From an uncultured Candidatus Moduliflexus sp. (GTDB lineage Bacteria; Moduliflexota; Moduliflexia; Moduliflexales; Moduliflexaceae), in assembly GCA_964602655.1 (NCBI GenBank), contig CAZRSF010000007.1, forward strand, positions 49,708 to 113,707: DNA of 64,000 nucleotides, given 5' to 3'. The notes beneath the pieces are model-generated. The model worked only from the letters and a program-made list of their open reading frames with translations, did not search any database and was not told the DNA's origin. The position numbers and the translations under genes were made by a program. Below, one piece after another: positions 1-64,000 of the stretch. Every line of letters begins with the position of its first letter. Positions within the stretch are counted from its first letter, which is position 1.

Positions 1-28
1 TGGTATCGGGGCAAACAAGAGCGTGTGA

Positions 29-1114
29 TTACTCTCGTTCAAACGCGGTCAATGCCGCGACCGCAGCCGCGTCCAATCGCCGCAAAAGTTCCATCAAAAG
101 CCGCAAGGTATTTTCGTAATCGTCCAAATGCAGCAAACTGACATGACTGTGAATGTAGCGCACGGGCGGCGCGATCACGATAGTCGGCACGCCGCTGGCA
201 TGACGATGAATTTCGCGGGCGTCCGTGCCGCCGTTGATGCGTACTGCCGTTTGATAGGGGATTTTCAGGTCGTTGGCGGTCTCGATCACGAATTTCACCA
301 ATCGGCGATTGGGAATCATGGTCGGATCGAAGAGTCGAATCTGCGTCCCATTCCCAAGCACGCCCTGCTGTTCGTCTTTTGCAAAACCGGGCGTATCGTC
401 TGCCGGAGATGCTTCCAGCACGATGGCCACATCCGGATTGACGAGATCAACGGCGGTTTCCGCGCCACGCGAGCCGACTTCTTCCTGCGTCGTGCCGACG
501 GCATATACGTCGTTCGGCAGCGTGTCGCCCGCAAGCCGCGTCAATGCCTCAACAAACAACGCCACGCCTGCGCGGTCATCGAACGCTTTGCCGCTGACGA
601 AGCGGGGATTTTTCATCTCCATGAATTCGGTCTGCGGCACAATCGGGTCGCCGGGCGCGATGCCGAACGCCTCCATCGCTTCGATTTTATCTTTCGCGCC
701 GACATCAATGAACATGTTGCGAATATCCTGAACTTTCGCGCGTTCTTCCGGCGCAAGATGATGAACGGACTTTGCGCCGATGGTGCCCGGCACGTCGCCG
801 GTTGCGGTTTTGATGACGACGCGCTGCGCTAATAACGTGTGTTCCCACCAGCCGCCGAGCGCATGGAATTTCACGAAGCCGTCCGGCGTGACGAGTCGAA
901 CGAGAAAGCCGACTTCATCGGTATGCGCGGCGACGAGAACGCGGGGCGTTTCCGAACTGCCGATACGGCGGCAGATGATGCTGCCGGATTTATCATACGA
1001 GATGTCGGCGATTTCGGCGAGATGCTGGCGGATCAGCCGTCGAACATCGCCTTCGCTGCCGGGAACTCCGGCGACAAGGCTGAATTGCGCGAGCAAGTCT
1101 TTTGATGATGGCAT
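29..1114 (-). CDS. M42 family metallopeptidase (FrvX/YsdC-type aminopeptidase)
   Basis: 361-aa ORF with M42 metal-ligand motifs AHTDEVGF, FDDRAG and QEEVGSRGA. Paralog of 4230..5288. Confidence 0.8.
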   Translation of the reverse strand: MPSSKDLLAQFSLVAGVPGSEGDVRRLIRQHLAEIADISYDKSGSIICRRIGSSETPRVLVAAHTDEVGFLVRLVTPDGFVKFHALGGWWEHTLLAQRVVIKTATGDVPGTIGAKSVHHLAPEERAKVQDIRNMFIDVGAKDKIEAMEAFGIAPGDPIVPQTEFMEMKNPRFVSGKAFDDRAGVALFVEALTRLAGDTLPNDVYAVGTTQEEVGSRGAETAVDLVNPDVAIVLEASPADDTPGFAKDEQQGVLGNGTQIRLFDPTMIPNRRLVKFVIETANDLKIPYQTAVRINGGTDAREIHRHASGVPTIVIAPPVRYIHSHVSLLHLDDYENTLRLLMELLRRLDAAAVAALTAFERE

Positions 1115-1132
1115 AAAATTATTCGAGCGATT

Positions 1133-1214
1133 CCCCTCATGGGAGGGGCAAGGGGTGGGTTGACGAACACAATATTCCTGCGCTGAAACCCACCCCCACC
1201 CCTCCCAAGAGGGG
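1133..1214. repeat. G/C-tract imperfect palindrome
   Basis: Left arm cccctcatgggaggggcaaggggtgggtt is mirrored by aacccacccccacccctcccaagagggg. Each arm also folds on itself (CCCCTC/GAGGGG). A related element lies at 31901..31947. Confidence 0.6.
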
Positions 1215-1278
1215 AAAAATAAGAAAAACGGCGCATCGTTGCCGACGCGCCGTGAAAAAATGTGATGCGGGCTGCAAA

Positions 1279-1617
1279 TTACAGTTTCAGGCTGTTATCC
1301 CAGACGCCGTGCAGATTGCAATACGACAACGCGGTCAGGGATTTGTAGTTTTCTTTTTTAATCACAATCGAACCGCTCGGCAGCGACGTGCCTTTGCCGA
1401 AAGTCAGCGTGGCGACTTCCACGACTTTGCCTTCCTGCGTTTCGCCGAACACTTTCACCCATTCGATATGATGTTCCGGCATGGTCGGATGCAAAACATC
1501 TTTGCCGATCTGAATCGTGACAACCGTCCCGATAGCGCTGTCAGACAGCGTCAAACTCGGCACATGCTTTTCTTTCCCCTCGAAATCAGGGCTATGAACC
1601 AATGCTGCGAATCCCAT
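1279..1617 (-). CDS. superoxide reductase (neelaredoxin-type, 1Fe-SOR)
   Basis: 112-aa ORF with the SOR iron-ligand signature: EKHVP, HPTMPEHHIEW and CNLHGVW. Confidence 0.85.
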   Translation of the reverse strand: MGFAALVHSPDFEGKEKHVPSLTLSDSAIGTVVTIQIGKDVLHPTMPEHHIEWVKVFGETQEGKVVEVATLTFGKGTSLPSGSIVIKKENYKSLTALSYCNLHGVWDNSLKL

Positions 1618-1661
1618 AACTCAATCCTCCTCTGCGCCATGCAGAACGAATTCAGGTAAAA

Positions 1662-1823
1662 TTAATCCAAAGGTTCGAACATATCTTTTTCGACGCCGCA
1701 ATCCGGGCATGTCCAATCATCGGGCAGGTCTTCGAACGCCGTTCCGGGATTTACGCTATTATCGGGATCGCCAACAGCCGGGTCATAAATAAAGCCGCAT
1801 ACGGTACATTTATACTTCTTCAT
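1662..1823 (-). CDS. rubredoxin
   Basis: Hand-translated 53-aa ORF below the 60-aa cutoff of the ORF track: [53 protein letters not shown]. It has two CxxCG knuckles and the DDWxCP motif. An AGAGGAGAAA RBS lies upstream. Confidence 0.9.
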
Positions 1824-2032
1824 ATCGTTTCTCCTCTGGTTATGGTAGCAGAAGCCGCGCTCCTTTCCTACCGGTTGCCGATTCTTTCGCCCTTTCCCGT
1901 CAAAATCATCAATCGTTCATATCAGTGAAAATCTCAGGTGGAATGTCAAGAAAAAAGATGCGAGAACTACAAGGACGGATGTAAGAAAGAATTCGCTTGA
2001 TTCATACTTATCTTCCTCCCATCGTTGTCGTT

Positions 2033-3199
2033 TTACTGCGCGGCCAATTCGATTTTGTTGCCCGTCATGCCGGTGACATCGAACATCAGGCCGTTGAAAT
2101 CCTGCGCGGTCAATTCATCCGCCAGCGTCTCGGTCGTGCCCTGAATTTCGACATCGAGCACGGCGGTTTTTTGTTGAAAACTGCGCTGATTCACCGTCTT
2201 GACGCCGCGAATTTTCGTGGCGAGAATCTCTTTGATCTGCTTGAGTTGCGCAAACGTGACGTTCGACACGACGAGTTGCACGGTCGTGGCTGTTTGCACA
2301 TCCTGCCGCCATTGCTCGAGGATGTTGGGAATCAGCGTCTCCGCTAATTTGGCGCTCGCTTTTTCGATAGCCGCCGTTCCGCCGGTCAAGTCGTCAATAT
2401 GCGCGTTTTTCGCCTGCTCCGCCGCCGAGGCAATCACCGCCGCCGTATCCGCCCGCACGGCTCTGGCGGTCACAAGCGCCTGATACGATTTCATCTCGCT
2501 CTTGAGAATCTTTGCTCCGGCGCTGGCCGAGGCTTTCACCGTAATAACCACGTCCGCGGCGAATTGCTGGCAAATCGCGGCGGAGGCGGCGACGTCTCCC
2601 TCTGTCGCTTTAACCGCTAATTCACGGTTCACGTTTTGCGCGACAGTCATGGCGTCCACAACCTCGAACCCTTTATTGACAAATGCCTGCTGCAATGTGA
2701 CTTCCGCCTGCGACATGTCCGCCGACGCCACGCCAGCAGTTTTCAGGCCGACAAGCTCTTCCGAGACAAGAAACATCATGCGCGGATTTCCTTTTTGCTG
2801 AATCACATGCCGGATCGCCTGCACATCGGCGTCTAACGCGCCCATGCCGATGACAGCGCGAATTTTGACGCGATATTCCTTGTCGTCATGGCGGTCGTTA
2901 AGGATGTCATACGAGGTGATATAGCCTGCTGATTGGGTGAGGATGCGATCTGAGACGATTTCGTAATTCTGCACGACCGATTCGGAGGACATCAGGACGC
3001 CGACCGCCTGTTCGACAGCCTTGCGCTGCGCGTCAACAATCGCGTTATCGCGCGCCGTCGCCGTGTCATTTTGCAGGATGCGAGCCACGCCTTCGGCTTC
3101 GACCCTTTGCTGCGCATCTTCTCCGTAGAGCGCGATTGGCGTTAACATCGAGAGAAGAAGAGACGCGATCAAAAAGAGTCTGCATGATATTGTCATCAT
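2033..3199 (-). CDS. secreted protein with an LPP20/FlgT_N-like N-terminal domain (function unknown)
   Basis: The ORF was trimmed to MMTISCRLFLIASLLLSMLTPIALYG, which is a signal peptide. The AEGVA...ARDNAIVDAQRKAVEQAVGV pattern resembles LPP20/FlgT-type lipoprotein domains. This family assignment is tentative. Confidence 0.5.
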   Translation of the reverse strand: MMTISCRLFLIASLLLSMLTPIALYGEDAQQRVEAEGVARILQNDTATARDNAIVDAQRKAVEQAVGVLMSSESVVQNYEIVSDRILTQSAGYITSYDILNDRHDDKEYRVKIRAVIGMGALDADVQAIRHVIQQKGNPRMMFLVSEELVGLKTAGVASADMSQAEVTLQQAFVNKGFEVVDAMTVAQNVNRELAVKATEGDVAASAAICQQFAADVVITVKASASAGAKILKSEMKSYQALVTARAVRADTAAVIASAAEQAKNAHIDDLTGGTAAIEKASAKLAETLIPNILEQWRQDVQTATTVQLVVSNVTFAQLKQIKEILATKIRGVKTVNQRSFQQKTAVLDVEIQGTTETLADELTAQDFNGLMFDVTGMTGNKIELAAQ

Positions 3200-3378
3200 A
3201 TTCGTTGTTCGCGTCAGGCGCGCCGCGCGCGTCGTCTCACATGCGCGTTGCTCCTGAAACGAAGAGATTCTCCCGAATGAGGAAAACATGAGGGAAAAAC
3301 ATCGAACACGCTGCTCAATCCGCTGAAAAACCCGGAGGAGACACCTCTCCGTGTCTCACTCCGACTTGGCTGCCAGAC

Positions 3379-3756
3379 CTATAGCAGCTTTTCCGATCCC
3401 GTATAAACCTCTTCGACAGCCAATGCGACAGCGCCATGACCCGGATGCTTTTGAGGGTTCCATGTTTTCATATCCTCAAAAATCGGTCCATCCTGGTGGT
3501 AGGCGATATGTCCCTTGATCTGATACGGTTTGCCGTCTTTCGTGGAAAAAAGAATCGTGCCTTTGCTGCCCGCGAGAATGTTTTCCAGGGTTTTGACAAA
3601 ATAATTATTCGCCACTACGATCGTCTTCTCGTTGTATTTCGACACGCAGGTCGCATAGATGGCGTTAGGGGTTCCATCGTGATGAACCGTTGATAAAATG
3701 ACGGGGCCTTCCCGGTCATCCCATGCCTGACTTACTGCTTCGGGTAATGCTGCCAT
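3379..3756 (-). CDS. pyridoxamine 5'-phosphate oxidase family (FMN-binding split-barrel) protein
   Basis: 125 aa. The size and the pattern (VILSTVHHDGTPNAIYATCV, TILFSTKDGKPYQIKG) are typical of small PNPOx-like flavoproteins. Confidence 0.55.
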   Translation of the reverse strand: MAALPEAVSQAWDDREGPVILSTVHHDGTPNAIYATCVSKYNEKTIVVANNYFVKTLENILAGSKGTILFSTKDGKPYQIKGHIAYHQDGPIFEDMKTWNPQKHPGHGAVALAVEEVYTGSEKLL

Positions 3757-4229
3757 TCAAGTTCTCCTTATGTGTTACCCTTCGTGACAAGATAAGACGC
3801 GAGACAGGCGTCTCGCCGAACAGAGAGGCTTTTCAGCATCAAGCCTCTGCGCTTCTCGCAAGGGCGGATTCGTTGTTATATTTCGTGTGTTCGATCATTT
3901 CGAACACACGTAGGTATTATGACAAGGATTTGCTCGTATAATGCGCCGATGAGAAGCGATTGCACGAGAATATTTGTCTCATCTCGTTATTATTTTTGTC
4001 AACCTTTTATTATATGTGTAAGGGAATTCCGTAGATTAGCCATGACCAAACGGCAAAATGTTTTGCTTGTTCAGCAATGAAAATACGCCCTCTGATTTTT
4101 GTTCGGATACAGGCGTTTCTTCCTTGACTTTTTCAAGGGAGAACCTCTATTTTTTGCTGAAGGTATGCAAAATCGCGTGATCACGATGATGGGAACTAAT
4201 TATGAGAGACAATGAAAGGTGGATGTAAC

Positions 4230-5288
4230 ATGAATGAACAGACGCTTGATTTTTTGAAACAGTTGCTCGATACGCCGAGTCCGTCCGGCGATGAAGCGGC
4301 GATCAGCCGCATCTGGCGTAAAGAAGCCGAAACCTTTGCCGATGACACGCAGGCGGACGTGCGCGGGAATTCCTTCGCAACGCTGCGCGGCGGAGCGCCG
4401 AAAGTGCTGCTGGCCGGGCATATTGACGAAATCGGCCTGATGGTCAGTTATATTGATGACGACGGCTTTCTCTCGTTTTCCGGCGTCGGCGGCTGGGATT
4501 CGCAAACGCTTGTCGGGCAGCGGGTGCGGCTTTTAGGGAAAAACGGCGAAGTCTCCGGCGTGGTGGGCAAAAAGCCGATTCATTTGATGGAAGACGATGA
4601 ACGCAAAAAAGTCTCGCAAATCAAAGACCTCTGGCTCGATCTCGGCGTCACGAACCGCAAAGAGGCCGAAGAGCTTGTCCGCATCGGCACGGTCGGCGTG
4701 ATTGAAGCGGACGTCAAAGAATATGCCAACGGACGCATCGTGTCGCGTGGCTTAGACGACCGCATCGGCGCATTCGCCGTGTTGGAAGCGCTGCGGCTGT
4801 TGTCGCAAGAGCGTCCGGCAGCGACGGTGACGGCGGTCGCGACCTGTCAGGAAGAAATCACGATGGCCGGAGCGCAGACCAGCGCGTTCAGCGTCGCCCC
4901 GCAGGTCGGCATCGCGGTGGATGTGACCTTTACGACCGATCACCCCAATTCCGATAAAAAACAAAACGGCGATGTGAAGCTCGGCGGCGGCCCGGTACTG
5001 TCGCGCGGCGCGGCCAACAGTCCGGTGATCTTCGACATGCTGGTCGCGATTGCGGAACGGGAACAGATTCCGTATAGCGTGCAGATTACGCCGCGTCGCA
5101 CCGGCACGGACGCCGACATGATCCATGTCTCGCGCGGCGGCGTCGCGACCGCCGTGATCTCGATTCCCTGCCGTTATCTGCATTCTCCGAACGAAATGAT
5201 CGCGTTGTCCGATGTGGAACAGACGGCCAAATTGATCGCCGCCTTCGTGCGTTCGCTGTCGGCAGAGGCCGATTTCATCCCGCGCTGA
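4230..5288 (+). CDS. M42 family metallopeptidase
   Basis: Motifs GHIDEIGLMV, LDDRIGAF and CQEEITMAGA. The start was moved to the ATG at 4230, which follows an AAGGTGGA RBS. Confidence 0.8.
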   Translation: MNEQTLDFLKQLLDTPSPSGDEAAISRIWRKEAETFADDTQADVRGNSFATLRGGAPKVLLAGHIDEIGLMVSYIDDDGFLSFSGVGGWDSQTLVGQRVRLLGKNGEVSGVVGKKPIHLMEDDERKKVSQIKDLWLDLGVTNRKEAEELVRIGTVGVIEADVKEYANGRIVSRGLDDRIGAFAVLEALRLLSQERPAATVTAVATCQEEITMAGAQTSAFSVAPQVGIAVDVTFTTDHPNSDKKQNGDVKLGGGPVLSRGAANSPVIFDMLVAIAEREQIPYSVQITPRRTGTDADMIHVSRGGVATAVISIPCRYLHSPNEMIALSDVEQTAKLIAAFVRSLSAEADFIPR

Positions 5289-5335
5289 AAAACGGAATTC
5301 TCTTAACCGATGTATCACGCATGGAGGAAAATCGT

Positions 5336-5875
5336 ATGGCACAATATAAAGCATTTGCCCAGTATGTCGAAGTCAGCGGACAATCCGCGCAGGCCGTCAT
5401 CGAGGCGATGGGCTTGTTCAAACGCTGGGCGGTGGAAGCGCTTGCCAGGCACGGCATGTCTGAATTAAAAGCCGATCAATGGTATCCGCAGCAGAATTAT
5501 TTGGATTTTTATCGAGAGATTGCCGAACATGTCGGTTTGAAAACGCTGAAAACCATCGGCAAAGAAGTGCCGAGAAAAGCCTTCTGGCCGCCGGAGATTG
5601 ACACGCTTGACAAAGCCCTCGCTTCGATTGACGCGGCGTATCACATGAATCATCGTGGCGGCGAGATCGGCTCGTACCGTTATGAAAAGACGGGTGAGCG
5701 CTCCGGCAAAATGATCTGCCACACGCCCTATCCCTGCCCGTTCGATCATGGGGTGATCGAAGGTGTCGCGCAGCGATTTGCGATTTCCACCGCGCGCCTG
5801 AAAGTCACCCATGACGACACGCAATCCTGTCGTCTGAATGGGGCAGATCGTTGCACATACCTGATTTCGTGGTAG
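5336..5875 (+). CDS. hypothetical protein
   Basis: Start chosen after a GGAGGA RBS. No motif I can name with confidence. Cys/His-rich C-terminal part (CHTPYPCPFDHG). Confidence 0.5.
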   Translation: MAQYKAFAQYVEVSGQSAQAVIEAMGLFKRWAVEALARHGMSELKADQWYPQQNYLDFYREIAEHVGLKTLKTIGKEVPRKAFWPPEIDTLDKALASIDAAYHMNHRGGEIGSYRYEKTGERSGKMICHTPYPCPFDHGVIEGVAQRFAISTARLKVTHDDTQSCRLNGADRCTYLISW

Positions 5876-6254
5876 AGTTTCGTGCTATTGATTTTCAGGA
5901 GCGTATATGTATGACACACAACGTGATGGTGGGGCAGACATTCCTGTCTGCCCCACGTTCTCCATAATGTTGTGTGTCAATATTGTTGCTCAATAACAGA
6001 AGCGCCGAAAAAACGACTCGTTCGCGGTACGCGTGTCGAACTGTTTTTCGCCGTTCGACACGCTCAGGAAAACGGAAGCGCGTCTTATGGCGCAACAACT
6101 CTTTCACCATCATCGCATTTCCCGGAATTTTAGAATAAACATTTCGCTGATTTCCTCGTCATGATAACGACAAGGATGCGTTTCAAAAAATACGACACTC
6201 GCCGCGCTCTCTTCTCAAACGCATCTTGCTGCGACTTCTACAGGAAATGACGAT

Positions 6255-6665
6255 ATGGAATCTCAAAATCTTTTGGCAATTATCCGGCAATGCGCGTTAT
6301 GTAAAAACATTGATGAGGCCAGCGGTCATTTGCTGCTTCATTATGGGAAAGTCCGTCTTTTCGCGGCTGGAGATACGATTTTTAAACAAGGCGATTTTTC
6401 GCGTGGCATCTTCTGTCTGATTCTGTCCGGTCAGGTCGGGATCCTTTCGGATACCGGACAGGTCATTCGTGGCATGGGAAGCGGCGAAATCCTCGGCGAA
6501 CTCGGCGTCACCAGTCCGCAAAATAAACGCACGGCGACCGTGAAAGCCATCAAACCCACCGAACTCTTCGAATGGAATGTGGATATCATCAAAACGCAAG
6601 TTCCCGAAATGATGAAACGCCTGAAAGACCTCGCCTGGAAAAACGCCTCGAATTATTACGAATAA
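6255..6665 (+). CDS. cyclic nucleotide-binding domain protein (stand-alone CAP_ED)
   Basis: 136 aa. Phosphate-binding-cassette-like GEILGELGVTSPQNKRTATVKA, with no attached output domain. Confidence 0.7.
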   Translation: MESQNLLAIIRQCALCKNIDEASGHLLLHYGKVRLFAAGDTIFKQGDFSRGIFCLILSGQVGILSDTGQVIRGMGSGEILGELGVTSPQNKRTATVKAIKPTELFEWNVDIIKTQVPEMMKRLKDLAWKNASNYYE

Positions 6666-6680
6666 GGCGATCTCTGCCGT

Positions 6681-9245
6681 TCATCTTTCCGTTTTGATGA
6701 TTTTCCGCGTTGCCACATCGATCAGTAAGAAACCAAAAAAGGCGATCACCAGATACGGCCAGAGCGCGACGCCGTCATCCGGCGAGCCGGCGCGCGTCGC
6801 AAAGAGGTCGGCGGGGGGCGCGTTCAGTTCCAGCATCTTCCCGCCGGTCGCGCTTGCTATCTCTTCTAACAGCGGCAGATTGACGCTGGCGTGGAGAAAT
6901 TCATCCGTATAAGGTATCGCAAAGCCGAAGGCGTCCGGTCGGTTGGCGTCGTCGGCCTGCGTTCCGAAGAGGCTGAAATAATACGCGCCGATCTCTTCCG
7001 CCGGAAACGCGGCAGCGTAGCGCCCCGGCGCGATTTGTTTCAAGGCAAGCGTCTGGTTCGCCTGCGACGGCGACACCATGTTGATGTTCAACGACAGATG
7101 ATTCACGAACTGATTCTCCGCGTCTAACACATCCACCGTAAACCTCCCGCTATCGCCGCTGCGCGTGATCTGCGCATCGTAGCGCTGCGCGGATTCTTTG
7201 CGCTGCGCCCACTTCACCATTTGCCCGACGAATTGACCGTAATGCTCCCAGTTCACCCACTCTTTGCCCCAGCGCCCGCCTAAATCGGAGGTAAAGGCCA
7301 CGCTGCGCCCCAAACCATATTGCCAGGCCGCGAAAATCGGGCCATGCGGACTGCTCAGGATGGTTTGCGCCGCCGGTTTCGGATACGTGATGACTTGCCC
7401 GTAAAGCGTCGGAAGCGCGGTCTGCGTCAAGCCGATCAACATATCATGCGAGGCGTTGAGTTGCGGCGCAATCGAGGCTTCCGTAATCAAATCCTTACTC
7501 ACGATTTTTGTTTCGCCCGTAAAAATTCGGGGAATCGTGTCAGGGTTATCGGTGTAGTAACTCCGCCCCTGCCCCCATTCCGAAATCGAGCGCATCAACG
7601 TTTGATCCGAATCCGCGCCGATGGCAACGGTCGAAACGGAAATCCCTGCGGCGGTCATGGAACGTACGAGCGGTTCGAACTCGGCTTTGTTGGTCATGCC
7701 GTCCGACAGGACAATCACGTGCTTACGACTTGCATCCGTTTCTTTGAGCATGTTAAACGCGTCTTCCAATGCGGGATATAAGACCGTGCCGCCAGACTCT
7801 TTCAGCGTGGACAACTGCGCGGCAATCGCCTGCCGCTCGCTCGCCTGCGTCACCGGCACGGCGCGGACGAATTGCGAATCGAACGCCACAATGCCGACTT
7901 TATCGGTCGGATTGAGCAATTCAATCGAAGAAAATGCCGCGATTTTGGCGAGTTCCAATTTAGTTTTATCCGTGTAGCGGGAACTCATGCTGGACGATTT
8001 ATCAATCACGAACACAAGGCACAGCCCGGAGAATTTCACATCCGTCGGCGCATCCATAAACACCGGCAGCAGGTCTTCAATCGGCGTTTTGCGGTAGTTT
8101 CCCGCGCCGAAACTGCGCTCGCCGCCCAACATAATGAACCCGCCGCCCATTTCCCGCACGTATGTTTCAAGGTGCTCCATCAGCGTGAATGACAGGCGGT
8201 CGCCGGAGACATTATCGAAGATGATCGCGTTATATGTGAGCAGTTCGTGCAGCGTGCCGCTCAATTCGTCGAGCGTTTTGCGGCTCGGCGCGATGCCTTG
8301 CATGTAGAGCGCATCGAACAGCGGGGATGGCGGCGCGGACGCATCCGCGACATACAACACCTGCGATTTTTGTTCTCCTTTCACAAATGCCAGACCTTCA
8401 TTGTTCTGAAAAATCAGATCGTCCGGGCAGTTCAGAATCGCTTTATACAGATACAGCCCAGATCCCTGAAGCTGATCGGTCACGACAAAACGATTTTTTC
8501 CGGCGCGCAGGCGCACTGTTTCGCTGCTCATCAACGCCTCATTTTTCAAGATGATCAATTCGCCTTCGGTGTCATGGGAACTGGTCACTTCGACGCTGAT
8601 CTCATAAGGCGTTTCAAGGGGAATGGCGGCAGGCGCGGCGACATCGCTGACGAAGACTTCGCGGCTGCCGAACCATGATTCCACCGGTACAGGAAGAATC
8701 TGGACGCCGAGCGACGCGGCGAGCGCCACGCGCTGTTTTGCTTCGCCGATATTTTCGTTACCGTCGGTGAACAGGACGATTTTTTTCTCGCCAACCGGCG
8801 GAAATTGTCCGATAGCTAATTGAAGCGCGTCGGCTAAATTCGTGAAATTCGGGTTGATGTCCGATTGCATCTCGCTGAATTCGAAGGGATTTCGCAGCGA
8901 GAGTTCGAGCGACGGCTGCTTGCCGAACGCGATCAATCCCGTTTGATCCTGTTCGTCCATGCCGGTGAGCGCCTGCTGAATGAAACCGTGAATTGCCGTT
9001 GTTTTGTCGCGGCTGATGCTTTCGGAGCGATCAACGCAAAAGATGAGATTGACGCGATCTGTTTTCGTGATCAAACGGGGATCGGCTAACGCCAATCCGG
9101 CCAGCAGAATCAGCAGCGAGCGCAGCCCGGCAACCAGCACACGATGAAGGCGGAGGCTGTCACGCCAGGGCGAATAGCGCATCATCAGCCAGATCGCCGG
9201 AATTAGCAGCAGCACGAATAAAAAAAGCGGATGATGAAATTTCAT
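6681..9245 (-). CDS. BatA_N / double-VWA domain membrane protein with a GATase1-like (DUF1355-type) middle region
   Basis: Trimmed to MKFHHPLFLFVLLLIPAIW (BatA N-terminal type). Two VWA MIDAS motifs (VDRSESIS and IDKSSSMS). C-terminal TM helix. Confidence 0.75.
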   Translation of the reverse strand: MKFHHPLFLFVLLLIPAIWLMMRYSPWRDSLRLHRVLVAGLRSLLILLAGLALADPRLITKTDRVNLIFCVDRSESISRDKTTAIHGFIQQALTGMDEQDQTGLIAFGKQPSLELSLRNPFEFSEMQSDINPNFTNLADALQLAIGQFPPVGEKKIVLFTDGNENIGEAKQRVALAASLGVQILPVPVESWFGSREVFVSDVAAPAAIPLETPYEISVEVTSSHDTEGELIILKNEALMSSETVRLRAGKNRFVVTDQLQGSGLYLYKAILNCPDDLIFQNNEGLAFVKGEQKSQVLYVADASAPPSPLFDALYMQGIAPSRKTLDELSGTLHELLTYNAIIFDNVSGDRLSFTLMEHLETYVREMGGGFIMLGGERSFGAGNYRKTPIEDLLPVFMDAPTDVKFSGLCLVFVIDKSSSMSSRYTDKTKLELAKIAAFSSIELLNPTDKVGIVAFDSQFVRAVPVTQASERQAIAAQLSTLKESGGTVLYPALEDAFNMLKETDASRKHVIVLSDGMTNKAEFEPLVRSMTAAGISVSTVAIGADSDQTLMRSISEWGQGRSYYTDNPDTIPRIFTGETKIVSKDLITEASIAPQLNASHDMLIGLTQTALPTLYGQVITYPKPAAQTILSSPHGPIFAAWQYGLGRSVAFTSDLGGRWGKEWVNWEHYGQFVGQMVKWAQRKESAQRYDAQITRSGDSGRFTVDVLDAENQFVNHLSLNINMVSPSQANQTLALKQIAPGRYAAAFPAEEIGAYYFSLFGTQADDANRPDAFGFAIPYTDEFLHASVNLPLLEEIASATGGKMLELNAPPADLFATRAGSPDDGVALWPYLVIAFFGFLLIDVATRKIIKTER

Positions 9246-9264
9246 AAGTAATTGAATAGAATAA

Positions 9265-9293
9265 CCACAGATTTCGCGGATTGCACAGATTAT
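9265..9293. repeat. CACAGAT-word repeat (ccacagatttcgcggattgcacagattat)
   Basis: The same word architecture flanks the palindrome at 37308..37379 (37284..37307, and reverse-complemented at 37380..37412). Confidence 0.5.
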
Positions 9294-9577
9294 AGACACG
9301 CGCTGTTTACGCTCGCCCGTTCCGCCGATTCTGTCAATAGAAAAGAATCTGGTTCTTTTTCTTGACATCGTGATGGATTTTTGTCATGACCAGCAACAGG
9401 GCAGAGTTAAACGGACAAGCATCTCCGCGCCGGTGTTCGCGGTCGTCGAGGCAAAAACCGACAATATCAATTCCAACTTCGGGCAGCGCATGGTGGAAAT
9501 GGTCGCCGCGCAGCTCTATAATAAGGTGTTCGAAAACGGAAACATCACATTATCACACAATAAAGAGGAGATAACAT

Positions 9578-10852
9578 ATGGAACAAGAAAAGACGCCTCC
9601 CCCGCTCCCTCTAACGTTTCGCCAGTTTTTGCGCCATTGGTTCGTTCGTTATAACCCGCTCTATTTTTTTAGCGCGCTCTGCATGTTGACTGGTGTTTTT
9701 CTGATTTCTCCCGGTTCGAAACAAGAAGGCTGGCAATTTTGGGAAACCGTTTTAACCGCAGTGATTGAACTGTACGAAATTCTGTTGATCGCGGGGGCTG
9801 GCTTACTATTCCGTTATGCCAAACAATATCGCGCCGCAGCGATTTTAGGGATACTGTCAGCGATCTTCCTGTTCGACACAACGTTTCAGACCGAGGTGAT
9901 TGCGACGTTTGATCGGAATGCGGGCATCGTGGTCGCCATTTGTTGGATTTTATTGGCGGCGATCAAATTGGGCGCGATTCGTTGGGCGTTTCGATTGGAT
10001 GAACGTCTTTCTGTTTGTGCCATTCCATTTCTCGGCGCAGCGGGAATCGCGATTTTCCCGCACCTGCTTAGTCGCTTGAACGATGTGAAAAGTCAGATGC
10101 ATCTTGTCGCAATGTGGTACGGAATCGCACTGGTGGCGTACGCATTCTACCAACGCCAAGCGTTGCAAAATCTTACGTCATCCGAAGAGGCTGGCATGGT
10201 AGAAACCGCGTTCGAACGGATTAGTCGCGCTGTCTGGAATATCTGGGCTGGGCTTTATCTGTATCACCTTATTGCTTGGGTTTATACGTTTGACATCTAT
10301 ATTTCGAATCCAGTCCTTTATTGCGCTCCGATTCTTTGGCTGTTCGCATTGCTCTTTTCTCGCGAACAAGAAATCTGGGCTGCCGCTATTGGCACGTTTT
10401 GTATTGTATTATTTACACCCTCGCTCGTTGCGCCGACAGCGCTATTTTTGGGGATTGCGCTTGTGATACAAGCCCGACGCAAACAGTATCCGCGACTCTA
10501 CATCGGTGCGATTCTCGCCGGATATTTCGCGATATGGACACTTGGATGGAAAGCCTGGCCGATTCCACCCATAAGTATTTGGCTGACGGTGTTCGCCATC
10601 GTCGCATTGGCCGGCCTGTCCTGGCGCTTTCGGATGCCGTCGGCGCTCTTGCCTTTGCTGGCAGGCGTTTATCCGCTTATTACTCATTTGCCGTCGTTTA
10701 CCATACGTCAATGGGGAATCGTCTTGATTGCATTAGCGTTTCTCAGCTTGATCGGCGGGGTACTGATTAACTGGCAACTGCGTCGAACGAATGGCGATAC
10801 GAACAATGAACGCCGCGAAGAAAAATCTGGTTCGACCGATGACATCTCGTAA
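9578..10852 (+). CDS. polytopic integral membrane protein, function unknown
   Basis: 424 aa, hydrophobic almost throughout (about 10-12 predicted helices by eye). Divergent from the VWA gene. Confidence 0.6.
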   Translation: MEQEKTPPPLPLTFRQFLRHWFVRYNPLYFFSALCMLTGVFLISPGSKQEGWQFWETVLTAVIELYEILLIAGAGLLFRYAKQYRAAAILGILSAIFLFDTTFQTEVIATFDRNAGIVVAICWILLAAIKLGAIRWAFRLDERLSVCAIPFLGAAGIAIFPHLLSRLNDVKSQMHLVAMWYGIALVAYAFYQRQALQNLTSSEEAGMVETAFERISRAVWNIWAGLYLYHLIAWVYTFDIYISNPVLYCAPILWLFALLFSREQEIWAAAIGTFCIVLFTPSLVAPTALFLGIALVIQARRKQYPRLYIGAILAGYFAIWTLGWKAWPIPPISIWLTVFAIVALAGLSWRFRMPSALLPLLAGVYPLITHLPSFTIRQWGIVLIALAFLSLIGGVLINWQLRRTNGDTNNERREEKSGSTDDIS

Positions 10853-11002
10853 ATCAATTCCGTACATTCAGTGTAATACCGATTGTGGTCGAATGGATCA
10901 TAAATCGTAGGGCGAAACTGTTGTTTCGCCCTTGTCGAAAAGCAGTTTCGACGTACAACGCGAATATGATCTTTTTAAAGGCAATTGGTGTAATTTGTGG
11001 CT

Positions 11003-11839
11003 TTATTTGTGGACAAGCGCAAAGATGTCTTTACATACGTTCAGCAAGTCGAATGCCGCTTCCGGCGTAATCATGTTTGGCCCGTCGCAGGGCGCGTGAT
11101 CAGGGTCAGGATGCACTTCGAGAAACAGGCCGCTCGCTCCGGCAGCCACCGCCGCCCGCGCTAACGTTGCCACGAATTGCCGTTCGCCGGAAGACGACGT
11201 GCCTGCGCCGCCAGGAAGTTGGACGCTGTGCGTGGCGTCGAAGATCACCGGGTAGCCAAAGCCCTGCACAATCGGAATCGCCCGCATATCAGACACGAGG
11301 TTGCCATAGCCGAAACTCGCGCCCCGTTCCGTGATGACAACCTGATCGTTGCCGCTCGTGATGACCTTTTGAGCGCAATTTTTCATATCGCTCGGCGCGA
11401 GAAACTGCCCTTTTTTGATATTGACGATTTTGCCGGTTTGCGCTGCCGCGACAAGCAGATCGGTTTGGCGGCACAAAAACGCCGGAATTTGCAGCATATC
11501 CGCCACTTCCGCAACCGGCGCGGCCTCGTCTGGCGTGTGAATATCGGTCACAATCGGCACGTCGAATTGACGCCGAATTTCGTCTAAAATCCGCAAGCCC
11601 CGCTCAAAGCCGATGCCGCGATAGGACGATAACGAACTGCGATTGGCTTTGTCGAATGAAGATTTATAAATAAACGGTAAGCCTAATTGCGCTGTAATTT
11701 CTTTCAGATGTTCGGCGGTCGTGAAATTGACGGCAGGATCGTCCTCGATGACGCAGGGGCCGGCGATGACGACAAGCTGGTCGCCGCCGATACTGAAGTC
11801 GCGCAATGACACGCGATGAAGTTGAGTGATCTGTTCCAT
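11003..11839 (-). CDS. kdsA: 3-deoxy-8-phosphooctulonate (KDO8P) synthase
   Basis: Strong resemblance to E. coli KdsA: [44 protein letters not shown]. Start trimmed to MEQITQ. Confidence 0.9.
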
Positions 11840-11856
11840 AGTCCTAAGTAGTGCCA

Positions 11857-11903
11857 GGAGTGCCAACGCTTGCTTTGGCGGCCAAAGCAAGCGTTGGCAC
11901 TCC
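11857..11903. repeat. perfect 23+1+23 palindrome, GGAGTGCCAA(A/C)GCTTGCTTTGGC family
   Basis: ggagtgccaacgcttgctttggc g gccaaagcaagcgttggcactcc. It lies between the RACE-like gene stop and the kdsA start and probably also acts as a terminator. Confidence 0.8.
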
Positions 11904-11919
11904 ATCATTGATTTTGAAA

Positions 11920-13746
11920 TTATCCGGGAAAGCGCATCTGTTCGGCGAACATCGTCTGGAACCGCGTATCGTTCGTCAAGGCGAGATGTTCGGTTCGCCG
12001 GGCGATCACATCGGCTTCATCTTTGGCTGCACGGGAAAGCAAAGCCAGTTGCGCCCCTAAACCGGCGGCGTTCCCGACTGACCGAATCCGTTCGCGGGGC
12101 ACATCAGGAATCAGGCCGATCCGCGTGGCGCTGTCAATATCAATATAATTGCCGAACGCGCCCGCTAACAAGATTTCCGCGATGTCGTCCTGCTCGATTC
12201 CCATGCGCTGCATCAGCATCGCGATGCCCGTCGCAATCGCGCCTTTGGCAAGTTGCAATTCGCGAACGTCCTGCTGTGTAATAACAATCGGCTCGCCGGA
12301 TTCGGTCTGATGGGCGTCCATCAATACGAACGAACGCTTGCCGTCGCCAACTCGCAGCCGCGTCCGCAACGCGAACGGCACGCCCTTTTTCTCCGCATCT
12401 TCCGGCGTCAACAGGCGTCCGCTGCTATTGATCAGCCCGGCATCCAACATCTGCGCAATCGCGTCAACAAGGCCAGAGCCGCAAATTCCCTGCGCCGGAC
12501 ATTCGCCGAGCACATGACACTGCACGTCGCCGTCAATTGCCACGCGGTCTATCGCGCCAGCCGCGCCGCGCATCCCATGCGTGATCTGCGCTCCTTCGAA
12601 GGCCGTGCCAGCCGCCGCAGAACAGGCGAGCAAGCTCTCTTTCGAGCCAAGCACGATTTCTCCGTTCGTGCCGATGTCAATGGCTAATGTGATGTGATCG
12701 TTCGCATGCAGCGCCGTCGCCAACACCACGCCGACCGTATCAGCGCCGACGAATCCGGCAATCAGCGGCAGCATCACCACCCGCGCCTGCGGAAAAATAT
12801 GCAGCCCAAACTCTTTCGCCGTTAAGACGATCTGGTCGCGAATCGCCGGAAGATACGGCGCTCTGCCTAAATGCACCGGCGAGATATGCAGCAGCAGATG
12901 ATGCATGACGGTATTGCCGACGATAGTGACTTCATAAATCTGCTGCGCGTCAATCCCGGCCTGCTCGCAGACCTCTTCGATAATCGTATTCAGCGTTTTC
13001 AGAATGTGTTCATGAAGTTTCTGCAAACTGGCGCGATCTTGCTGCGCGAAGGTAATGCGCGACATCAGATCGCCGCCATAGACGGTCTGAGCGTTCAAGG
13101 CCGACGCCACCGCGATTTCCTGGCCGGTATGCAGATTGAGCAAATACCCCACGACTGTCGTCGTGCCGACATCAAACGCCAGCCCGTACATCTGTTCGCA
13201 TGTATAGCCCGGTTCGATGCCGATCACGGTATTTTTCCAGCAGACGACCGTCATTTCGCGACGATGCTCGAATAGCACGGATGGCAGATGCCGCAATGCC
13301 GCAAGATCAATGTCCGCTGCCGCGAGATGTTCGCGCACATCCTCGAAATCAGAACTTTGATGTTCTTCAATTCTCTGCGGCAGAATGAGAAACTGCTTGC
13401 TGACATCAGGCGCTAAAACCACTTCTTCGCGTTCGGTATGCGAGAGGATGCGGTGCAATTGCTCAGAAATCGGCGGAATGACGCGCACCACGCCGTCAGT
13501 GAGCGCTCTGGTTTTGCAGGCAAGACGATACCTCTGCCGCAAGCGTTTTTCTCCCAGCACGCGGAAATCTTCGTCGGTCGGCGGCGTAAACTCGCCGCGA
13601 ATCAGTTGAATGCGGCAACTGTTGCAGCGGCCTTTGCCGCCGCAGGTCGCGACAATCTCCACGCCGCCTTGATGAGCGCATTCTAACACCGTTTGCGTCG
13701 GCTGAATCTCAATCGTTTTTTCTTCGGGCTGAAAGGTGATGTTCAT
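11920..13746 (-). CDS. ASKHA-fold corrinoid reductive activase (RACE/AcsV-like) with N-terminal 2Fe-2S ferredoxin domain
   Basis: The N-terminus [13 protein letters not shown]...LACKT is a plant-type ferredoxin. The rest fits a DUF4445/ASKHA ATPase architecture ([17 protein letters not shown]). Confidence 0.75.
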
Positions 13747-13769
13747 CGCAGATTTGGGAATGAGACGTT

Positions 13770-13865
13770 CCAGGGGTTGAAACCCCAGTCTTTATTCCGT
13801 TGCCGCTTCGCGGCAAGCCTCGCCCTGAAAGGGCGTTGGCATAAAGACAGGGGTTCCAACCCCTG
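13770..13865. repeat. 96-bp nested-palindrome element (core CCGTTGCCGCTTCGCGGCA..CGCCCTGAAAGGGCG)
   Basis: A second copy with the same architecture lies at 38544..38641. Confidence 0.75.
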
Positions 13866-13879
13866 AGAAATTCGCCGGG

Positions 13880-14761
13880 TTATGCTCCTTTGACCATCGT
13901 GGCGATGGCTCGAAGGTAGTCGGGATTCGTGCCGCAGCAGCCGCCGATAATGCGCACATCAAGATCAAGCAGCGGTTTCATCAGATCAGCCATCTCTGAC
14001 GGTGTCATGGTATAGACATTTTTGCCATCGCGCAGTTCAGGAAGCCCGGCGTTCGGCTGCGCGATCAGGTAGCCATTCGTCACGGAGCGCATCGCCTGAA
14101 GCACGCCGACGGTCAGTTCCGGTCCCGCGCCGCAATTCGTGCCGACAACATCCGCGCCGGCCTGCTGCAATGCTTCGACCGCCTGTTCCGGCGATGTGCC
14201 CATCATGGTGCGGTAGCCTTTCTTTTTTTGCTCGAAGGTCATCGTCGCCACCACTGGCAGCGAGGTATTTTCTTTGACCGCTTTCACCGCAATCACCGTT
14301 TCTTCCAGGCTGATCATGGTTTCCACGAAGGCTGCATCCACGTCGCCGGCTTGCAACGCGAGCGCCTGGGCTTTGAACGCCTGATATGCGTCGTCTTCGG
14401 CTAATGCGCCATACGGTTTGAGAAGTTGTCCGATTGGTCCAATCGATCCGGCGACAAAACGTTGCTCGCCAGCGGCTTTGCGGGCGATTTCAGCGCCTTT
14501 GCGATTCCATTCCGCCATCTTATCGGCAACATGATAATCATTGAGTTTGATGGACGTTCCGCCGAACGTGTTCGTTTCCACCATATCGCATCCGGCGTCG
14601 AAATACGCCTGATGAATCGCCTGCACGTCGTTCGGGTGCGACACGTTCCATTCTTCGGGGCACGCGCCTTGCGGCAGCCCTCTGGCAAATAACATCGTGC
14701 CCATTGCGCCGTCCGATACGAGGCGGCGTTTTGCTAATTCCGCTAAAAAATCTCGCGCCAT
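13880..14761 (-). CDS. homocysteine S-methyltransferase domain protein (MetH N-terminal-module-like)
   Basis: 293 aa. Hcy-binding-domain pattern with the C-terminal zinc site GGCCGTNP and GTNCG. Confidence 0.8.
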   Translation of the reverse strand: MARDFLAELAKRRLVSDGAMGTMLFARGLPQGACPEEWNVSHPNDVQAIHQAYFDAGCDMVETNTFGGTSIKLNDYHVADKMAEWNRKGAEIARKAAGEQRFVAGSIGPIGQLLKPYGALAEDDAYQAFKAQALALQAGDVDAAFVETMISLEETVIAVKAVKENTSLPVVATMTFEQKKKGYRTMMGTSPEQAVEALQQAGADVVGTNCGAGPELTVGVLQAMRSVTNGYLIAQPNAGLPELRDGKNVYTMTPSEMADLMKPLLDLDVRIIGGCCGTNPDYLRAIATMVKGA

Positions 14762-14767
14762 TTAACG

Positions 14768-14866
14768 AATAGAACACTGATTGGACTGATAGAACTGATT
14801 TTCATTGATTTTTTATTTTAAATCATCAGTGTTGATCTGTTTTATCAGTCCAATCAGTGTTCTATT
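14768..14866. repeat. 99-bp MITE-like element with perfect 24-bp terminal inverted repeats (AATAGAACACTGATTGGACTGATA)
   Basis: The arms at 14768..14791 and 14843..14866 are exact reverse complements. A solo arm lies at 28943..28964. Confidence 0.8.
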
Positions 14867-15437
14867 TTTTTTCCAAATTCACTTTGCCGATTTCCATATA
14901 TTCCGAGCCGGTAGATTTCAATTCGCTGCGAATCAGATAGAGCGCATCTACTGAAGTGACGCCGACCCAGATATTGACAATGCCTTCGATTGCCCGGAAG
15001 AGAGTGCTTTTATTTTTCTGTGATCGCACCCGTCCGAGCGTCAGATGCGGCTGAAATCGCCCGCTTTCCCCCTGAAATCCCAATGCTTCAAGACGCGGCG
15101 ACAGGTCAGCTTCCAATGTTTTCAAACTCCCGCTTTCATCGTCGGTGATGCCGATCCAAATCACGCGGGGGAAGCTCATGTTCGGAAACGCGCCCGCGTA
15201 GCCGATTTGCATCGAAAACGGGGATACTGTCTTCGCGCTTACAGTCATGGCGTCTAAAATTGCGGGGATTTGCGCTTCCTGAATATCCCCTAAGAATTTC
15301 AGGGTCAGATGAATGTTGTCCGGCTTTACCCAAGAGATTTGCGCATCCGCTTGTTTTAATTTCTCCTGAATTCCCGCCAGCTTTTCCTGGATTTCCTGCG
15401 AAATCTTGATGGCAATAAATGCTCGAATTCCGTCCAT
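14862..15437 (-). CDS. thpR: RNA 2',3'-cyclic phosphodiesterase (2H family, ThpR/LigT)
   Basis: Two HxTx motifs (HLTLKF and HLTLGR). Start trimmed to MDGIRAFIAI. Confidence 0.8.
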   Translation of the reverse strand: MDGIRAFIAIKISQEIQEKLAGIQEKLKQADAQISWVKPDNIHLTLKFLGDIQEAQIPAILDAMTVSAKTVSPFSMQIGYAGAFPNMSFPRVIWIGITDDESGSLKTLEADLSPRLEALGFQGESGRFQPHLTLGRVRSQKNKSTLFRAIEGIVNIWVGVTSVDALYLIRSELKSTGSEYMEIGKVNLEKK

Positions 15438-15505
15438 AATTTTTTCGTGTATCGCCGCGACTTCAGAGCGTCCTCCATCCTGACATCGCGCGACAGCGTC
15501 CACGT

Positions 15506-16753
15506 TTATTTTTCGCGTAACAGTTCGCCGCGCAGCATATCTAACGCCGTTTGCGCGGTTCTGGTCTTGATCTCAAGGCGATCCCCTGAAAATTGGCATT
15601 TCCGCCAGTGCGTACCGCCTTGTTCGGAAGAAACAGCAATAAAGACCAATCCCACCGGCTTATTCGGCGTCGCGCCGCCCGGCCCCGCGATGCCCGTCAC
15701 CGCGACGCCATAGGTGGTCTGCGACAGCCAGCGAATGCCTTCCGCCATTGCAACGGCTGTTTCGGCACTGACCGCGCCATGCTGCTCGATGATATTCGGA
15801 GACACGTCCAATAACGACATTTTCGCATCATTGCTATACGCCACAATTCCACGTTCCATATACATCGAACTGCCTGGAACATTTGTCAATCTGTGCGCAA
15901 TCAGGCCGCCGGTGCAGGATTCCGCCACTGCGACGGTCTGTCTGCGGTCGGCTAACAGTCTGCCGACAACTTCTTCCAGTGTTTCAGCGCCGACGCCGTA
16001 AACATACCGTTCCAATTTTTTGATAATCTGCTCGTTCAATGAGCGCAAACGACTTTCAACGTCGGTCTGAATTTCCCCTTTGACAGTCAAAATGATTGAG
16101 ATTTCCTCACCATCTTCGACGTAATTCAGCAATTGCTGACCGCCTTCCCAGTCAATGCCTTTCAATGATTCTTTGATTTTCGACAATGGCAATCCGCAGG
16201 TTTTGAATATTATGCCGTTGACCGTGCCGAATCGAAATGTTTTGGGGTCAAGGCGCGGCAAAATGCGCTGTTTGACAATCTGCTCGATTTCGTCAGGTTG
16301 CCCCGGCAGCAAGACCACGCTGTTTTGTTCATGCGTAAACAAAAACGCCGGCATTCGGCCTTTTTCATTGTCCAACATTTCTGCTTCCGTTGGGACTAAC
16401 GCCTGTTTTTCCGCTGTCGGCGGCATGGTATCTCCGCGAGCTTCATATTCGGCTTTGATTGCGTCCAACAATTTATAGTTCAGGATCAGGCGCTTTTTCA
16501 GTACGCGCGTCAGCAATTTTTTGGCGGTGTCATACTCGCCGGACATAACTTTTGCCACGATAAAGACCAGGCTCGACCGTCCGATAGCCTGACGCAGCAC
16601 GTCTTCCATCCGATTTTCCTGTCCGCTGACGAATGAGACGTAATCCACTTCGATTCCGGCGTCTAACAATTGGCGAGAGATGACCGCTACGCTGTTATTC
16701 CGAGCGTCTTGAATAATGAATTCGCTTCCGACTGAGATGATTTCGACTGGCAC
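15506..16753 (-). CDS. cinA: CinA family protein (MoCF-like N domain plus nicotinamide-nucleotide amidohydrolase PncC domain)
   Basis: C-terminal VAVAESCTGGLIAHRLTNVPGSS and GVAVTGIAGPGG motifs. Confidence 0.85.
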   Translation of the reverse strand: MPVEIISVGSEFIIQDARNNSVAVISRQLLDAGIEVDYVSFVSGQENRMEDVLRQAIGRSSLVFIVAKVMSGEYDTAKKLLTRVLKKRLILNYKLLDAIKAEYEARGDTMPPTAEKQALVPTEAEMLDNEKGRMPAFLFTHEQNSVVLLPGQPDEIEQIVKQRILPRLDPKTFRFGTVNGIIFKTCGLPLSKIKESLKGIDWEGGQQLLNYVEDGEEISIILTVKGEIQTDVESRLRSLNEQIIKKLERYVYGVGAETLEEVVGRLLADRRQTVAVAESCTGGLIAHRLTNVPGSSMYMERGIVAYSNDAKMSLLDVSPNIIEQHGAVSAETAVAMAEGIRWLSQTTYGVAVTGIAGPGGATPNKPVGLVFIAVSSEQGGTHWRKCQFSGDRLEIKTRTAQTALDMLRGELLREK

Positions 16754-16811
16754 GTATTTTCTCCGTTTTTTAAAAGCTGTCAGACACTTTCAAAGTGACT
16801 GACAGCTAATT

Positions 16812-17348
16812 TTACGCAAATCGTTCGATCAGGAATTTCGCCGCTTGCAGGAGGATATTGCCGTACACGCCAGCCAGCGCGTCGTCAATCATGACGCCGA
16901 AACCTTTCAGATTCGGATTTTCATCAAGGCTGCGAATCGGGTATGGTTTGAGAATGTCAAAAAATCGGAAGACAAAAAACCCGGCGATAATCCATTGCCA
17001 CTTGAACGGCTGCCACGCAAACGGCAAAAACGCCATCGTAATGAGGTAGCCGACGATTTCATCAATCACGATAATGCCATGGTCTTGTTCCTGTGACGCT
17101 TCTTCGATACGGTTCGCCCCTTGAATGCCGAACAAAAACAATACGAGCGCGATCGCGCCATACGGCAGCCATTGCATCCATCCCGCCGGAAGGAATGCGC
17201 CAAGTTTCATCAGGCCGAGATAGAGCGGAATGCCAACTAACGTGCCGAACGTGCCGGACGCAATCGGCGCGAAGCCGGAGAACAATCCGGTCGTAAGCGC
17301 TAACTGCCCCCAACCGACCTTTTTTGCAAATTTTTGAAGTCCTGCCAT
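16812..17348 (-). CDS. pgpA: phosphatidylglycerophosphatase A
   Basis: FGTLVGIPLY, VIDEIVGY and FRFFDILKPYPI motifs in a 178-aa membrane protein. Confidence 0.85.
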   Translation of the reverse strand: MAGLQKFAKKVGWGQLALTTGLFSGFAPIASGTFGTLVGIPLYLGLMKLGAFLPAGWMQWLPYGAIALVLFLFGIQGANRIEEASQEQDHGIIVIDEIVGYLITMAFLPFAWQPFKWQWIIAGFFVFRFFDILKPYPIRSLDENPNLKGFGVMIDDALAGVYGNILLQAAKFLIERFA

Positions 17349-17599
17349 ATCTATTTTTCAACGTCCGGTCTCTTGAAAGCCGCAGCAAAAATCGTACAGC
17401 GGTTTCCGCGTCGGGACGCCTTTTTATAAATTATGATTACATGAATGACTATGTTTGCGTCTTCATCGTATATCTGCAAAGGCGAGCTTCTCTGTCAACA
17501 AATATATGAGGAAATCTCCGAATTGCAGAAAAAAAGTTGTGCCGGCACATTTTTCTTGACGAAATTCCGGTGAGTTGTTTTTCCAGTATTTCAATAGAT

Positions 17600-17921
17600 G
17601 GGTCGTTAGCTCAGTTGGTAGAGCAGCTGACTCTTGGTAAGGGAGCCTCATACAGTAATGTATGAGTGAAAATTCGACTATATGCTAGGACGTCCTGAGA
17701 GCCTGAACTACTTCGTAAGAAGTAAAAATGTTCAGGATTGGATAATTAGCAGGCAACCCTCAAAAAATTTTGAGGAAGCCCTCAGAGGCCATACGTCGAA
17801 CATCCGGCAGGTAAGGCTGAGGATGATGAAATGGTCCAGACCGCAACGTCTGAGTGATGGTTAGCGAAAGCTAATGCGGTAGGTAATCAGCGGGTCAGAG
17901 GTTCGAGCCCTCTACGGCCTA
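17600..17921 (+). tRNA. tRNA-Lys(CUU), interrupted in the anticodon loop by a 249-nt intron. No CCA is encoded.
   Basis: Exons 17600..17634 and 17884..17921 join into a 73-nt cloverleaf very similar to bacterial tRNA-Lys. The anticodon loop is CTCTTAA. Confidence 0.75.
17635..17883 (+). ncRNA. candidate group I (IC3-like) self-splicing intron
   Basis: It follows an exon U and ends in G. GGGAG at 17641..17645 can pair with the exon end CUCU through a terminal U.G pair. It has a P2-like hairpin (17647..17666), a possible P4 pairing (17673..17678 with 17795..17800) and a GAAA-tetraloop hairpin (17861..17874). I did not derive the full fold. Confidence 0.65.
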
Positions 17922-17948
17922 TTTTCCCATCATAATAAAGTTTTCAGA

Positions 17949-18153
17949 TTATTCATACCAATCTTTCGGAATCAATTTTTTTCCTTTTCTCCATTCTTCC
18001 ATAACTCCCCTGAAAATCTTTTATCTTCGAATTGGCATGGTCGGTGATGATGACTTGAAGGTTTGGCGAGAGGTCTTTTACTGTGTCAAAAATCAGTCGA
18101 TACATGTTATATACAGCCTGTTCATCACTCGTGAGTTTGCAGATGACAGACAA
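17949..18153 (-). pseudogene. 3' remnant of a DUF3732-type (ABC-3C SMC-like ATPase) gene, frameshifted
   Basis: One frame reads NLQVIITDHA...DFQ. A shifted frame reads VMEEWRKGKKLIPKDWYE-stop. Together these match the characteristic C-terminus of DUF3732 proteins as I remember it. The N-terminal ~90% is absent. Confidence 0.5.
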
Positions 18154-18253
18154 AAGGAACAGGTCGCTTTTGTTCCAAAGAAAAACCTTGAGGAATCTGC
18201 CTTTTCGCAGGTTATTCTAATGCGTCATGAAATATGATGGGGGACGAATAACA

Positions 18254-18712
18254 ATGCTACACGATCCGAATCAAAAAGGGATTTTGGGTGAAATAGCAGT
18301 GATCAAGAATCTTTGCGCGCAGGGATATGATGTATTTCAAGCGGTCAGCAACAGTTCACGGGTTGATCTGATTGCACTGCGTGACAACATTCCGATCAAA
18401 ATCCAGGTGAAGAGTACTTATTCGAAGAATGGAATCGTTACGGCATATACCAGGAAAACATGTCTCAATCCTGTGTATAATTACTCCTATTCTACTGATG
18501 ATTTTGATGTTTTGGCGATATATGTCATTGACAAAGATGTAGTGTGTTATATCGCTTCGCACGAGATTCTTGCAAACAGAACGATGGTGAAGTTGAGATT
18601 CGAAGAAGCAAAGAATGGTCAGCAAAAAAGAATTCGTTATGTTTCTGATTATTCTGATTTTGAGAATGCTCTTACGCATCGTATGCCAGATATTCAGCAG
18701 ATTCAGAGATAA
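18254..18712 (+). CDS. PD-(D/E)xK endonuclease, I-Ssp6803I-like (PDDEXK_5-type), free-standing
   Basis: 152 aa. GILGEIAVIKNLCAQGYDVF...RVDLIAL...IKIQVKST gives a D...(Q)xK core with spacing and size like the cyanobacterial tRNA-intron homing endonuclease family. GGGGGA RBS. Confidence 0.6.
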   Translation: MLHDPNQKGILGEIAVIKNLCAQGYDVFQAVSNSSRVDLIALRDNIPIKIQVKSTYSKNGIVTAYTRKTCLNPVYNYSYSTDDFDVLAIYVIDKDVVCYIASHEILANRTMVKLRFEEAKNGQQKRIRYVSDYSDFENALTHRMPDIQQIQR

Positions 18713-19078
18713 AAAAAAGAACCAAATAGAAATTCTTAAAACATATAATTGGCATTGGGGTGTCGAGACAAGAATCTATATGCCTCACCGCGCGAGATGA
18801 GCCTGGAATTGCTTGTGGCAAGCGAGGACGTGGGTTTGGTGTGGGACAGCATCTTTCTGTATGAAGACGAACTTGACGCCGTACCCCCGCGTAACGAAGA
18901 AGTGGATGTAGCAGAATTCTTCGCGATAGATTAATCGTATCGTCGTTGTCCTTCCCATCCAAGGCAACGACTTTGACCTGGGCTACCTTTCAATAAACAT
19001 GAAGAGACACATTTGACAATCAATATTGCATCCATAATCTTCGATGTCTGTTCAGTCCACAAAGTTGACGATCTCTAT

Positions 19079-19252
19079 TAGACATCTTTCCTAAATAATT
19101 CCCATATTTTCGTCAGGCGAATAGGGGAATTTACATGGGATGGTTCAAAAAAATGGCTCTGAAGTCAAATATGAGCGTTTCTGTTTCAACACGCGAATGT
19201 CGCACTTTTGAGTTCTCCCTGCCTGAAAGAATTTATTTAGGAAAGATGTCTA
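19079..19252 (+). mobile_element. 174-bp MITE, copy 1 (20-bp TIR TAGACATCTTTCCTAAATAA)
   Basis: Base-for-base identical, in reverse complement, to 62472..62645. TA lies at both ends. Confidence 0.85.
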
Positions 19253-19322
19253 TTAAAATTCCCACCCAATCTACCTGCCTGCTCTATAGATTCGAATAAC
19301 AGGTAAAATTCATAAAAAATAC

Positions 19323-19377
19323 TTGACAGAGAAACATGTAATCTTTTATTTAAACGTTTACGCAAACGATTAAATAA
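19323..19377 (+). promoter_or_regulatory. candidate sigma70-type promoter (TTGACA-18-TATTTA) overlapped by a LacI/PurR-type AAACGTTT palindrome
   Basis: TTGACA at 19323..19328 and TATTTA at 19347..19352. A perfect TAAACGTTTA at 19351..19360 sits inside a 32-bp palindrome (19346..19377, 14 of 16 pairs). It lies 35 bp upstream of the LacI-family gene. Confidence 0.45.
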
Positions 19378-19411
19378 TAATCATTCAATCCTCTGAAGAT
19401 TTTCTTGTATC

Positions 19412-20410
19412 GTGAAAAAAAATACGATAAAAGATATTGCGCTCCACGCCAATGTATCCACGGCGACCGTGTCTCATGTGATCAATAACACCCGATTTGT
19501 CGAAAAAGAGACGAAAGACCGGGTCTTGAAGGCAATAGAAAAACTCGACTACCGTCCGAATATCTTGGCTCAAGGTCTCAAAGGAAAAGGGACCAAAACG
19601 ATTGGGATTATTATTGCGGATATCAGAGAAAGTTTTTTTGCGAGTATCGTCAAAGCCGTTGAGTTATGCTTGCGAAAAGAGAAGTTCAGTCTGATTCTTT
19701 GCGATTCCGAAGATACCGTCCGTCAAGAAAAAATCCACTTAGACTTACTGCTGCAAAAAGGGGTTGAGGGTGTGATTTTTGCGCCCATCAACATGCATGA
19801 AACCTATTCATCGCTCCAAACAAGCCACGTCCCCGTCGTTCAAATAGACAGAAAAACGTATGGAATAAAATCGGATTACATTGGCATTGATAACCTTCAG
19901 AGCGCCCGAATTGCGACTGAACACCTCTGCGAACATGGCTACACCCGCATCGGCTTTATCGGATACGAGGCAACGGTGTACACGATGAAGAAACGGATGG
20001 AAGGGTATGAAGATGCCCTCTCTCAGCGAAACATCTTCGACGAGCATCGTATAAAAATTGTGAGTTATTCTGATAAAGCAATGAAGGAGAGTATTAAAGA
20101 TTGGATTCTTAAGGGAAATATTGATGCGGTGCTCTGCGCTGTGGATGAAATCTGCTTTCCAACATTAGAAGCAATCGAAGAATTGGGTTTGCGCATTCCT
20201 GACGATATCGGTCTGATTTCATTCGATGATTCGAAATGGCTAAAGTACCTGAAAACCCCAATTACGGTGGTACGACAGCCGTTGGAAAAAATGGGCAGAA
20301 CTGCCGCTGAGACGCTGATTACACGCATTCAACATCCATCAAAAAGCGATTATCTCAATATTCAATTCGAAACCGAGTTAATTATCCGAGGGTCTTGCGG
20401 TCGCCATTAG
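19412..20410 (+). CDS. LacI family transcriptional regulator
   Basis: N-terminal HTH IKDIALHANVSTATVSHVINN plus a periplasmic-binding-protein-like effector domain. Confidence 0.85.
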   Translation: MKKNTIKDIALHANVSTATVSHVINNTRFVEKETKDRVLKAIEKLDYRPNILAQGLKGKGTKTIGIIIADIRESFFASIVKAVELCLRKEKFSLILCDSEDTVRQEKIHLDLLLQKGVEGVIFAPINMHETYSSLQTSHVPVVQIDRKTYGIKSDYIGIDNLQSARIATEHLCEHGYTRIGFIGYEATVYTMKKRMEGYEDALSQRNIFDEHRIKIVSYSDKAMKESIKDWILKGNIDAVLCAVDEICFPTLEAIEELGLRIPDDIGLISFDDSKWLKYLKTPITVVRQPLEKMGRTAAETLITRIQHPSKSDYLNIQFETELIIRGSCGRH

Positions 20411-20594
20411 TGGCCGTTTCAAGATATGTAAGCAAGAAGATGCCAAAAACAAGGAGGTGGGATTTGTTGAAAGTGGAACGTGCTCGCAAACCTGAGAACG
20501 GGAGGCCAGTACTATTCCGGCCAGACCATTGTTGATAGCGCTGTGTAGCTGATGTATGACATGAACAACAATTTTGCATAGAGGAGAATGTACG

Positions 20595-21539
20595 ATGAAA
20601 ATGAAAAAAATTCTAACGCTGTGTTTGATCATGTGTACGATGTCTGTTATCGCCCAGGCGAAGGAATACAAAGTCGCGTATATTGCCAGAGCGCAGGCGG
20701 ATTCGTTTGCCGCATGGTTGGCGAACTCGGTCAAAGCCGAAGCCGAAAAATACGAGAATATTTCGGTGACGATTTTTGACGGACAGGCCGATGATTACAA
20801 ACAAAATTCTCTGATTGAAAATGCCATTACCAACAAGTTCGACGTTATTATCATTCAGCCCAATAACGGCGAATCCCAAAGACCCTACGCTGAAAAAGTC
20901 GTCCAAGCCGGCATCTTCTGCATTACTACGAATGCAAGAATCGCTGGCATTGCAGGCGCGTCTTCGGTTGACGCCAATCCTTATGAACAGGCCGCTGTCA
21001 ACGCCCGCGCCGCTCTGACGCAGGTTCCGCAGGACGCTAAGGTCGTGGTGCTCAATGGACCTCCAGGCAACTTCCATGCCGATGAACGCCGCAAAAGCTG
21101 GCAGGCAGAGTTTTTCGACAAGAGACCCGATGTGAAAATCGTCGGTGAACAAATTGCCAATTGGAACAAAGATGAAGCGATGAAACTGATGGAAGACTGG
21201 ATACAGGCGAACGACAAGATCGATGCGATTATTTCCATGAACGACAATATGTGCGCCGGAGCGTTGGAAGTTATTAAAGGCAATGACAAATTCGCGAATA
21301 TCTTGTCTTATGGCGTGGATGGCACGGCGGAGGCTGTTCTGCTGATTAAAGAAGGGCGGATGACGTCCACATGCCTGCAAAGCGCCTACGCGTTAGCCGA
21401 ACTGCTCTTATCAACCGCTGATAAGTTGCTCAGCGGCGCAGAAAAGGAGATCAATGTGGATATCGATAACCCGCTGGTCACAAAAGAGAACGTTGATCAG
21501 TATATCGAGATGCACAAAAAAGCCGGAGCGATTAAATAA
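20595..21539 (+). CDS. sugar ABC transporter substrate-binding protein (RbsB-like, Peripla_BP_4)
   Basis: Signal peptide MKMKKILTLCLIMCTMSVIAQA after a GAGGAG RBS. Ribose/galactose-binding-protein-like pattern. Confidence 0.8.
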   Translation: MKMKKILTLCLIMCTMSVIAQAKEYKVAYIARAQADSFAAWLANSVKAEAEKYENISVTIFDGQADDYKQNSLIENAITNKFDVIIIQPNNGESQRPYAEKVVQAGIFCITTNARIAGIAGASSVDANPYEQAAVNARAALTQVPQDAKVVVLNGPPGNFHADERRKSWQAEFFDKRPDVKIVGEQIANWNKDEAMKLMEDWIQANDKIDAIISMNDNMCAGALEVIKGNDKFANILSYGVDGTAEAVLLIKEGRMTSTCLQSAYALAELLLSTADKLLSGAEKEINVDIDNPLVTKENVDQYIEMHKKAGAIK

Positions 21540-21710
21540 CTCTTCTAAGCGGCAGCGCGGATTGAGATAGCCAGGAAGCATTAGGCAAACAACGATCTGC
21601 GTCATTTTTCACGGGAAGAGTCAACGATAACCTTGCGAAGATTGTACGCCCAACAGGAATATGCGAACTCGCCACAACCTTCGCAAGGTTAGGATGACTA
21701 TAGTTGGCTT

Positions 21711-23219
21711 ATGAATAACATCAAACTACGCGTTTCCGGTATAGAAAAATCCTTTCCAGGCGTCAAAGCGCTCAGCAATGTCAATATTTCTGTCAAAGAA
21801 GGCAGCGTTCACGTCCTCTGCGGGGAGAATGGCGCAGGGAAATCGACATTGATGAAAATTATTGACGGCGTCTATCAGCCGGATAAAGGACAAATTTATC
21901 TCGACGGCAAGCAGGTGACGATCAAAGATTCGCATCAGGCCAGAGCGTACGGCATCTCGATGATATTCCAGGAATTGAATTTCGTGCCTGAAATGACGGT
22001 TGAAGAAAGTCTTTTTCTCGGTTCGCTGCCGACGACGAGATTCAAACGAGTGGATTGGAAAGCGATCCGGTCGAAAACACTGGCGCTGCTTAAAGAAGAA
22101 GGTTTGTCTTATGCGCCGACGACGCAATTGAAAAATTTATCCGTCTCCGATATACAGATGCTGGAGATCGTCAAAGCGATTTCGCGTAATGCCAGCATTA
22201 TTATCATGGATGAGCCAACTTCGGCCATCAGCTATAAAGAAGTAGATCGCTTATTCGAAAAAATCGTCACGCTCAAGCAAAGAAATACCAGCATTATTTA
22301 CATCTCGCATAAAATGGACGAAATCTTTCGTATCGCCGACGAGATTAGCGTGTTACGAGACGGCGCCGTCGTTGAGACGAGAGCGAAAGAGGATATTGAC
22401 ATTGATACCGTGATCTCTCTGATGGTGGGCAGAAAGCTCGACAATACGTATCCGAAAAAAACTATCGAGCGCGGTGAAAAACTGCTTGAAGTCAGAAATT
22501 TTTCTCGTAAAGGATTTTTCAAAAACGTCAATTTCGATCTGCATAAAAAAGAGATTGTAGGATTTGCGGGATTGATGGGGGCAGGCAGAAGCGAGATTAT
22601 GCGGGCGCTTTTCGGCTTAGACGAACATGAGGCCGGAAACGTGAATATCGCTGGACAGCCGGTCGAGGTGAAGGGCGTCAAAGACAGCATCGCGGCGGGA
22701 ATGGTCATGCTTTCCGAGGATCGACGGCGTTATGGGCTTATACCGGTGAGAAGCGTACGCGAGAATGTATCGTTAGCCAGTCTGAAAAAGTTTTTTTACA
22801 ACGGCAGGCTTCATGCCAAAGAGGAAAATCAGGTGGTCGGTGACATCTGTCGGAAAATGATGGTCAAAACGCCTTCGTATGACACGACGGTCGAGGCTCT
22901 GAGCGGGGGGAACCAGCAGAAGATCGTTCTGTCGAAATGGACGATTTGCGATCCGAAAATCCTGATTCTCGACGAGCCGACACGAGGCATTGATGTCGGC
23001 GCGAAATATGAGATTTACAAGCTGATGACGGAACTCGCCGAAGAAGGTAAGGGGCTTATTATGATTTCTTCGGAACTGCCTGAGCTGTTAGGCATGTGCG
23101 ACCGGATTTACGTCGTCGCCAAAGGAAAAATTGCTGGCGAATTGGCGCGAAAAGATTTTTGTCAGGAAGCGATTATGAGATTAGCAACAGGTGTTGAAAA
23201 AAAGGAGGGTGTATCGTGA
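21711..23219 (+). CDS. sugar ABC transporter ATP-binding protein (duplicated ABC cassette, RbsA/MglA-like)
   Basis: Walker A GENGAGKST, signature LSGGNQQK, and two ATPase halves in 502 aa. Confidence 0.9.
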   Translation: MNNIKLRVSGIEKSFPGVKALSNVNISVKEGSVHVLCGENGAGKSTLMKIIDGVYQPDKGQIYLDGKQVTIKDSHQARAYGISMIFQELNFVPEMTVEESLFLGSLPTTRFKRVDWKAIRSKTLALLKEEGLSYAPTTQLKNLSVSDIQMLEIVKAISRNASIIIMDEPTSAISYKEVDRLFEKIVTLKQRNTSIIYISHKMDEIFRIADEISVLRDGAVVETRAKEDIDIDTVISLMVGRKLDNTYPKKTIERGEKLLEVRNFSRKGFFKNVNFDLHKKEIVGFAGLMGAGRSEIMRALFGLDEHEAGNVNIAGQPVEVKGVKDSIAAGMVMLSEDRRRYGLIPVRSVRENVSLASLKKFFYNGRLHAKEENQVVGDICRKMMVKTPSYDTTVEALSGGNQQKIVLSKWTICDPKILILDEPTRGIDVGAKYEIYKLMTELAEEGKGLIMISSELPELLGMCDRIYVVAKGKIAGELARKDFCQEAIMRLATGVEKKEGVS

Positions 23220-24208
23220 ATCACTCGGACGGATTGCATCGCATTTGGCACGGTATTACGAAGAAATACAGCATTTATTTCGTGCTTTTTATCTTATTTA
23301 TTCTCTGCTCTTTGATAAATAGGAATTTTTTATCGCCCGCGAACTTAGCGAACGTTTCGCGCCAGATTGCAGTCACGACAATTTTGGCGTTTGGCGAGAC
23401 GATCTTGATTATCTGCGGCATGCTCGATCTGTCTTGCAGTTCCGTTCTGGCCTTGTCAGGACTGCTTTCGGTCGCCGTTTTCAAATCCTCCGGTTCCATG
23501 TTGATCGCGTTTTGCGTCGCCATTATCGTGGCGGTCTTCTGTAATATTATCAATGGCGTGATGGTCACGCGCCTGAAAGCTCCTCCTTTTATCGCGACGC
23601 TCGCTATGCTGGCAATGGCGCGGGGAGCGGCATTGTTCTATACTAATGGTCAAAATATTTATCAGATCGGCGATTACGCGAAAATCGGTCAGAATTCGTT
23701 CTTGTTTATTCCGATCCCGATTATCTTTTTGGTGCTGATCCTGATTGTCACCTGGTATATCCTCAAGCATACGCCTTTCGGGCGGTCGTTATACGCGATC
23801 GGAGGCAACGAGGAAGCCGCCATCGCCTCCGGAATCAATGTCACCCGGAATAAGATGACAGCGTATATTATTAACGGCGTCTTTGTCGGCATTGCCGGAG
23901 TCTTATTCATGTCGCGCGTCAACGCGGGACTGCCTAATGGGGCGGTCGGTTTCGAGTTCGAAGCCCTGACCTCTTCCATTATCGGCGGCACCAGTTTTTC
24001 AGGCGGCATCGGAACAGCAGAAGGCACCCTGGCAGGAGCGTTTATCGTTGGTTTTTTGAATAACATTATGAACCTTGCCAATGTGAATTCGTATTTACAA
24101 CAGATTATCAGAGGCGCGATCATCGCCTTAGCCGTGACATACGACATTTGGTCAAAGACCAGACGCTCGAAAAACATTATGGGCAATATTCAGGAACGAG
24201 AGGCATAA
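23216..24208 (+). CDS. sugar ABC transporter permease (RbsC-like)
   Basis: 330-aa polytopic protein. The GTG start overlaps the upstream stop and follows a GGAGG RBS. Confidence 0.85.
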   Translation: MNHSDGLHRIWHGITKKYSIYFVLFILFILCSLINRNFLSPANLANVSRQIAVTTILAFGETILIICGMLDLSCSSVLALSGLLSVAVFKSSGSMLIAFCVAIIVAVFCNIINGVMVTRLKAPPFIATLAMLAMARGAALFYTNGQNIYQIGDYAKIGQNSFLFIPIPIIFLVLILIVTWYILKHTPFGRSLYAIGGNEEAAIASGINVTRNKMTAYIINGVFVGIAGVLFMSRVNAGLPNGAVGFEFEALTSSIIGGTSFSGGIGTAEGTLAGAFIVGFLNNIMNLANVNSYLQQIIRGAIIALAVTYDIWSKTRRSKNIMGNIQEREA

Positions 24209-24285
24209 GGTTCTCTATAACACCAATCTGCGGAGCGCACAGAATTCTGTGTAGCCCTGTGGCAAGCAATTCAGGAGAAAAGGAT

Positions 24286-25332
24286 ATGAAAAGAATCAAA
24301 GCTGCTGTCATGCATGGAATTGATGATGTTCGTGTCGAGGACGTGGATTTTCCTCAGATTAAGGCTGGTGAAGTCCTGATCAAAATGAAATCGGTCGGGG
24401 TCTGCGGTTCTGATGTTCATTATTATAAACATGGCAAAATTGGCCCATACATCGTGAATAAACCGATGATTTTAGGACATGAAGCTGCCGGAGAAATTGT
24501 GGAAGTGGCCGCCGATGTCAAAAATTTCAAACCGGGCGACCGGGTCGCGATTGAGCCTGGCTACACCTGCCGGAAATGCGTCTATTGCAAAACCGGACGG
24601 TATAATCTTTGCCCGGATGTGACGTTTATGGCGACCCCGCCGATACATGGCGCGTATGTGGAATATGTCGCCTGGCCGGCGGATTTTGTATTCCATCTGC
24701 CAGATAACATGACCTACGATCATGGCGCATTGATGGAGCCACTGGCCGTCGGGATGCATGCTGTTCGCCGCAGCCGCCTCAAACCTGGCGAACCTGTCAT
24801 TATTCTGGGAGCCGGGACAATCGGATTAGTCACGCTGTTGGCGGCCAAAGCTGCCGGAGCCGGAGAAATTATTGTGGCCGATCTGGAAGATGTGCGCTTA
24901 AATATGGCGCAAAAGCTGGGGGCTACGAAAATTATCAATGCCGGTAAAGAAAATACGGTTGAGGCGATCAAAGAACTCACCAACGGATTCGGCATGGAAG
25001 TCGTCTTCGAAACTGCCGGCTCAGTTCCCACCACGCAGCAGACAATTGCTCTGGCGGCTCGCGGCGGGCGTATCGTCTGGGTCGGACTGGCAGGGCAGGA
25101 CACCTTCCCGATGCCAGTGTTAGCAGCGATTGACAAGGAAGTGGATATTATGGGGATTTTCCGCTATGCCAACGTGTATCCGTATGCCATTCAACTCGTG
25201 AGCACCGGACGCATCAACATCGATCCGCTCGTCACCCATCGCTACGGTTTGAATCAGGTCACTGAAGCGCTGAACGTCGCCCACGAACGCCGTGACGGCG
25301 CCGTAAAAGTCATTGTAGATATCGAAGGCTGA
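24286..25332 (+). CDS. Zn-dependent medium-chain dehydrogenase (sorbitol/xylitol/L-threonine dehydrogenase-like)
   Basis: GVCGSDVHYY, GHEAAGEIVEV, structural-zinc CRKCVYCKTGRYNLC, and Rossmann ILGAGTIG. Start trimmed to MKRIKAAV after a GGAG RBS. Confidence 0.85.
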   Translation: MKRIKAAVMHGIDDVRVEDVDFPQIKAGEVLIKMKSVGVCGSDVHYYKHGKIGPYIVNKPMILGHEAAGEIVEVAADVKNFKPGDRVAIEPGYTCRKCVYCKTGRYNLCPDVTFMATPPIHGAYVEYVAWPADFVFHLPDNMTYDHGALMEPLAVGMHAVRRSRLKPGEPVIILGAGTIGLVTLLAAKAAGAGEIIVADLEDVRLNMAQKLGATKIINAGKENTVEAIKELTNGFGMEVVFETAGSVPTTQQTIALAARGGRIVWVGLAGQDTFPMPVLAAIDKEVDIMGIFRYANVYPYAIQLVSTGRINIDPLVTHRYGLNQVTEALNVAHERRDGAVKVIVDIEG

Positions 25333-25433
25333 AAACCGCTCTGTAAAACCTGCCGGGAATTTTCTCGGCAGGTTCAATACTTCTTTCGTCTGCTCACAAA
25401 CAAGAACGCAGAAATACCAAACTGATAAATCTC

Positions 25434-27590
25434 TCAATCGTTCAATCGAAACCGATCTACCGAATGCAGCAGCACATCGGCCTGGTCGGATAAGGCTTCG
25501 GCGGTGTTCGTAATCTGCGCCGAACTCTCCTGATTTTTCAGAATAACCGTCATTAATTCGCCCGCTAAATCTAATACCTGATGGATCCCGCGCAGTTGCT
25601 CGCTGGTGGCAATATGAATCTGCGCCGCCATGTCATTGATATGGGAAATCGCCTGATCGATCTGCCCGGTCGTGGTCTTTTGCTCGTTCGTGGCGCGGGT
25701 AATATCATTCGTCATGATATCCACTTTTGCCATCGCCATCGCGACCGTTTCGCTGGTTGACATCAAATCATGCAGCGTGGTGGCAATATCCGTGACCACG
25801 TCGGAAGAATGGCGAGCGCTTTCGAGGATTTTCTGCAATGTCGCGCGCGCCTGCTGCGTATGCGTCATGCCTTGCTCCACGCTGGCCGCGCCTTGATGAA
25901 TCGTCTGCACGACATTCGCCGTATCGCGTTTCAACGTTTGCACGACAGCGGCGATCTCTTTGGTCGAAGCGCCGACGCCATTCGCCAGACTTTTGATTTC
26001 ATCTGCCACTACCGCAAATCCGCGCCCGTGCGATCCCGCCTGCGCGGCAATAATAGAGGCGTTCAGGGCTAACAGCGACGTTTGCTCCGTGATGTTTCGA
26101 ATGACTTCCAGCATGGAATCAATATCCTGCGACCGCTCTGAAAATTGGGTAATCGCCTTCACCGCCGTTGTCACTGTGTCGTGGATGGTTTCCATCGAAG
26201 AGATGACCAATTCGACTGCTTCCTGGCCTTCGACAGCATCTTGACTGGTTTCCTGCGACAGTTGTTTCGATGCGTCAATCTGGCGCACAACGTCGCCTAA
26301 CGAGGTGACGGTCTGATGTAATGAGGCGATGGTGTCATGGGTTTGCTCGGTCAATGCGGTCGCATTTTCCGCAATATGCCGGATCGAAGAACTCATTTGC
26401 GAGACTGAGGCCGAGGTTTCTTCCACTGAGGAGGACAGCACTTCGGTGCTATGCGTCACTTCCTCGACGCTGGAGGCCATTTCGTTCATGGTGGAGATCA
26501 TATTTTCGACGGAATTCGTGACGTTTTTGGCGATTTCGATATCATGGGATGCTAATTGACGAATCTGTCCTCCAGTTGCGGCAATTTGACGCGACGTGCT
26601 GCGAATTCGGGCAATCAGCGCGCGCAGGTTATCGGCCATCGCCAGAATCACCTGCCCGAACGTGTCAGCCGTAGAGCGCGCCTGGACATCCACCGTTAAA
26701 TTTCCATCGGAAATCTGCCGCATGACCTCGGCGGCATGGCGCAAATAGGCGACCATATCGTGAAATGCGCGACCAAGCGCATCCTGCTGCGAACGAACGC
26801 GGACATCGTCAACAAACGTGCCAGTCGCAATATGGGACGCGGTCGTGGAAATTTCCTGTAAATAAATAGAAATCTGCTGAAACACACGCCCGATCTGCCC
26901 GATTTCATTATCGTTATTGATTTCAGACGGCAGCGCCACGAATTTCCCGCGCGCAAACTCTTCGCCGATGCTCACAAGTTGATGCACCGGACGACTGAGC
27001 AGCATGGAGAGCATCACAAACATCAGCGTCAATGCCGCCAGTAGGAAGGCAACAAACAGCAGCATCGCATGGAGCAGCACTTGATGAACTTTTTGCTCGA
27101 ATAATTCTTCTGAGACCACGATTTCAATCGCGCCGAGGATATGTTGATCTTCAGTGATTAATGGGATAAAGGTATGAAAGAGGTGGTCAGCAAGCACGGT
27201 TTGGATATTGAGAGCGTTGAGAATCTGTTCGAATTGCGGCAAGGGATGGGGAGTTTCTCTGAATTTGCTATCATTATGCGCAACAATGATCCCGTCAGGG
27301 TTGATAATTGCGATGGAAATCACATGTTTGTCCTTATTGTTTTCGTACAATTGCAGACATTGCAGGGATAAGCCGCTTAACGCTCCGAGGGCGTCCTCAT
27401 AGCTCGGATTATATTGATAGATATTCATGACATCGTTCTTCAATCCCTGTATCATGGCTTCGGAGCGTTCTTCCAACGCCTTGCGGTAATCGTGCTTCAG
27501 GTCGTTGATATGCATCCAGGTGCTTGTCCCCAACACGACGAAAATGATCAATCCGACCGACATCAGCAATCTGCTGCGTAAACTCTTCAT
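25434..27590 (-). CDS. methyl-accepting chemotaxis protein (periplasmic sensor plus HAMP plus MCP signalling domain)
   Basis: Highly conserved hairpin-tip LLALNASIIAAQAGSHGRGFAVVADEIKSLA. N-terminal TM, a ~160-aa extracytoplasmic region, then a second TM. Confidence 0.9.
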   Translation of the reverse strand: MKSLRSRLLMSVGLIIFVVLGTSTWMHINDLKHDYRKALEERSEAMIQGLKNDVMNIYQYNPSYEDALGALSGLSLQCLQLYENNKDKHVISIAIINPDGIIVAHNDSKFRETPHPLPQFEQILNALNIQTVLADHLFHTFIPLITEDQHILGAIEIVVSEELFEQKVHQVLLHAMLLFVAFLLAALTLMFVMLSMLLSRPVHQLVSIGEEFARGKFVALPSEINNDNEIGQIGRVFQQISIYLQEISTTASHIATGTFVDDVRVRSQQDALGRAFHDMVAYLRHAAEVMRQISDGNLTVDVQARSTADTFGQVILAMADNLRALIARIRSTSRQIAATGGQIRQLASHDIEIAKNVTNSVENMISTMNEMASSVEEVTHSTEVLSSSVEETSASVSQMSSSIRHIAENATALTEQTHDTIASLHQTVTSLGDVVRQIDASKQLSQETSQDAVEGQEAVELVISSMETIHDTVTTAVKAITQFSERSQDIDSMLEVIRNITEQTSLLALNASIIAAQAGSHGRGFAVVADEIKSLANGVGASTKEIAAVVQTLKRDTANVVQTIHQGAASVEQGMTHTQQARATLQKILESARHSSDVVTDIATTLHDLMSTSETVAMAMAKVDIMTNDITRATNEQKTTTGQIDQAISHINDMAAQIHIATSEQLRGIHQVLDLAGELMTVILKNQESSAQITNTAEALSDQADVLLHSVDRFRLND

Positions 27591-27902
27591 GCGAATCCTC
27601 CACCCTTGTAAGCATTATGATAATATTTATAGATGCAAAGACGATATACATGAAGAAGGTTGTGATGCAAGAAATTTTTATCGAATTTACATCAGAAGCT
27701 CGCCGCGCGAAAAATCAATTGACAGGATACAGCATCATCACGGCGTATGCATCGCGGATATGGTGGCTATTTTTTAGAATTTTTTGGCTCCACGCATTGT
27801 CAAACAGCCATATTTGACAAATGATGCGCGAAAAAACAACCGTGTTCTCGACAAATAAGGCTGTTCGTCGGGATGTAAATAATTACATTTTTTTCTTTCT
27901 TC

Positions 27903-27931
27903 TTGACATTCTCCGACAGCTTCGTTAAGAT
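27903..27931 (+). promoter_or_regulatory. candidate sigma70-type promoter of the dcw operon (TTGACA-17-TAAGAT)
   Basis: Both hexamers read directly from the sequence, 25-40 nt upstream of the rsmH start. Confidence 0.45.
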
Positions 27932-27956
27932 ACCGAGAATATGAGGGTTTTGAGGA

Positions 27957-28955
27957 ATGCGTGAGACGAACATGCGTGGACATCGGCATATTTCGGTATT
28001 GCTCCAGGAGACGCTGGATGGGCTTGCCTGCGATAATCCGGGCATATTTTTCGATGCGACGGTCGGATGCGGCGGGCATACGGCGGCGATTCTCTTGCAG
28101 CATCCCGCCAATCGCGTGATTGGCGTGGATCAAGATCAGGCGGCGTTGCAGATTGCCCGTGAACGTCTTCAGGAATTCGGCGACCGCGTGACGCTGTATC
28201 ATGCTCGTCACGAAGCGTTCGACCGCGTCGCGCAGGAATGGGCGCAGGAACATGGCGTCGAAGCGCCCCAATTTCAGGGAATGCTGTTCGATTTAGGCGT
28301 GTCGTCGCTGCAATTCGACGAAGCCGGGCGAGGTTTCAGCTTTCAGCGCTCCGGTTGGCTGGATATGCGGATGGATACGTCAACGCCGCCGACCGCCGAG
28401 GTATTGACGGCATACGCGGTGGTCAACACGTATGAAGAAGAAGCGTTAGCGGATGTGTTTTTTCGATACGGCGAGGAACGCCAGTCGCGGCGCATTGCGC
28501 GAAGAATCGTCGAAGCGCGAGCGGCAGCGCCGATTGAGACGACTACGGAACTCGCGGAGATTGTGGATCGAGCGATTCCCAAACGCTTTCAGCAGAAAGG
28601 TCTCCATCCGGCAACGCGCGTCTTTCAGGCGATTCGAATCGAAGTGAATGCCGAATTGCAGGCGCTTGGGGACACCTTAGAACGCGCCGTCGCCTTTTTA
28701 GCGACGGAAGGCCGGTTATGTGTCATCTCATTCCATTCGTTAGAAGACCGTATCGTCAAACAGACATTCGCACGTTTGGCGAAAGGCTGTGTCTGTCCGC
28801 CGGAGTGTCCGGTGTGTATCTGCGGGAAAACACCGCAAATCAGGCTGATTTCGAGAAAACCGATTACGCCGTCGGCAGAGGAACTGCATACGAATCCGAG
28901 AAGCCGCAGCGCGAAATTACGAATTGTCGAGAAATTAGAAAAAATAGAACACTGA
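27957..28955 (+). CDS. rsmH: 16S rRNA (cytosine1402-N4)-methyltransferase
   Basis: HISVLLQETLDGL, DATVGCGGH, FDLGVSSLQ and SFHSLEDRIVK motifs. An alternative start is at 27972. Confidence 0.9.
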   Translation: MRETNMRGHRHISVLLQETLDGLACDNPGIFFDATVGCGGHTAAILLQHPANRVIGVDQDQAALQIARERLQEFGDRVTLYHARHEAFDRVAQEWAQEHGVEAPQFQGMLFDLGVSSLQFDEAGRGFSFQRSGWLDMRMDTSTPPTAEVLTAYAVVNTYEEEALADVFFRYGEERQSRRIARRIVEARAAAPIETTTELAEIVDRAIPKRFQQKGLHPATRVFQAIRIEVNAELQALGDTLERAVAFLATEGRLCVISFHSLEDRIVKQTFARLAKGCVCPPECPVCICGKTPQIRLISRKPITPSAEELHTNPRSRSAKLRIVEKLEKIEH

Positions 28956-28964
28956 TTGGACTGA
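28943..28964. repeat. solo arm of the AATAGAACACTGATTGGACTGA element
   Basis: 22-nt identity with the arm at 14768..14789. It contains the rsmH stop codon. Confidence 0.7.
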
Positions 28965-28971
28965 GAACGAA

Positions 28972-29000
28972 CCCTGCCAGGGTTTCGAACCCTGGCAGGG
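28972..29000. terminator. hairpin of the CCCTGCCAGGG-TTTCGAA-CCCTGGCAGGG family
   Basis: Perfect 11-bp stem. Sister copies at 43112..43144 and 45167..45197. It lies inside the dcw operon between rsmH and ftsL and is not followed by a T-run. Confidence 0.5.
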
Positions 29001-29021
29001 TTGAGGTTCTATTACACACGC

Positions 29022-29366
29022 ATGGCAGCAGAAGTGATTCAATTTCAGCAGAGATCAAAAGAACGTTCCCAGGGATGGGGCATTCGAATCGGCAAATTTT
29101 CTTTGAAAAAATCCTCGGCGCTCCTGTTGTTGTTTATGTGCCTGATGTTTCTTTCGGCACTCTATTATGTCGAACAGCAGATTCAGTTGCAGCGCTTGAA
29201 CTATAAAATCATTGCGCTGAAACAACAGAAAAAAGAGTTGATCGAACAGCAAAAAACCTATCAATTGCAACTGCATCAACTGACGCGCCTTGACCGGGTC
29301 GAACAAGATGTGCGAGAACAGGGATTTGCGCCGATAGAAAAAGAACAACTCCGCATTGTCCAATAA
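29022..29366 (+). CDS. ftsL: cell division protein FtsL-like (TM plus coiled coil)
   Basis: Position between rsmH and ftsI, a single TM helix (ALLLLFMCLMFLSALYYV) and a heptad-rich tail. Confidence 0.6.
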   Translation: MAAEVIQFQQRSKERSQGWGIRIGKFSLKKSSALLLLFMCLMFLSALYYVEQQIQLQRLNYKIIALKQQKKELIEQQKTYQLQLHQLTRLDRVEQDVREQGFAPIEKEQLRIVQ

Positions 29367-29380
29367 AAGGGTAAACACGC

Positions 29381-31132
29381 ATGGCTGTCACCAAAAAACT
29401 GCGACGACGTATTTCTGTGATTTTCGTCGGCTTGCTGCTCGTACAACTTGGGATTGTGGCGAGGTTAGTACAACTGCAAATTCTGGAACACCCGAAATAT
29501 CTCAAATTTGCGCAAGAACAATCCAAAGGCAACCTGTTGACGCTGCCGGTGCGCGGCAAAATTTATGATCGGAATCTCTTCCCGCTTGCGGAAAGCATTG
29601 ATACGAAATCGGTGGTGATGAGAGCGTCGCAGGTGGCCTCAGCCTCCACGCCGCTTCAACGGGTGTCCTCGCTGCTCGATATTCCTGCCGACCGCTTATA
29701 TGCCGCATCCGACGAATCGTCGCGTTTGACCTATCTCAAGCGGAAGCTGACGCCGGAACAATTGACCGGCATCCAATCGCTGCTGGCGGAAGACGATATG
29801 CGCAACGCCGGAATTTTTTTAGTGCCCGACACCAAACGTTTTTACCCGCAGCGCCGCCTCGCCTCGCATCTGTTGGGCTTCACCGGACTCGACGAATACG
29901 GCTATGACAATCAAGGATTGGAAGGGCTGGAATATCATTACAACAGCTATCTTCGCGGCAGCGCCGACCGCTACGCCGTCAAGATGGACGCCAGACGCAA
30001 TTCGCTGAAAAGCTGGGAATTGGAGGTCAAAAATACCGGGTACGATTTAGTGTTGACGATTGACAAAAACATTCAATACATGGTGGAGCGCGAATTGGAA
30101 ACCACGTTCCGCGACGAACGAGCCCGTCATGCCACCGTCATCGTGATGAATCCGCATACCGGCGAAATTCTGGCGATGGTGAATTATCCCGATTTCAACC
30201 CCAATGAATTTTCGCGCTATCCGCAGGAATATTATAAAAATCGCGCCGTCGCCTGGGATTACGAGCCGGGTTCGACCTTTAAAGTCGTCCAGGCTGCGGC
30301 AGCGTTCGAAGAGGGCATTTTAAGCCCGCAAGACCGCTACGACAATAACAACGGCTTTCTGCCCGCCACGTCGAAAACGCCGGAAGAATGGAAAACCTCG
30401 AACTTGATGTCGGTCGAAGATATTCTCGTGCAATCGAATAACCTCGGCGCGATGAAAATCAGCGAGCAGCTTGGGCCGCAGCGGTTTTATGATTACATCC
30501 GCGCGTTCGGGTTCGGCGTTCCTTCTGGCATCGATCTTCCCGGCGAAATTACCGGGAGATTGCGCGAGCCGAGCGAATGGTCGAATATTTCGCTGCATTC
30601 GCTGTCTATCGGGCAGGAAATCTCGGTGACGCCGCTTCAAATTACGAACGCCTTTGCCGTGCTGGCAAACGGCGGCATTTTGTATCGCCCGTACATCGTG
30701 AAAGAGATTCGCACGGCGGACGGCGTTCCGATTCAGCGGATCGAGCCGATGAAAACGCGGCGGGTCATTTCCAGAAAAACCGCGCAGATGATGCGCGACA
30801 TTTTGGGCAACGTCGTGGAACGCGGCACAGGCAAACGCGCGGCGGCAAGCGGGTATCGTTTCGCAGGAAAAACCGGCACGGCGCAGAAATTCAACAGCAA
30901 CGCCGGAGGATATTCCAGCACCCGCTTAGTCACGTCGTTTGTCGGCTTTGCTCCGGCAGAGTATCCGGTGGTCGTGATTTCCGCCATCGTGGATGAACCG
31001 GCGGAAAATGAATGGGGCGGCACGGTCGCCGCGCCGCTGTTCAAGCGGATTGCCGAGCGTGTCCTGCCCTATATGGATATTCCTTCCGACCTGAAAGCGA
31101 ACGAATTTATGGCGCTGAAGCAGACGCGCTGA
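29381..31132 (+). CDS. ftsI: peptidoglycan D,D-transpeptidase (class B PBP, FtsI)
   Basis: N-terminal TM anchor, PBP dimerisation region, and the SxxK (GSTFK), SxN (SNN) and KTGT motifs. Confidence 0.9.
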   Translation: MAVTKKLRRRISVIFVGLLLVQLGIVARLVQLQILEHPKYLKFAQEQSKGNLLTLPVRGKIYDRNLFPLAESIDTKSVVMRASQVASASTPLQRVSSLLDIPADRLYAASDESSRLTYLKRKLTPEQLTGIQSLLAEDDMRNAGIFLVPDTKRFYPQRRLASHLLGFTGLDEYGYDNQGLEGLEYHYNSYLRGSADRYAVKMDARRNSLKSWELEVKNTGYDLVLTIDKNIQYMVERELETTFRDERARHATVIVMNPHTGEILAMVNYPDFNPNEFSRYPQEYYKNRAVAWDYEPGSTFKVVQAAAAFEEGILSPQDRYDNNNGFLPATSKTPEEWKTSNLMSVEDILVQSNNLGAMKISEQLGPQRFYDYIRAFGFGVPSGIDLPGEITGRLREPSEWSNISLHSLSIGQEISVTPLQITNAFAVLANGGILYRPYIVKEIRTADGVPIQRIEPMKTRRVISRKTAQMMRDILGNVVERGTGKRAAASGYRFAGKTGTAQKFNSNAGGYSSTRLVTSFVGFAPAEYPVVVISAIVDEPAENEWGGTVAAPLFKRIAERVLPYMDIPSDLKANEFMALKQTR

Positions 31133-31138
31133 CCGGTC

Positions 31139-31921
31139 ATGTTTATTACCATTCGGAATCTCAAACTCCACTATCGCGCCTCCGGCGAAGGTCAACCGGT
31201 CTTGCTGCTGCACGGCTGGGGCGTCGATCTGACGACGTTCGCCACGCTTCACGCCCATCTCGAACGATTTTTTCATACTGTTTCTCTCGATTTTCCCGGA
31301 TTCGGACAGAGCGATCCGCCGCCGGTCGCCTGGGGCACGGCAGAATACGCCGACATTGTCCGCGAATTTCTTCAGGCCATGCAGATTGACGCGCCGATTC
31401 TGATCGGGCATTCGTTCGGCGGACGCATTGCGATCCGGTTAGCGTCCTCGCAGCCGATTCCCAAAATGATTCTGTTCGGCAGCGCCGGAATTCGCCCGAA
31501 ACGCTCGTTGAAATATTACGCGAAAGTCTATGCCTACAAAGCCGCCAAAGCCGTGTTGACGCTGCCGGGTGTTCGGGCGCATGGCGAGCCGATTTTAGAA
31601 CGTTATCGGCGGCAGTCCGGCTCGCAGGATTATCAGCAGGCGTCCGGCGTGATGCGTGGCACGTTCATCAAGGTCGTGAACGAAGATTTGCGCTACCTGC
31701 TGCCGAACATCACCGCGTCAACACTGCTGATCTGGGGCGAACGCGACACCGCCACGCCAGTCGCCGACGGTCGCCTGATGGAACGGATGATTCCCGATGC
31801 CGGCCTTGTCGTGCTGAAAGATGCCGGACATTACGCCTTTTTAGACCGCTTCCAGCAAACGATGCTGATTCTGAATAATTTTTTGAAACACGAGATGATA
31901 CCGCCCCCAACCCCCTCCTGA
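31139..31921 (+). CDS. alpha/beta fold hydrolase
   Basis: HGWG oxyanion-hole region, nucleophile elbow GHSFGG, and a C-terminal DAGHY histidine. It starts 6 nt after the ftsI stop. Confidence 0.8.
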   Translation: MFITIRNLKLHYRASGEGQPVLLLHGWGVDLTTFATLHAHLERFFHTVSLDFPGFGQSDPPPVAWGTAEYADIVREFLQAMQIDAPILIGHSFGGRIAIRLASSQPIPKMILFGSAGIRPKRSLKYYAKVYAYKAAKAVLTLPGVRAHGEPILERYRRQSGSQDYQQASGVMRGTFIKVVNEDLRYLLPNITASTLLIWGERDTATPVADGRLMERMIPDAGLVVLKDAGHYAFLDRFQQTMLILNNFLKHEMIPPPTPS

Positions 31922-31947
31922 TTCAGGAGGGGGCTTAGGGGTGGTGG
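31901..31947. repeat. G/C-tract palindrome (ccgcccccaaccccctcct gattc aggagggggcttaggggtggtgg)
   Basis: It overlaps the hydrolase stop codon. Same composition class as 1133..1214. Confidence 0.55.
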
Positions 31948-31956
31948 CCTGTTCGC

Positions 31957-33555
31957 ATGACCATATTTTTTGTTTTGCTCGCGCTTGCCGCTTACGGCGT
32001 TCATACCGTCTGGAAGCTGAAAAAACAGCTTCACACGCTGCAACTCAATTCGTACCGCACGGAGCGCTATTTCCGCTGGCTGAAGCAGAATTTTCGCAAA
32101 ACCATCGCGCCGCTTGACGCGATTCCGGCAATTGGTTTGCTGCCCGTCTTATTCGGCGAAATAGGCATGGCCGCGCTGATCTGGATCGCCGCCTACGCCG
32201 CGCTGTTCTTTTTCCGTTCGCCGCAAAAAGAAAAGAAGCCGCTGGTCTGGACGCAGCGCGCTATCCGGCTGTTTGCCGCGATGCTGATTCTGCTGATCGG
32301 CCTGACGATTCCGGGCTTGAGCGCATGGCTTGCGTCGAATAGCCGCGTGATCGCGTTTATGTTGTTTACCGGCCTGCTGCTATTGAATCTTTTTCCGTGT
32401 GCCTTAGCGCTCGCCGCCAATGTCGTGACAACGCCGCTCGAATCGGCGATCAATCGTTGGTTTTATAACGACGCCCGCCGCCGAATCCGCCAGATGCCGC
32501 GCCTGCGCGTCATCGGCATTACCGGAAGTTTCGGCAAAACCAGCACGAAAACCATGTTGCAGCGCATGTTGGCCGAAGAATTTCATGTCGTGATGACGCC
32601 GGAAAGCTACAATACGCCGATGGGCGTAACGAAAGTCATTCGTTCCACGCTGACGCCGGTGCATGAAATGTTTGTCGTGGAAATGGGAGCGCGACAGCCC
32701 GGCGACATCCGCGAACTGTGCGAATTGGTCGCCCCGAAAATCGGCGTTCTCACCGCTATCGGCGAGCAGCATTTGGAGACCTTTCACGACATCGAGACGA
32801 TTATCCGCACCAAACATGAATTGATCGAAGCGCTCCCGCCCGACGGCGTGGCGTTTTTGAACATGGATAACGAGCATGTCCGCAGCGTGGCGAATTTAAC
32901 GCCGGTCAAAAAGATTTTTTACGGCATTGATTCCGACGACCTGCACTATTCCGCTAAAAATCTCCGCGTTAGCGGCGCAGGCAGCGCGTTCGAGTTTTGC
33001 ACGCCGGACGGACGCCAGAAAACCTTCCACACGCGCCTGCTCGGCAAGCATAACATCTACAATATTGTCGCGGCGGCAGCGGTTGCCTGCGAATTAGGCA
33101 TGGATTTGGCGATTATTGCGGCAGTTGTCAAAAATCTCGACCCGGTGACGCACCGGCTCGAACTCAAAAAAACTGCGCAGAATATCACGATTATTGACGA
33201 CGCCTACAATTCCAATCCGGTCGGAGCGCATTCGGCGCTGGACGTGCTTGCCTCGATGGAGGGCGGGCAGCGTATTCTCATCACGCCCGGCATGGTGGAA
33301 CTCGGAGCGCGGGAATATGAACTAAATCACGCCTTCGGAAAACATGCGGCGGAGTGTTGCGATTACGTGATTCTTGTCGGGCAGAAACAAACGATTCCGA
33401 TTCAGGAAGGCTTGAAAGCCTCGAATTATCAGGCGGAACGCTGCTATGTCGCCGCCAATCTGACCGACGCCAATCGGCATCTATGGACATTCGTCAAGCC
33501 GGGCGATTTCGTCATGTATGAAAACGATTTACCGGATACGTATAATGAACAATAA
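31957..33555 (+). CDS. murF: UDP-MurNAc-tripeptide--D-alanyl-D-alanine ligase with a membrane-spanning N-terminal region
   Basis: P-loop GITGSFGKTSTK at residues ~188-199 and MurF-type IIDDAYNSNP...GMVELG. Residues 1-~165 are four hydrophobic helices instead of the usual soluble domain 1. Confidence 0.8.
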   Translation: MTIFFVLLALAAYGVHTVWKLKKQLHTLQLNSYRTERYFRWLKQNFRKTIAPLDAIPAIGLLPVLFGEIGMAALIWIAAYAALFFFRSPQKEKKPLVWTQRAIRLFAAMLILLIGLTIPGLSAWLASNSRVIAFMLFTGLLLLNLFPCALALAANVVTTPLESAINRWFYNDARRRIRQMPRLRVIGITGSFGKTSTKTMLQRMLAEEFHVVMTPESYNTPMGVTKVIRSTLTPVHEMFVVEMGARQPGDIRELCELVAPKIGVLTAIGEQHLETFHDIETIIRTKHELIEALPPDGVAFLNMDNEHVRSVANLTPVKKIFYGIDSDDLHYSAKNLRVSGAGSAFEFCTPDGRQKTFHTRLLGKHNIYNIVAAAAVACELGMDLAIIAAVVKNLDPVTHRLELKKTAQNITIIDDAYNSNPVGAHSALDVLASMEGGQRILITPGMVELGAREYELNHAFGKHAAECCDYVILVGQKQTIPIQEGLKASNYQAERCYVAANLTDANRHLWTFVKPGDFVMYENDLPDTYNEQ

Positions 33556-33621
33556 TTGACAATTTTTAAAGATTTCATAAAATTTTCACAGAATTTTCAA
33601 TTTAAAGGCTGTAATTTTTTA

Positions 33622-33760
33622 GGAGTGCCAAAGCTTGCTTTGACTGTCCGCGTATCTTTACTCTGAACAACAACGATACGCGATTGTTTTGAGAAATTAT
33701 ATTTGAGATAGGATAGTTTTGTGGATTTTCCAAGAATGTCAAAGCAAGCATTGACACCCC
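33622..33760. repeat. GGAGTGCCAAAGCTTGCTTTG.C family, arms separated by 93 bp
   Basis: The left arm at 33622..33644 is mirrored at 33738..33760 with 3 mismatches. Confidence 0.65.
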
Positions 33761-33814
33761 TGACTAATTTTCACAAATTTATGCAGTATCAAGTATACAA
33801 AGGGAAAATGGCGT

Positions 33815-34954
33815 ATGCGCGCATCGCATAAAACCGAAACAGTGAATTTGTCGCCCGGCGTGAAGGAATTCCGCGTCTTTGTCATTGCGATTGATCAGGT
33901 GACGACAGAAAAATTTCGTGCGACGTTACAGGCAAAAGTCGTTATGAATGGCGAAAAAACCGCTATCGGACGCGAAGTCGGCTTTTTTCTGAATGACATC
34001 ATGTTGGGCGCGGCGCCATGCGATAAATGGGGGCGCGCCAATATCGAAATCGAGATCACATGGCTGCTTTTGACGGATGGAAATACGTTGGCCGCCCAGA
34101 TCGAAGGGCTTGACGACACGGTCGCGGTCGCGCTGCCATTACCGGAGCGCCCGAAAACATCGGCAGAAATCGAAGCGGAAGAACGCGAACGACAAGAACA
34201 CATTGCGTCAGAGCGCCGCAAACGCTTCGTGGCAGAATTGGAACGGAATATGGTAGATATTCCGGATGGCACATTCGAGATGGGGCAGAGCGACGACGAG
34301 CAGCGCTTGCTGAAGCAATGGGGCTGGTGGAACGATTATTTTTATAACGAATGTCCCTGCCATCAGGTCAAGCTTTCCGCGTTCGCGCTCGGCAAATACC
34401 CGGTGACGCAAGCGCAATGGGAAGCGATCATGGGCACGAATCCCTCCAACTTCAGAGGCGCGCATCTGCCGGTCGAGCAGGTGTCATGGAACGACGCGCA
34501 GGAATTTTGTCAGCGCGTGTCGCTGGAAACCGGCGACACGTATCGCTTGCCGACCGAAGCCGAATGGGAATACGCGTGTCGCTCCGGCAGTTCCGACATC
34601 TGGCATTTCGGCAGCGATTCGGCGCTGTTAGGGCAATATGCGTGGTATTCCGAAAATTCCGGCAGTCAGACGCATCCTGTCGGGCAATTACAGCCGAATG
34701 CGTGGGGACTCTTCGACATGCACGGCAATGTCTGGGAATGGTGTCAGGATACGTATATCAGCGACGTGTACGCCACGCTTCAGGCGCAAACCCCGTCCGT
34801 GAATCCGATCTATGCCAGTAGCGGTTCCATGCGCGTCATTCGGGGCGGCAGTTGGTACAATTTCCCGGCGCGAGTGCGTTCCAGCGCGCGAAATTACGGC
34901 GGCCCCGCGCATCCGTACCATGATGTCGGGTTTCGTCTTGTGAGAACGAACTGA
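33815..34954 (+). CDS. formylglycine-generating-enzyme (FGE-sulfatase/SUMF1) domain protein with an unknown N-terminal domain
   Basis: C-terminal half: YPVTQAQWEAIMG, VSWNDAQEFC, RLPTEAEWEYACR, GNVWEWCQD, RGGSW. Confidence 0.8.
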   Translation: MRASHKTETVNLSPGVKEFRVFVIAIDQVTTEKFRATLQAKVVMNGEKTAIGREVGFFLNDIMLGAAPCDKWGRANIEIEITWLLLTDGNTLAAQIEGLDDTVAVALPLPERPKTSAEIEAEERERQEHIASERRKRFVAELERNMVDIPDGTFEMGQSDDEQRLLKQWGWWNDYFYNECPCHQVKLSAFALGKYPVTQAQWEAIMGTNPSNFRGAHLPVEQVSWNDAQEFCQRVSLETGDTYRLPTEAEWEYACRSGSSDIWHFGSDSALLGQYAWYSENSGSQTHPVGQLQPNAWGLFDMHGNVWEWCQDTYISDVYATLQAQTPSVNPIYASSGSMRVIRGGSWYNFPARVRSSARNYGGPAHPYHDVGFRLVRTN

Positions 34955-35003
34955 TTCGACAAGATCAACAACACGTCTAATTCCAAATATGATGAGGTGT
35001 TTT

Positions 35004-35741
35004 ATGAAAGTGTTAGTTCTTGGCGCAAGTGGAGCAACTGGTAAACAAGTGATCGCTCAATTCATAAAAAGAGAAATACATCATAGAGTTGTTATTAGGA
35101 ACAATGCGAATCTTTCACCAGAAATATCGAATAGTCAACTTGTGGACGTTGTGACTGGAAATATCACCGATTTCAATTCAGAAGAGAATAAACATATTAT
35201 TGATGGATGTGATGCCGTTGTGTGCTGTTTAGGTCACAATATTACGTTCGAAGGCATCTTTGGGAAACCTCGGTTGCTCGTGTATCAATCGCTCAAGAAT
35301 ATTTGTGAGGCAATGAATCAATATTCTCCCAAGAAGTGTAAAATTATCCTCATGAATACTGTTGGCAATGAAAACAAGGATATACGCGAGGAGAGGTCAC
35401 TTTCCGAAAGAATTGTCCTTTCAATGCTGACGGCATTATTGCCACCACAGAGAGATAATGTGAGTGCTGCGAATTATTTATTACGAGTAATTGGAAAGGA
35501 TCATGCAAAAATAGAGTGGACAGTCGTTCGACCAGATTCATTATTCAATGCTGAGAAAGAAACTCCCTATGACGTATTCGAGTCAATACAAAGAAGTCCA
35601 CTATTTAACCCTGGAAAAACAAGCCGCATAAATGTGAGCCATTTCATGGCAGAATTGGTCACCAATGATGATTTGTGGCAACGATGGAAGAATAAGATGC
35701 CGGTCATCTATAATCCGGTCATCTATAATAAAGAACAATAA
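35004..35741 (+). CDS. NAD(P)H-binding (NmrA/atypical SDR-like) protein
   Basis: N-terminal MKVLVLGASGATGKQV Rossmann motif. The gene is visibly AT-richer than its surroundings. Confidence 0.65.
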   Translation: MKVLVLGASGATGKQVIAQFIKREIHHRVVIRNNANLSPEISNSQLVDVVTGNITDFNSEENKHIIDGCDAVVCCLGHNITFEGIFGKPRLLVYQSLKNICEAMNQYSPKKCKIILMNTVGNENKDIREERSLSERIVLSMLTALLPPQRDNVSAANYLLRVIGKDHAKIEWTVVRPDSLFNAEKETPYDVFESIQRSPLFNPGKTSRINVSHFMAELVTNDDLWQRWKNKMPVIYNPVIYNKEQ

Positions 35742-35960
35742 GAGAATGGAGCGCCTAACAATGCGCATGAACGGCGACCAGGAAGAGCGGGCGAGAAAAA
35801 TGGTTGCTGTTCAGATGCCGTCGCGCCCGCTCTTCCTGGCGCGTTATGCGCGATCGTTAGCGCATTTTATAAAAAGGATACCGATGTATGATACACGAAA
35901 TACGTTTTTATGGAACTGAGAGAACAGATTGGACGGAACTCGGAACAGAGATGAAACCAA

Positions 35961-36026
35961 AATGTTCCCTTCGACACGCTCAGGGAACGGACAGCGGCGT
36001 TCCCTGAGCGTGTCGAAGGGAACATT
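35961..36026. repeat. perfect 29-bp inverted repeat with an 8-nt spacer (AATGTTCCCTTCGACACGCTCAGGGAACG)
   Basis: The arms at 35961..35989 and 35998..36026 are exact reverse complements. The motif TTCGACACGCTCAGG recurs at 6054..6068. Confidence 0.8.
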
Positions 36027-36080
36027 TCCTTAGAACTTAACAGCCCTGCTTCCAAGAGGGGGGAAGACCGGTGAAAAAAT

Positions 36081-37256
36081 ATGAAAATTAAAGTCGGAGT
36101 GATTTTTGGAGGGAAATCGGTCGAACACGAGGTGTCGATCATTTCCGGCCTGCAAGCGTTTCACGCAATAGATCGAACGATGTACGACGTGATTCCCGTC
36201 TATATCGCCAAAGATGGCATCTGGTACACCGGAGAAAAATTGGCGGATATCGAAAATTTCAAACGAATGGACGAGTTGCTGGCGAATTGCCAGAAAGCCC
36301 TTATCTCAGCCAATGCGGACGAACATGCGCTCTTTGCGTATCCCAAAGCATTCAGCGTCTTTGGCAAGCCGTTGTTGGATAAAATTGACGTGGCGTTTCC
36401 GGTCATGCACGGCACGCACGGCGAAGACGGCTCGCTGCAAGGGCTGTTCGAACTGATGAATATTCCGTATGTCGGCTGCGACGTGCTCGCCTCGGCCATC
36501 GGCATGGACAAGATCACGCAGAAAATGATTTTCCAGGCGGTCGGCCTGCCGATTGTGGAATATACCTGGTTCTATTCCCGCGATTGGGCGAAAGGCGGCG
36601 AAGAGTTCGTCGAACAAGCCGAACAACTGCTGACCTATCCGATGATCGTCAAACCGGCGGCGCTTGGGTCGAGCATCGGCGTGGCAAGGGCGGAAAATCG
36701 GGAAGAATTGGAAGCCGCGATTGACACCGTGCGCGGTTTGTGCGCCAGAGTGCTGATCGAGCAGGCGGTGCCGAATCTTCAGGAAATCAATTGCTCCGTG
36801 CTCGGCGATTATGAACAGGTCGAAGCCTCAGTCTGCGAAGAACCGGTCAGCGGAGTCAACGTGCTGAGTTTCAACGACAAATACGCCAGCGGCGACTCCA
36901 GCAAGGGGATGAGTGGAGCGAAACGCAAAATTCCGGCAGAGATTGCCGAAGAGACGGCGGAAACGATCCGGAAAATGGCGAAATCCGCGTTTTTGACGCT
37001 GAACTGTCACGGCGTGATTCGGATTGATTTTCTGATCAATCGCGAAACCGAACACATTTATGTCAACGAAATCAACTCCATTCCCGGCTCGCTCGCCTTT
37101 TATCTCTGGGAAGCGTCGGGAAAAACGTTCACGCAGTTGACGACCGACCTTATTAATCTGGCCTTAAAACGGCAGCGCGAAAAAAATAGCTTGATCTTTT
37201 CGTATCAATCGAATATTCTCGCCGGGTATAGCGGCGCAAAAGGAGTGAAAAAATAA
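36081..37256 (+). CDS. ddl: D-alanine--D-alanine ligase
   Basis: MKIKVGVIFGGKSVEHEVSIISG, HGTHGEDGSLQG, and ATP-grasp VNEINSIPG. Confidence 0.9.
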   Translation: MKIKVGVIFGGKSVEHEVSIISGLQAFHAIDRTMYDVIPVYIAKDGIWYTGEKLADIENFKRMDELLANCQKALISANADEHALFAYPKAFSVFGKPLLDKIDVAFPVMHGTHGEDGSLQGLFELMNIPYVGCDVLASAIGMDKITQKMIFQAVGLPIVEYTWFYSRDWAKGGEEFVEQAEQLLTYPMIVKPAALGSSIGVARAENREELEAAIDTVRGLCARVLIEQAVPNLQEINCSVLGDYEQVEASVCEEPVSGVNVLSFNDKYASGDSSKGMSGAKRKIPAEIAEETAETIRKMAKSAFLTLNCHGVIRIDFLINRETEHIYVNEINSIPGSLAFYLWEASGKTFTQLTTDLINLALKRQREKNSLIFSYQSNILAGYSGAKGVKK

Positions 37257-37307
37257 CCATTTCGGAAAACGATTGGGATGTTTAGCCACAGATTTCGTAG
37301 ATATTCA

Positions 37308-37379
37308 GGAGTGCCAAAGCTTGCTTTGGCCGTGCGTTTTCGCGACATATTGACTCGCCAAAGCAAGCTTTGGCACTCC
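37308..37379. repeat. GGAGTGCCAAAGCTTGCTTTGGC family, perfect 23-bp arms with a 26-bp spacer
   Basis: Arms at 37308..37330 and 37357..37379. Flanked by CACAGAT-word repeats. Confidence 0.8.
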
Positions 37380-37453
37380 TGATATCTGTGAAAATCCGTG
37401 TAATCTGTGGTTAAAAAAATCCCGGTCGCGCTTGCGAGAACGAATTTCAGAAT

Positions 37454-38536
37454 ATGCTGTATCATTGGCTTCAATCGTTTCAAAATGACATCCCGGCGCT
37501 CCGGGTCTTCAAATACATTACGTTTCGCACGTTTACCGCCACGTTTACCGCGCTGATTATCAGCATGGTGTTAGGCCCCTGGCTCATTCAGCGGCTGCGC
37601 GACTATAAAGTCGGACAAAACGTCCGGCAGGATGGGCCGCAGACGCATTTGAAAAAATCGGGCACGCCGACGATGGGCGGCTTGCTGATTCTGATTGCGG
37701 TGTTCCTTTCCACGTTGTTGTGGGCGGATTTGACGAACGAACATATCTGGATCGTCCTTCTTTCGACCGCTGGATTCGGCCTGATCGGTTTTTGGGACGA
37801 TTATTTGAAACTCGTCAAAAAACGTTCGATGGGCTTGAACGCGACCTATAAAATGATCGGGCAGATTGCCGTCTCATCAGGGGTTGCGCTGTACATCTAT
37901 TTCAACGTGGACGGCACATTCATGACGACGATCACGATGCCGTTTTTTAAGGCGATCAACCCGGATTTAGGCATACTGTATATCCCATTCGTGATTCTGG
38001 TCATCGTGTTTATCTCGAACGCCGTCAACCTGACCGACGGACTTGACGGCTTAGCGATCGGGCCGACGATTGTCGCCGCGTTTTCGTTTGCCGGTTTGTC
38101 GTATGTCACCGGCCATTTCATGCTGGCAAATTATCTGAATATCGCGCATGTGCCGGGCACAGGCGAGTTGACGATTTTTTGCGGCGCAATGTTGGGCGCG
38201 GGCTTAGGATTTCTCTGGTTCAATACCTTTCCGGCGCAGGTCTTTATGGGAGACATCGGCTCGCTTTCATTAGGCGGAGCGCTCGGCACGGTCGCGATCT
38301 TGACCAAACACGAAATTCTGCTGTTTATCATTTGCGGCCTGTTCGTAATGGAAGCGCTTTCCGTGATGATTCAGGTCGGCTCCTTCAAATTGCGCGGCAA
38401 GCGCGTCTTCCGCATGGCGCCGATTCATCATCATTTCGAACTCAAAGGCTGGGAAGAACCGAAAGTCATCGTGCGGTTTTGGATCGTCTCGATTTTATTG
38501 GCGTTACTTAGTCTGGCAACCTTGAAAATTCGGTGA
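37454..38536 (+). CDS. mraY: phospho-N-acetylmuramoyl-pentapeptide transferase
   Basis: 360-aa polytopic protein with NAVNLTDGLDGLA, MGDIGSLSLGG and PIHHHFEL motifs. Confidence 0.95.
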   Translation: MLYHWLQSFQNDIPALRVFKYITFRTFTATFTALIISMVLGPWLIQRLRDYKVGQNVRQDGPQTHLKKSGTPTMGGLLILIAVFLSTLLWADLTNEHIWIVLLSTAGFGLIGFWDDYLKLVKKRSMGLNATYKMIGQIAVSSGVALYIYFNVDGTFMTTITMPFFKAINPDLGILYIPFVILVIVFISNAVNLTDGLDGLAIGPTIVAAFSFAGLSYVTGHFMLANYLNIAHVPGTGELTIFCGAMLGAGLGFLWFNTFPAQVFMGDIGSLSLGGALGTVAILTKHEILLFIICGLFVMEALSVMIQVGSFKLRGKRVFRMAPIHHHFELKGWEEPKVIVRFWIVSILLALLSLATLKIR

Positions 38537-38543
38537 ATACATT

Positions 38544-38641
38544 CCAGATGTTGAAACATCTGTCTATATCCCGTTGCCGCTTCGCGGCAGACATCCGCCC
38601 TGAAAGGGCGCTGGAATACAGACGGAGGTTTCAACCTCTGG
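38544..38641. repeat. 98-bp nested-palindrome element, second copy
   Basis: Same core (CCGTTGCCGCTTCGCGGCA..CCGCCCTGAAAGGGCG) and the same flanking GTTGAAAC / GGTTTCAACC hairpins as 13770..13865. Confidence 0.75.
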
Positions 38642-38660
38642 GATAATCGGAGGAGCGTTT

Positions 38661-39806
38661 ATGCAACATGCGTCTTGTGATAAAGTGCTGCTGTCAATCG
38701 TGCTGATTCTTGTCGCGTTCGGCATCGTCATGGTGTATAGCACCAGCGGCATTCATGCCGAAGCCCTGGGCAGTGAACATCATTTTCTGCTGCGCCATCT
38801 GCTCTCCATTCTGTTCGGCCTGGCGGCGATGGCGATTGTCGCGCTCATTCCGTATGAACTCTATCGGCGGCCTGGCGTGATGTATTCCTTTTTAGCCTTA
38901 GCGCTGGCGTTACTGATTTTCACGCTGATTCCCGGGGTCGGCGCAAAAATCAATAACGCCCGGCGCTGGCTGCCGCTCGGCACATTCCGCACGTTTCAAC
39001 CGTCGGAAGTGGCGAAATTGATTCTCGTATTGTACTTTTCCGCCTATCTTGTCAAGAAGCAGGAGAAAGTCACGAGCTTTAGCTATACCGTGCTTCCCTG
39101 TCTTATTATTCTGAGCGTGTTTTTTTCGTTGATCGTGAGTCAACCCGATCTCGGCACAGCCATGAATATTATCATGATCGTCGTTCCGATCATGTTTATC
39201 GCCGGAGTGCGTCTGTCCCATCTGTTGGGCATCGGCGCGGTCGTCATGCCGATGATTGCCATGATGGCGTGGAGCAGCCCGTATCAGCGACTTCGCATCT
39301 TGATGTTTCTCGATCCCTGGCAAGACCCGCGTCATTCGGGCTATCAATTGATTCAATCGCTGATCGCTATCGGCAAAGGCGGATTGGCGGGTGTCGGACT
39401 TGGGCATGGGCAGCAAAAATTGTTCTATCTGCCGGAACCGTACTCCGATTTTATTTTTTCGACGGTGGGCGAGGAATTAGGACTCATCGGCGGGGTCGTC
39501 ATGATCGGGTTATTCGGGCTATTGATTTGGCGCGGCATGGTGATTGCGTTCAATGCGCCCGACCTGTTCGGCACGTTCACGGCGTTCGGGCTGACGCTCC
39601 TCATCAGCGTGCAGGCGGTGATCAATCTCGGCGTAGTCACAGGCGTGTTTCCGACCAAAGGCTTGCCGCTGCCGTTTATCAGTCACGGCGGCACGTCGCT
39701 GATTGTCTGTCTGACCTCGGCGGGGATTCTGCTGAATATCTCGAAATACTGCGCGGAACTTTCGTGGAGTCAAGCACCGTCTGCGGGAAATCAACCGATC
39801 CGATAA
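38661..39806 (+). CDS. ftsW: SEDS-family peptidoglycan glycosyltransferase (FtsW/RodA)
   Basis: 381-aa polytopic protein with QPSEVAKL, PDLGTA, SDFIFS and LPFISHGGTS motifs. The dcw context favours FtsW. Confidence 0.85.
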   Translation: MQHASCDKVLLSIVLILVAFGIVMVYSTSGIHAEALGSEHHFLLRHLLSILFGLAAMAIVALIPYELYRRPGVMYSFLALALALLIFTLIPGVGAKINNARRWLPLGTFRTFQPSEVAKLILVLYFSAYLVKKQEKVTSFSYTVLPCLIILSVFFSLIVSQPDLGTAMNIIMIVVPIMFIAGVRLSHLLGIGAVVMPMIAMMAWSSPYQRLRILMFLDPWQDPRHSGYQLIQSLIAIGKGGLAGVGLGHGQQKLFYLPEPYSDFIFSTVGEELGLIGGVVMIGLFGLLIWRGMVIAFNAPDLFGTFTAFGLTLLISVQAVINLGVVTGVFPTKGLPLPFISHGGTSLIVCLTSAGILLNISKYCAELSWSQAPSAGNQPIR

Positions 39807-39860
39807 GGCCCCGTACAAAGCAGCGAGCGAAACGGCAGATCACCCCTTACCATGCTCTCT

Positions 39861-39962
39861 ATAGGTCTCCTACATGAATTGTGTCAGCTTGAATGGTTCG
39901 ACTCCGCTCACCATGACCGTTAGTTGACATTCAAGCTGACACAATTTATGCAGGAGACCTAT
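39861..39962. repeat. 102-bp element with 35-bp terminal inverted repeats (2 mismatches)
   Basis: ataggtctcctacatgaattgtgtcagcttgaatg ... cattcaagctgacacaatttatgcaggagacctat, in the convergent gap between ftsW and the Pmp-repeat gene. Confidence 0.75.
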
Positions 39963-40012
39963 ATATGCCCTTTCCGTAACGCCTCACGCTTCTGCCGCAA
40001 CATCGTGCCGTG

Positions 40013-42109
40013 TTATGGCAAGAGGCATCCGTCATCGTCGTCGTAGTAGTTGCGACAAGTCGCCGCCGTGTTGCTGTTCACAGTTGTACTCGTTGCGCCG
40101 TTCACTGTGATGGTTTCGACCTCATCTTGATTATAGATTCCCCCTCCGGCGTTGGTGGCCTGATTGTTTAGCACACGCGCACTTGAGTCCAACGTGACCG
40201 TCGCTGTAGTGTCAAAGGCGTAGTTGTATATTCCGCCGCCCTGGTCTGTGGCGACATTTTCACGAACCGCCCCGCTGATTGTCATCGTTCCAGAGTAGTT
40301 GTACATTCCGCCACCGTCCTGAGCCTTATTGCCGCTGACCGCGCCGCTGACCGTCACTATCCCTTTAAACAAGGAAATCCCTCCGCCGTGTTCTGCGGCC
40401 GTATTGCCGCTGACAGTGCCGTTGACCGTCATTGTCCCTCCAGATGTGTATATTCCGCCGCCGTGCATTGTGGCCGTATTGCCGATGACTGTGCCAGTGA
40501 CCGTCATTGTCCCGCCAGATGTGTGTATTCCGCCGCCGAAATATGAGGCCGTATTATCGCTGATCGTGCCGCTGACCGTCATCGTTCCAGAGTGATTATA
40601 CATCCCGCCGCCTCTCGCGGCCGTATTGCCACTGATCGTGCCGCTGACCGTCGCCATCCCCGACTGGTTATACATTCCAGCGCCGGCATATGAGGCCGTA
40701 TTATTGCGAATCGTACCGCTGACCGTCATCGTCCCAGAATCGTTATACATCCCGCCGCCGGAAGAAGCTCTATTGTTACTGACCGTTGTGGTCGCATCAA
40801 TCGTCAGCGTGCCGTAATTTCGAATTCCACCGCCACTGCCGGGATCAGAGACATTACCATCCCGAATCCAAAGTCCGCGGAAGGTGACGCTCGCGCCGCT
40901 ATTGACCCACAGCACCCGACTGGCGTTATTGCCGCTGATAGTCACGCCACTGCCGCCATCAATGGTCAGGTTCGCGCAGGTTCCGGGAATTTCCAACTGG
41001 GTTCCGGCTAAGGTAATCGTGTTCACGCCGCTCGCAAACCGAATAAGCCCGCAGCACGGATTATTCGCCAACACCTGTCGCAATGAGCCTGCGCCGCTAT
41101 CGGCTTCGGTTGTCACCATGCATGAATCAAACGATGTGATCTGCCCATTCCACGCGCTGACTGCCGCACTGCCTGGGCTTGTCCCGCTCTGCGCTACCGG
41201 AATCACCTCAAAACGCAGAAATTTCCCGGCATCGGCTGCCTGTGTCGTGTAAGTCTGCGCCGTCGCGCCGGCAATCGCGGACGCATTGACGCCGTTGGCG
41301 TCATCCGCGCGATACCATTGAAATACCGACGCGCCTTCAGGATCGTTGTTGGCGTCGGTGTAGGTATAATTTCCGGTTAGAAGGTCGCCCTCCTCCCAGG
41401 TTCCGCTGATATGCGCCCCTGATGCCACCGGCGCGGCGTTGCCGGACGCCACAACTGGCGAAGAAGACGTTATGGGCGCAGGCGGCGGATTCGTGCCGAA
41501 GCAGAGACGTTTGCTTAGATTGACCGGCTGTCCGCCGGGCATCACGCCACTCAGGGCAATCTGCCCGCAGGTCGAGCCCTGAGCGTTTTTCCCGCCAAGC
41601 GCCTGAAACCAGACGCTATAATGCGTGGCGCCGAAATAATACACCAAATCCGCATCGTCCAGTGGAATGCTCACGCTGCCATTAACCACAGCAAATCGGC
41701 CACGCTCAGTAAACGTCTGATCCGTGTCATCACGCACAGTTTTCACGCCGATGAGAATCTGGGTTGCGTCGCCGGGCAGATCGTGAAAATGCACGATCAC
41801 TTTCCCCAACGCGACCGGGACTTGATGTGTTCCCGGCGGCTGGCCGATGGCATTTTGCTGGTTAACCTCGATATACATCCAGTGTTCGTATGGAATTGAG
41901 CCGTACTCACTGACCATCCAATTGATCTGTTGTCCGTCAACGACGGTCGAACCGTCTTCCATCTGAGCGTAATTGATGGCGATTACGCCTTCTGTGCCAG
42001 GCATCGTCGGCGTTCGATGATCACGCTCCCATGAGTGACACCCAAAAAGTCCGACAATGCCTATCAGGACAGCAACTCCAATCATCATGCTTCTTGTCTG
42101 CTGTTTCAT
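40013..42109 (-). CDS. lipoprotein with polymorphic-membrane-protein (Pmp, GGxIxN) beta-helix repeats
   Basis: Trimmed to MKQQTRSMMIGVAVLIGIVGLFGC (probable lipobox). At least 9 tandem ~24-25-aa units of the type GGGMYNxSGTMTVSGTIxxNTA. No C-terminal autotransporter barrel. Confidence 0.7.
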   Translation of the reverse strand: MKQQTRSMMIGVAVLIGIVGLFGCHSWERDHRTPTMPGTEGVIAINYAQMEDGSTVVDGQQINWMVSEYGSIPYEHWMYIEVNQQNAIGQPPGTHQVPVALGKVIVHFHDLPGDATQILIGVKTVRDDTDQTFTERGRFAVVNGSVSIPLDDADLVYYFGATHYSVWFQALGGKNAQGSTCGQIALSGVMPGGQPVNLSKRLCFGTNPPPAPITSSSPVVASGNAAPVASGAHISGTWEEGDLLTGNYTYTDANNDPEGASVFQWYRADDANGVNASAIAGATAQTYTTQAADAGKFLRFEVIPVAQSGTSPGSAAVSAWNGQITSFDSCMVTTEADSGAGSLRQVLANNPCCGLIRFASGVNTITLAGTQLEIPGTCANLTIDGGSGVTISGNNASRVLWVNSGASVTFRGLWIRDGNVSDPGSGGGIRNYGTLTIDATTTVSNNRASSGGGMYNDSGTMTVSGTIRNNTASYAGAGMYNQSGMATVSGTISGNTAARGGGMYNHSGTMTVSGTISDNTASYFGGGIHTSGGTMTVTGTVIGNTATMHGGGIYTSGGTMTVNGTVSGNTAAEHGGGISLFKGIVTVSGAVSGNKAQDGGGMYNYSGTMTISGAVRENVATDQGGGIYNYAFDTTATVTLDSSARVLNNQATNAGGGIYNQDEVETITVNGATSTTVNSNTAATCRNYYDDDDGCLLP

Positions 42110-42333
42110 TATGTTTCGTTCGCATACGCTCGTCAATATAGCAATGTGTTCCCATTGCATTACCACGAACGCGGTCTTACCTATGGCAGGGTACTGTTAC
42201 ATAAAAAATGTCAAGCATCCTTGAGTACCCTGTCAACAAGGATACTAACAAAAATATTATCCGTACCACTTGTGTTTGATCAAAACACTTCTTTCCATGA
42301 GGTAAAAAACGGCGTTCGCCTAACAAAAAAAGA

Positions 42334-43098
42334 TTATCCAAACCACTTGCGTTTGATCGGAATGGGGGCTTCGAGGTAGTCAATCGGCTGGCCGGAGATC
42401 ACTTGCTGCGGAATCGTCGTGACCATCGCCTGCGCCTGCTCTTTGCCAACGATTTTTGCGGCTTCTTTGACGCCTTTCGAAAGAATCGGAGGCCGGGAAT
42501 CGGTAGAATGCGCGTCGGAAGCGAGAATATGCGCTAAGTTATGTTCGACCAGTATTTTCGCGCATTTTTGGGCATGGCGTCCGAATCCTCCCGTCAGGCT
42601 CATCGCCGTAATCTGGCTCAAGACGCCGAGCGAAACGAGATCGTACACGCGATTCGGATGTTGCTGCACCTCGCCGATCCGCTCAGGATGGGTCAACACC
42701 GGCACGATATTTTTCAGCAGCAGATTGAAGACCATGTTTTCGATGTTGGCCGGAAGCGTGTGGGACGGGAATTCCAACAGAAAATAGCGCTTCGTCTGAT
42801 TGATCGTCATAATCTCGCCGCTGGCGATTTTCTCCGACGTATTCACATCAATATACACGTCTGCGCCCGGCAGAATGGTCAGAGGAATCTTCGCCTGTTT
42901 CAACGCGGTATTCAGCAGTTCGACCTTGGCTAAAATCGTCGCGGACGGCGTGTTATAAACGCCGTCGTGCTGGTGCGGGCTGCCGACAATCGTCTTCACG
43001 CCATCGGCGACTGCCATGCGGCACATTTCGAGGCTTTCTTCAAGGGTTTTCGCGCCGTCGTCCACGCCCGGCAAGATATGGCAATGAATATCAATCAT
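42334..43098 (-). CDS. PHP-family protein-tyrosine phosphatase (CpsB/YwqE type)
   Basis: MIDIHCHILPGVDDGA N-terminus, plus SPH, THPER and SDAHS metal-ligand motifs. Confidence 0.85.
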   Translation of the reverse strand: MIDIHCHILPGVDDGAKTLEESLEMCRMAVADGVKTIVGSPHQHDGVYNTPSATILAKVELLNTALKQAKIPLTILPGADVYIDVNTSEKIASGEIMTINQTKRYFLLEFPSHTLPANIENMVFNLLLKNIVPVLTHPERIGEVQQHPNRVYDLVSLGVLSQITAMSLTGGFGRHAQKCAKILVEHNLAHILASDAHSTDSRPPILSKGVKEAAKIVGKEQAQAMVTTIPQQVISGQPIDYLEAPIPIKRKWFG

Positions 43099-43111
43099 AG
43101 TTATTTTGATA

Positions 43112-43144
43112 AGCCCTGCCAGGGTTTAAAACCCTAACAGGGCT
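43112..43144. repeat. degenerate member of the CCCTGCCAGGG hairpin family
   Basis: agccctgccagggtttaaaaccctaacagggct, between the AMMECR1 gene and the cpsB-like gene. Confidence 0.55.
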
Positions 43145-43158
43145 AAATGTTACCACTG

Positions 43159-43731
43159 TCAAGAAGACATCTCGTTTTCATGAAACACCTGCGCGCTGAA
43201 GACGTAAATCGCGGTCTGCGGGTCGCGCCACGCATCTATCGGCAAGCCGGCTTTCTGGCAGGTATGCGCGAGAAACGTCTCGCGATCCCAGCCGTATTCG
43301 GTGGCGACCTGCGGCAGCAATAGCCCACTGCGATGTCCGCGCCGCAGCAAAATGCCGTGAGCGCCGACGGTGACTTCTTCGGGGTTTTCGACTTTGCGCA
43401 GCGGCGTCATCACCGAAATTTCCAGATCGAAGTCACCCAACTCGGCGACGGTCATCGGTTGGAAGCGAGGGTCTTCGGTCGAGGCGGCGACGGCCATATC
43501 AACGATGGTTTCGTAGAGCGGTTTGATCCCTTCGACGTATCCGATGCAGCCGCGCAGTTGTCCATGACGCTTAATCGTCACGAATGCGCCGCATTTTTCC
43601 AGCAATTCCGGCTCGTTCACCTCGAATGTCGGAATCTTTTTTGTGCGAATATAGGAGTCTATTGTCTCTCGCGCCATCCGCAGCAATTTCTGCCGCAATT
43701 CCGGGCGTAATGCTGTTGGTTCGTATCCCAT
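43159..43731 (-). CDS. AMMECR1 domain protein (AmmeMemoRadiSam system protein A-like)
   Basis: GAFVTIKRHGQLRGCIGY and LEISVMTPL motifs. Start trimmed to MGYEPT after a GGAGGGGG RBS. Confidence 0.8.
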   Translation of the reverse strand: MGYEPTALRPELRQKLLRMARETIDSYIRTKKIPTFEVNEPELLEKCGAFVTIKRHGQLRGCIGYVEGIKPLYETIVDMAVAASTEDPRFQPMTVAELGDFDLEISVMTPLRKVENPEEVTVGAHGILLRRGHRSGLLLPQVATEYGWDRETFLAHTCQKAGLPIDAWRDPQTAIYVFSAQVFHENEMSS

Positions 43732-43926
43732 AATTTCCCCCTCCTTCGCGGGTAATCTATCTTCGCGAAGTTTTTGCGCGCCTGTCAAGCAAAAAGAACG
43801 GAAGTCAGGATTTCTCCGAGAAAATATTTGACTTTTCATCTCATGTATCAGATTCGCCGCAAGAAAGGATAATACCGTTTTGCTGTATTCTGTCAATAGA
43901 GTTCACTATCAAAGAAGGAGAAAATT

Positions 43927-45159
43927 ATGGCAGCATTAAAAGGGAAATTAGTGGTGGCGCAATCCGGCGGGCCGACCTCGGTCTTCAATAACAGCGCATG
44001 CGGCGTGATTCAAGAAGCGCTGAAGCATGACGAGGCGTTTGATGGTGTGTATGGCGCGGTCAACGGCGTGATGGGGATTCTGCACGAAAATTTGATTGAT
44101 CTGCGCAAAGAACAACCGGCCACTCTCGCAGGCTTGCGCAAAACTCCGGCGAGCGCCTTGGGCACCTGCCGCCGTAAGTTGAACGATCAGGATATGGATC
44201 GCATTCTGGCCGTGTTCGAAGCGCATGACATCCGCTACTTTTTTTATAACGGCGGCAACGATTCGATGGACACCGCCAATAAAATCAGCGAGTTGGCGAC
44301 CGCCGCGAACTATGAAATGCGCGTGTTCGGCATTCCGAAAACGGTGGATAACGATCTCGTCGAAACCGACCATTGCCCCGGTTTCGGCAGCGCCGCGCGA
44401 CTCATGGCGCTTTCGACGCGCGATGTCGGGCGTGATACCGAATGCGGCGCGCTGACAACCACGCCGGTCTGTGTGATGGAAGCGATGGGACGCGACGCCG
44501 GATGGTTGACCGCCTCCGCTGCGATTGGCCGCCAGGATGAACGCGACGCGCCGCATTTGATTTATCTGCCGGAAGTGCCGTTTACTATCGAAAAATTTTT
44601 GAATGATGTGCAGCGCGTGTATGATCGCCTGAAATTCGTGGTGATCGCCGTGTCTGAAGGCATTCGCACACCGGATGGAAATCTGCTGCTGAAATCGTCG
44701 TCGCTGGATGCGTTCGGGCATACCCAATTAGGCGGCGTCGGCGATTTTCTCGCGAAAACCGTGATGGAAAAATTGAAAATCAAAGCGAGAACCAATATTG
44801 CCGGAACGATTCAACGTTCCCTGATTTCCGCCGCCTCGCCGATTGATCTGGAAGAGGCGTATCTCGTCGGCAAAATGGGCGTCAAATACGCGCTGGAAGG
44901 GCATAGCGGCTATATGGTGTCGCTCGTGCGCGAATCGGACGCGCCCTATCGCTGCGTCACCGGCCTTGCGCCGCTCAACAAAGTCGCGAACGCGGCCAAA
45001 TCGATCCCGGCAGACATGATCGCGCCGAACGGCACGGATATGAACGACAACTTTCTGCGCTACGTCACGCCATTAGTCGGCGATTTGCCGTCAACCTCAG
45101 ACTACGTGCGCTTAGAAAAACACGCCATCGCGAAACTGTTGGACGCCTATCAGCGGTAA
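43927..45159 (+). CDS. pfk: 6-phosphofructokinase, PfkA family, with PPi-type donor-site residues
   Basis: SGGPTSVFN, GGNDS, IPKTVDNDL and MGRDAGW motifs. Confidence 0.8.
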   Translation: MAALKGKLVVAQSGGPTSVFNNSACGVIQEALKHDEAFDGVYGAVNGVMGILHENLIDLRKEQPATLAGLRKTPASALGTCRRKLNDQDMDRILAVFEAHDIRYFFYNGGNDSMDTANKISELATAANYEMRVFGIPKTVDNDLVETDHCPGFGSAARLMALSTRDVGRDTECGALTTTPVCVMEAMGRDAGWLTASAAIGRQDERDAPHLIYLPEVPFTIEKFLNDVQRVYDRLKFVVIAVSEGIRTPDGNLLLKSSSLDAFGHTQLGGVGDFLAKTVMEKLKIKARTNIAGTIQRSLISAASPIDLEEAYLVGKMGVKYALEGHSGYMVSLVRESDAPYRCVTGLAPLNKVANAAKSIPADMIAPNGTDMNDNFLRYVTPLVGDLPSTSDYVRLEKHAIAKLLDAYQR

Positions 45160-45166
45160 ACATCAC

Positions 45167-45197
45167 CCCTGCCAGGGTTTCGAACCCTGGCAGGGGT
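45167..45197. terminator. bidirectional intrinsic terminator, CCCTGCCAGGG family
   Basis: cccctgccagggtttcgaaccctggcagggg followed by TTTTT. It lies between the convergent pfk and yceH genes. Confidence 0.75.
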
Positions 45198-45203
45198 TTT
45201 TCA

Positions 45204-45860
45204 TTAGAACTGCTGTTCGAAGCGATGAAATGCCTGTTTCAACGCCTCTAATTCCGCCGACAAGGCGGCAACCGTTGCTTCAAGCGCAGTCAGGCGATCC
45301 GCTTCGACCTCAACGGCGTCTTCGCGCACATCTTCAATCGGCAGCAGGTCTGGCGCAGTCTCTTCGACCGCCTCAACGGAATCTCCTAACTCATGCCGAT
45401 AGCGCGCCTCTTTCTGTCCCGGTTTTCGCGGAAGTTCCCGCGCGTAGCCCATCTCAATCAACGATTCAAGCGCATCCGTCACATCGTCCAACGTGTGGAA
45501 CGCCGCCATGCGGTCGGCTCTGGCGCGTAATTCGCCGGGCGTTTGCGCGCCGCGCAGCATCAGCACGCCTAATATCGCCGCTTCCTCTTCGGAAATGCTG
45601 GCCTGTTCGCAAAAACGTTCTTCATATTTGGCGACCCGCACCGACGCGCTTTGCCGCACCAGGTCTTTGGCTTTCAAGCCCTTCAACGCCCGCAATACCG
45701 TCGTATCGCCATACGTCGTCACCGGGTCGCGATTTACTTTCTGATTGCAGGCATTGATCAGCGCATTCAATGATAAGGGGTAATAATCCGGCGTGGTCAT
45801 TTTCTTTTCCAGCAAGCTGCCGAGCACACGCAGTTCTTCAGCCGTCAACATGTATTTCAT
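45204..45860 (-). CDS. yceH: YceH family protein (DUF480)
   Basis: LTAEELRVLGSLLEKKMTTPDYYPLSLNAL is the hallmark N-terminus. Start trimmed to MKYML after a GGAGGG RBS. Confidence 0.8.
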   Translation of the reverse strand: MKYMLTAEELRVLGSLLEKKMTTPDYYPLSLNALINACNQKVNRDPVTTYGDTTVLRALKGLKAKDLVRQSASVRVAKYEERFCEQASISEEEAAILGVLMLRGAQTPGELRARADRMAAFHTLDDVTDALESLIEMGYARELPRKPGQKEARYRHELGDSVEAVEETAPDLLPIEDVREDAVEVEADRLTALEATVAALSAELEALKQAFHRFEQQF

Positions 45861-46124
45861 ACGATTCAGCCCTCCAATCCTCATAAGTGGTCTATGAAAT
45901 CCGGACTCGACAGGTGTTCGACACCTGTGGGGTCTCATGACGCCAATACCAGCGAATCATGCGCTCCTATCAGAACATAGAGACGAAGTAAAGAAAAAAA
46001 TCATCCGAAATCGTTGAGATTGCTTCATATTCGTTCAGCATAAATCCTGCCTTCTTGCAGACTATTTCATTGACAAAACACATCTCTGCTTCGATTGTTA
46101 AAAACAAACAGGGGAGGGAGCGCC

Positions 46125-47234
46125 ATGCCGGATACATCAGCCGTGCTCATTGTTGAGGATAATCCCGCGCAGTTAGAGACGTTGACCAACATCCTGGAAG
46201 ACGCGGGCTTCCAGCCGGTCGGCTGCGCAACCGGTCGCGCAGCTATCGAAGCCTGCCAGCGGCAAGCATTTCCGGTGGCAATTTTAGATTTACGCCTGCC
46301 GGACATGGATGGGCTGGAAGTGCTAAGCCATCTCAAACAGCGCGCGCCAGAGATGAAGGTGATTATCAACACCGCCTATGCCAGCCTGGAATCCGCCGTA
46401 AGCGCCGTGAATCGCGACGCCTTTGCGTATGTGCAAAAAATGGGGGATGTGGCTGAACTGATCAACCATGTTCACCGTGCGTTTCATGCCCATCTTGTCG
46501 GCTATAGCGCCCGCTTAGAACAGGAGGTGCGTGCCCGCACCGCCGAACTATCCGAAGCCAATACGGGCTTGCAGCAGGAGATCGAAGAGCGCAAGCGGGT
46601 GGAAGAACGCCTGAATATCGCGCTGAAAGAGAAAGAGGTGTTGATGCGCGAAATTCTGCACCGCACCAAAAACAATATGATGGCGATCAGCAGCCTGCTC
46701 GCCGTGCAATCTTCCCGTTTGCAAAATGACGAGGAGTTCCACCATTTCGAGGAAATTTCCTATCGCGTCCAGGCCATGTTGATGGTGCAGCAGCAACTTT
46801 ACGAATCACAGGATTTCAGGAATTTGACGCTTGACACGTACCTTGAAGATTTAGCCTGCGCGATCTTCCATAATCTCAACACCAATCGAGGCCGAATCGA
46901 GGTCAAATTCAATCTTGCGCCGGCGCTGGTGTCTGCCGATACGGCGATCCCCTGCGGCCTGCTGCTCAACGAACTGCTTACCAATGCCGTAAAATATGCC
47001 TTCCCGAACGGTCGCGACGGCGAAATCCTGATCGCGCTGCATCCGAAAGAGGCTGACCAGCTTGAAATTCGGGTCAGGGATACTGGCGTGGGATTGCCGG
47101 ATGATTTCGAACTAAGGCAGGCGAATTCATTGGGATTGCAGCTTGTCAGTAGTTTTGTCAAACAACTTCACGGAACGCTGAACATCACGCGCGCGCCGGG
47201 CGCGGAATTTGTGATTCGATTCCCAAAGCGTTAA
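46125..47234 (+). CDS. hybrid response-regulator receiver plus HisKA_2/HWE-type histidine kinase
   Basis: REC domain (LIVEDN, ILDLRLPDMDG, KVIINTAY, YVQKM), a coiled-coil linker, the H-box EILHRTKNNM and an HATPase_c domain. Confidence 0.85.
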   Translation: MPDTSAVLIVEDNPAQLETLTNILEDAGFQPVGCATGRAAIEACQRQAFPVAILDLRLPDMDGLEVLSHLKQRAPEMKVIINTAYASLESAVSAVNRDAFAYVQKMGDVAELINHVHRAFHAHLVGYSARLEQEVRARTAELSEANTGLQQEIEERKRVEERLNIALKEKEVLMREILHRTKNNMMAISSLLAVQSSRLQNDEEFHHFEEISYRVQAMLMVQQQLYESQDFRNLTLDTYLEDLACAIFHNLNTNRGRIEVKFNLAPALVSADTAIPCGLLLNELLTNAVKYAFPNGRDGEILIALHPKEADQLEIRVRDTGVGLPDDFELRQANSLGLQLVSSFVKQLHGTLNITRAPGAEFVIRFPKR

Positions 47235-47299
47235 CGGAACAGGGCGATGACATTCTCATGACAAAACTTAACAACCCCGCGCCATAGGAGCAACGACGA

Positions 47300-49519
47300 A
47301 TGGCATCACAACACGTATTTCATGCCGATTCGATTTCCCGACGATTGACGATCAGCCTCGTGCTCATGGTGGCAATTTTCGCCTGTGGCGTCGCTGCCGC
47401 GTTTTATTTTGAGGCCAACGCGCAAGCCGAGCGCGAATTACTCAAACATGCCGACGAGATGATCGAATACCTCTCCGGCGTGATCGCTCTTCCGCTCTGG
47501 AATTTTGATGCGCATGCCGTGACGGCGATTGGCGAGACATTGGCGCAGAACGCGCTGGTGAAAACTCTCGTCATCACAGACCATTCCGGCAACGTCGTGT
47601 ATGCGTATCAAAACGACCGCGATGCGATATGGATTACACGCGCGCATCACATTCAGCATAAGGGCGAAATCATCGGAAACATACAGTTGACGTTCACGAA
47701 ACAGCCCGGCCACCAGGCGCAACGCGCGTTGCTCCGGGTGCTGCTCGCGACCACTGCCATGATTTTGCTGGCGTTAGGTCTCTTAAGCGGCGTCCTGATT
47801 CGCGTTTTTCTCCGCCGTTCATTGCAACGCCTCAATGCGATTGTGAATGCGTATGCGGCAGAAAAATATGATGGCGTGTGGGATATGCCGCTGCCATATC
47901 TCGAATTTCAGCCGTTCGGCGACGTGCTGAGGCGTCTGGGAATGACCATCAGTCAACAGATGAAGCGGTTGCAGGAAAGCGAAGAGCGCTATTGCAAGGC
48001 ACAAGCAATAGGACATGTCGGTAACTGGGAATATCACTTGCAAACCAATCATTTCTGGGGGTCTGACGAAGCCAAACGCATCTACGGCTTCGATCCCGCG
48101 CAGAGCGATTTTTCCACCGACGCCGTCGAAAATTGCATTCCGGAAAGGGAGCGGGTGCATCAGGCATTGATTGACCTGATCGAATCCGAGAAACCGTATA
48201 ATTTGGAATTCGAAGTCCTCCCCAAAAATTCCTCCGAACCGAAAATCATCGCGTCTATCGCCGAATTAGTGCGCGACGAACGCGGCGATCCATTGAAAGT
48301 CGTTGGCGTCATTCAGGACATCACCGAGCGCAAGCGGGCGGAGAAGGCTTTGCGAGAAAGCGAAGAGCGTTTCCGTTTCGTGCTCGATAACTCGCTCGAT
48401 GCGGCATATCGTCGCAATTTGCAAACTGACTGTTACGATTACATCAGCCCCGTCATCGATCACGTTCTCGGTTGGTCAATCGAAGACATGAATCGCATGG
48501 ATACCCAGACCGTGCTGGCTCTCATTCATCCCGATGATGTGGCGATGATTGCGCAGGAAATCGAACGAACCAATGCGCTGTGTCAGGCCACTGGTCGAGC
48601 GACAGGGATGCTGGAATACCGCATCCGCGATCAAGATGGTGAGTATCGTTGGGTGGGCGATACCATCACGACGCTGGCCGATAAGGAAGGCCGCCCGTTA
48701 TATCGCTTAGGCATTGTGCGTGACATCACCGACCGTAAACGCGCCGAGGAATTGATCAAAAATCAGAATCTCCTGTTGGAACAAGCGATACAGCAAAAAC
48801 AACGGGAGATGGAAGCAATGTTCGACAAGCTGATGCGGCAGGAAAAACTCGCCACCATCGGACAAATGGTCGGCAGTATCGCGCATGAATTGCGCAATCC
48901 TCTCGGCGCGGTCAAGCAAGCGGTCTATTACCTCAAACAATTAGCGCAGAAACAGCAACTGACGTCGTCCCATCCCAAAGTCCTGCGCCATCTGGAACTC
49001 ATGGACAGGGAATTGAATGCCTCGGAACGGGTCATCGCCGATCTGCTCGACATGACGCGCATGAAACCGGCGCATTGTGTCGAGACCGATTTCCGTCCGA
49101 TTCTCGACGACGTGATTGCCCAGATGCATCTACCGGAGCAGGTGCGCGTGACCATCACGTTGGAACCCGACCCGTGTTTCATTTATGCCGATCCGCTGCA
49201 AATGCGACAGGTCTTGCTGAACGTGCTGACGAATGCGGCGCAGGCGATTGAGGGGGAAGGCATGATTACGATCAGCGCAAACGCATTGACAGAGCCGCGA
49301 GAAGCAGTGATTGAGATTCACGATACTGGCGTCGGTGTTGCGCCAGAGGCCGTTCAGAAGGTCTTCGAGCCGTTGTACACGACGAAAGCGACAGGCACGG
49401 GGTTAGGGTTAAGCATTTGCAAGCAGATCGTCGAAGCGCACCAGGGGCGAATCAGCCTGATAAGTCAATCGGAACAGGGGACAACCGTGACGATTGCGCT
49501 GCCCGATCAGACGGATTGA
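47300..49519 (+). CDS. membrane sensor histidine kinase (2 TM, extracytoplasmic loop, 2 PAS, HisKA, HATPase)
   Basis: H-box GSIAHELRNPL, N/G boxes LTNAAQA and DTGVGV..GTGLGLS, and PAS linkers ITERKRAEKALRESEERFR. Confidence 0.9.
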   Translation: MASQHVFHADSISRRLTISLVLMVAIFACGVAAAFYFEANAQAERELLKHADEMIEYLSGVIALPLWNFDAHAVTAIGETLAQNALVKTLVITDHSGNVVYAYQNDRDAIWITRAHHIQHKGEIIGNIQLTFTKQPGHQAQRALLRVLLATTAMILLALGLLSGVLIRVFLRRSLQRLNAIVNAYAAEKYDGVWDMPLPYLEFQPFGDVLRRLGMTISQQMKRLQESEERYCKAQAIGHVGNWEYHLQTNHFWGSDEAKRIYGFDPAQSDFSTDAVENCIPERERVHQALIDLIESEKPYNLEFEVLPKNSSEPKIIASIAELVRDERGDPLKVVGVIQDITERKRAEKALRESEERFRFVLDNSLDAAYRRNLQTDCYDYISPVIDHVLGWSIEDMNRMDTQTVLALIHPDDVAMIAQEIERTNALCQATGRATGMLEYRIRDQDGEYRWVGDTITTLADKEGRPLYRLGIVRDITDRKRAEELIKNQNLLLEQAIQQKQREMEAMFDKLMRQEKLATIGQMVGSIAHELRNPLGAVKQAVYYLKQLAQKQQLTSSHPKVLRHLELMDRELNASERVIADLLDMTRMKPAHCVETDFRPILDDVIAQMHLPEQVRVTITLEPDPCFIYADPLQMRQVLLNVLTNAAQAIEGEGMITISANALTEPREAVIEIHDTGVGVAPEAVQKVFEPLYTTKATGTGLGLSICKQIVEAHQGRISLISQSEQGTTVTIALPDQTD

Positions 49520-49563
49520 GGGCGTAACATGAGTCACGCTTGAAACCCCAGGAGATACCTGAG

Positions 49564-50709
49564 ATGACACATGAAACTACGTTAGGCACGGCTTCACATG
49601 TATTGATCGTCGAAGACAACGCCGCTCAGTTGGAAACCTTGATCGAAATCCTCCGTACCGAGCGTTTGCAGCCGATCGGATGCCAATCCGGGCAGGAGGC
49701 GCTCGCGGCGATTCGAGGCCAACAGGTAAATGTCGCCATTCTGGATTTGCGGTTGCCGGATATGGACGGGTTAGACGTGTTACAACAACTCAAACAGTAC
49801 AATCCCCGACTCAAAGTCATTATCAACACGGCCTATGCCAGCATGGACACCGCAGTCGAAGCGCTGAACCGCGATGCCTTTGCGTATGTGCAGAAGATGG
49901 GAGATGTCGAAGAATTATTGACGCATGTCCATCGGGCGTTTCATGTCTATTTCGAGGAACGCGCGCACACGCTTCAGGCTGCGAATGTCGAGTTGGAGCG
50001 CGTGAACCGGATGAAAGACGAATTTCTGACGACGGGGAGTCACGAATTACGGACGCCGCTGCATGTGATTTTAGGCATGGCCGAGGTCTTGCGAGACGGA
50101 CTCTATGGCCCGTTGAATCCCAAACAGGAGCATGCGGTGGAGCAAATCCAGGCCAAAAGCCGCCAACTCCAGCAGATCACTCAAGACATGCTCGATCTTT
50201 CCAAGATTCAGCTTGGGCGTGTCTCCCTCAATCGGGATGCCGTGTTCCTCAAAGAGGTCTGTCACGCCGAATTAGAGCGCTTTTATCGCCAGATTCAGGC
50301 GAAAAATTTACATGTCGAGTTCATGTTCGATGATGATGTCACCGCCATTCAGGCGGATGAAATTCAGGTGAGCCGGATGGTGAATCATCTGTGCGACAAT
50401 GCCATCAAATTCACCCCGGAAGGTGGGCGGATCGGGGTGGAAGTGCAAGGGGATCGCGCCAGCGCGCACGTGCGTTTGAGTGTGTGGGATACCGGGGTCG
50501 GCATTGCGCCGGAAAATATCCCGCGCATCTTGCAGCCCTTCGTACAGGAAGATGGCAGCCTGACTCGTTCGTATGAGGGCATCGGGCTGGGATTGACTGT
50601 GGTCGCGTGTTTGGCGCAGTTGCATGGCGGCAGCCTGACGGTGGAAAGCACGCCCGGCCAGGGCAGCCGTTTTACGGTAACATTCCCCTGGAATCCATCG
50701 CAACCCTAA
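49564..50709 (+). CDS. hybrid response-regulator receiver plus HisKA histidine kinase
   Basis: REC domain paralogous to those at 46125 and 53765. H-box GSHELRTPL and an HATPase_c domain. Confidence 0.85.
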   Translation: MTHETTLGTASHVLIVEDNAAQLETLIEILRTERLQPIGCQSGQEALAAIRGQQVNVAILDLRLPDMDGLDVLQQLKQYNPRLKVIINTAYASMDTAVEALNRDAFAYVQKMGDVEELLTHVHRAFHVYFEERAHTLQAANVELERVNRMKDEFLTTGSHELRTPLHVILGMAEVLRDGLYGPLNPKQEHAVEQIQAKSRQLQQITQDMLDLSKIQLGRVSLNRDAVFLKEVCHAELERFYRQIQAKNLHVEFMFDDDVTAIQADEIQVSRMVNHLCDNAIKFTPEGGRIGVEVQGDRASAHVRLSVWDTGVGIAPENIPRILQPFVQEDGSLTRSYEGIGLGLTVVACLAQLHGGSLTVESTPGQGSRFTVTFPWNPSQP

Positions 50710-50774
50710 AGCATCCTTCAGGTGTTTTCATCGCCGTAATTGGTCATGCCATCGTTTCAAGGAGGAAGCGGGAT

Positions 50775-53750
50775 ATGCGAATTGCGAGACTTTCTCACAT
50801 GCCCACCGTTCGGGTGCGGTTGCTCCTGGCTTTTGCGTGCATTTTGGGCGTACTGATCGTCCAGAGCGGATTTGCGATCTACACCTTTCATGGCGTGATT
50901 GCGACCCGACAGCAGGCATTAATGAGCCAAATCCATCTGAGTACGTTCAGATATGATCTGGCCGCTGTGCGGATCAATTTGCTTCAGTTGCTTGGCACAA
51001 CAAACCCAGATGCGATCACGGCTCTGCAACGCACGATTGAACAGCAGTTTCAGCAGCTTGCCGGGCAGCTTGACACGCTTGCCCTGCCGTCGGATTTTTT
51101 CGTCCAAAGCCACGCCACTTATCAGGAAATCATCACGCTGCACCGGAATGCTGAGACGCAAAAAGCCTATGAACTCATGCATACCAGATCCGACCGCGAA
51201 TATGAAGCCCTTTCAGACATGCTCAACATTCGGGGGGGCGTCATCGAAACGACTGCCGAGGCCACTTTGCGCCACGCTAACCGCCAATTCATCGTGTCGA
51301 TCTGTCTGTTGGGCGTGATCGGCCTGCTGACGACCGTGTTTTTGGAACGCAATGTATTCCGCCTCAATCAGCAGCTTGCCAGGGAGATCGAAGAACATAC
51401 ACGCATTGCCGAGGCGTTACGGAACAGCGAGGAGCGTTTGAACAATGTGTTGGAAATTTTACCGGTCGGCGTGTGGCTCGCCGATAAGCATGGTGTCATT
51501 GTTCATGGCAATCCTGCCGGGCAACACATCTGGACGGGTGCGCATTACGTGGGACCAGAGCGGTACGGCGAGTATAAAGCCTGGTGGGTTGCGACGGGTG
51601 AAGCGCTCAAACCTGAGGATTGGGGGGTGGCGCGCGCGATTACGCGCGGCGAAAGTTCAATCGAAGAAGAAATTGAAATCGAATGTTTTGACGGGACGCA
51701 TAAAATCATCTTGAATTGGGTTGTTCCGCTGTGGGGGCACGATCACACCATTGAGGGCGCCGTGGTTGTGAATCAGGATATTACGGAACGCAAGCGGGCG
51801 GAGAAAACGTTGCGCAAGAGCGAAGAGCGGTTCCGCTGGTTGTTCGACAACTCGATCAATGCCGTGGCGTTGCATGAGATTGTGGTGAATGATCGGGGCG
51901 AACCTGTTGATTATATTTTCCTCAACGTGAATCATGGATTCGAAGTCCATACCGGGATGCGTGCCGCCGATATTGTCGGCAAGCGCGTCACGCAAGCGTT
52001 CCCCGGCATTGAAAAAACGAACCTTATTGCCATATATGGCAACGTCGCCCTCACCGGCGAGCCAACATCCTTCGAGATGTATTTCGAGCCGCTGCAACGT
52101 GACTATAATATTACGGCCTATCAAGTCGGCAAAGGCCGGTTTGCAGCAGTTTTTGAGGACATCACCGACCGCAAGCGAGCCGAGATGGCGTTACGGGAGA
52201 GTGAGGAACGGCTCCGTATGGTGATCGATAATTCGCGCGATGGCATCAACTTGTTAGACCTCAGGCTCGGACGCTATACCTTCATGAGTCCTGCTCAGGT
52301 GGAATTGACCGGATTCAGCATCGAGGAAATGAATGATTTGCCGGTCGAGGAGGCCTACGAGCGCGTCCATCCGGACGACCGCGAGATTTCGATTTCTCAG
52401 CAACAGCGGGTTGCGGCAGGAGAGGATATCGTGACGCCCGTTGAGTACCGCTGGAAGGTCAAGAGCGGGGAATACCGCTGGTTCAGCGATAGCCGCAAGG
52501 CGATCCGCGACGAACAGGGGCGAACGATTGCTTTGGTGGGGGTCAGCCGCGACATTACTGAGTATAAGCGAGCCGAGGAAGCGCTGCATGAGAGCGAAGA
52601 ACGTTTCCACGCGGCGTTGGAGGCGTCGCTTCAGGCGTTTACGATCATGCGGAGTATGCGCGATGCGCAACGCCGGATCATTGATTTTGAGTGGACGTAT
52701 GCGAATCCGATGGCCGGCGAAATTCTGAAGCAACCACCGGAAACGCTTGTTGGGCGGCGCTTATTGGACACCCTGCCGGGCAATCGTGAGAATCGCGCAT
52801 TATTCGACCGCTATGTGCGGATCGTTGAAAGCGGCCAGGGCGATGAGATGGAATTGGAATACGTCTCTGAGGGCATTTCCGGGTGGTTTCGGAATATGGC
52901 GGTCAAGCTTGGCGACGGCGTGGCCATCTCCTTCAGCGATATCACCGACCATAAACGGGCTGAGGAACTGCTCAAAAACCAGAACGTGCGATTAGAACAA
53001 GCCGTGCAACAGAAACAGCGTGAAATGGAGGGCTTGTTCGAACGCTTGCTGCGCCAGGAAAAACTGGCGACTATCGGGCAAATGGCCGGCAGCATCGCGC
53101 ATGAATTGCGTAACCCGCTCGGCGCGGTCAAACAATCCGTCTTTTACTTGAAACGGCTGGCGCAGCGGCAGGAACTCACGATGTCGAATCCGAACGTCTT
53201 GCGTCAGTTGAACTTAATGGACGCGGAACTGAACATCTCGGGACGGGTCATTACCGATCTGCTCGACATGACGCGCATGAAACCGCTGCAATGTCAGGCA
53301 ACGGATTTGCGCGCCCTTCTCGCGGATGCCATTGCGCGTTGTCATCTGCCGGATCAGGTGCGCGTGACCATCGCGCTGGAACCGGAACAATTCGTCATCT
53401 TCGTTGATCCGTTGCAAATGCGGCAGGTCGTGCTGAATATCCTGACCAATGCGATGCAGGCGATAACGGGCGAAGGCGCAATCACGATCCGCGCTCGACA
53501 ACTGGCCGAGCAGCAGGAATCGGTCATCGAGATTCATGACAACGGTGTCGGCCTGACGCCAGAGGCGCTTCAGAAGGTCTTCGAACCGCTCTATACGACC
53601 AAAGCCATTGGCACGGGTTTAGGTTTGAGCATCTGCAAACAGATTATCGAGAGCCATGATGGGCGCATCAGCCTGACAAGCGAACCGGGGCAGGGCGCGA
53701 CCGTCACGATTGCGCTGCCCTGGAATGATAATCGCGTGACCAATTATTGA
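50775..53750 (+). CDS. membrane sensor histidine kinase with multiple (about 4) PAS domains
   Basis: Trimmed to MRIARLSH after a GGAGGAA RBS. The C-terminal ~260 aa are paralogous to the kinase at 47300..49519. Confidence 0.9.
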   Translation: MRIARLSHMPTVRVRLLLAFACILGVLIVQSGFAIYTFHGVIATRQQALMSQIHLSTFRYDLAAVRINLLQLLGTTNPDAITALQRTIEQQFQQLAGQLDTLALPSDFFVQSHATYQEIITLHRNAETQKAYELMHTRSDREYEALSDMLNIRGGVIETTAEATLRHANRQFIVSICLLGVIGLLTTVFLERNVFRLNQQLAREIEEHTRIAEALRNSEERLNNVLEILPVGVWLADKHGVIVHGNPAGQHIWTGAHYVGPERYGEYKAWWVATGEALKPEDWGVARAITRGESSIEEEIEIECFDGTHKIILNWVVPLWGHDHTIEGAVVVNQDITERKRAEKTLRKSEERFRWLFDNSINAVALHEIVVNDRGEPVDYIFLNVNHGFEVHTGMRAADIVGKRVTQAFPGIEKTNLIAIYGNVALTGEPTSFEMYFEPLQRDYNITAYQVGKGRFAAVFEDITDRKRAEMALRESEERLRMVIDNSRDGINLLDLRLGRYTFMSPAQVELTGFSIEEMNDLPVEEAYERVHPDDREISISQQQRVAAGEDIVTPVEYRWKVKSGEYRWFSDSRKAIRDEQGRTIALVGVSRDITEYKRAEEALHESEERFHAALEASLQAFTIMRSMRDAQRRIIDFEWTYANPMAGEILKQPPETLVGRRLLDTLPGNRENRALFDRYVRIVESGQGDEMELEYVSEGISGWFRNMAVKLGDGVAISFSDITDHKRAEELLKNQNVRLEQAVQQKQREMEGLFERLLRQEKLATIGQMAGSIAHELRNPLGAVKQSVFYLKRLAQRQELTMSNPNVLRQLNLMDAELNISGRVITDLLDMTRMKPLQCQATDLRALLADAIARCHLPDQVRVTIALEPEQFVIFVDPLQMRQVVLNILTNAMQAITGEGAITIRARQLAEQQESVIEIHDNGVGLTPEALQKVFEPLYTTKAIGTGLGLSICKQIIESHDGRISLTSEPGQGATVTIALPWNDNRVTNY

Positions 53751-53764
53751 GGCAAGGGAACACT

Positions 53765-55003
53765 ATGGAATACGCATCTGCCATTCTTATCGTCGAAGAT
53801 AATCCTGCGCAATTAGAGACGTTGCTGGATATTCTCGAAACCGACGGGTTGCAGCCTATCGGGTGTCTTTCCGGTCGCGAGGCGCTCGCGGCCTGCGAGC
53901 AGCACGCGGTGCATGTGGCGATCCTCGATCTGCGTTTGCCTGATATGGACGGCCTGACGATATTGCAGCGGTTGAAAGAGCGCGTCCCGGATATTAAGGT
54001 GATTATCAATACCGCGTATGCGTCGCTGGAATCCGCGATTGAAGCGGTCAATCGCGACGCCTTTGCCTACGTGCAGAAAATGGGCGATCCCGACGAATTA
54101 TTAGCCCATGTGCATCGCGCCTTTCATGCGCATTTAGCCGGATACAGCGAACGCCTGGAACAGGAGGTGCGTCAGCGGACGGACGAACTCATACAGGCGA
54201 ATACAAGTTTACGCCAGGAAATCGCAGACAGAACGCGGGCGGAGGAGGAAATCCGCCGGTTGAATGTCGAATTGGAAATGCGAGTGCAACAACGCACCGC
54301 GCAATTGACGTCCGCCAACGAGGAATTAAAAAATTTTGCCTATATCGTCTCGCACGACCTGAAAGCCCCGCTGCGGAATATCTCGCAATTGGTCACCTGG
54401 CTCGTCGCCGACTATGTGGCGGCATTCGATGCGCAGGGGAAGGAGTATGCGGACTTGCTGCTGAGCCGCGTCAAACGCATGGATAACTTGATCAACGGCG
54501 TGCTGGAATATTCGCGCGCCGGGAGTGTCGCCGATCAAGACGAACCGGTCGCTCTGAACCGCCTGCTGTCGGACGTGCTGGATACGTTGTCCCCGCCGCC
54601 GCAGATTCGCGTCACCGCGCCGCCGGATTTGCCCATGCTGGAAGGCGATCCGACGCGCATTGCGCAAGTGTTTCAGAATCTTATCGGCAACGCGATCAAA
54701 TTTATCGGCAGTTCGCAGGGGGAAATTGTCGTCAACTGCGCCGACGCCGGGGAGTTTTGGCAATTCGCCGTGACCGATAACGGACCAGGAATCGAGCCGC
54801 AGCATCACGAGAAAATTTTTCAGATTTTTCAGACCCTTCACTCGCGCGATGAGCATGAAAGCACGGGGGTCGGGCTGACCATTGTCAAAAAGATCGTCGA
54901 ATTCTATGGTGGAAACATTTGGGTGGAGTCACAATCCGGCCAGGGGAGTACGTTCAAATTTACGTGGCCGAAGACGCGTATCACGCCCCTGAATCAGCGA
55001 TAA
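53765..55003 (+). CDS. hybrid response-regulator receiver plus HisKA histidine kinase
   Basis: REC domain plus the same linker as 46125..47234, the H-box VSHDLKAPL and an HATPase_c domain. Confidence 0.85.
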   Translation: MEYASAILIVEDNPAQLETLLDILETDGLQPIGCLSGREALAACEQHAVHVAILDLRLPDMDGLTILQRLKERVPDIKVIINTAYASLESAIEAVNRDAFAYVQKMGDPDELLAHVHRAFHAHLAGYSERLEQEVRQRTDELIQANTSLRQEIADRTRAEEEIRRLNVELEMRVQQRTAQLTSANEELKNFAYIVSHDLKAPLRNISQLVTWLVADYVAAFDAQGKEYADLLLSRVKRMDNLINGVLEYSRAGSVADQDEPVALNRLLSDVLDTLSPPPQIRVTAPPDLPMLEGDPTRIAQVFQNLIGNAIKFIGSSQGEIVVNCADAGEFWQFAVTDNGPGIEPQHHEKIFQIFQTLHSRDEHESTGVGLTIVKKIVEFYGGNIWVESQSGQGSTFKFTWPKTRITPLNQR

Positions 55004-55190
55004 CATTCGGTAGCGCCTTCGCGATCACAATCCGCGCAAAATAGTAGTCGGTGCGATTTTATTTTTCGTTGGGAAACTTTTTCTTGATTGTGACCGTCTA
55101 TAACGATAAGATGAAGATATTCCTTCCATTCGATTCGTCATGCTCTTTTCAAGGACGCAGCGGAGGGATGATGGCCCCGGAGAATACGTT

Positions 55191-55643
55191 ATGATCAAGG
55201 CAAAAGAGTACCTCAAAATCATCAGCGTTATGCTGTTCGGCGGAGCGTGCGTATTGTGGTGTGGATATGCCAGGGCAGAGGAAATCATGCTGATTACGCA
55301 TAAAGGCGGCGCGAACACAGTGACAATGCGCAAAGAAGACATCAAGCAGATTTTCTTAGGGCAAAAAACCAGATGGGACGATAATTCCGTCATTCATTTT
55401 GTCGTCTGCACAGAGGAACACTCATTACTGACGTTTTTGAAAAATTATGTAAAAAAAACCCCGATTCAATACAATAATTACTGGAAAAAGCTGGTATTCA
55501 GCGGAAAAGGTATTATGCCGAAGATGTTCGACACTCCCCCAAAAGTGCTGGAATTCGTGTCGAATACTGAAGGGGCGATCAGTTTTATCAGCGCGCAAGA
55601 TGTGGACACAGAGCGCATCAACATCGTCACTGTGTCCGATTGA
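55191..55643 (+). CDS. small secreted PBP-like (PstS/PBP_like_2-type) protein
   Basis: Signal peptide, then a ~125-aa domain ending in the GAISFISAQDV-type motif seen in phosphate-binding-protein-like domains. Tentative. Confidence 0.45.
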   Translation: MIKAKEYLKIISVMLFGGACVLWCGYARAEEIMLITHKGGANTVTMRKEDIKQIFLGQKTRWDDNSVIHFVVCTEEHSLLTFLKNYVKKTPIQYNNYWKKLVFSGKGIMPKMFDTPPKVLEFVSNTEGAISFISAQDVDTERINIVTVSD

Positions 55644-55661
55644 GCGCATGGAGAAGTATTC

Positions 55662-56897
55662 ATGAAGAAGACCACAAGAAGCTGCGCCGGGATCGTCTCC
55701 CTGCTTGTGATGCTGTCTGGCTGGAACGCATTGGCAGAAGACGAGTTTGCGTCGAAACGCATGGATATTCATGGGTTCGTGTCGCAAGGATTGTTGAAAA
55801 GCGAACGGAATAATGTTTTTGCGGACACGAAAGACGGCACATTCCAGTTCAATGAATTCGGCCTGAATGTGACGGCAGAGTTGATCGAGCAATTACATGC
55901 GGGAATCCAGATATTTTCCAGAGATTTGGGGGACATCGGGAATAACGAACTGACCCTTGACTGGGCGTACGGCGACTATCGCTGGCGCGATTGGCTTGGG
56001 TTCCGCGCCGGAAAGATCAAAATCCCCTACGGGTTCTACAATGAGACGCGCGATATTGACATGCTGCGAACCAACATCTTTCTGCCGCCCAGCATCTATT
56101 ACGAAGGCAATCGAGATCGCCAGAACACGCTCATCGGCGGCGGCGTGTACGGCGATGTCTCTCTCGCGTCGTTGGGCACGTTCATCTATCAGTTGCAGAT
56201 TGGGGACGCCAATATGTCGTCGGACAGCAGCGACATGAAGTACGTGCGCGATGAAAACGCGACCCTGCTTACAATGGCGATTGATCGGCAGTACACGGCG
56301 GATGTGGAATGGGAAACCCCCATCGAAGGCTTGCGATTCGGAGGCTTTGCCATGCAAACGGATATGAGTATCGAGTTCGAAGAATCTACATCGTCAGAGA
56401 CTTCGACGACACCGACCGACACGACGCAAACGGCGCTAACAAGCGAGACTCCCGCGCCATCGGAATCGGCAATGTCGCCATCTGCTCCGGATGAAACGCA
56501 GAAATTTTATATCCTCTCGACAGAATATACGCGCGGAAATTTCGTCGTGTCTGGCGAATATTTGATCGCGCCGAATTCTCATGCGCCGGAGGGATACTAT
56601 CTTGGCGCATCCTACCGCCTGAACGACCGCTTCGAGGTCGGAGGGTATTACTCTGTCTTTTATGGTCAATCCGCCGATAAGGACGGGAAAAGACGCCAAG
56701 AACACGGCATGAACGATTATTCCGCCTGGCAGAAGGAATGGGTGGCAAGCGTGCGCGTTGACCTGAATACCTACTGGACGATCAAAGCGGAAGGTCATCT
56801 GATTGACGGCACGGCGCAAATCTTAACACAAGATAACCCGGACGAGATGACACAAGATTCCTATCTCTTCGCCCTGAAAACCTCCTACCACTTCTAA
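55662..56897 (+). CDS. outer-membrane beta-barrel (porin-like) protein
   Basis: Signal peptide ending ALAEDE, alternating amphipathic strands, and a C-terminal YHF (terminal aromatic). It carries an S/T/P-rich insert. Confidence 0.6.
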   Translation: MKKTTRSCAGIVSLLVMLSGWNALAEDEFASKRMDIHGFVSQGLLKSERNNVFADTKDGTFQFNEFGLNVTAELIEQLHAGIQIFSRDLGDIGNNELTLDWAYGDYRWRDWLGFRAGKIKIPYGFYNETRDIDMLRTNIFLPPSIYYEGNRDRQNTLIGGGVYGDVSLASLGTFIYQLQIGDANMSSDSSDMKYVRDENATLLTMAIDRQYTADVEWETPIEGLRFGGFAMQTDMSIEFEESTSSETSTTPTDTTQTALTSETPAPSESAMSPSAPDETQKFYILSTEYTRGNFVVSGEYLIAPNSHAPEGYYLGASYRLNDRFEVGGYYSVFYGQSADKDGKRRQEHGMNDYSAWQKEWVASVRVDLNTYWTIKAEGHLIDGTAQILTQDNPDEMTQDSYLFALKTSYHF

Positions 56898-57259
56898 CCG
56901 ACGACGCCCCCCTGGGCGAGGAGACTCGCCCCGACCATTTCCAGAACTACGCTGATTTTTTCACCTGCATGAAGCCCAGCGATAAATCGCCGGGCGCAAG
57001 AGCGATGTCAAAGATTTTCTGTGTGCTCTGCTCAGGGAGCGTGTCTCGCTGATAATGTCGCTGTGAGCTATTTTTTTATTGACATCCTGATCAGACCTTG
57101 TGTGATAGAGAGACGCTGCGATCATCGGCATGCGCAAAATAATCACGCAAGATCAGCGACGAATAACCGAAAGCGTCAGACACGTCAACCGCATTGGATA
57201 TTCTGTCGTAACCTTGCGTGTCAATACACGAACAACGCGAATGAACAAGGAGGCAGCTT

Positions 57260-57868
57260 ATGGGAATCTTCAATTTTTCGAAGAATGCGGGCAATGCCAT
57301 TTTCGGCGCAAAGAATCCGAACGCCGACGACATTAAGACACTGATTATCGAGTGGTTAGAACGGCAGAAAAGTCGAGTAGAAAACTTGATCGTCAAATAT
57401 GATAGCGGTCTCGTCACGCTGTGCGGCAATTGCGATACCGTGAAAACCAAAGAAAAAGCGATTTTAGTCGCCGGAAATATCGAGGGCGTCGAACGGGTGG
57501 ATGCGTCCGAATTGCTTGCGCCGCAGCCTGCGCCTCCGGTTCAGGAAACCACCAGAACGGTTGCTGCGCCGACACAACCTGCGCCCGCGCCGCAAGCGAA
57601 ACCGACGGCAACGCCAACTGCACCGCCGGCGGCTCCGCAAGCAAAACCCGCGCCAACGACGGCCCCTCAGCCGGAAGCGACGCAGTCCGCCGACAGCAGC
57701 GTCTTTTACACGATTCAGAAAGGGGATACGCTGTCGAAAGTTTCCAAACAGTTTTACGGCGACCCGAACAAATATCGCTATATTGTCGAAGAAAACAGCG
57801 GCGTCATCGAAGACGCGGACAAAATTTATCCGGGACAAACCATCCGCATCCCGCCGCTGCCAGCGTAA
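57260..57868 (+). CDS. BON plus LysM domain protein (Kbp/YgaU homolog) with a Pro/Ala-rich linker
   Basis: MGIFNFSKNAGNAIFG, KEKAILVAGNIEGVERVD and FYTIQKGDTLSKVSKQFYGDPNKY...IYPGQTIRIP parallel E. coli YgaU. Confidence 0.8.
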   Translation: MGIFNFSKNAGNAIFGAKNPNADDIKTLIIEWLERQKSRVENLIVKYDSGLVTLCGNCDTVKTKEKAILVAGNIEGVERVDASELLAPQPAPPVQETTRTVAAPTQPAPAPQAKPTATPTAPPAAPQAKPAPTTAPQPEATQSADSSVFYTIQKGDTLSKVSKQFYGDPNKYRYIVEENSGVIEDADKIYPGQTIRIPPLPA

Positions 57869-57880
57869 GATAACCATCCA

Positions 57881-57914
57881 AACCTCACAGGTTTCAGCAA
57901 CCTGTGAGGTTTTT
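57881..57914. terminator. bidirectional intrinsic terminator, AACCTCACAGGT family
   Basis: aacctcacaggtttcagcaacctgtgaggtt followed by a T-run, between convergent genes. Confidence 0.75.
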
Positions 57915-57916
57915 GC

Positions 57917-59083
57917 TTATGGCCGAGGGTAAAACTGGTCTATATTCTGCTGCGTGATAATCTCGTTTTCGACAAAAATATGCGACGGCACGGGCGCGCC
58001 ATCTAAAATCGCGCAGGCCGCCGGAATGAGGTATTCGCCGTATTTCTCCGGGAAAAACGCCACACCCGCGTCAGACAGCCCATCGCGAATCTGCGTCTTG
58101 CCTAAGTCGTCAACGCCGAGCGTTATAATAATCAAATTCTCGCGCTGCCAGCGTCCGGCCTCTTGAATCGCGGTAATCGCGCCGGACATCGTCTCTTCGT
58201 TAATCGAAGTCAGGGCGATGCGTTTCGCGTTCGGATGCGCGGCTAAGACTGTAGACATGGCAATTTGCGCCTGTTCCGGCAAGCCCATGCCGCCGTCGGC
58301 GCGCACGATCTTTTGTTCGACCTGGCTGCCGAACACCTCTTCGAGCACGGTCGCAAAGCCCTCGGAACGCAGCATGGTAATTTCGCCGCCAACACGCATT
58401 TGCAGCAAGACGACTAAATCAACGGCATCCCAGCCGCCCCATTTTTCAGTAATGAGCTGCGCCATGTATTTTCCGCCGAGCGTCGCGGCTTTCCAATCAT
58501 GTACGCCCATAAACGGCGCTCCCGGCACAGGAATATCTACGGCCAGAATCGGAATGCCCTCCTCAGCAAATTTAGCGGCAATGATATGATTGGCTTTGAC
58601 ATCAGCCTGATATTCGATAAACAAATCCGGCTGCTGCGCGAGCATCAAATCGGCATTTTTCAGCGCAACGTCGGCATCATATTTGTTATCAAGAATGATC
58701 AGGTTTTGCGTTTCGAATCCGGCCAATTTCGCCTGTCGGCGAATATCTTCTTCTACTTCGACGCCGAACGGCTCTGCGCTGAACACACTCGCAAATCCTA
58801 AGCGCCTGTTTTGCCCCGGCGTGTTCGTATAGGGCTCTCCGGCTTTCGCGCATTCGCGATAACATTCATACACCGCATACAACGAGTGCGGGGTATCGTT
58901 CGGCTCAGCATGGCGCTGCCGCAGCCTTCTGGCAAAGAGGTTCGGCCTGAATCGCAGTTTGCGAATGGCATCTTCGACTTTTGCGCGCGTAGCCTCGTCA
59001 ACCGGCGCGCTCTGATTCACAACGCGCGAGACGGTCATAATGGACACTCCGGCAAGTCTGGCCACATCTTTCATGGAACTCAT
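57917..59083 (-). CDS. LacI-type HTH regulator fused to a sugar-binding-protein-like domain through a ~50-aa insert
   Basis: MKDVARLAGVSIMTVSRVVN HTH. The C-terminal domain resembles Peripla_BP_4-type sugar binders. Confidence 0.75.
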   Translation of the reverse strand: MSSMKDVARLAGVSIMTVSRVVNQSAPVDEATRAKVEDAIRKLRFRPNLFARRLRQRHAEPNDTPHSLYAVYECYRECAKAGEPYTNTPGQNRRLGFASVFSAEPFGVEVEEDIRRQAKLAGFETQNLIILDNKYDADVALKNADLMLAQQPDLFIEYQADVKANHIIAAKFAEEGIPILAVDIPVPGAPFMGVHDWKAATLGGKYMAQLITEKWGGWDAVDLVVLLQMRVGGEITMLRSEGFATVLEEVFGSQVEQKIVRADGGMGLPEQAQIAMSTVLAAHPNAKRIALTSINEETMSGAITAIQEAGRWQRENLIIITLGVDDLGKTQIRDGLSDAGVAFFPEKYGEYLIPAACAILDGAPVPSHIFVENEIITQQNIDQFYPRP

Positions 59084-59125
59084 ACACAGATCATCCCTAT
59101 TCTCATCGTTTTTAACATATTAACT

Positions 59126-59144
59126 CTCACGTGAACGTTAACAT
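59126..59144. promoter_or_regulatory. operator-like site A (CTCACGTGAACGTTAACAT)
   Basis: Exact reverse complement of site B at 59254..59272. It contains a GTGAACGTTAAC pseudo-palindrome with an AACGTT core. Confidence 0.5.
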
Positions 59145-59253
59145 GGTCTGTTTTTTTGTCAAGATTTTTATGAACAATACAAGAACCGTCTTATAATTAA
59201 GGGTTAACAATAATTTACACCATCTAAAAATTTCCTTGACATCATACGATGAA

Positions 59254-59272
59254 ATGTTAACGTTCACGTGAG
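59254..59272. promoter_or_regulatory. operator-like site B (ATGTTAACGTTCACGTGAG)
   Basis: See site A. A perfect TATAAT at 59192..59197 lies between the two sites. Confidence 0.5.
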
Positions 59273-59375
59273 CGATAATGTTCTGTTGGAGAGTAGCATA
59301 ACTCAGCCCTGACAGAGGTTTCGCAAGCCTGCCAGAGCTACTCCGAATAACCATACATGCAAGGAGGCAAAAGCC

Positions 59376-59690
59376 ATGATAAGAAACGCGTTTACGATGA
59401 AATTGCACAAGGGCTTCGAAGCAGAATATAAAAAACGGCATGATGAAATCTGGCCGGAATTGGAGGCGGAACTGCAACAGGCCGGGATTTCGGATTATTC
59501 CATTTTTCTTGATGAAGAAACGCTGACCCTGTTCGCCGTGCAAAAGCTGACCGCCGATCACACCTCCGACAATCTTCCGAACACGGAGATCGTGAAAAAA
59601 TGGTGGGCGTACATGGGCGACATCATGGAGACCAACCCCGACAATTCGCCGGTCTGCAAACCGTTACGCGAAGTGTTCCATCTTGATTGA
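59376..59690 (+). CDS. rhaM: L-rhamnose mutarotase
   Basis: 104 aa, collinear with E. coli RhaM/YiiL (KRHDEIWPELEA, KKWWAYMGDIMETNPDNSP, REVFHLD). Confidence 0.9.
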   Translation: MIRNAFTMKLHKGFEAEYKKRHDEIWPELEAELQQAGISDYSIFLDEETLTLFAVQKLTADHTSDNLPNTEIVKKWWAYMGDIMETNPDNSPVCKPLREVFHLD

Positions 59691-60142
59691 TTTTAACGGC
59701 GCAGCGGTGAACTCCCCTTTTGGGAACAGGGCTGTGAAGTTCTACGGAAATAGAACGCCAAAGCTTGAGGGGTAGCCCTGCGTGTTTACCGGTAGCGCGG
59801 GGTTACGTCCCCGTACGAATCGTTTTCGATGTTCGGCTTCATCTTTGATCCCGTGCAATCGCAGCCGCGCGTCAAATTGAACGCGGTGACTTTCGTATAG
59901 TGAAAAAGAGCAACATGACGCTTGACATTATTTACGCTGATAATATCGGTATAGATAGGCGGAAATACAAGCCTGTCTTACGGTGTACCAGAAAATAATT
60001 TGCGCCGTCAACCGGCGTTTCATTGTCTTCATCTGTAGCAAAAGCAAGTGAGGGCAAACTTGACAACGCACAACCATCATTCACGCTGACAGAGTTTCAC
60101 CTGCCAGATCGTTCACAAACCCATTCCAAGGAGGGTATCTAT

Positions 60143-61873
60143 ATGGCAGAAGGCAAAACGTATGGCATCAAAAAAGGGTTGGTCGTTTCATTCGGCGCAT
60201 TATTAGCGGGGATTCTTGCTATTGGCGGCATCGCGTTTTTTCTGACGTTCCGCGTCACCGTTCCGGCGGGCTACATCGGCGTAATTAACGCCAAAACCGG
60301 CCAATCGCTTTCAGCAGGTCAAATTCTGGCAAAGCCGGGCGAAAAAGGCATCCGCGAAGATTTCCTGTCGCCCGGACGTTACTATTTTAACCCCTGGTCG
60401 TATTCTATCGAGATTCACCCTGAAATCAATATCCCCGGCGAAAAAATCGGCGTACAGGAATCGCTTGTCGGCGCTCCGCTGCCAGCCGGAGAAATTCTGG
60501 CAGAAGCCGGACAACAGGGCATTCAGCGCGAAATTCTCGGACCGGGCACATATCGGATCAATCCCTACGCCACGAAAATTCATTTATATGATAATCTCGT
60601 AATTCCCGCAGGCAAACTCGGCGTGCAGACGTCGCAAGTCGGGAAACCTCTGCCGACGGGCAAATTGCTCGCGGATGACGGCGAAAAAGGCGTGTTGCGC
60701 GGCACTTTGACGCCAGGCACGTATCGGATTAACCCGTTTCAAATCAAAGTAGATATTTACGACGCGATCAATATCCCCGCCGGGTCGGTCGGCGTGCAGG
60801 TCGCCAAAACCGGCAAAATCGCCGAGAAAGAATCCGTGTTGGTCGAGCCGGGCGAACGTGGCGTTCAGAAAAACCTGCTGCCCGCCGGGATGCACTATGT
60901 CAACCCGTATGAATACGATGTGATCGTGGTCAGCATTCAGGCGCAAAAGCTCGATATGGACGCGAATCTGAACACGAATATCACCACCAAAGAAGGTCAG
61001 GTGCTTGAAACCGAGGCGGTAGATTTTCCGTCCAAAGACGGTTTTCAGATCGTGTCCGACGTGACCGTCGAATGGAGCATTGACCCGAATCGCGTGGCCG
61101 AAGTGGTCGCCACCATCGGCATCGAAGACAAGATTATTGATAAAGTGATTCGCCCGAACGCGCGTTCGATTTCCCGCACCGAGGGGTCGAAATATGCCGC
61201 GAAAGACTTTATCGTCGGTATAGGTCGCGAGGAATTTCAACGAACGTTTTTCGATAAAATGAAACTCTCTTCGCAAGATCGCGGCATTCTCATTCATCGC
61301 GCCTTAATTCGCAAAATCACCGTGCCTGCGGAAATTTCCGAACCGATCAAGCAGTCGGTGATTGCGGTGGAAGAAAATCTGCGGAATCAGCAGCGTATCG
61401 AAACCGCGAAATCGGCGGCGCAGTTGGCGCAGGAAGAGGCGTTGGCCGAGCAGAACAAGCGGCGCGTGGAAGGCGAAACCAAGAAATTCGAAGTGCAATT
61501 GGAAGCGGAAGCCATCGCGGCGCAGGCGAATATCAAAGCCAAACAGCGGCTTGACGCGGCGAAAGTCAACTTAGAATCGTCGGAAATCGAAGCGCAGGCG
61601 ATTCTGAAAACCGGCACGGCGGAAGCGGATGTCATCAAGTTGAAGAAAACCGCCGAAGCCGAAGGATTGGCTGCGTCAGTCGGCGCGTTCGGCGACGCGA
61701 AAGCGTTTGCGATGTATCAATTCGCCAGCAAACTCGCGCCGAATATTCAGGTTGTCTTTGCTCCGGCAGGCGAAGGCACGCTCTGGAATTCGCTGGATGA
61801 TTTCTTTAAAATCGGCGAAACCGGCGCGGCGCTGAAACAGATGCAGCAGCAATCGCCGCAATCTCAAGAATAA
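60143..61873 (+). CDS. SPFH/Band-7 (flotillin-like) membrane protein with a reiterated N-terminal module
   Basis: Start chosen after an AAGGAGG RBS. N-terminal TM helix, four ~57-aa IPxGxxGVQ...PGTYRINP units, SPFH core, and an Ala/Glu/Gln-rich coiled coil. Confidence 0.8.
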   Translation: MAEGKTYGIKKGLVVSFGALLAGILAIGGIAFFLTFRVTVPAGYIGVINAKTGQSLSAGQILAKPGEKGIREDFLSPGRYYFNPWSYSIEIHPEINIPGEKIGVQESLVGAPLPAGEILAEAGQQGIQREILGPGTYRINPYATKIHLYDNLVIPAGKLGVQTSQVGKPLPTGKLLADDGEKGVLRGTLTPGTYRINPFQIKVDIYDAINIPAGSVGVQVAKTGKIAEKESVLVEPGERGVQKNLLPAGMHYVNPYEYDVIVVSIQAQKLDMDANLNTNITTKEGQVLETEAVDFPSKDGFQIVSDVTVEWSIDPNRVAEVVATIGIEDKIIDKVIRPNARSISRTEGSKYAAKDFIVGIGREEFQRTFFDKMKLSSQDRGILIHRALIRKITVPAEISEPIKQSVIAVEENLRNQQRIETAKSAAQLAQEEALAEQNKRRVEGETKKFEVQLEAEAIAAQANIKAKQRLDAAKVNLESSEIEAQAILKTGTAEADVIKLKKTAEAEGLAASVGAFGDAKAFAMYQFASKLAPNIQVVFAPAGEGTLWNSLDDFFKIGETGAALKQMQQQSPQSQE

Positions 61874-61879
61874 TTTCAA

Positions 61880-61914
61880 AAAACCTCACAGGTCTCAGAG
61901 ACCTGTGAGGTTTT
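61880..61914 (+). terminator. intrinsic terminator, AACCTCACAGGT family
   Basis: aaaacctcacaggtctcagagacctgtgaggtttt immediately after the SPFH gene stop. Confidence 0.75.
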
Positions 61915-61925
61915 AAGTTCTCTCT

Positions 61926-62351
61926 ATGCAAAACGAACTGTTCCACTACATCAAAAGTCTGAATGCCAGGCGTTCGCGGCAGCGGAAACTCGGCTGGGGC
62001 TTGATCGTCTTCGGCGTTCTGACCTATATTGACGGCGCGGCAGGCGTATCGCTCCCGCCGATCTGGTTGACCGGCCCGTTAGCGTTTTTGATCGGCACGC
62101 CGATTATCGTGGCTGGCGTCGGCGTCTTGCTCGTCTCCTACAAATTGCCGGTGCGGGAAGCGTTGATGTTTGCCGGTATGCAACAGGGCAAACTGACCGC
62201 TCCGGCCTTATCTATCGGCTTAGACATCACGCTTGACACTGCGGAAGAAATTCTGCGCCATTTGACGCAAAAAGGCTACGCGCAAGTCTCGTCCGAAGAT
62301 ATGGAAGACGGTTCTGTCGTCTATCAGATTTCCGGCGTCAGCCGTTTATAG
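61926..62351 (+). CDS. small two-TM membrane protein with a soluble C-terminal domain, function unknown
   Basis: 141 aa, two hydrophobic helices and a ~60-aa tail. It is followed by a CGGGA..TCCCG hairpin plus T-run at about 62358..62381. Confidence 0.5.
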   Translation: MQNELFHYIKSLNARRSRQRKLGWGLIVFGVLTYIDGAAGVSLPPIWLTGPLAFLIGTPIIVAGVGVLLVSYKLPVREALMFAGMQQGKLTAPALSIGLDITLDTAEEILRHLTQKGYAQVSSEDMEDGSVVYQISGVSRL

Positions 62352-62471
62352 GTAGAACGGGATTGCATTCCCGCTTTTTTCGTCAATCATTCGCGGCGGG
62401 AATGCCATCCCGCCCTACCAGAGGTAATTTATGGAAACCCAATTTGCAGCATTGAAGCCATTGATTGCGAT

Positions 62472-62645
62472 TAGACATCTTTCCTAAATAAATTCTTTCA
62501 GGCAGGGAGAACTCAAAAGTGCGACATTCGCGTGTTGAAACAGAAACGCTCATATTTGACTTCAGAGCCATTTTTTTGAACCATCCCATGTAAATTCCCC
62601 TATTCGCCTGACGAAAATATGGGAATTATTTAGGAAAGATGTCTA
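62472..62645 (-). mobile_element. 174-bp MITE, copy 2 (inverted relative to copy 1)
   Basis: Identical to the reverse complement of 19079..19252. It overlaps the first codons of the permease ORF. Confidence 0.85.
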
Positions 62646-63973
62646 TTGTGTTCGTATTGGTCTATGTCGGCTTAATCGCGTTCAAAAACAAGCGCCCGCA
62701 TGTCGTCTGGTCGGCCATCGCGATTCTGGTTGTCGCCATTCTCATCAAAATTCCGGGGCAGAACCTCGGCACGATTTTGCCGCAATTTCTCAAGGCGATT
62801 AGCTGGAATGTATTAGGAATTTTCACCGGCATGTCCATTATCGCGCAGTTATTCATCAAATCGAACGTGCCGACCTGGTTAGCGGACTGGTTTATTCTCC
62901 GTTCCAAAACAGCAGGTGTGGCGATGCTCTGGCTCTGTGCCTTAGCGTCGGGGATTTCGGCGTTTGTGGATAATGTCGCGACCGTGCTGATTGTCGCGCC
63001 GATTGCCTTAGCAATTGCGGAACGCTTGAAAGCCTCGCCCGTGCCTGTGTTGATCGGCATCGCGATTTCCTCGAATTTGCAGGGCATGGCAACGCTCGTC
63101 GGCGACCCGCCCAGCATGATTACAGCGGGTTTCATCTCTCGACATGGCACGAATTTCGGCTTCAACGAATTTTTCGTGTTCCAGGGGAAACCTTCGCTCT
63201 TTTTTGTCGTGCAATTCGGCGCGATTTTCGGCTTTTTGGTGTTATACTGGTTTTTTCGCGAGTACCGCCAGCCAGTTGCAAAACCAACCCCAGTCAAAAT
63301 CGAAAGCCTTGTGCCGACCGGCATTCTTCTTAGCGTCATCGCCTGCCTCGCAATGGCGACGAAATTCGATCCGAATTTTACCTATTTTGGCGGGATGGTT
63401 TGTATCCTCGGCGCATTGATCGGGCTGTTCTGGCATTATTTTTACGCCAGTGAAAAGCCCGACGGCTCGATAGATGGGGAAGCGGGATGGAATGCGAATG
63501 TCGAGATCGTGAAAACCTACGATATCGAAACGCCGCTGTTTCTGGCCGGAATCTTCATCTTAGTCTTTCTTGTCGAACAATCCGGCATGATCGGCGATAT
63601 CGCCGCGATGATTCAACGCCTGTTCGGCGCGAACCTCTTTCTGACGTTCACGATGATTGTCTGGATTTCCGTGCTGCTCAGCGGGTTTATTGACAATATT
63701 CCGTACATCATGGTGATGCTGCCGGTCACGGCGGAACTCGGAGCAAAACTTGGCGGCTCGGCGTTTTATGTGCTGGCCTTCGGCTTATTGGTGGGCGCAT
63801 GCCTCGGCGGCAACTGCACGCCGGTCGGCGCGTCCGCGAATGTCGTCACCATCGGCCTGCTACAGCGGCAGGGCTATTCCGTCAGTTTCGGCGAATTCAT
63901 GAAAATCGGCATTCCGTTTACGGTCGCCGCCACGTTCGCCGGGTATCTGTTTATCTGGTTTGTCTGGAGTTAA
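62639..63973 (+). CDS. ArsB/NhaD-superfamily (SLC13/CitMHS-like) permease
   Basis: 444-aa polytopic protein with ISAFVDNVATVLIVAPIA and SSNLQGMATLVGDPPSMI motifs. The ATG at 62639 and the alternative GTG at 62648 sit at the MITE edge. Confidence 0.75.
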   Translation: MSIVFVLVYVGLIAFKNKRPHVVWSAIAILVVAILIKIPGQNLGTILPQFLKAISWNVLGIFTGMSIIAQLFIKSNVPTWLADWFILRSKTAGVAMLWLCALASGISAFVDNVATVLIVAPIALAIAERLKASPVPVLIGIAISSNLQGMATLVGDPPSMITAGFISRHGTNFGFNEFFVFQGKPSLFFVVQFGAIFGFLVLYWFFREYRQPVAKPTPVKIESLVPTGILLSVIACLAMATKFDPNFTYFGGMVCILGALIGLFWHYFYASEKPDGSIDGEAGWNANVEIVKTYDIETPLFLAGIFILVFLVEQSGMIGDIAAMIQRLFGANLFLTFTMIVWISVLLSGFIDNIPYIMVMLPVTAELGAKLGGSAFYVLAFGLLVGACLGGNCTPVGASANVVTIGLLQRQGYSVSFGEFMKIGIPFTVAATFAGYLFIWFVWS

Positions 63974-63985
63974 TACGATTGGGTA

Positions 63986-64000
63986 AACCTCACAGGTTTT
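63986..64000 (+). terminator. 5' half of a third AACCTCACAGGT-family hairpin, cut by the window end
   Basis: aaacctcacaggtttt, 12 nt after the permease stop. Confidence 0.5.

Follow-up and report, generated by a model that had tools for sequence, protein, structure and literature searches.

The window analyzed here (the whole stretch of 64,000 nucleotides, from a contig of an uncultured Candidatus Moduliflexus sp.) contains a tRNA-Lys(CUU) gene split by a group I intron. A free-standing gene of a homing endonuclease family begins 305 nt downstream of the tRNA, outside both the intron and the tRNA gene (Table 1). The letters at 17600-17921 are identical to those quoted in an earlier sequence-only reading of this DNA, which proposed that two exons join into a 73-nt tRNA-Lys(CUU). 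Splicing of 17600-17634 to 17884-17921 by hand indeed produced a 73-nt cloverleaf, called by ARAGORN as tRNA-Lys(ctt). The spliced tRNA is identical in 69 out of 73 positions (94.5%) to an uninterrupted tRNA-Lys(CTT) of a related metagenome contig (L145, 13-85; RF00005 score 66.3 bits); differences between the two in the T stem are compensated and the exons remain a perfect cloverleaf. A 7-nt anticodon loop, U33, A37, the anticodon CUU and A73 as discriminator are all present, as in bacterial tRNA-Lys(CUU), CCA is absent from the encoded 3′ exon, and G1.U72 is common to the whole Moduliflexus-like group. The anticodon region of the intron-less tRNA-Lys(CUU) reads GCAGCTGACTCTTAATCAGCGGG. Default ARAGORN made no tRNA call in the window, showing that the interrupted gene would be missed by standard annotation.

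Table 1. Features of the interrupted tRNA-Lys(CUU) gene and of the region downstream (positions in the window).
Feature	Position	Strand	Details and basis
tRNA-Lys(CUU) 5′ exon	17600..17634	+	tRNA nt 1-35: acceptor 5′ strand, D arm, anticodon stem 5′ strand, C32 U33 C34 U35; ARAGORN on spliced sequence, L145 comparison
Group I intron, 249 nt, ORF-less, 'type A' ribozyme lineage	17635..17883	+	RF00028, P1-P9 drawing, covariation, z = -4.5
P1	17631..17645	+	exon CUCU and intron U1 (17631-17635) with internal guide GGGAG (17641-17645); loop GGUAA
P2 hairpin, 8 bp, GUAA (GNRA) loop	17647..17666	+	two-sided changes among relatives at 8/8 pairs; 93.8% of cells paired
P3 5′ strand TTCGAC	17673..17678	+	partner 17795-17800; 5/6 pairs compensatory, 98.6% of cells paired
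P4-P6 domain	17683..17780	+	drawing and pair counting
P4 TGCTAG/TTAGCA	17683-17688/17746-17751	+	drawing, Rfam alignment
P5	17692-95/17740-43	+	drawing
P5 extension	P5a 17702-08/17730-36; P5b 17711-14/17719-22	+	A-rich bulge GUAAAAAU; drawing
P6 and P6a	P6 17752-54/17778-80; P6a 17758-64/17769-75	+	drawing
P7 5′ strand: G, bulged A17786, GGCCA	17785..17791	+	partner UGGUCC 17832-17837; 100% of cells paired, 2 pairs compensatory
P3 3′ strand GTCGAA	17795..17800	+	pair counting on relatives' alignment
P8 hairpin, CAUCC/GGAUG and CAG/CUG	17801..17825	+	100% of cells paired, 5 pairs compensatory
J8/7 (AUGAAA) and P7 3′ strand (UGGUCC)	17826..17837	+	Rfam alignment, drawing, pair counting
P9 three-way domain	17841..17879	+	P9 CCGC/GCGG; P9a 17847-50/17856-59; P9b 17860-65/17870-75, GAAA loop
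Omega-G, final intron nucleotide	17883	+	G before the 3′ exon in 30/30 related introns among matches listed
tRNA-Lys(CUU) 3′ exon	17884..17921	+	tRNA nt 36-73: U36 A37 A38, anticodon stem 3′ strand, variable loop, T arm, acceptor 3′ strand, A73; ARAGORN, L145 comparison
Low-GC stretch (39% vs 52% for the window)	17922..19400	.	contains endonuclease gene and short gene remnants
Free-standing PD-(D/E)XK homing-endonuclease-family gene (I-Ssp6803I family)	18227..18712	+	PF11645, 2OST, homologous ORFs
Endonuclease ORF 3′ end, ribozyme-derived (P6a′-P6′-J6/7-P7-P3′)	18658..18704	+	~28/47 identical to window 17767-17813, hand count

The insert had been described as a group-I-like intron, and an RF00028 match, a complete P1-P9 drawing, covariation and at least about 30 homologous cases all bear this out. 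The RF00028 search that had been suggested was performed as a permissive local scan (521-nt search). The alignment covered 17624-17853 and the full length of the model (1-253), with a score of 48.1 bits (E 3e-11), and a P3-P7 core could be drawn. The gathering score is 50 bits and the match falls 1.9 bits short of it, which explains why an Rfam scan of the whole window at the gathering threshold listed nothing. Relatives of the same lineage scored 46.9-57.6 bits, the close ones 50.1-57.6 and thus at or above the gathering score; classical IC3-like tRNA-Lys introns reached only 35.7-37.4 bits, and the search with RF00028 gave no detection of a Bacilli-type intron. According to a preprint by Williams (bioRxiv 2020, doi 10.1101/2020.01.27.920355), the seed of RF00028 is without bacterial sequences. 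This, together with the scores of the relatives, indicates that the shortfall reflects the model and not the sequence. A chance origin of the exon-intron-exon pattern is excluded. None of 100 shuffles contained a match to the exon-gap-exon pattern, the folding energy of the intron RNA compared with shuffles gave z = -4.51, and the drawn helices show covariation among relatives (below). The energy-based centroid independently recovered most of the drawn helices, P7 among them.

The intron directly follows U17634 and its last nucleotide is G17883, so the proposed U before the insert and omega-G candidate at its end were correctly placed. The features expected of a group I intron are all present: P1 with a U.G wobble at the 5′ splice site (U17634.G17642), omega-G, a P3-P8 core in which P7 forms a pseudoknot with P3, and a P7 whose bulged nucleotide lies beside a G-C pair, presumably the guanosine-binding helix. 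Several of the helices had been noticed before: the pairing of GGGAG with the exon end CUCU was drawn as P1 and recurs in related introns, the P2-like hairpin CTCATAC/GTATGAG is P2 and covaries in relatives, and the TTAGC-GAAA-GCTAA hairpin shortly before the 3′ splice site is P9b. The pairing of TTCGAC with GTCGAA, on the other hand, had been taken for P4, and both the Rfam alignment and the drawing identify it as P3. The GAAA loop of P9b is almost invariant across type-A introns, while CCUGAGAGC and GAUUGG show no variation across 12 of them that were aligned. The P6a loop is the site where relatives carry an endonuclease ORF. P10 is weak, with one U.G pair at best when drawn by hand.

Genome contigs scanned for the exon-gap-exon pattern yielded at least 120 loci, of which about 100 proved on inspection to be tandem tRNA-Lys(CTT) genes ~250 nt apart and were discarded. 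One from Thaumarchaeota (L003) was dropped since its insert is not group I. Among the matches listed there are at least about 30 further tRNA-Lys group I introns. The drawn helices were scored by pair counting on 12 related introns, with slid partners and shuffles serving as controls. The drawn pairs held in 92.9% of cells compared with 33-41% in slid controls, changes on both sides were seen in 38 out of 69 pairs compared with 8-19, and none of 500 shuffles reached the observed pairing or covariation values. P3, P4, P5, P6, P7 and P8 were 89-100% paired in the 12 sequences, with compensatory changes, and the invariant nucleotides of J4/5, J8/7 and P7 are retained in the window intron. Overall, the data demonstrate the anatomy, the conservation and the covariation of this intron.

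All 30 related introns among the matches listed have the P1 exon/guide pairing with U.G and a terminal G, and the intron-side extension of P1 covaries. There are two consecutive U.G pairs in P1, which makes the 5′ site formally ambiguous from the window sequence alone. However, the intron of a relative (L068) begins with C, and therefore U36 necessarily comes from the 3′ exon and the 5′ splice site lies after U35. This comparison agrees with the split between anticodon nt 35 and 36 given in the sequence-only reading. ARAGORN in intron mode (-i) called a tRNA-Thr(cgt) and placed an intron of 249 nt at what it numbers 35-36, which corresponds to splice sites 1 nt upstream (after C34 and after G17882) and to a tRNA-Thr(CGU) product; one class with C at -1 is reported in the Williams catalogue. 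These boundaries were rejected on the conservation of U.G and on the evidence from L068. C at -1 would break the wobble conserved in 30/30 relatives among the matches listed, the tRNA body is Lys-type (94.5% identical to the uninterrupted tRNA-Lys(CTT)), and an equivalent shift in L022, L026, L045, L064, L068 and L123 does not give Thr anticodons, as these introns differ in the nucleotide that precedes omega-G. We regard the threonine product as having negligible probability.

Very probably, the tRNA-Lys(CUU) gene is functional and the intron in its precursor, between U35 and U36, is a self-splicing group I intron, vertically inherited and having lost its endonuclease ORF. We infer the splicing chemistry from established group I mechanisms. 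Once the gene is transcribed, CUCU at the exon end would pair with the intron guide GGAG and form P1, placing the U35.G wobble at the splice site. The P3-P9 core would fold with its P3/P7 pseudoknot and a P4-P6 domain bearing the lineage-specific P5 extension. Free guanosine in P7 would attack after U17634; G17883 would then take its place in the P7 pocket, and the freed 3′-OH of U35 would attack after G17883. Joining of the exons would produce mature tRNA-Lys(CUU), with the 5-bp anticodon stem helping to keep the exons together.

Dependence on protein cofactors is common among group I introns, and the additional P5 domain is suggestive of particular folding requirements. It could therefore be argued that the RNA, while having a group I fold, requires a protein cofactor or chaperone for splicing in vivo and is not autonomous. 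Against this, those small group I introns of bacterial tRNAs that have been tested to date (from Anabaena tRNA-Leu and Azoarcus tRNA-Ile) self-splice in vitro. The window intron also has two GNRA loops (L2 GUAA and L9b GAAA) and a receptor-like CCUGAG/AUUGG motif, which would presumably dock and are of the kind that stabilizes such RNAs without protein. Dependence on a protein thus appears improbable, and autonomous splicing is the reading that we prefer.

The intron is present in the same syntenic gene of the closest genome, that of Ca. Moduliflexus flocculans UASB14 (PgpA-CinA-LigT-... neighbourhood; proteins 85-91% identical) and at the syntenic locus of a further relative (L140), where proteins are ~60% identical. 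Such retention at one locus across ~60-90% protein identity indicates that the ribozyme has been maintained over a long divergence, and the intron is vertically inherited within the Moduliflexus-like lineage. The published tRNA table of the UASB14 genome (~98% complete) has Lys(ttt) only and is without Lys(ctt), which makes the interrupted gene the only known gene for the CUU isoacceptor there. A gene missed by the default finder and absent from the M. flocculans inventory implies that decoding capacity is under-called wherever such introns occur. The conserved block also includes a gene of the LigT/ThpR 2′,5′-RNA-ligase family (14862-15503, three genes upstream). It was considered as a tRNA-splicing factor and treated as coincidental, since group I splicing does not need a ligase and the gene is part of the PgpA-CinA-LigT block. 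Logan contig L001, an exact match to window 11874-17632, was considered as a possible presence/absence polymorphism of the intron. It ends 2 nt before the splice site, and this break precedes the point at which intron-plus and intron-less alleles diverge; a de Bruijn branch with another tRNA-Lys is more likely and the contig is uninformative.

Among lysine codons in nearby genes AAG is the minor one (40 AAG vs 146 AAA). tRNA-Lys(UUU) is usually able to read AAG as well, so that a dead tRNA-Lys(CUU) gene might be tolerated. The locus could then be a disrupted pseudo-tRNA with a decayed, non-splicing group I intron, AAG being left to tRNA-Lys(UUU); an RF00028 score slightly below the gathering score and the disappearance of the endonuclease ORF from the intron would both be in line with such decay. 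Nevertheless, all core helices are intact and differ from those of relatives by compensatory and not disruptive changes, and the invariant J4/5, J8/7 and P7 nucleotides are preserved. Likewise, the exons form a perfect cloverleaf with compensated T-stem changes compared with L145, and intron and gene have been kept at the same locus between flanking proteins that are ~60-90% identical. Decay is consequently very unlikely, and a functional, spliced gene is the reading retained below.

The downstream gene codes for a protein of 161 aa if translation starts at the first ATG; with ATG 18254 as the start, the choice made in database entry P0001, the length is 152 aa. The protein matched PF11645 with 73 bits (E 3e-20; cut-off 26.1) and PDB 2OST, which we take to be the structure of I-Ssp6803I, with E 0.004 and only ~20 bits of direct similarity. 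Counterparts are found inside the same intron elsewhere: it is 49% identical to the ORF in P6 of L137 (E 1e-47) and 66% identical to that of L152, and the ORF is embedded in the intron in L146 as well. The catalytic residues E..D..QxK (E13, D38, Q51, K53) are invariant in 13 homologues. The ribozyme-derived end of the ORF decays in a graded manner in the order L152 (intact), L143, L145, L142/L144 and the window. As judged from these sequences, the endonuclease demonstrably descends from an intron-embedded ORF. The intron has lost this ORF from its P6a loop, with a copy surviving as the separate downstream gene. Apart from the 3′ codons of the ORF itself, no second exon copies or ribozyme relics were found around the endonuclease gene in the window. 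The ribozyme-derived codons and the graded relatives provide an unusually readable record of a homing endonuclease gene leaving its intron.

A free-standing endonuclease beside an ORF-less intron was also seen in two contigs (L142 and L143). The two elements of the window could even now be working together as a mobile unit: the nuclease would cut intron-less tRNA-Lys(CUU) alleles, and repair would copy the nuclease gene together with the intron, which protects against cutting. We put this forward tentatively as a possibility that is on the whole unlikely. Caution comes from L145, where an apparently intact endonuclease ORF adjoins the intron-less tRNA-Lys(CTT). In L145 and in L149/L151 an intact tRNA-Lys and a nuclease gene are flanked by displaced tRNA fragments, L149/L151 being without a ribozyme. 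If the two-part unit were real, it would represent trans ('collaborative') homing at a tRNA gene of a bacterial chromosome, arrived at by the break-up of a composite intron and not by convergence, and the activity of the same nuclease would have led to different results in the related layouts of L145 and of L149/L151.

Two known systems invite comparison. The tRNA-fMet intron of Synechocystis PCC 6803 encodes the PD-(D/E)XK enzyme I-Ssp6803I (Bonocora & Shub 2001, as cited in PMC3984707; Zhao et al. 2008, as cited in PMC3943268 and PMC3239194). There too, a PF11645-family endonuclease is associated with a group I intron that interrupts the anticodon loop of a tRNA, and its ORF is placed within the intron, an arrangement shared with L152, L137 and L146. 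In the window, by contrast, the ORF is outside the intron and the tRNA gene, and the host tRNA and the insertion site are different. In collaborative homing of phages an ORF-less intron is accompanied by a neighbouring free-standing endonuclease (reviewed in PMC3984707; T4 mobE/I-TevIII, PMC2790892). The arrangement in the window, seen again in L142 and L143, is similar, but its setting is a tRNA gene on a bacterial chromosome, and the endonuclease demonstrably comes from an intron-embedded ORF and not from an independent invader converging on the site.

As had been observed, the intron has the size of IC3 tRNA introns, and its P2 and P9/P9b-GAAA layout fit them too. The classical examples meant here are the cyanobacterial and plastid tRNA-Leu(UAA) introns (34/35) and those of Azoarcus tRNA-Ile(CAU) and Agrobacterium tRNA-Arg(CCU) (36/37). 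Common to these and the window intron are the location in the anticodon loop, a length of ~200-250 nt, P1 formed from anticodon-loop nucleotides, a P2 capped by a GNRA loop, a P9 domain whose final hairpin, shortly before omega-G, has a GAAA loop, and exons brought together by the anticodon stem. The window intron differs in its insertion at 35/36, in J3/4-P4 (UAUA-UGCUAG rather than AAAU-UCGGGG, and unlike the IC3 seeds of the Williams alignment gpI.sto) and in the P5a/P5b extension (~45 nt, with an A-rich bulge) in place of a short L5.

The tRNA-Lys host and the insertion point had been thought undescribed, which does not hold. The computational catalogue of Williams (2020) expands four classical classes to 21, and its seed alignment, gpI.sto, already includes Lys.4Ug, Lys.3Ug and Lys.2Ug introns. 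The window intron corresponds to Lys.4Ug, with the same isotype and insertion point: tRNA-Lys, loop CUCU/UAA, intron after the fourth anticodon-loop nucleotide, U at -1 and omega-G. The intron is real but already catalogued in kind. Its core (J3/4 UAUA, UGCUAGGAC..CCUGAGAGC, GAUUGG.UAAU.AGCAGG) is that of the seed Mle24.Lys.3Ug, which by our own reading of both sequences is apparently identical to locus L127. The Lys.4Ug example of the seed, Mpe6, starts with CUUUU, suggesting a UUU isoacceptor, and has a classical IC3 core; unlike it, the window intron has a Lys.3Ug-type core and sits at the 35/36 site of the CUU isoacceptor. The catalogue is without splicing experiments or endonuclease analysis.

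The basic picture of group I introns is unchanged by these findings. Among the matches listed, one ribozyme lineage occurs at two different positions in two lysine isoacceptors. The 35/36 site of tRNA-Lys(CUU) hosts three structurally different group I ribozyme lineages among the same matches, one in Moduliflexota/Acidobacteriota, one in Alphaproteobacteria and one in gut Bacilli, which makes this single tRNA site a clear case of introns settling repeatedly in nature.

On re-reading, positions 17600-17921 matched exactly the sequence quoted in an earlier sequence-only reading. When 17600-17634 was joined to 17884-17921, a 73-nt cloverleaf was obtained, which ARAGORN called as tRNA-Lys(ctt). 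The tRNA-Lys(CUU) gene split by a group I intron that had been proposed is real, and its interpretation was right apart from the label of P3 as P4 and a claim of novelty. The exon-gap-exon pattern was absent from 100 shuffles of the window. ARAGORN in default mode reported zero tRNA in the whole 64-kb window.

Requiring a U before the intron, a G at its end and a 7-nt mature loop leaves the sites 17634/17635 and 17883/17884. The mature loop is CUCU/UAA with anticodon CUU, whose U36 belongs to the 3′ exon. In the window sequence alone the 5′ site is blurred by consecutive U.G pairs (U17634.G17642 and U17635.G17641). Relatives fix it after U35, since the first intron base is C in relative L068 and intron U1 pairs with A in several others. 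ARAGORN in intron mode moved both sites by one and called Thr(cgt); this solution was rejected because position -1 would become C and the tRNA body is of Lys type. The uninterrupted tRNA-Lys(CTT) of a related contig, L145, has an RF00005 score of 66.3 bits, and the spliced tRNA is identical to it at 69 of 73 positions.

Moduliflexus-like tRNA-Lys(CUU) genes (window 17600-17921 and related loci L108, L124, L142, L143, L145 and L152) have a G1.U72 wobble at the acceptor top and no encoded CCA; in other lineages, e.g. locus L031, the pair is G1-C72 and CCA is encoded. A Logan contig (L001, run SRR8925824) is identical to window 11874-17632 and ends 2 nt short of the 5′ splice site, likely owing to a graph branch from another tRNA-Lys with common D-arm and anticodon-stem k-mers.

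An Rfam scan at gathering thresholds reported no match. When 17500-18020 was scanned permissively, 17624-17853 aligned to the full length of RF00028 (group I catalytic intron) and scored 48.1 bits (E 3e-11), the gathering score being 50. The pairing earlier read as P4 is P3 in our drawing, and P4 is formed by other segments (see table). An unguided ViennaRNA centroid recovered P1, P2, P4-P6a, P7, P8 and P9-P9b, and the stability of the intron fold lay 4.5 sd beyond shuffles. The motif CCUGAG...AUUGG around P5 is invariant and resembles the 11-nt tetraloop receptor; we infer that it could dock the invariant GAAA loop of L9b.

Elements of the intron ribozyme and the neighbouring endonuclease gene (window positions)
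Feature	Position	Strand	Remark
P1	17631-35 / 17641-45
P2	17647-54 / 17659-66		GUAA loop
P3	17673-78 / 17795-800		earlier read as P4
P4	17683-88 / 17746-51
P5	17692-95 / 17740-43
P5a	17702-08 / 17730-36		extension; A-rich bulge GUAAAAAU
P5b	17711-14 / 17719-22		extension
P6	17752-54 / 17778-80
P6a	17758-64 / 17769-75
P7	G17785, GGCCA 17787-91 / UGGUCC 17832-37		A17786 bulged
P8	17801-05 / 17821-25
P9	17841-44 / 17876-79
P9a	17847-50 / 17856-59
P9b	17860-65 / 17870-75		GAAA loop
omega-G	17883
Free-standing endonuclease ORF	18227-18712	+	305 nt downstream of tRNA, 39%-GC stretch (window 52%)

Relatives were sought in one genome per species as tRNA-Lys(CUU) halves 235-265 nt apart. Most listed matches were tandem tRNA genes; 16 true interrupted tRNA-Lys(CUU) genes were found among the matches listed, each with the intron between anticodon nucleotides 35 and 36 (35/36). 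In alignment A1 these comprise three ribozyme lineages: type A (the window, Bacterium UASB14 and an acidobacterial MAG), the classical IC3-like type B (alphaproteobacterial MAGs) and type C (gut Bacilli/Tenericutes MAGs), with additional helices between P7 and P3′. Loci outside type A at this site are L013, L022, L023, L026, L068, L079, L083, L094, L102, L111 and L112 (gut Bacilli/Tenericutes), and L045, L064 and L088 (alphaproteobacterial); both lineages differ structurally from that of the window. A search with the type-A core pattern gave 20 metagenome contigs; type A is hosted by tRNA-Lys(CUU) at 35/36 and tRNA-Lys(UUU) at 34/35.

RF00028 gave 46.9-57.6 bits for type-A relatives and only 36-37 bits for type B (L088, L064); at E<=0.001 it found no match in L013, the one Bacilli-type locus scanned, nor in L045, and it missed one ORF-bearing type-A example. 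As real members score comparably or are missed, the score of the window intron is ordinary. In 12 complete type-A introns (alignment A2) the drawn pairing was kept in 92.9% of cells, compared with 33-41% when partners were slid by 1-3 columns, and both sides had changed in 38 of 69 pairs (8-19 in the slid controls). These values were reached by none of 500 shuffles. Compensatory changes are present in P2, P3, P5a, P7, P8, P9 and P9b. Pairing of the exon end with GGAG, with U.G at the splice site and G at the intron end, was seen in all 30 of 30 introns.

The P3-P5 core of type A was also seen away from tRNA genes, in metagenome contigs L129 and L132 and the IMG/VR viral contig L153 (around 5110-5570), so that this ribozyme lineage is not confined to tRNA-Lys. 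The ORF that comes after it bears a LAGLIDADG-like motif (FIEGLMDSEGYV), and the host seems to be a phage structural (capsid-like) gene. Contig L135 (1-350) has a type-A intron and a normal tRNA-Lys 3′ exon, with no tRNA half recognised in the 5′ flank; truncation or rearrangement may have affected this copy. In the alphaproteobacterial MAG locus L045, RF02967 (DUF3800-VII RNA) matched 2756-2843, ~550 nt downstream of the interrupted tRNA-Lys, with 49.7 bits, above its gathering score.

The interrupted gene is flanked by bacterial genes, upstream RACo, homocysteine methyltransferase, LigT, CinA and PgpA, and downstream LacI and a sugar ABC transporter. The upstream genes recur as a block, with 85-91% identical proteins, ahead of the same interrupted tRNA in scaffold DF820455 of Bacterium UASB14 (L108), and a 250-kb metagenome contig (L140) has the block at ~60% identity, with the intron present too. 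Bacterium UASB14 is Candidatus Moduliflexus flocculans (PMC4312070), and the source of the window is accordingly a member of Moduliflexota (KSB3) related to it. Table S6 of that paper gives tRNA-Lys(ttt) as the only Lys entry for the ~98%-complete UASB14 genome. The interrupted gene is therefore its sole known CUU isoacceptor gene and was overlooked by the annotation. Vertical retention over a long time, undamaged exons and compensatory changes argue for a gene that is probably spliced and working. A LigT/ThpR 2′,5′-RNA-ligase-family gene (14862-15503, minus strand) lies three genes upstream, within the PgpA-CinA-LigT block that UASB14 and L140 also have; no link of this gene to splicing was found.

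The earlier sequence-only reading suggested that the host and site were undescribed. tRNA-Lys is absent from a 2014 review of bacterial group I introns. The Williams 2020 preprint (doi 10.1101/2020.01.27.920355), a scan of ~80,000 genomes, extends tRNA/site classes from four (Leu.3Ug, Arg.5Ug, fMet.2Ug and Ile2.5Ug) to 21, and its seed alignment includes Mpe6.Lys.4Ug, Mle24.Lys.3Ug and Dba165.Lys.2Ug. In that nomenclature the window intron is Lys.4Ug, so that host and site were already catalogued, computationally and in a preprint only. The core of the window intron agrees with the Mle24.Lys.3Ug seed, a sequence apparently identical in our reading to locus L127. No splicing experiment on any tRNA-Lys intron was found in the literature searched. 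The window intron is thus an additional member of an already catalogued class, with a well-supported structure. The consequence for annotation is clear, and the adjoining endonuclease relic is instructive.

The free-standing ORF, which lies beyond the coordinates of the earlier reading, matches PF11645 (PD-(D/E)XK, I-Ssp6803I family) with 73 bits and PDB 2OST with E 0.004. We take 2OST to be I-Ssp6803I, the PD-(D/E)XK homing endonuclease that the tRNA-fMet intron of Synechocystis encodes. An E...D...QxK motif is invariant across the homologues. The ORF is 49% identical (E 1e-47) to one within the P6 region of a type-A tRNA-Lys(CUU) intron (L137), and 66% identical to that of L152, where the ORF occupies the P6a loop of the same intron in a Moduliflexus-type tRNA-Lys(CUU) and its reading frame continues through P7 as far as P9b. 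By our alignment count, the last codons of the window ORF (~18658-18704, '...DFENALTHRMPDIQ') retain ~60% identity with the P6a′-P7-P3′ segment of the ribozyme in the window. The related loci can be ordered by decay, from the intact L152 to the window, the most decayed: L143 retains a near-complete 3′ intron half and a 3′-exon fragment after the ORF, L145 P6′-P7-P3′ and a 3′ exon copy, and L142 and L144 P6′-P7 only. The window layout, an interrupted tRNA followed by a free-standing ORF, is common to L142 and L143. From these comparisons we conclude that the nuclease gene descends from an intron-embedded gene; it is now free-standing, next to a copy of its intron that lacks the ORF.

In L145 an intron-less tRNA-Lys(CTT) precedes the ORF: positions 1-730 contain the tRNA (13-85), an intact-looking ORF (232-681), the ribozyme relic and a second tRNA 3′ exon (685-725). 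The arrangement reflects either genuine intron loss or rearrangement, or else chimeric assembly; unless the 2-kb contig is chimeric, it cautions against presuming that the nuclease cuts the intron-less gene.

The stretch from the tRNA to the LacI gene (17922-19400; 39% GC, window 52%) contains short ORF remnants. The end of one (17953-18153, minus strand) resembles an ATPase C-terminus ('QVIITDHA'), and its DNA at ~17969-18040 is conserved at the nucleotide level in L142 and L143; another (18037-18237, plus strand) is like a 79-aa ORF preceding the endonuclease gene in L144. In the 3209-nt contig L126 the endonuclease ORF is split over the contig ends (N-terminal 2911-3207, C-terminal 3-305), pointing to an artefact of assembly, circular or tandem. 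Two phage-like contigs, L149 and L151 (207 kb and 129 kb; ~1240-2010), have a tRNA-Lys split in the anticodon loop without a ribozyme, in the order 5′ half, AAAA, complete tRNA-Lys(UUU), PF11645 endonuclease gene and 3′ half. Their endonuclease is 35-38% identical to that of the window, and seems to move together with a substitute tRNA rather than an intron.

What the first reader, a model, noticed from the sequence alone, without database searches (positions are those of the whole stretch)
18254..18712. Free-standing I-Ssp6803I-like PD-(D/E)xK endonuclease gene 333 bp downstream of the ORF-less tRNA intron
The 152-aa product (GILGEIAVIKNLCAQGYDVF, VDLIAL, IKIQVKST) has the size and D...(E/Q)xK layout of the PD-(D/E)xK homing-endonuclease family. 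That family is typified by I-Ssp6803I, which is encoded inside the Synechocystis tRNA-fMet group I intron.

Here the intron has no ORF, and the endonuclease-like gene sits just outside the tRNA on the same strand. This arrangement recalls 'collaborative homing', where a free-standing endonuclease cuts intron-less alleles and the neighbouring intron protects the host copy. That has been described for cyanophage psbA and T-even phages. It would be new for a bacterial tRNA intron and for this nuclease fold.
Basis: inference. Interest (0 to 1): 0.66.

Follow-up and report, generated by a model that had tools for sequence, protein, structure and literature searches.

The report
Homing nuclease escaped its tRNA intron
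A small DNA-cutting enzyme gene that normally sits inside a self-splicing intron of the lysine tRNA gene lies here just outside that gene, intact and under selection, next to an empty copy of the same intron, which suggests that selfish nuclease–intron partnerships can come apart and persist in bacteria.

Summary
Window 18254-18712 (+) encodes a 152-aa protein of Pfam PF11645 (73 bits, E 3e-20) that matches I-Ssp6803I (PDB 2OST); its E13/D38/Q51/K53 motif is invariant among relatives. It lies 332 nt downstream of a tRNA-Lys(CUU) gene split by a 249-nt ORF-less group I intron.

Comparison adds three points:
- All 22 more distant relatives examined (43-54% identity) lie inside the P6a loop of a homologous tRNA-Lys intron. 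Their last ~30 codons read through the intron core.
- The window protein belongs to a rare monophyletic free-standing clade (10 contexts). Five contexts have the ORF-less intron/tRNA just upstream. Several keep a vestigial copy of the intron 3' half and 3' exon at the ORF's end, so the gene left the intron through a rearrangement.
- dN/dS is 0.08-0.21, so the gene is not a dead relic.

"Collaborative homing" stays plausible but unproven. One contig pairs the gene with an intron-less tRNA-Lys. A close relative has the intron without the gene. In the window itself the vestige is eroded below significance. This is a new variant of a known kind.

The parts
17552..17565 (+). Conserved box TTTCTTGACGAAAT, 35 nt upstream of the tRNA; a candidate promoter element (contains TTGACG)
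   Evidence: It occurs once in the window. The same 14-mer sits 33 nt upstream of the orthologous tRNA in L074 and 54 nt upstream of the nuclease ORF in L157. Promoter function is inferred only.
17600..17634 (+). tRNA-Lys(CUU) 5' exon, ending ...GACUCU (U35)
   Evidence: Joined to 17884-17921 it gives a canonical 73-nt tRNA-Lys(CUU) in ARAGORN. The splice position is inferred from the U.G pair in P1 and the terminal G rule.
17635..17883 (+). ORF-less group I intron, 249 nt; the P6a hairpin CCTCAAAAAATTTTGAGG lies at 17758-17775
   Evidence: Rfam RF00028 scores 48.1 bits, E 1.2e-10, over the full model. The consensus fold of 9 relatives has 31 compensatory pairs. Orthologs in L001, L002 and L074 are about 85% identical.
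17884..17921 (+). tRNA-Lys(CUU) 3' exon
   Evidence: It is identical to the 3' exon in L074.
17953..18153 (-). Remnant of the C-terminus of an ABC-3C system ABC ATPase (DUF3732); a gene fragment, not a gene
   Evidence: Pfam PF12532, E 6e-8, profile positions 130-166 of 186 only. It is homologous to the spacers of L001 and L002. L009 has the intact MC3, CTD7, XRE and ABC ATPase genes at the equivalent place.
18157..18244 (+). Remnant of the 3' end of a 79-aa ORF plus the intergenic stretch that precedes the nuclease gene in L006/L009; includes the GGGGGA Shine-Dalgarno at 18239-18244
   Evidence: blastn gives 81% identity over 88 nt to L006 1441-1527 and L009 3907-3993. The full 79-aa ORF is seen.
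18254..18712 (+). Free-standing I-Ssp6803I-family PD-(D/E)xK homing-endonuclease gene (152 aa, intact)
   Evidence: Family assignment. Catalytic residues are invariant. dN/dS against orthologs is 0.11-0.21.

Best explanation
The ORF encodes an intact homing endonuclease of the I-Ssp6803I (PF11645) family. Its ancestors were encoded in the P6a loop of the tRNA-Lys group I intron. In this lineage a rearrangement placed a second copy of [intron 3' half + 3' exon + downstream flank] in front of the ORF. The result was a complete tRNA-Lys(CUU) gene with an ORF-less intron, followed by the now free-standing nuclease gene. Behind the nuclease gene lay a displaced, decaying copy of the intron 3' half and 3' exon. 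Later deletions trimmed the intervening ABC-3C island to 332 nt and, in the window, erased the displaced copy.

Shown: family membership, intact catalytic motif, purifying selection, descent from intron-encoded relatives, and the recurrent linkage with the ORF-less intron.

Inferred:
1. The enzyme is made from read-through of the tRNA transcript. No terminator was found and a Shine-Dalgarno is present.
2. It still recognises the pseudo-palindromic DNA of the uninterrupted tRNA-Lys(CUU) anticodon stem-loop, as I-Ssp6803I does for tRNA-fMet.
3. It cuts intron-less alleles that enter or coexist in the cell.
4. Its own locus is spared because the intron splits the site.
5. Repair from this locus copies the intron. 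The nuclease gene itself is copied only when homology lies beyond it. The displaced 3' exon provides that homology in L002 and L007; nothing obvious provides it in the window.
For: Family and integrity:
- Pfam 73 bits; 2OST match.
- E13/D38/Q51/K53 invariant.
- dN/dS 0.08-0.21 at dS 0.7-2.9 across the free-standing clade.

Ancestral state:
- 20 genome loci plus L008 and L003 (= L028) have the ORF nested between the two halves of tRNA-Lys.
- The tails of these proteins (..GDE.VQTTT..) are translations of the intron core.
- A neighbour-joining tree puts the free-standing clade sister to the intron-encoded CUU clade, with the intron-encoded UUU member outside both.

Vestiges at the ORF's end:
- L002 repeats 127 nt of intron 3' half + 3' exon across the ORF's last 27 codons (z 31-36).
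- L006 z 17, L031 z 9.5, L001 z 8.6.
- L007 has a second 3' exon plus flank (111 nt, 80%).
- L157 has an intron-end/3'-exon remnant.

Linkage:
- The window, L001, L002, L032/L033 and L156 all show ORF-less intron, 3' exon, a 65-332 nt spacer, then the ORF. Downstream genes differ.

Intron intact.

No terminator or + strand promoter between tRNA and ORF.
Against: - No biochemical evidence exists for any member of this clade, and the target site is inferred by analogy.
- L007 has an intact ortholog (78% identity) 146 nt downstream of an intron-less tRNA-Lys(CUU). Its anticodon arm is identical to the window's spliced exons. An enzyme active on that site would attack its own genome. L007 is a single 2-kb metagenome contig and could be chimeric through the repeated 3' exon.
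- L006/L009 and L031 keep the gene with no tRNA nearby: 4 kb and 219 nt examined, respectively.
- L074 has an 85%-identical intron-containing tRNA with no nuclease gene within 980 nt.
- In the window the similarity of the ORF tail to the intron is not above chance (z 0.6-1.2). The 'escape' history therefore rests on orthologs, not on the window.
- The tree is neighbour-joining without support values.
Confidence: 0.5

Rival explanations
1. Domesticated nuclease. After leaving the intron the gene was kept because it benefits the host or a neighbouring element, for example in defence or DNA repair. It would no longer act on tRNA-Lys genes, and the adjacency to the intron would be historical only.
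For: - Strong purifying selection holds even in contexts without the intron or without a nearby tRNA: L007-L031 dN/dS 0.135, L007-L006 0.109.
- In L006/L009 the gene follows a 79-aa ORF by 31 nt. It sits beside an XRE regulator and an ABC-3C conflict system.
- Remnants of both flank it in the window.
- The intron-less tRNA in L007 is tolerated.
Against: - The gene persists after the ABC-3C genes and the 79-aa ORF are deleted (window, L001, L002, L032), so it does not depend on them.
- No PADLOC or other defence-family evidence was obtained.
- Five of nine informative contexts still have the intron-containing tRNA immediately upstream.
Confidence: 0.2
2. Self-mobilising cassette that carries a replacement piece of its target gene, like the endonuclease 'mORF' elements of fungal mitochondria. 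The mobile unit would be [tRNA 3' part + spacer + nuclease gene]. It would insert at the anticodon of resident tRNA-Lys genes and leave the resident 3' half behind. Immunity would come from sequence differences in the imported tRNA rather than from the intron, which would be a passenger.
For: - L155, a viral contig, shows exactly this. A 572-nt insert carries a complete second tRNA-Lys(UUU) with a different anticodon stem plus a PF11645 ORF. The insert splits a resident tRNA-Lys(UUU) in the anticodon, and no intron is present.
- L002 and L007 have the order functional tRNA, ORF, displaced 3' exon.
- The displaced copies in L002 and L157 carry TCAAC where the functional copies have TCAGC in the anticodon stem.
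- The fungal precedent is described in PMC3630166.
Against: - No displaced 5' half lies upstream of the tRNA in the window.
- The displaced copy includes intron sequence, so it came from an intron-containing allele.
- In the window no displaced 3' copy remains.
- L007's two 3' exons have the same anticodon-stem strand.
Confidence: 0.15
3. Stranded relic. The gene was separated from its intron by accident, has no activity that matters, and simply has not yet decayed.
For: - The flanking vestiges decay at different rates in different lineages.
- Related intron-encoded copies do degenerate; L025 is truncated to 39 aa.
- HEG decay after fixation is the expected life cycle (PMC3984707).
Against: - Seven diverged orthologs are all intact, with dS up to >2, dN/dS 0.08-0.21 and invariant catalytic residues.
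- A Shine-Dalgarno is kept in most of them.
Confidence: 0.07
4. Cargo of an integrase-type genomic island inserted at tRNA-Lys. The nuclease would be unrelated to the intron and the adjacency would be coincidental.
For: - tRNA genes are island hot spots (general knowledge).
- ABC-3C remnants lie between tRNA and ORF.
- Direct repeats of the tRNA 3' part occur in L002 and L007.
Against: - No integrase is near. The neighbours are LigT, CinA and PgpA upstream and LacI plus sugar ABC transporter genes downstream.
- The repeats include intron sequence and, in L007, 73 nt beyond the tRNA end, unlike att cores.
- The nearest relatives are all inside the same intron.
Confidence: 0.05

Closest known systems
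I-Ssp6803I, the PD-(D/E)xK homing endonuclease encoded in the Synechocystis tRNA-fMet group I intron (PDB 2OST; Bonocora & Shub 2001 and Zhao et al. 2007, as cited in PMC3984707 and PMC3384342)
   Same: - Same Pfam family, similar size and the same D...QxK motif.
- The host gene is a tRNA interrupted in the anticodon loop by a group I intron.
- The anticodon arm offers a pseudo-palindromic target of the kind I-Ssp6803I binds as a tetramer (PMC3384342).
   Different: - Only weak sequence similarity (E 0.004 pairwise).
- The host is tRNA-Lys(CUU), not tRNA-fMet.
- The organism is an uncultivated non-cyanobacterial Gram-negative bacterium.
- The gene lies outside the intron.
- Cleavage activity, target and oligomeric state are untested.
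Intron-encoded PF11645 genes in tRNA-Lys(CUU/UUU) introns of Pyrinomonadaceae/Acidobacteriota, Methylococcaceae, Betaproteobacteria and Rhodothermales MAGs (loci L003, L008, L010-L030). NCBI names one of them 'group I intron-associated PD-(D/E)XK endonuclease'.
   Same: - Closest relatives outside the clade (43-54% identity).
- Homologous intron at the same insertion site in tRNA-Lys(CUU).
- Same conserved C-terminal F-x-x-A-L segment.
   Different: In those loci the ORF sits in the P6a loop and its last ~30 codons overlap P6a'-P9 of the ribozyme. Here the loop is an 18-nt hairpin and the ORF is 332 nt beyond the tRNA.
Collaborative or trans homing in phages: F-CphI with the ORF-less psbA intron of cyanophage S-PM2, and T4 mobE with the nrdB intron/I-TevIII (PMC3984707 section 12; PMC2790892; PMC6083498)
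   Same: A free-standing nuclease gene lies next to a gene that carries an ORF-less or defunct-ORF group I intron. The expected logic is that the nuclease cuts the intron-less allele and the intron confers immunity.
   Different: - In those cases the nuclease and intron are unrelated partners thought to be on the way to fusing. Here the sequence vestiges indicate the opposite direction: a nuclease that left its intron.
- This is a bacterial chromosome and a tRNA gene, with a PD-(D/E)xK fold rather than HNH or Endo VII.
- Cleavage and immunity are not demonstrated.
Mitochondrial 'mORF' endonuclease elements that carry a replacement 3' end of the target gene (Allomyces macrogynus atp6; Glomus atp6, atp9, cox2, nad3; PMC3630166)
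   Same: The order is functional gene with an imported or duplicated 3' part, then the endonuclease ORF, then the displaced native 3' part. This is seen in L002, L007 and L157, and with a whole replacement tRNA in the viral contig L155.
   Different: - Those are protein-coding mitochondrial genes with LAGLIDADG or GIY-YIG enzymes.
- Here the gene is a tRNA, the duplicated part includes half a ribozyme, and in the window the displaced copy is no longer detectable.
T4 SegB, a free-standing GIY-YIG homing endonuclease in the phage tRNA gene cluster (PMC2330249)
   Same: A free-standing homing endonuclease lies beside tRNA genes and promotes inheritance of the tRNA region.
   Different: SegB belongs to a different nuclease family, is a phage enzyme, involves no intron, and its target is not the anticodon insertion site.

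Membership tests
PF11645 / I-Ssp6803I-like PD-(D/E)xK homing endonucleases | Significant match to the family HMM over its whole length | tested here: met
   73 bits against a cut-off of 26.1, E 3.2e-20, profile positions 2-136 of 138
PF11645 / I-Ssp6803I-like PD-(D/E)xK homing endonucleases | Catalytic motif (E ... D ... Q/E-x-K) present and conserved | tested here: met
   E13, D38, Q51 and K53 are invariant in 12 sequences. D38 and Q51-V-K53 align with YDL and QVK of 2OST.
PF11645 / I-Ssp6803I-like PD-(D/E)xK homing endonucleases | Restriction-endonuclease-like fold resembling 2OST | tested here: inconclusive
   The AlphaFold2 model from the 12-sequence alignment has mean pLDDT 53 and pTM 0.51. 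That is too poor for a fold search, so only sequence-level similarity to 2OST was obtained.
PF11645 / I-Ssp6803I-like PD-(D/E)xK homing endonucleases | [quoted passage not shown] | tested here: not met
   The window ORF starts 332 nt after the tRNA 3' end. The feature is met by 22 relatives.
PF11645 / I-Ssp6803I-like PD-(D/E)xK homing endonucleases | Site-specific cleavage of the intron-less allele at or near the intron insertion site | not testable with these tools
   Needs purified protein and synthetic substrates.
Collaborative / trans homing pair (free-standing nuclease + ORF-less intron) | Structurally intact ORF-less self-splicing intron in a conserved gene | tested here: met
   - Rfam full-length match at 48.1 bits; the ortholog in L002 scores 53.4, above the gathering score.
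- 31 compensatory pairs.
- The exons join to a canonical tRNA.
- Splicing itself was not tested.
Collaborative / trans homing pair (free-standing nuclease + ORF-less intron) | Free-standing nuclease gene adjacent to the intron-containing gene, recurrently | tested here: met
   Seen in the window, L001, L002, L032/L033 and L156.
Collaborative / trans homing pair (free-standing nuclease + ORF-less intron) | The nuclease target coincides with the intron insertion site, and the intron confers immunity | not testable with these tools
   Inferred from intron-encoded relatives only. L007 (intron-less tRNA beside an intact ortholog) speaks against a strict need for immunity, if that contig is not chimeric.
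Collaborative / trans homing pair (free-standing nuclease + ORF-less intron) | Nuclease and intron co-occur across genomes | tested here: inconclusive
   - 5 of 9 informative contexts have both.
- L007 has the gene without the intron.
- L074 has the intron without the gene.
- L006/L009, L031 and L157 have the gene without an adjacent intact tRNA.
Group I intron in a bacterial tRNA anticodon loop | Rfam RF00028 at gathering score | tested here: inconclusive
   Window 48.1 bits against 50. L002 scores 53.4 and L001 47.1.
Group I intron in a bacterial tRNA anticodon loop | Conserved P1-P9 pairings with covariation, a U.G pair at the 5' splice site and a terminal G | tested here: met
   P2-P9 pairings with covariation are in the consensus; that fold did not recover P1. 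The P1 pairing CUCU(U)/GGGAG, and the G at 17883 before U17884, were read.
Integrase-type genomic island at a tRNA gene | Tyrosine or serine recombinase gene next to the tRNA, with att repeats confined to the tRNA 3' part | tested here: not met
   The neighbours are LigT, CinA and PgpA upstream and LacI plus sugar ABC transporter genes downstream. Repeats in orthologs include intron sequence and extend past the tRNA.

The most novel reading that the evidence does not exclude
The association between a homing endonuclease and its group I intron would be reversible in bacteria. One nuclease lineage aimed at the tRNA-Lys anticodon would exist in three interconvertible forms:
- inside the intron;
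- free-standing behind the tRNA, while still driving the now ORF-less intron in trans;
- in a phage, as an intron-free cassette that brings its own cleavage-resistant replacement tRNA.

The window would be a chromosomal, bacterial case of trans (collaborative) homing that arose by nuclease escape rather than by nuclease arrival.
Probability: 0.35. Interest if true: 0.75.

Novelty: new variant of a known kind. Interest (0 to 1): 0.6.

Why it matters
Models of mobile-intron origin assume that free-standing nucleases invade ORF-less introns, and collaborative homing in two phages is the main evidence for an intermediate (PMC3984707). This locus and its relatives offer the same two-part arrangement in a bacterial chromosome. 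They also carry sequence vestiges that give the direction of change, and that direction is out of the intron.

If the enzyme is active, the system gives a small, testable model in three respects:
- how nuclease and ribozyme can separate and still cooperate;
- how such genes persist under selection after fixation;
- how a tRNA-targeting nuclease solves self-immunity in three different ways.

It also adds tRNA-Lys to the short list of bacterial tRNA genes that carry group I introns. The searchable literature gave no description of this. Finally, tRNA finders and Rfam at default thresholds miss these genes.

Tried and rejected
- ARAGORN and Rfam at gathering threshold found no tRNA or intron in the window. 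The E-value mode and manual exon joining were needed. ARAGORN with introns allowed mislabels the gene as tRNA-Thr.
- Structure prediction from the 12-sequence alignment gave pLDDT 53. No fold search was run on it.
- The similarity between the window's own ORF tail or downstream 700 nt and its intron is not above chance. I therefore do not claim a vestige in the window itself.
- NCBIfam gave no meaningful family for the ORF.
- No plasmid relatives were found. Phage records hold only distant (~30% identity) relatives.
- Taxonomic placement failed. Window proteins are singletons at 90% identity. The nearest named KdsA homologs (~71-72% identity) come from 'Ca. Vecturithrix granuli' and an unclassified 'Cyanobacteria bacterium UBA9971' MAG. 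L009, which carries the 74%-identical ortholog, is labelled Deltaproteobacteria.
- The integrase-type island explanation was rejected (see rivals).
- Pattern hits without tRNA context (L039, L042 and others) are group I introns in rRNA genes and irrelevant here.
- Zhao et al. 2007 (PMC1864971) is not held. Details of I-Ssp6803I come from PMC3384342 and my own knowledge.
Full report
**1. What is in the window**

The + strand ORF 18254-18712 (152 aa) is real. A GGGGGA Shine-Dalgarno precedes it at 18239-18244. All homologs begin at the equivalent methionine, so the longer 161-aa reading from 18227 is unlikely.

The family assignment rests on three searches:
- Pfam PF11645 (PDDEXK_5) at 73 bits against a cut-off of 26.1, E 3.2e-20, over nearly the whole model.
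- The sequence of PDB 2OST (I-Ssp6803I) at E 0.004 alone.
- The same PDB entry at E 1.5e-5 with a 12-sequence profile, with Holliday-junction resolvases next but only weakly.

E13, D38, Q51 and K53 are invariant. They align with the D...QVK of 2OST.

Upstream lies a tRNA-Lys(CUU) gene that default tools miss.
- Rfam in E-value mode finds a full-length group I intron at 48.1 bits, against a gathering score of 50 (E 1.2e-10).
- Joining 17600-17634 to 17884-17921 gives a canonical 73-nt tRNA-Lys(CUU).
- The intron is therefore 17635-17883 (249 nt). It is inserted between anticodon positions 35 and 36 if the usual U.G and terminal-G rules hold. That placement is an inference.
- A consensus fold of nine related ORF-less introns has 72 pairs, 31 with compensatory changes. 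The window sequence keeps them.

**2. The spacer is a graveyard, not a promoter region**

- Window 17953-18153 (minus strand) is a C-terminal fragment of a DUF3732 protein (E 6e-8).
- Window 18157-18244 is 81% identical to the end of a 79-aa ORF, plus the intergenic stretch, that directly precedes the nuclease gene in L006/L009.
- In L009 ('Deltaproteobacteria bacterium' MAG) the equivalent space holds an intact ABC-3C conflict system: ABC ATPase, MC3, a CTD7 protein and an XRE regulator on the minus strand. The 79-aa ORF and the nuclease gene follow.
- The window, L001 and L002 share the DUF3732 remnant. A deletion has therefore reduced a several-kb island to 332 nt.
- No + strand promoter-like site and no terminator lie between tRNA and ORF. 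Read-through from the tRNA promoter is the simplest source of expression; this is an inference.

**3. Relatives: the normal home of this gene is inside the intron**

The 5.8-billion-protein search found only 12 relatives. A scan of species-representative genomes found 22 loci.

- Every relative at 43-54% identity has the ORF nested between the two halves of a tRNA-Lys gene. The D-arm lies about 210 nt before the ORF and the T-arm about 90 nt after it.
- These relatives come from Pyrinomonadaceae and other Acidobacteriota, Methylococcaceae, a betaproteobacterium and a Rhodothermales MAG.
- All are in tRNA-Lys(CUU) except L003/L028, which reads as tRNA-Lys(UUU). There the insertion point is shifted by one nucleotide.
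- The ORF occupies the P6a loop. Its last ~30 codons run through P6a', J6/7, P7, P8 and P9. This is why ORF-less introns give tblastn hits to the tails only, and why the proteins end in ..GDE.VQTTT...

**4. The window protein belongs to a rare free-standing clade that left the intron**

Members at 66-79% identity form one clade in a neighbour-joining tree. That clade is sister to the intron-encoded CUU group, with the intron-encoded UUU member outside both (no support values).

Contexts of the clade:

| Locus | What lies upstream of the ORF | What lies at or after the ORF's end |
|---|---|---|
| Window (= L034) | ORF-less intron, 3' exon, 332-nt spacer | no vestige above chance |
| L001 | ORF-less intron, 3' exon, ~108-nt spacer | tail vestige, z 8.6 |
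| L002 | ORF-less intron, 3' exon, ~260-nt spacer | 127-nt copy of intron 3' half + 3' exon |
| L032/L033 | ORF-less intron, 3' exon, 65-nt spacer | no vestige above chance |
| L156 | intron 3' end, 3' exon, 68-nt spacer | not examined further |
| L007 | intron-less tRNA-Lys(CUU) (Rfam 66 bits), 146-nt spacer | second copy of 3' exon and its flank |
| L006/L009 | ABC-3C island; no tRNA within 4 kb | tail vestige, z 17 |
| L031 | no tRNA within 219 nt | tail vestige, z 9.5 |
| L157 | the 14-mer box TTTCTTGACGAAAT, which precedes the tRNA in the window and in L074 | remnant of intron end + 3' exon |
| L158 | too short to tell | too short to tell |

The decisive evidence for descent is the vestiges.
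- In L002, 127 nt of intron 3' half plus 3' exon (146-281) recur at 964-1090. The second copy covers the ORF's last 27 codons and its stop.
- Alignment scores of ORF tails to the intron 3' half exceed shuffles by z = 31-36 (L002), 17 (L006), 9.5 (L031) and 8.6 (L001).
- In L007 the 3' exon and 73 nt of its flank are repeated after the ORF (111 nt, 80%).
- In the window and in L032 the tail similarity is not above chance (z ≤ 1.2). No remnant lies in the 700 nt downstream of the window ORF.

The history is therefore read from orthologs, not from the window.

**5. Is the gene alive?**

Pairwise dN/dS within the clade is 0.08-0.21 at dS 0.7-2.9. This includes pairs from the lineage without an adjacent intron. 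Catalytic residues are invariant, and most members keep a Shine-Dalgarno. A decaying relic is unlikely.

**6. Are intron and gene coupled?**

They are not strictly coupled.
- A pattern for ORF-less introns of this family found at least 120 metagenome contigs. Most are in tRNA-Lys(UUU) or tRNA-Lys(CUU).
- The closest of these, L074, is 85% identical over tRNA plus intron and has an identical 3' exon. It has no nuclease gene within 980 nt downstream.
- L007 has the gene with an intron-less tRNA whose anticodon arm is identical to the window's spliced exons. If that contig is correct, an enzyme active on this site would endanger its own genome.
- L007 is one short metagenome contig, and it could be a chimera through the repeated 3' exon.

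**7. Mechanism**

The best-supported reading is a displaced but functional homing endonuclease. It would recognise the uninterrupted tRNA-Lys(CUU) anticodon arm, a pseudo-palindrome of the kind I-Ssp6803I binds (PMC3384342). The resident ORF-less intron would confer immunity and would be copied into cut alleles. This is trans or collaborative homing as defined for phages (PMC3984707 section 12; PMC2790892).

The order functional tRNA, ORF, displaced 3' part is also that of mitochondrial mORF elements, which carry a replacement 3' end of their target gene (PMC3630166). In that scheme the displaced 3' exon is the homology arm that lets the nuclease gene travel together with the intron. The window has lost that arm. 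Here the enzyme could at most drive the intron unless broader synteny supplies homology.

I give the active trans-homing reading a confidence of 0.5. The alternatives are domestication (0.2), an intron-independent mORF-like cassette (0.15), a relic (0.07) and coincidental island cargo (0.05).

**8. A third architecture, seen in passing**

In a 129-kb IMG/VR viral contig (L155), a PF11645 ORF (38% identity; Pfam E 7e-19) lies in a 572-nt insert.
- The insert splits a tRNA-Lys(UUU) gene exactly in the anticodon. The two halves join to a canonical tRNA.
- The insert also carries a complete second tRNA-Lys(UUU) with a different anticodon stem.
- No intron is present.

This nuclease family can therefore solve the damage it does to its target in three ways: by sitting in a ribozyme, by sitting behind a restored gene, or by importing a resistant replacement gene.

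**9. Comparison, novelty and limits**

The protein is a member of PF11645 by sequence. The family feature 'encoded in the intron' is not met here, and cleavage is untested.

The arrangement resembles collaborative homing. It differs in host (bacterial chromosome, tRNA gene), in fold and in inferred direction (escape, not arrival). I found no description of tRNA-Lys group I introns or of this arrangement in the searchable literature. NCBI does already name one relative 'group I intron-associated PD-(D/E)XK endonuclease'.

I rate this a new variant of a known kind, with interest 0.6.

Limits:
- The contigs are short metagenome assemblies.
- The free-standing clade has ten contexts (nine informative).
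- The tree is neighbour-joining without support values.
- There is no biochemistry.
- The structure model was unusable.
- The organism could not be named.

Noticed in passing
L155 2815-3461 (IMG/VR contig IMGVR_UViG_3300013121_000034): In this viral contig a 572-nt insert splits a tRNA-Lys(UUU) gene in the anticodon. The insert carries a complete second tRNA-Lys(UUU) with a different anticodon stem, plus a PF11645 nuclease ORF whose stop codon overlaps the displaced 3' half. No intron is present. It looks like a homing cassette that brings its own replacement tRNA.
   Followed up: partly
window 17953-18153 (-) and 18157-18244 (+): The spacer between tRNA and nuclease gene holds two gene remnants: the C-terminus of a DUF3732/ABC-3C ATPase, and the end of a 79-aa ORF. 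The intact ABC-3C system (ABC ATPase, MC3, CTD7, XRE) and the 79-aa ORF occupy this place in L009.
   Followed up: partly
L035-L114 (metagenome contigs): ORF-less group I introns of this family are common in tRNA-Lys(UUU) and tRNA-Lys(CUU) genes of environmental bacteria. I found no description of tRNA-Lys as a bacterial group I intron host in the searchable literature.
   Followed up: partly
window 17600-17921; also L001, L002, L074: ARAGORN and Rfam at gathering threshold miss this intron-containing tRNA. Such genes will be absent or mislabelled in automatic annotation, so a genome may appear to lack tRNA-Lys(CUU).
   Followed up: yes
L003 4599-5358 compared with window 17600-17921: The homologous intron sits between anticodon positions 34 and 35 in a tRNA-Lys(UUU) host, and between 35 and 36 in tRNA-Lys(CUU) hosts. 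The internal guide differs accordingly (GGAG against GGGAG). This was read from sequence only.
   Followed up: no
L157 34-47, window 17552-17565, L074 596-609: The same 14-mer TTTCTTGACGAAAT precedes the tRNA in the window and in L074. In L157 it precedes the nuclease ORF directly, as if the 5' exon and intron 5' half, or the whole tRNA, had been deleted there.
   Followed up: partly
L002 1048-1090 and L157 downstream of 532: The displaced 3' exon copies carry TCAAC in the anticodon-stem strand where the functional tRNAs carry TCAGC. This hints that the displaced and functional copies come from different tRNA alleles.
   Followed up: no
L025 3995-4114 and L026: Some intron-encoded relatives are truncated (39 aa in L025; a shortened tail in L026). 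This is consistent with the usual decay phase of homing endonuclease genes.
   Followed up: no
L039, L042, L045, L046, L056, L087, L095, L102 and others: The same intron core pattern also occurs in introns inside 16S and 23S rRNA genes. Some are followed by ORFs that look like LAGLIDADG-type ORFs (not checked). They are unrelated to the finding.
   Followed up: no
window 11003-16753: Gene content near the locus includes KdsA, a corrinoid activation protein AcsV, a homocysteine methyltransferase domain protein, LigT and CinA. This suggests an uncultivated anaerobic Gram-negative bacterium. The proteins are singletons at 90% identity in the 15-billion-protein collection.
   Followed up: partly
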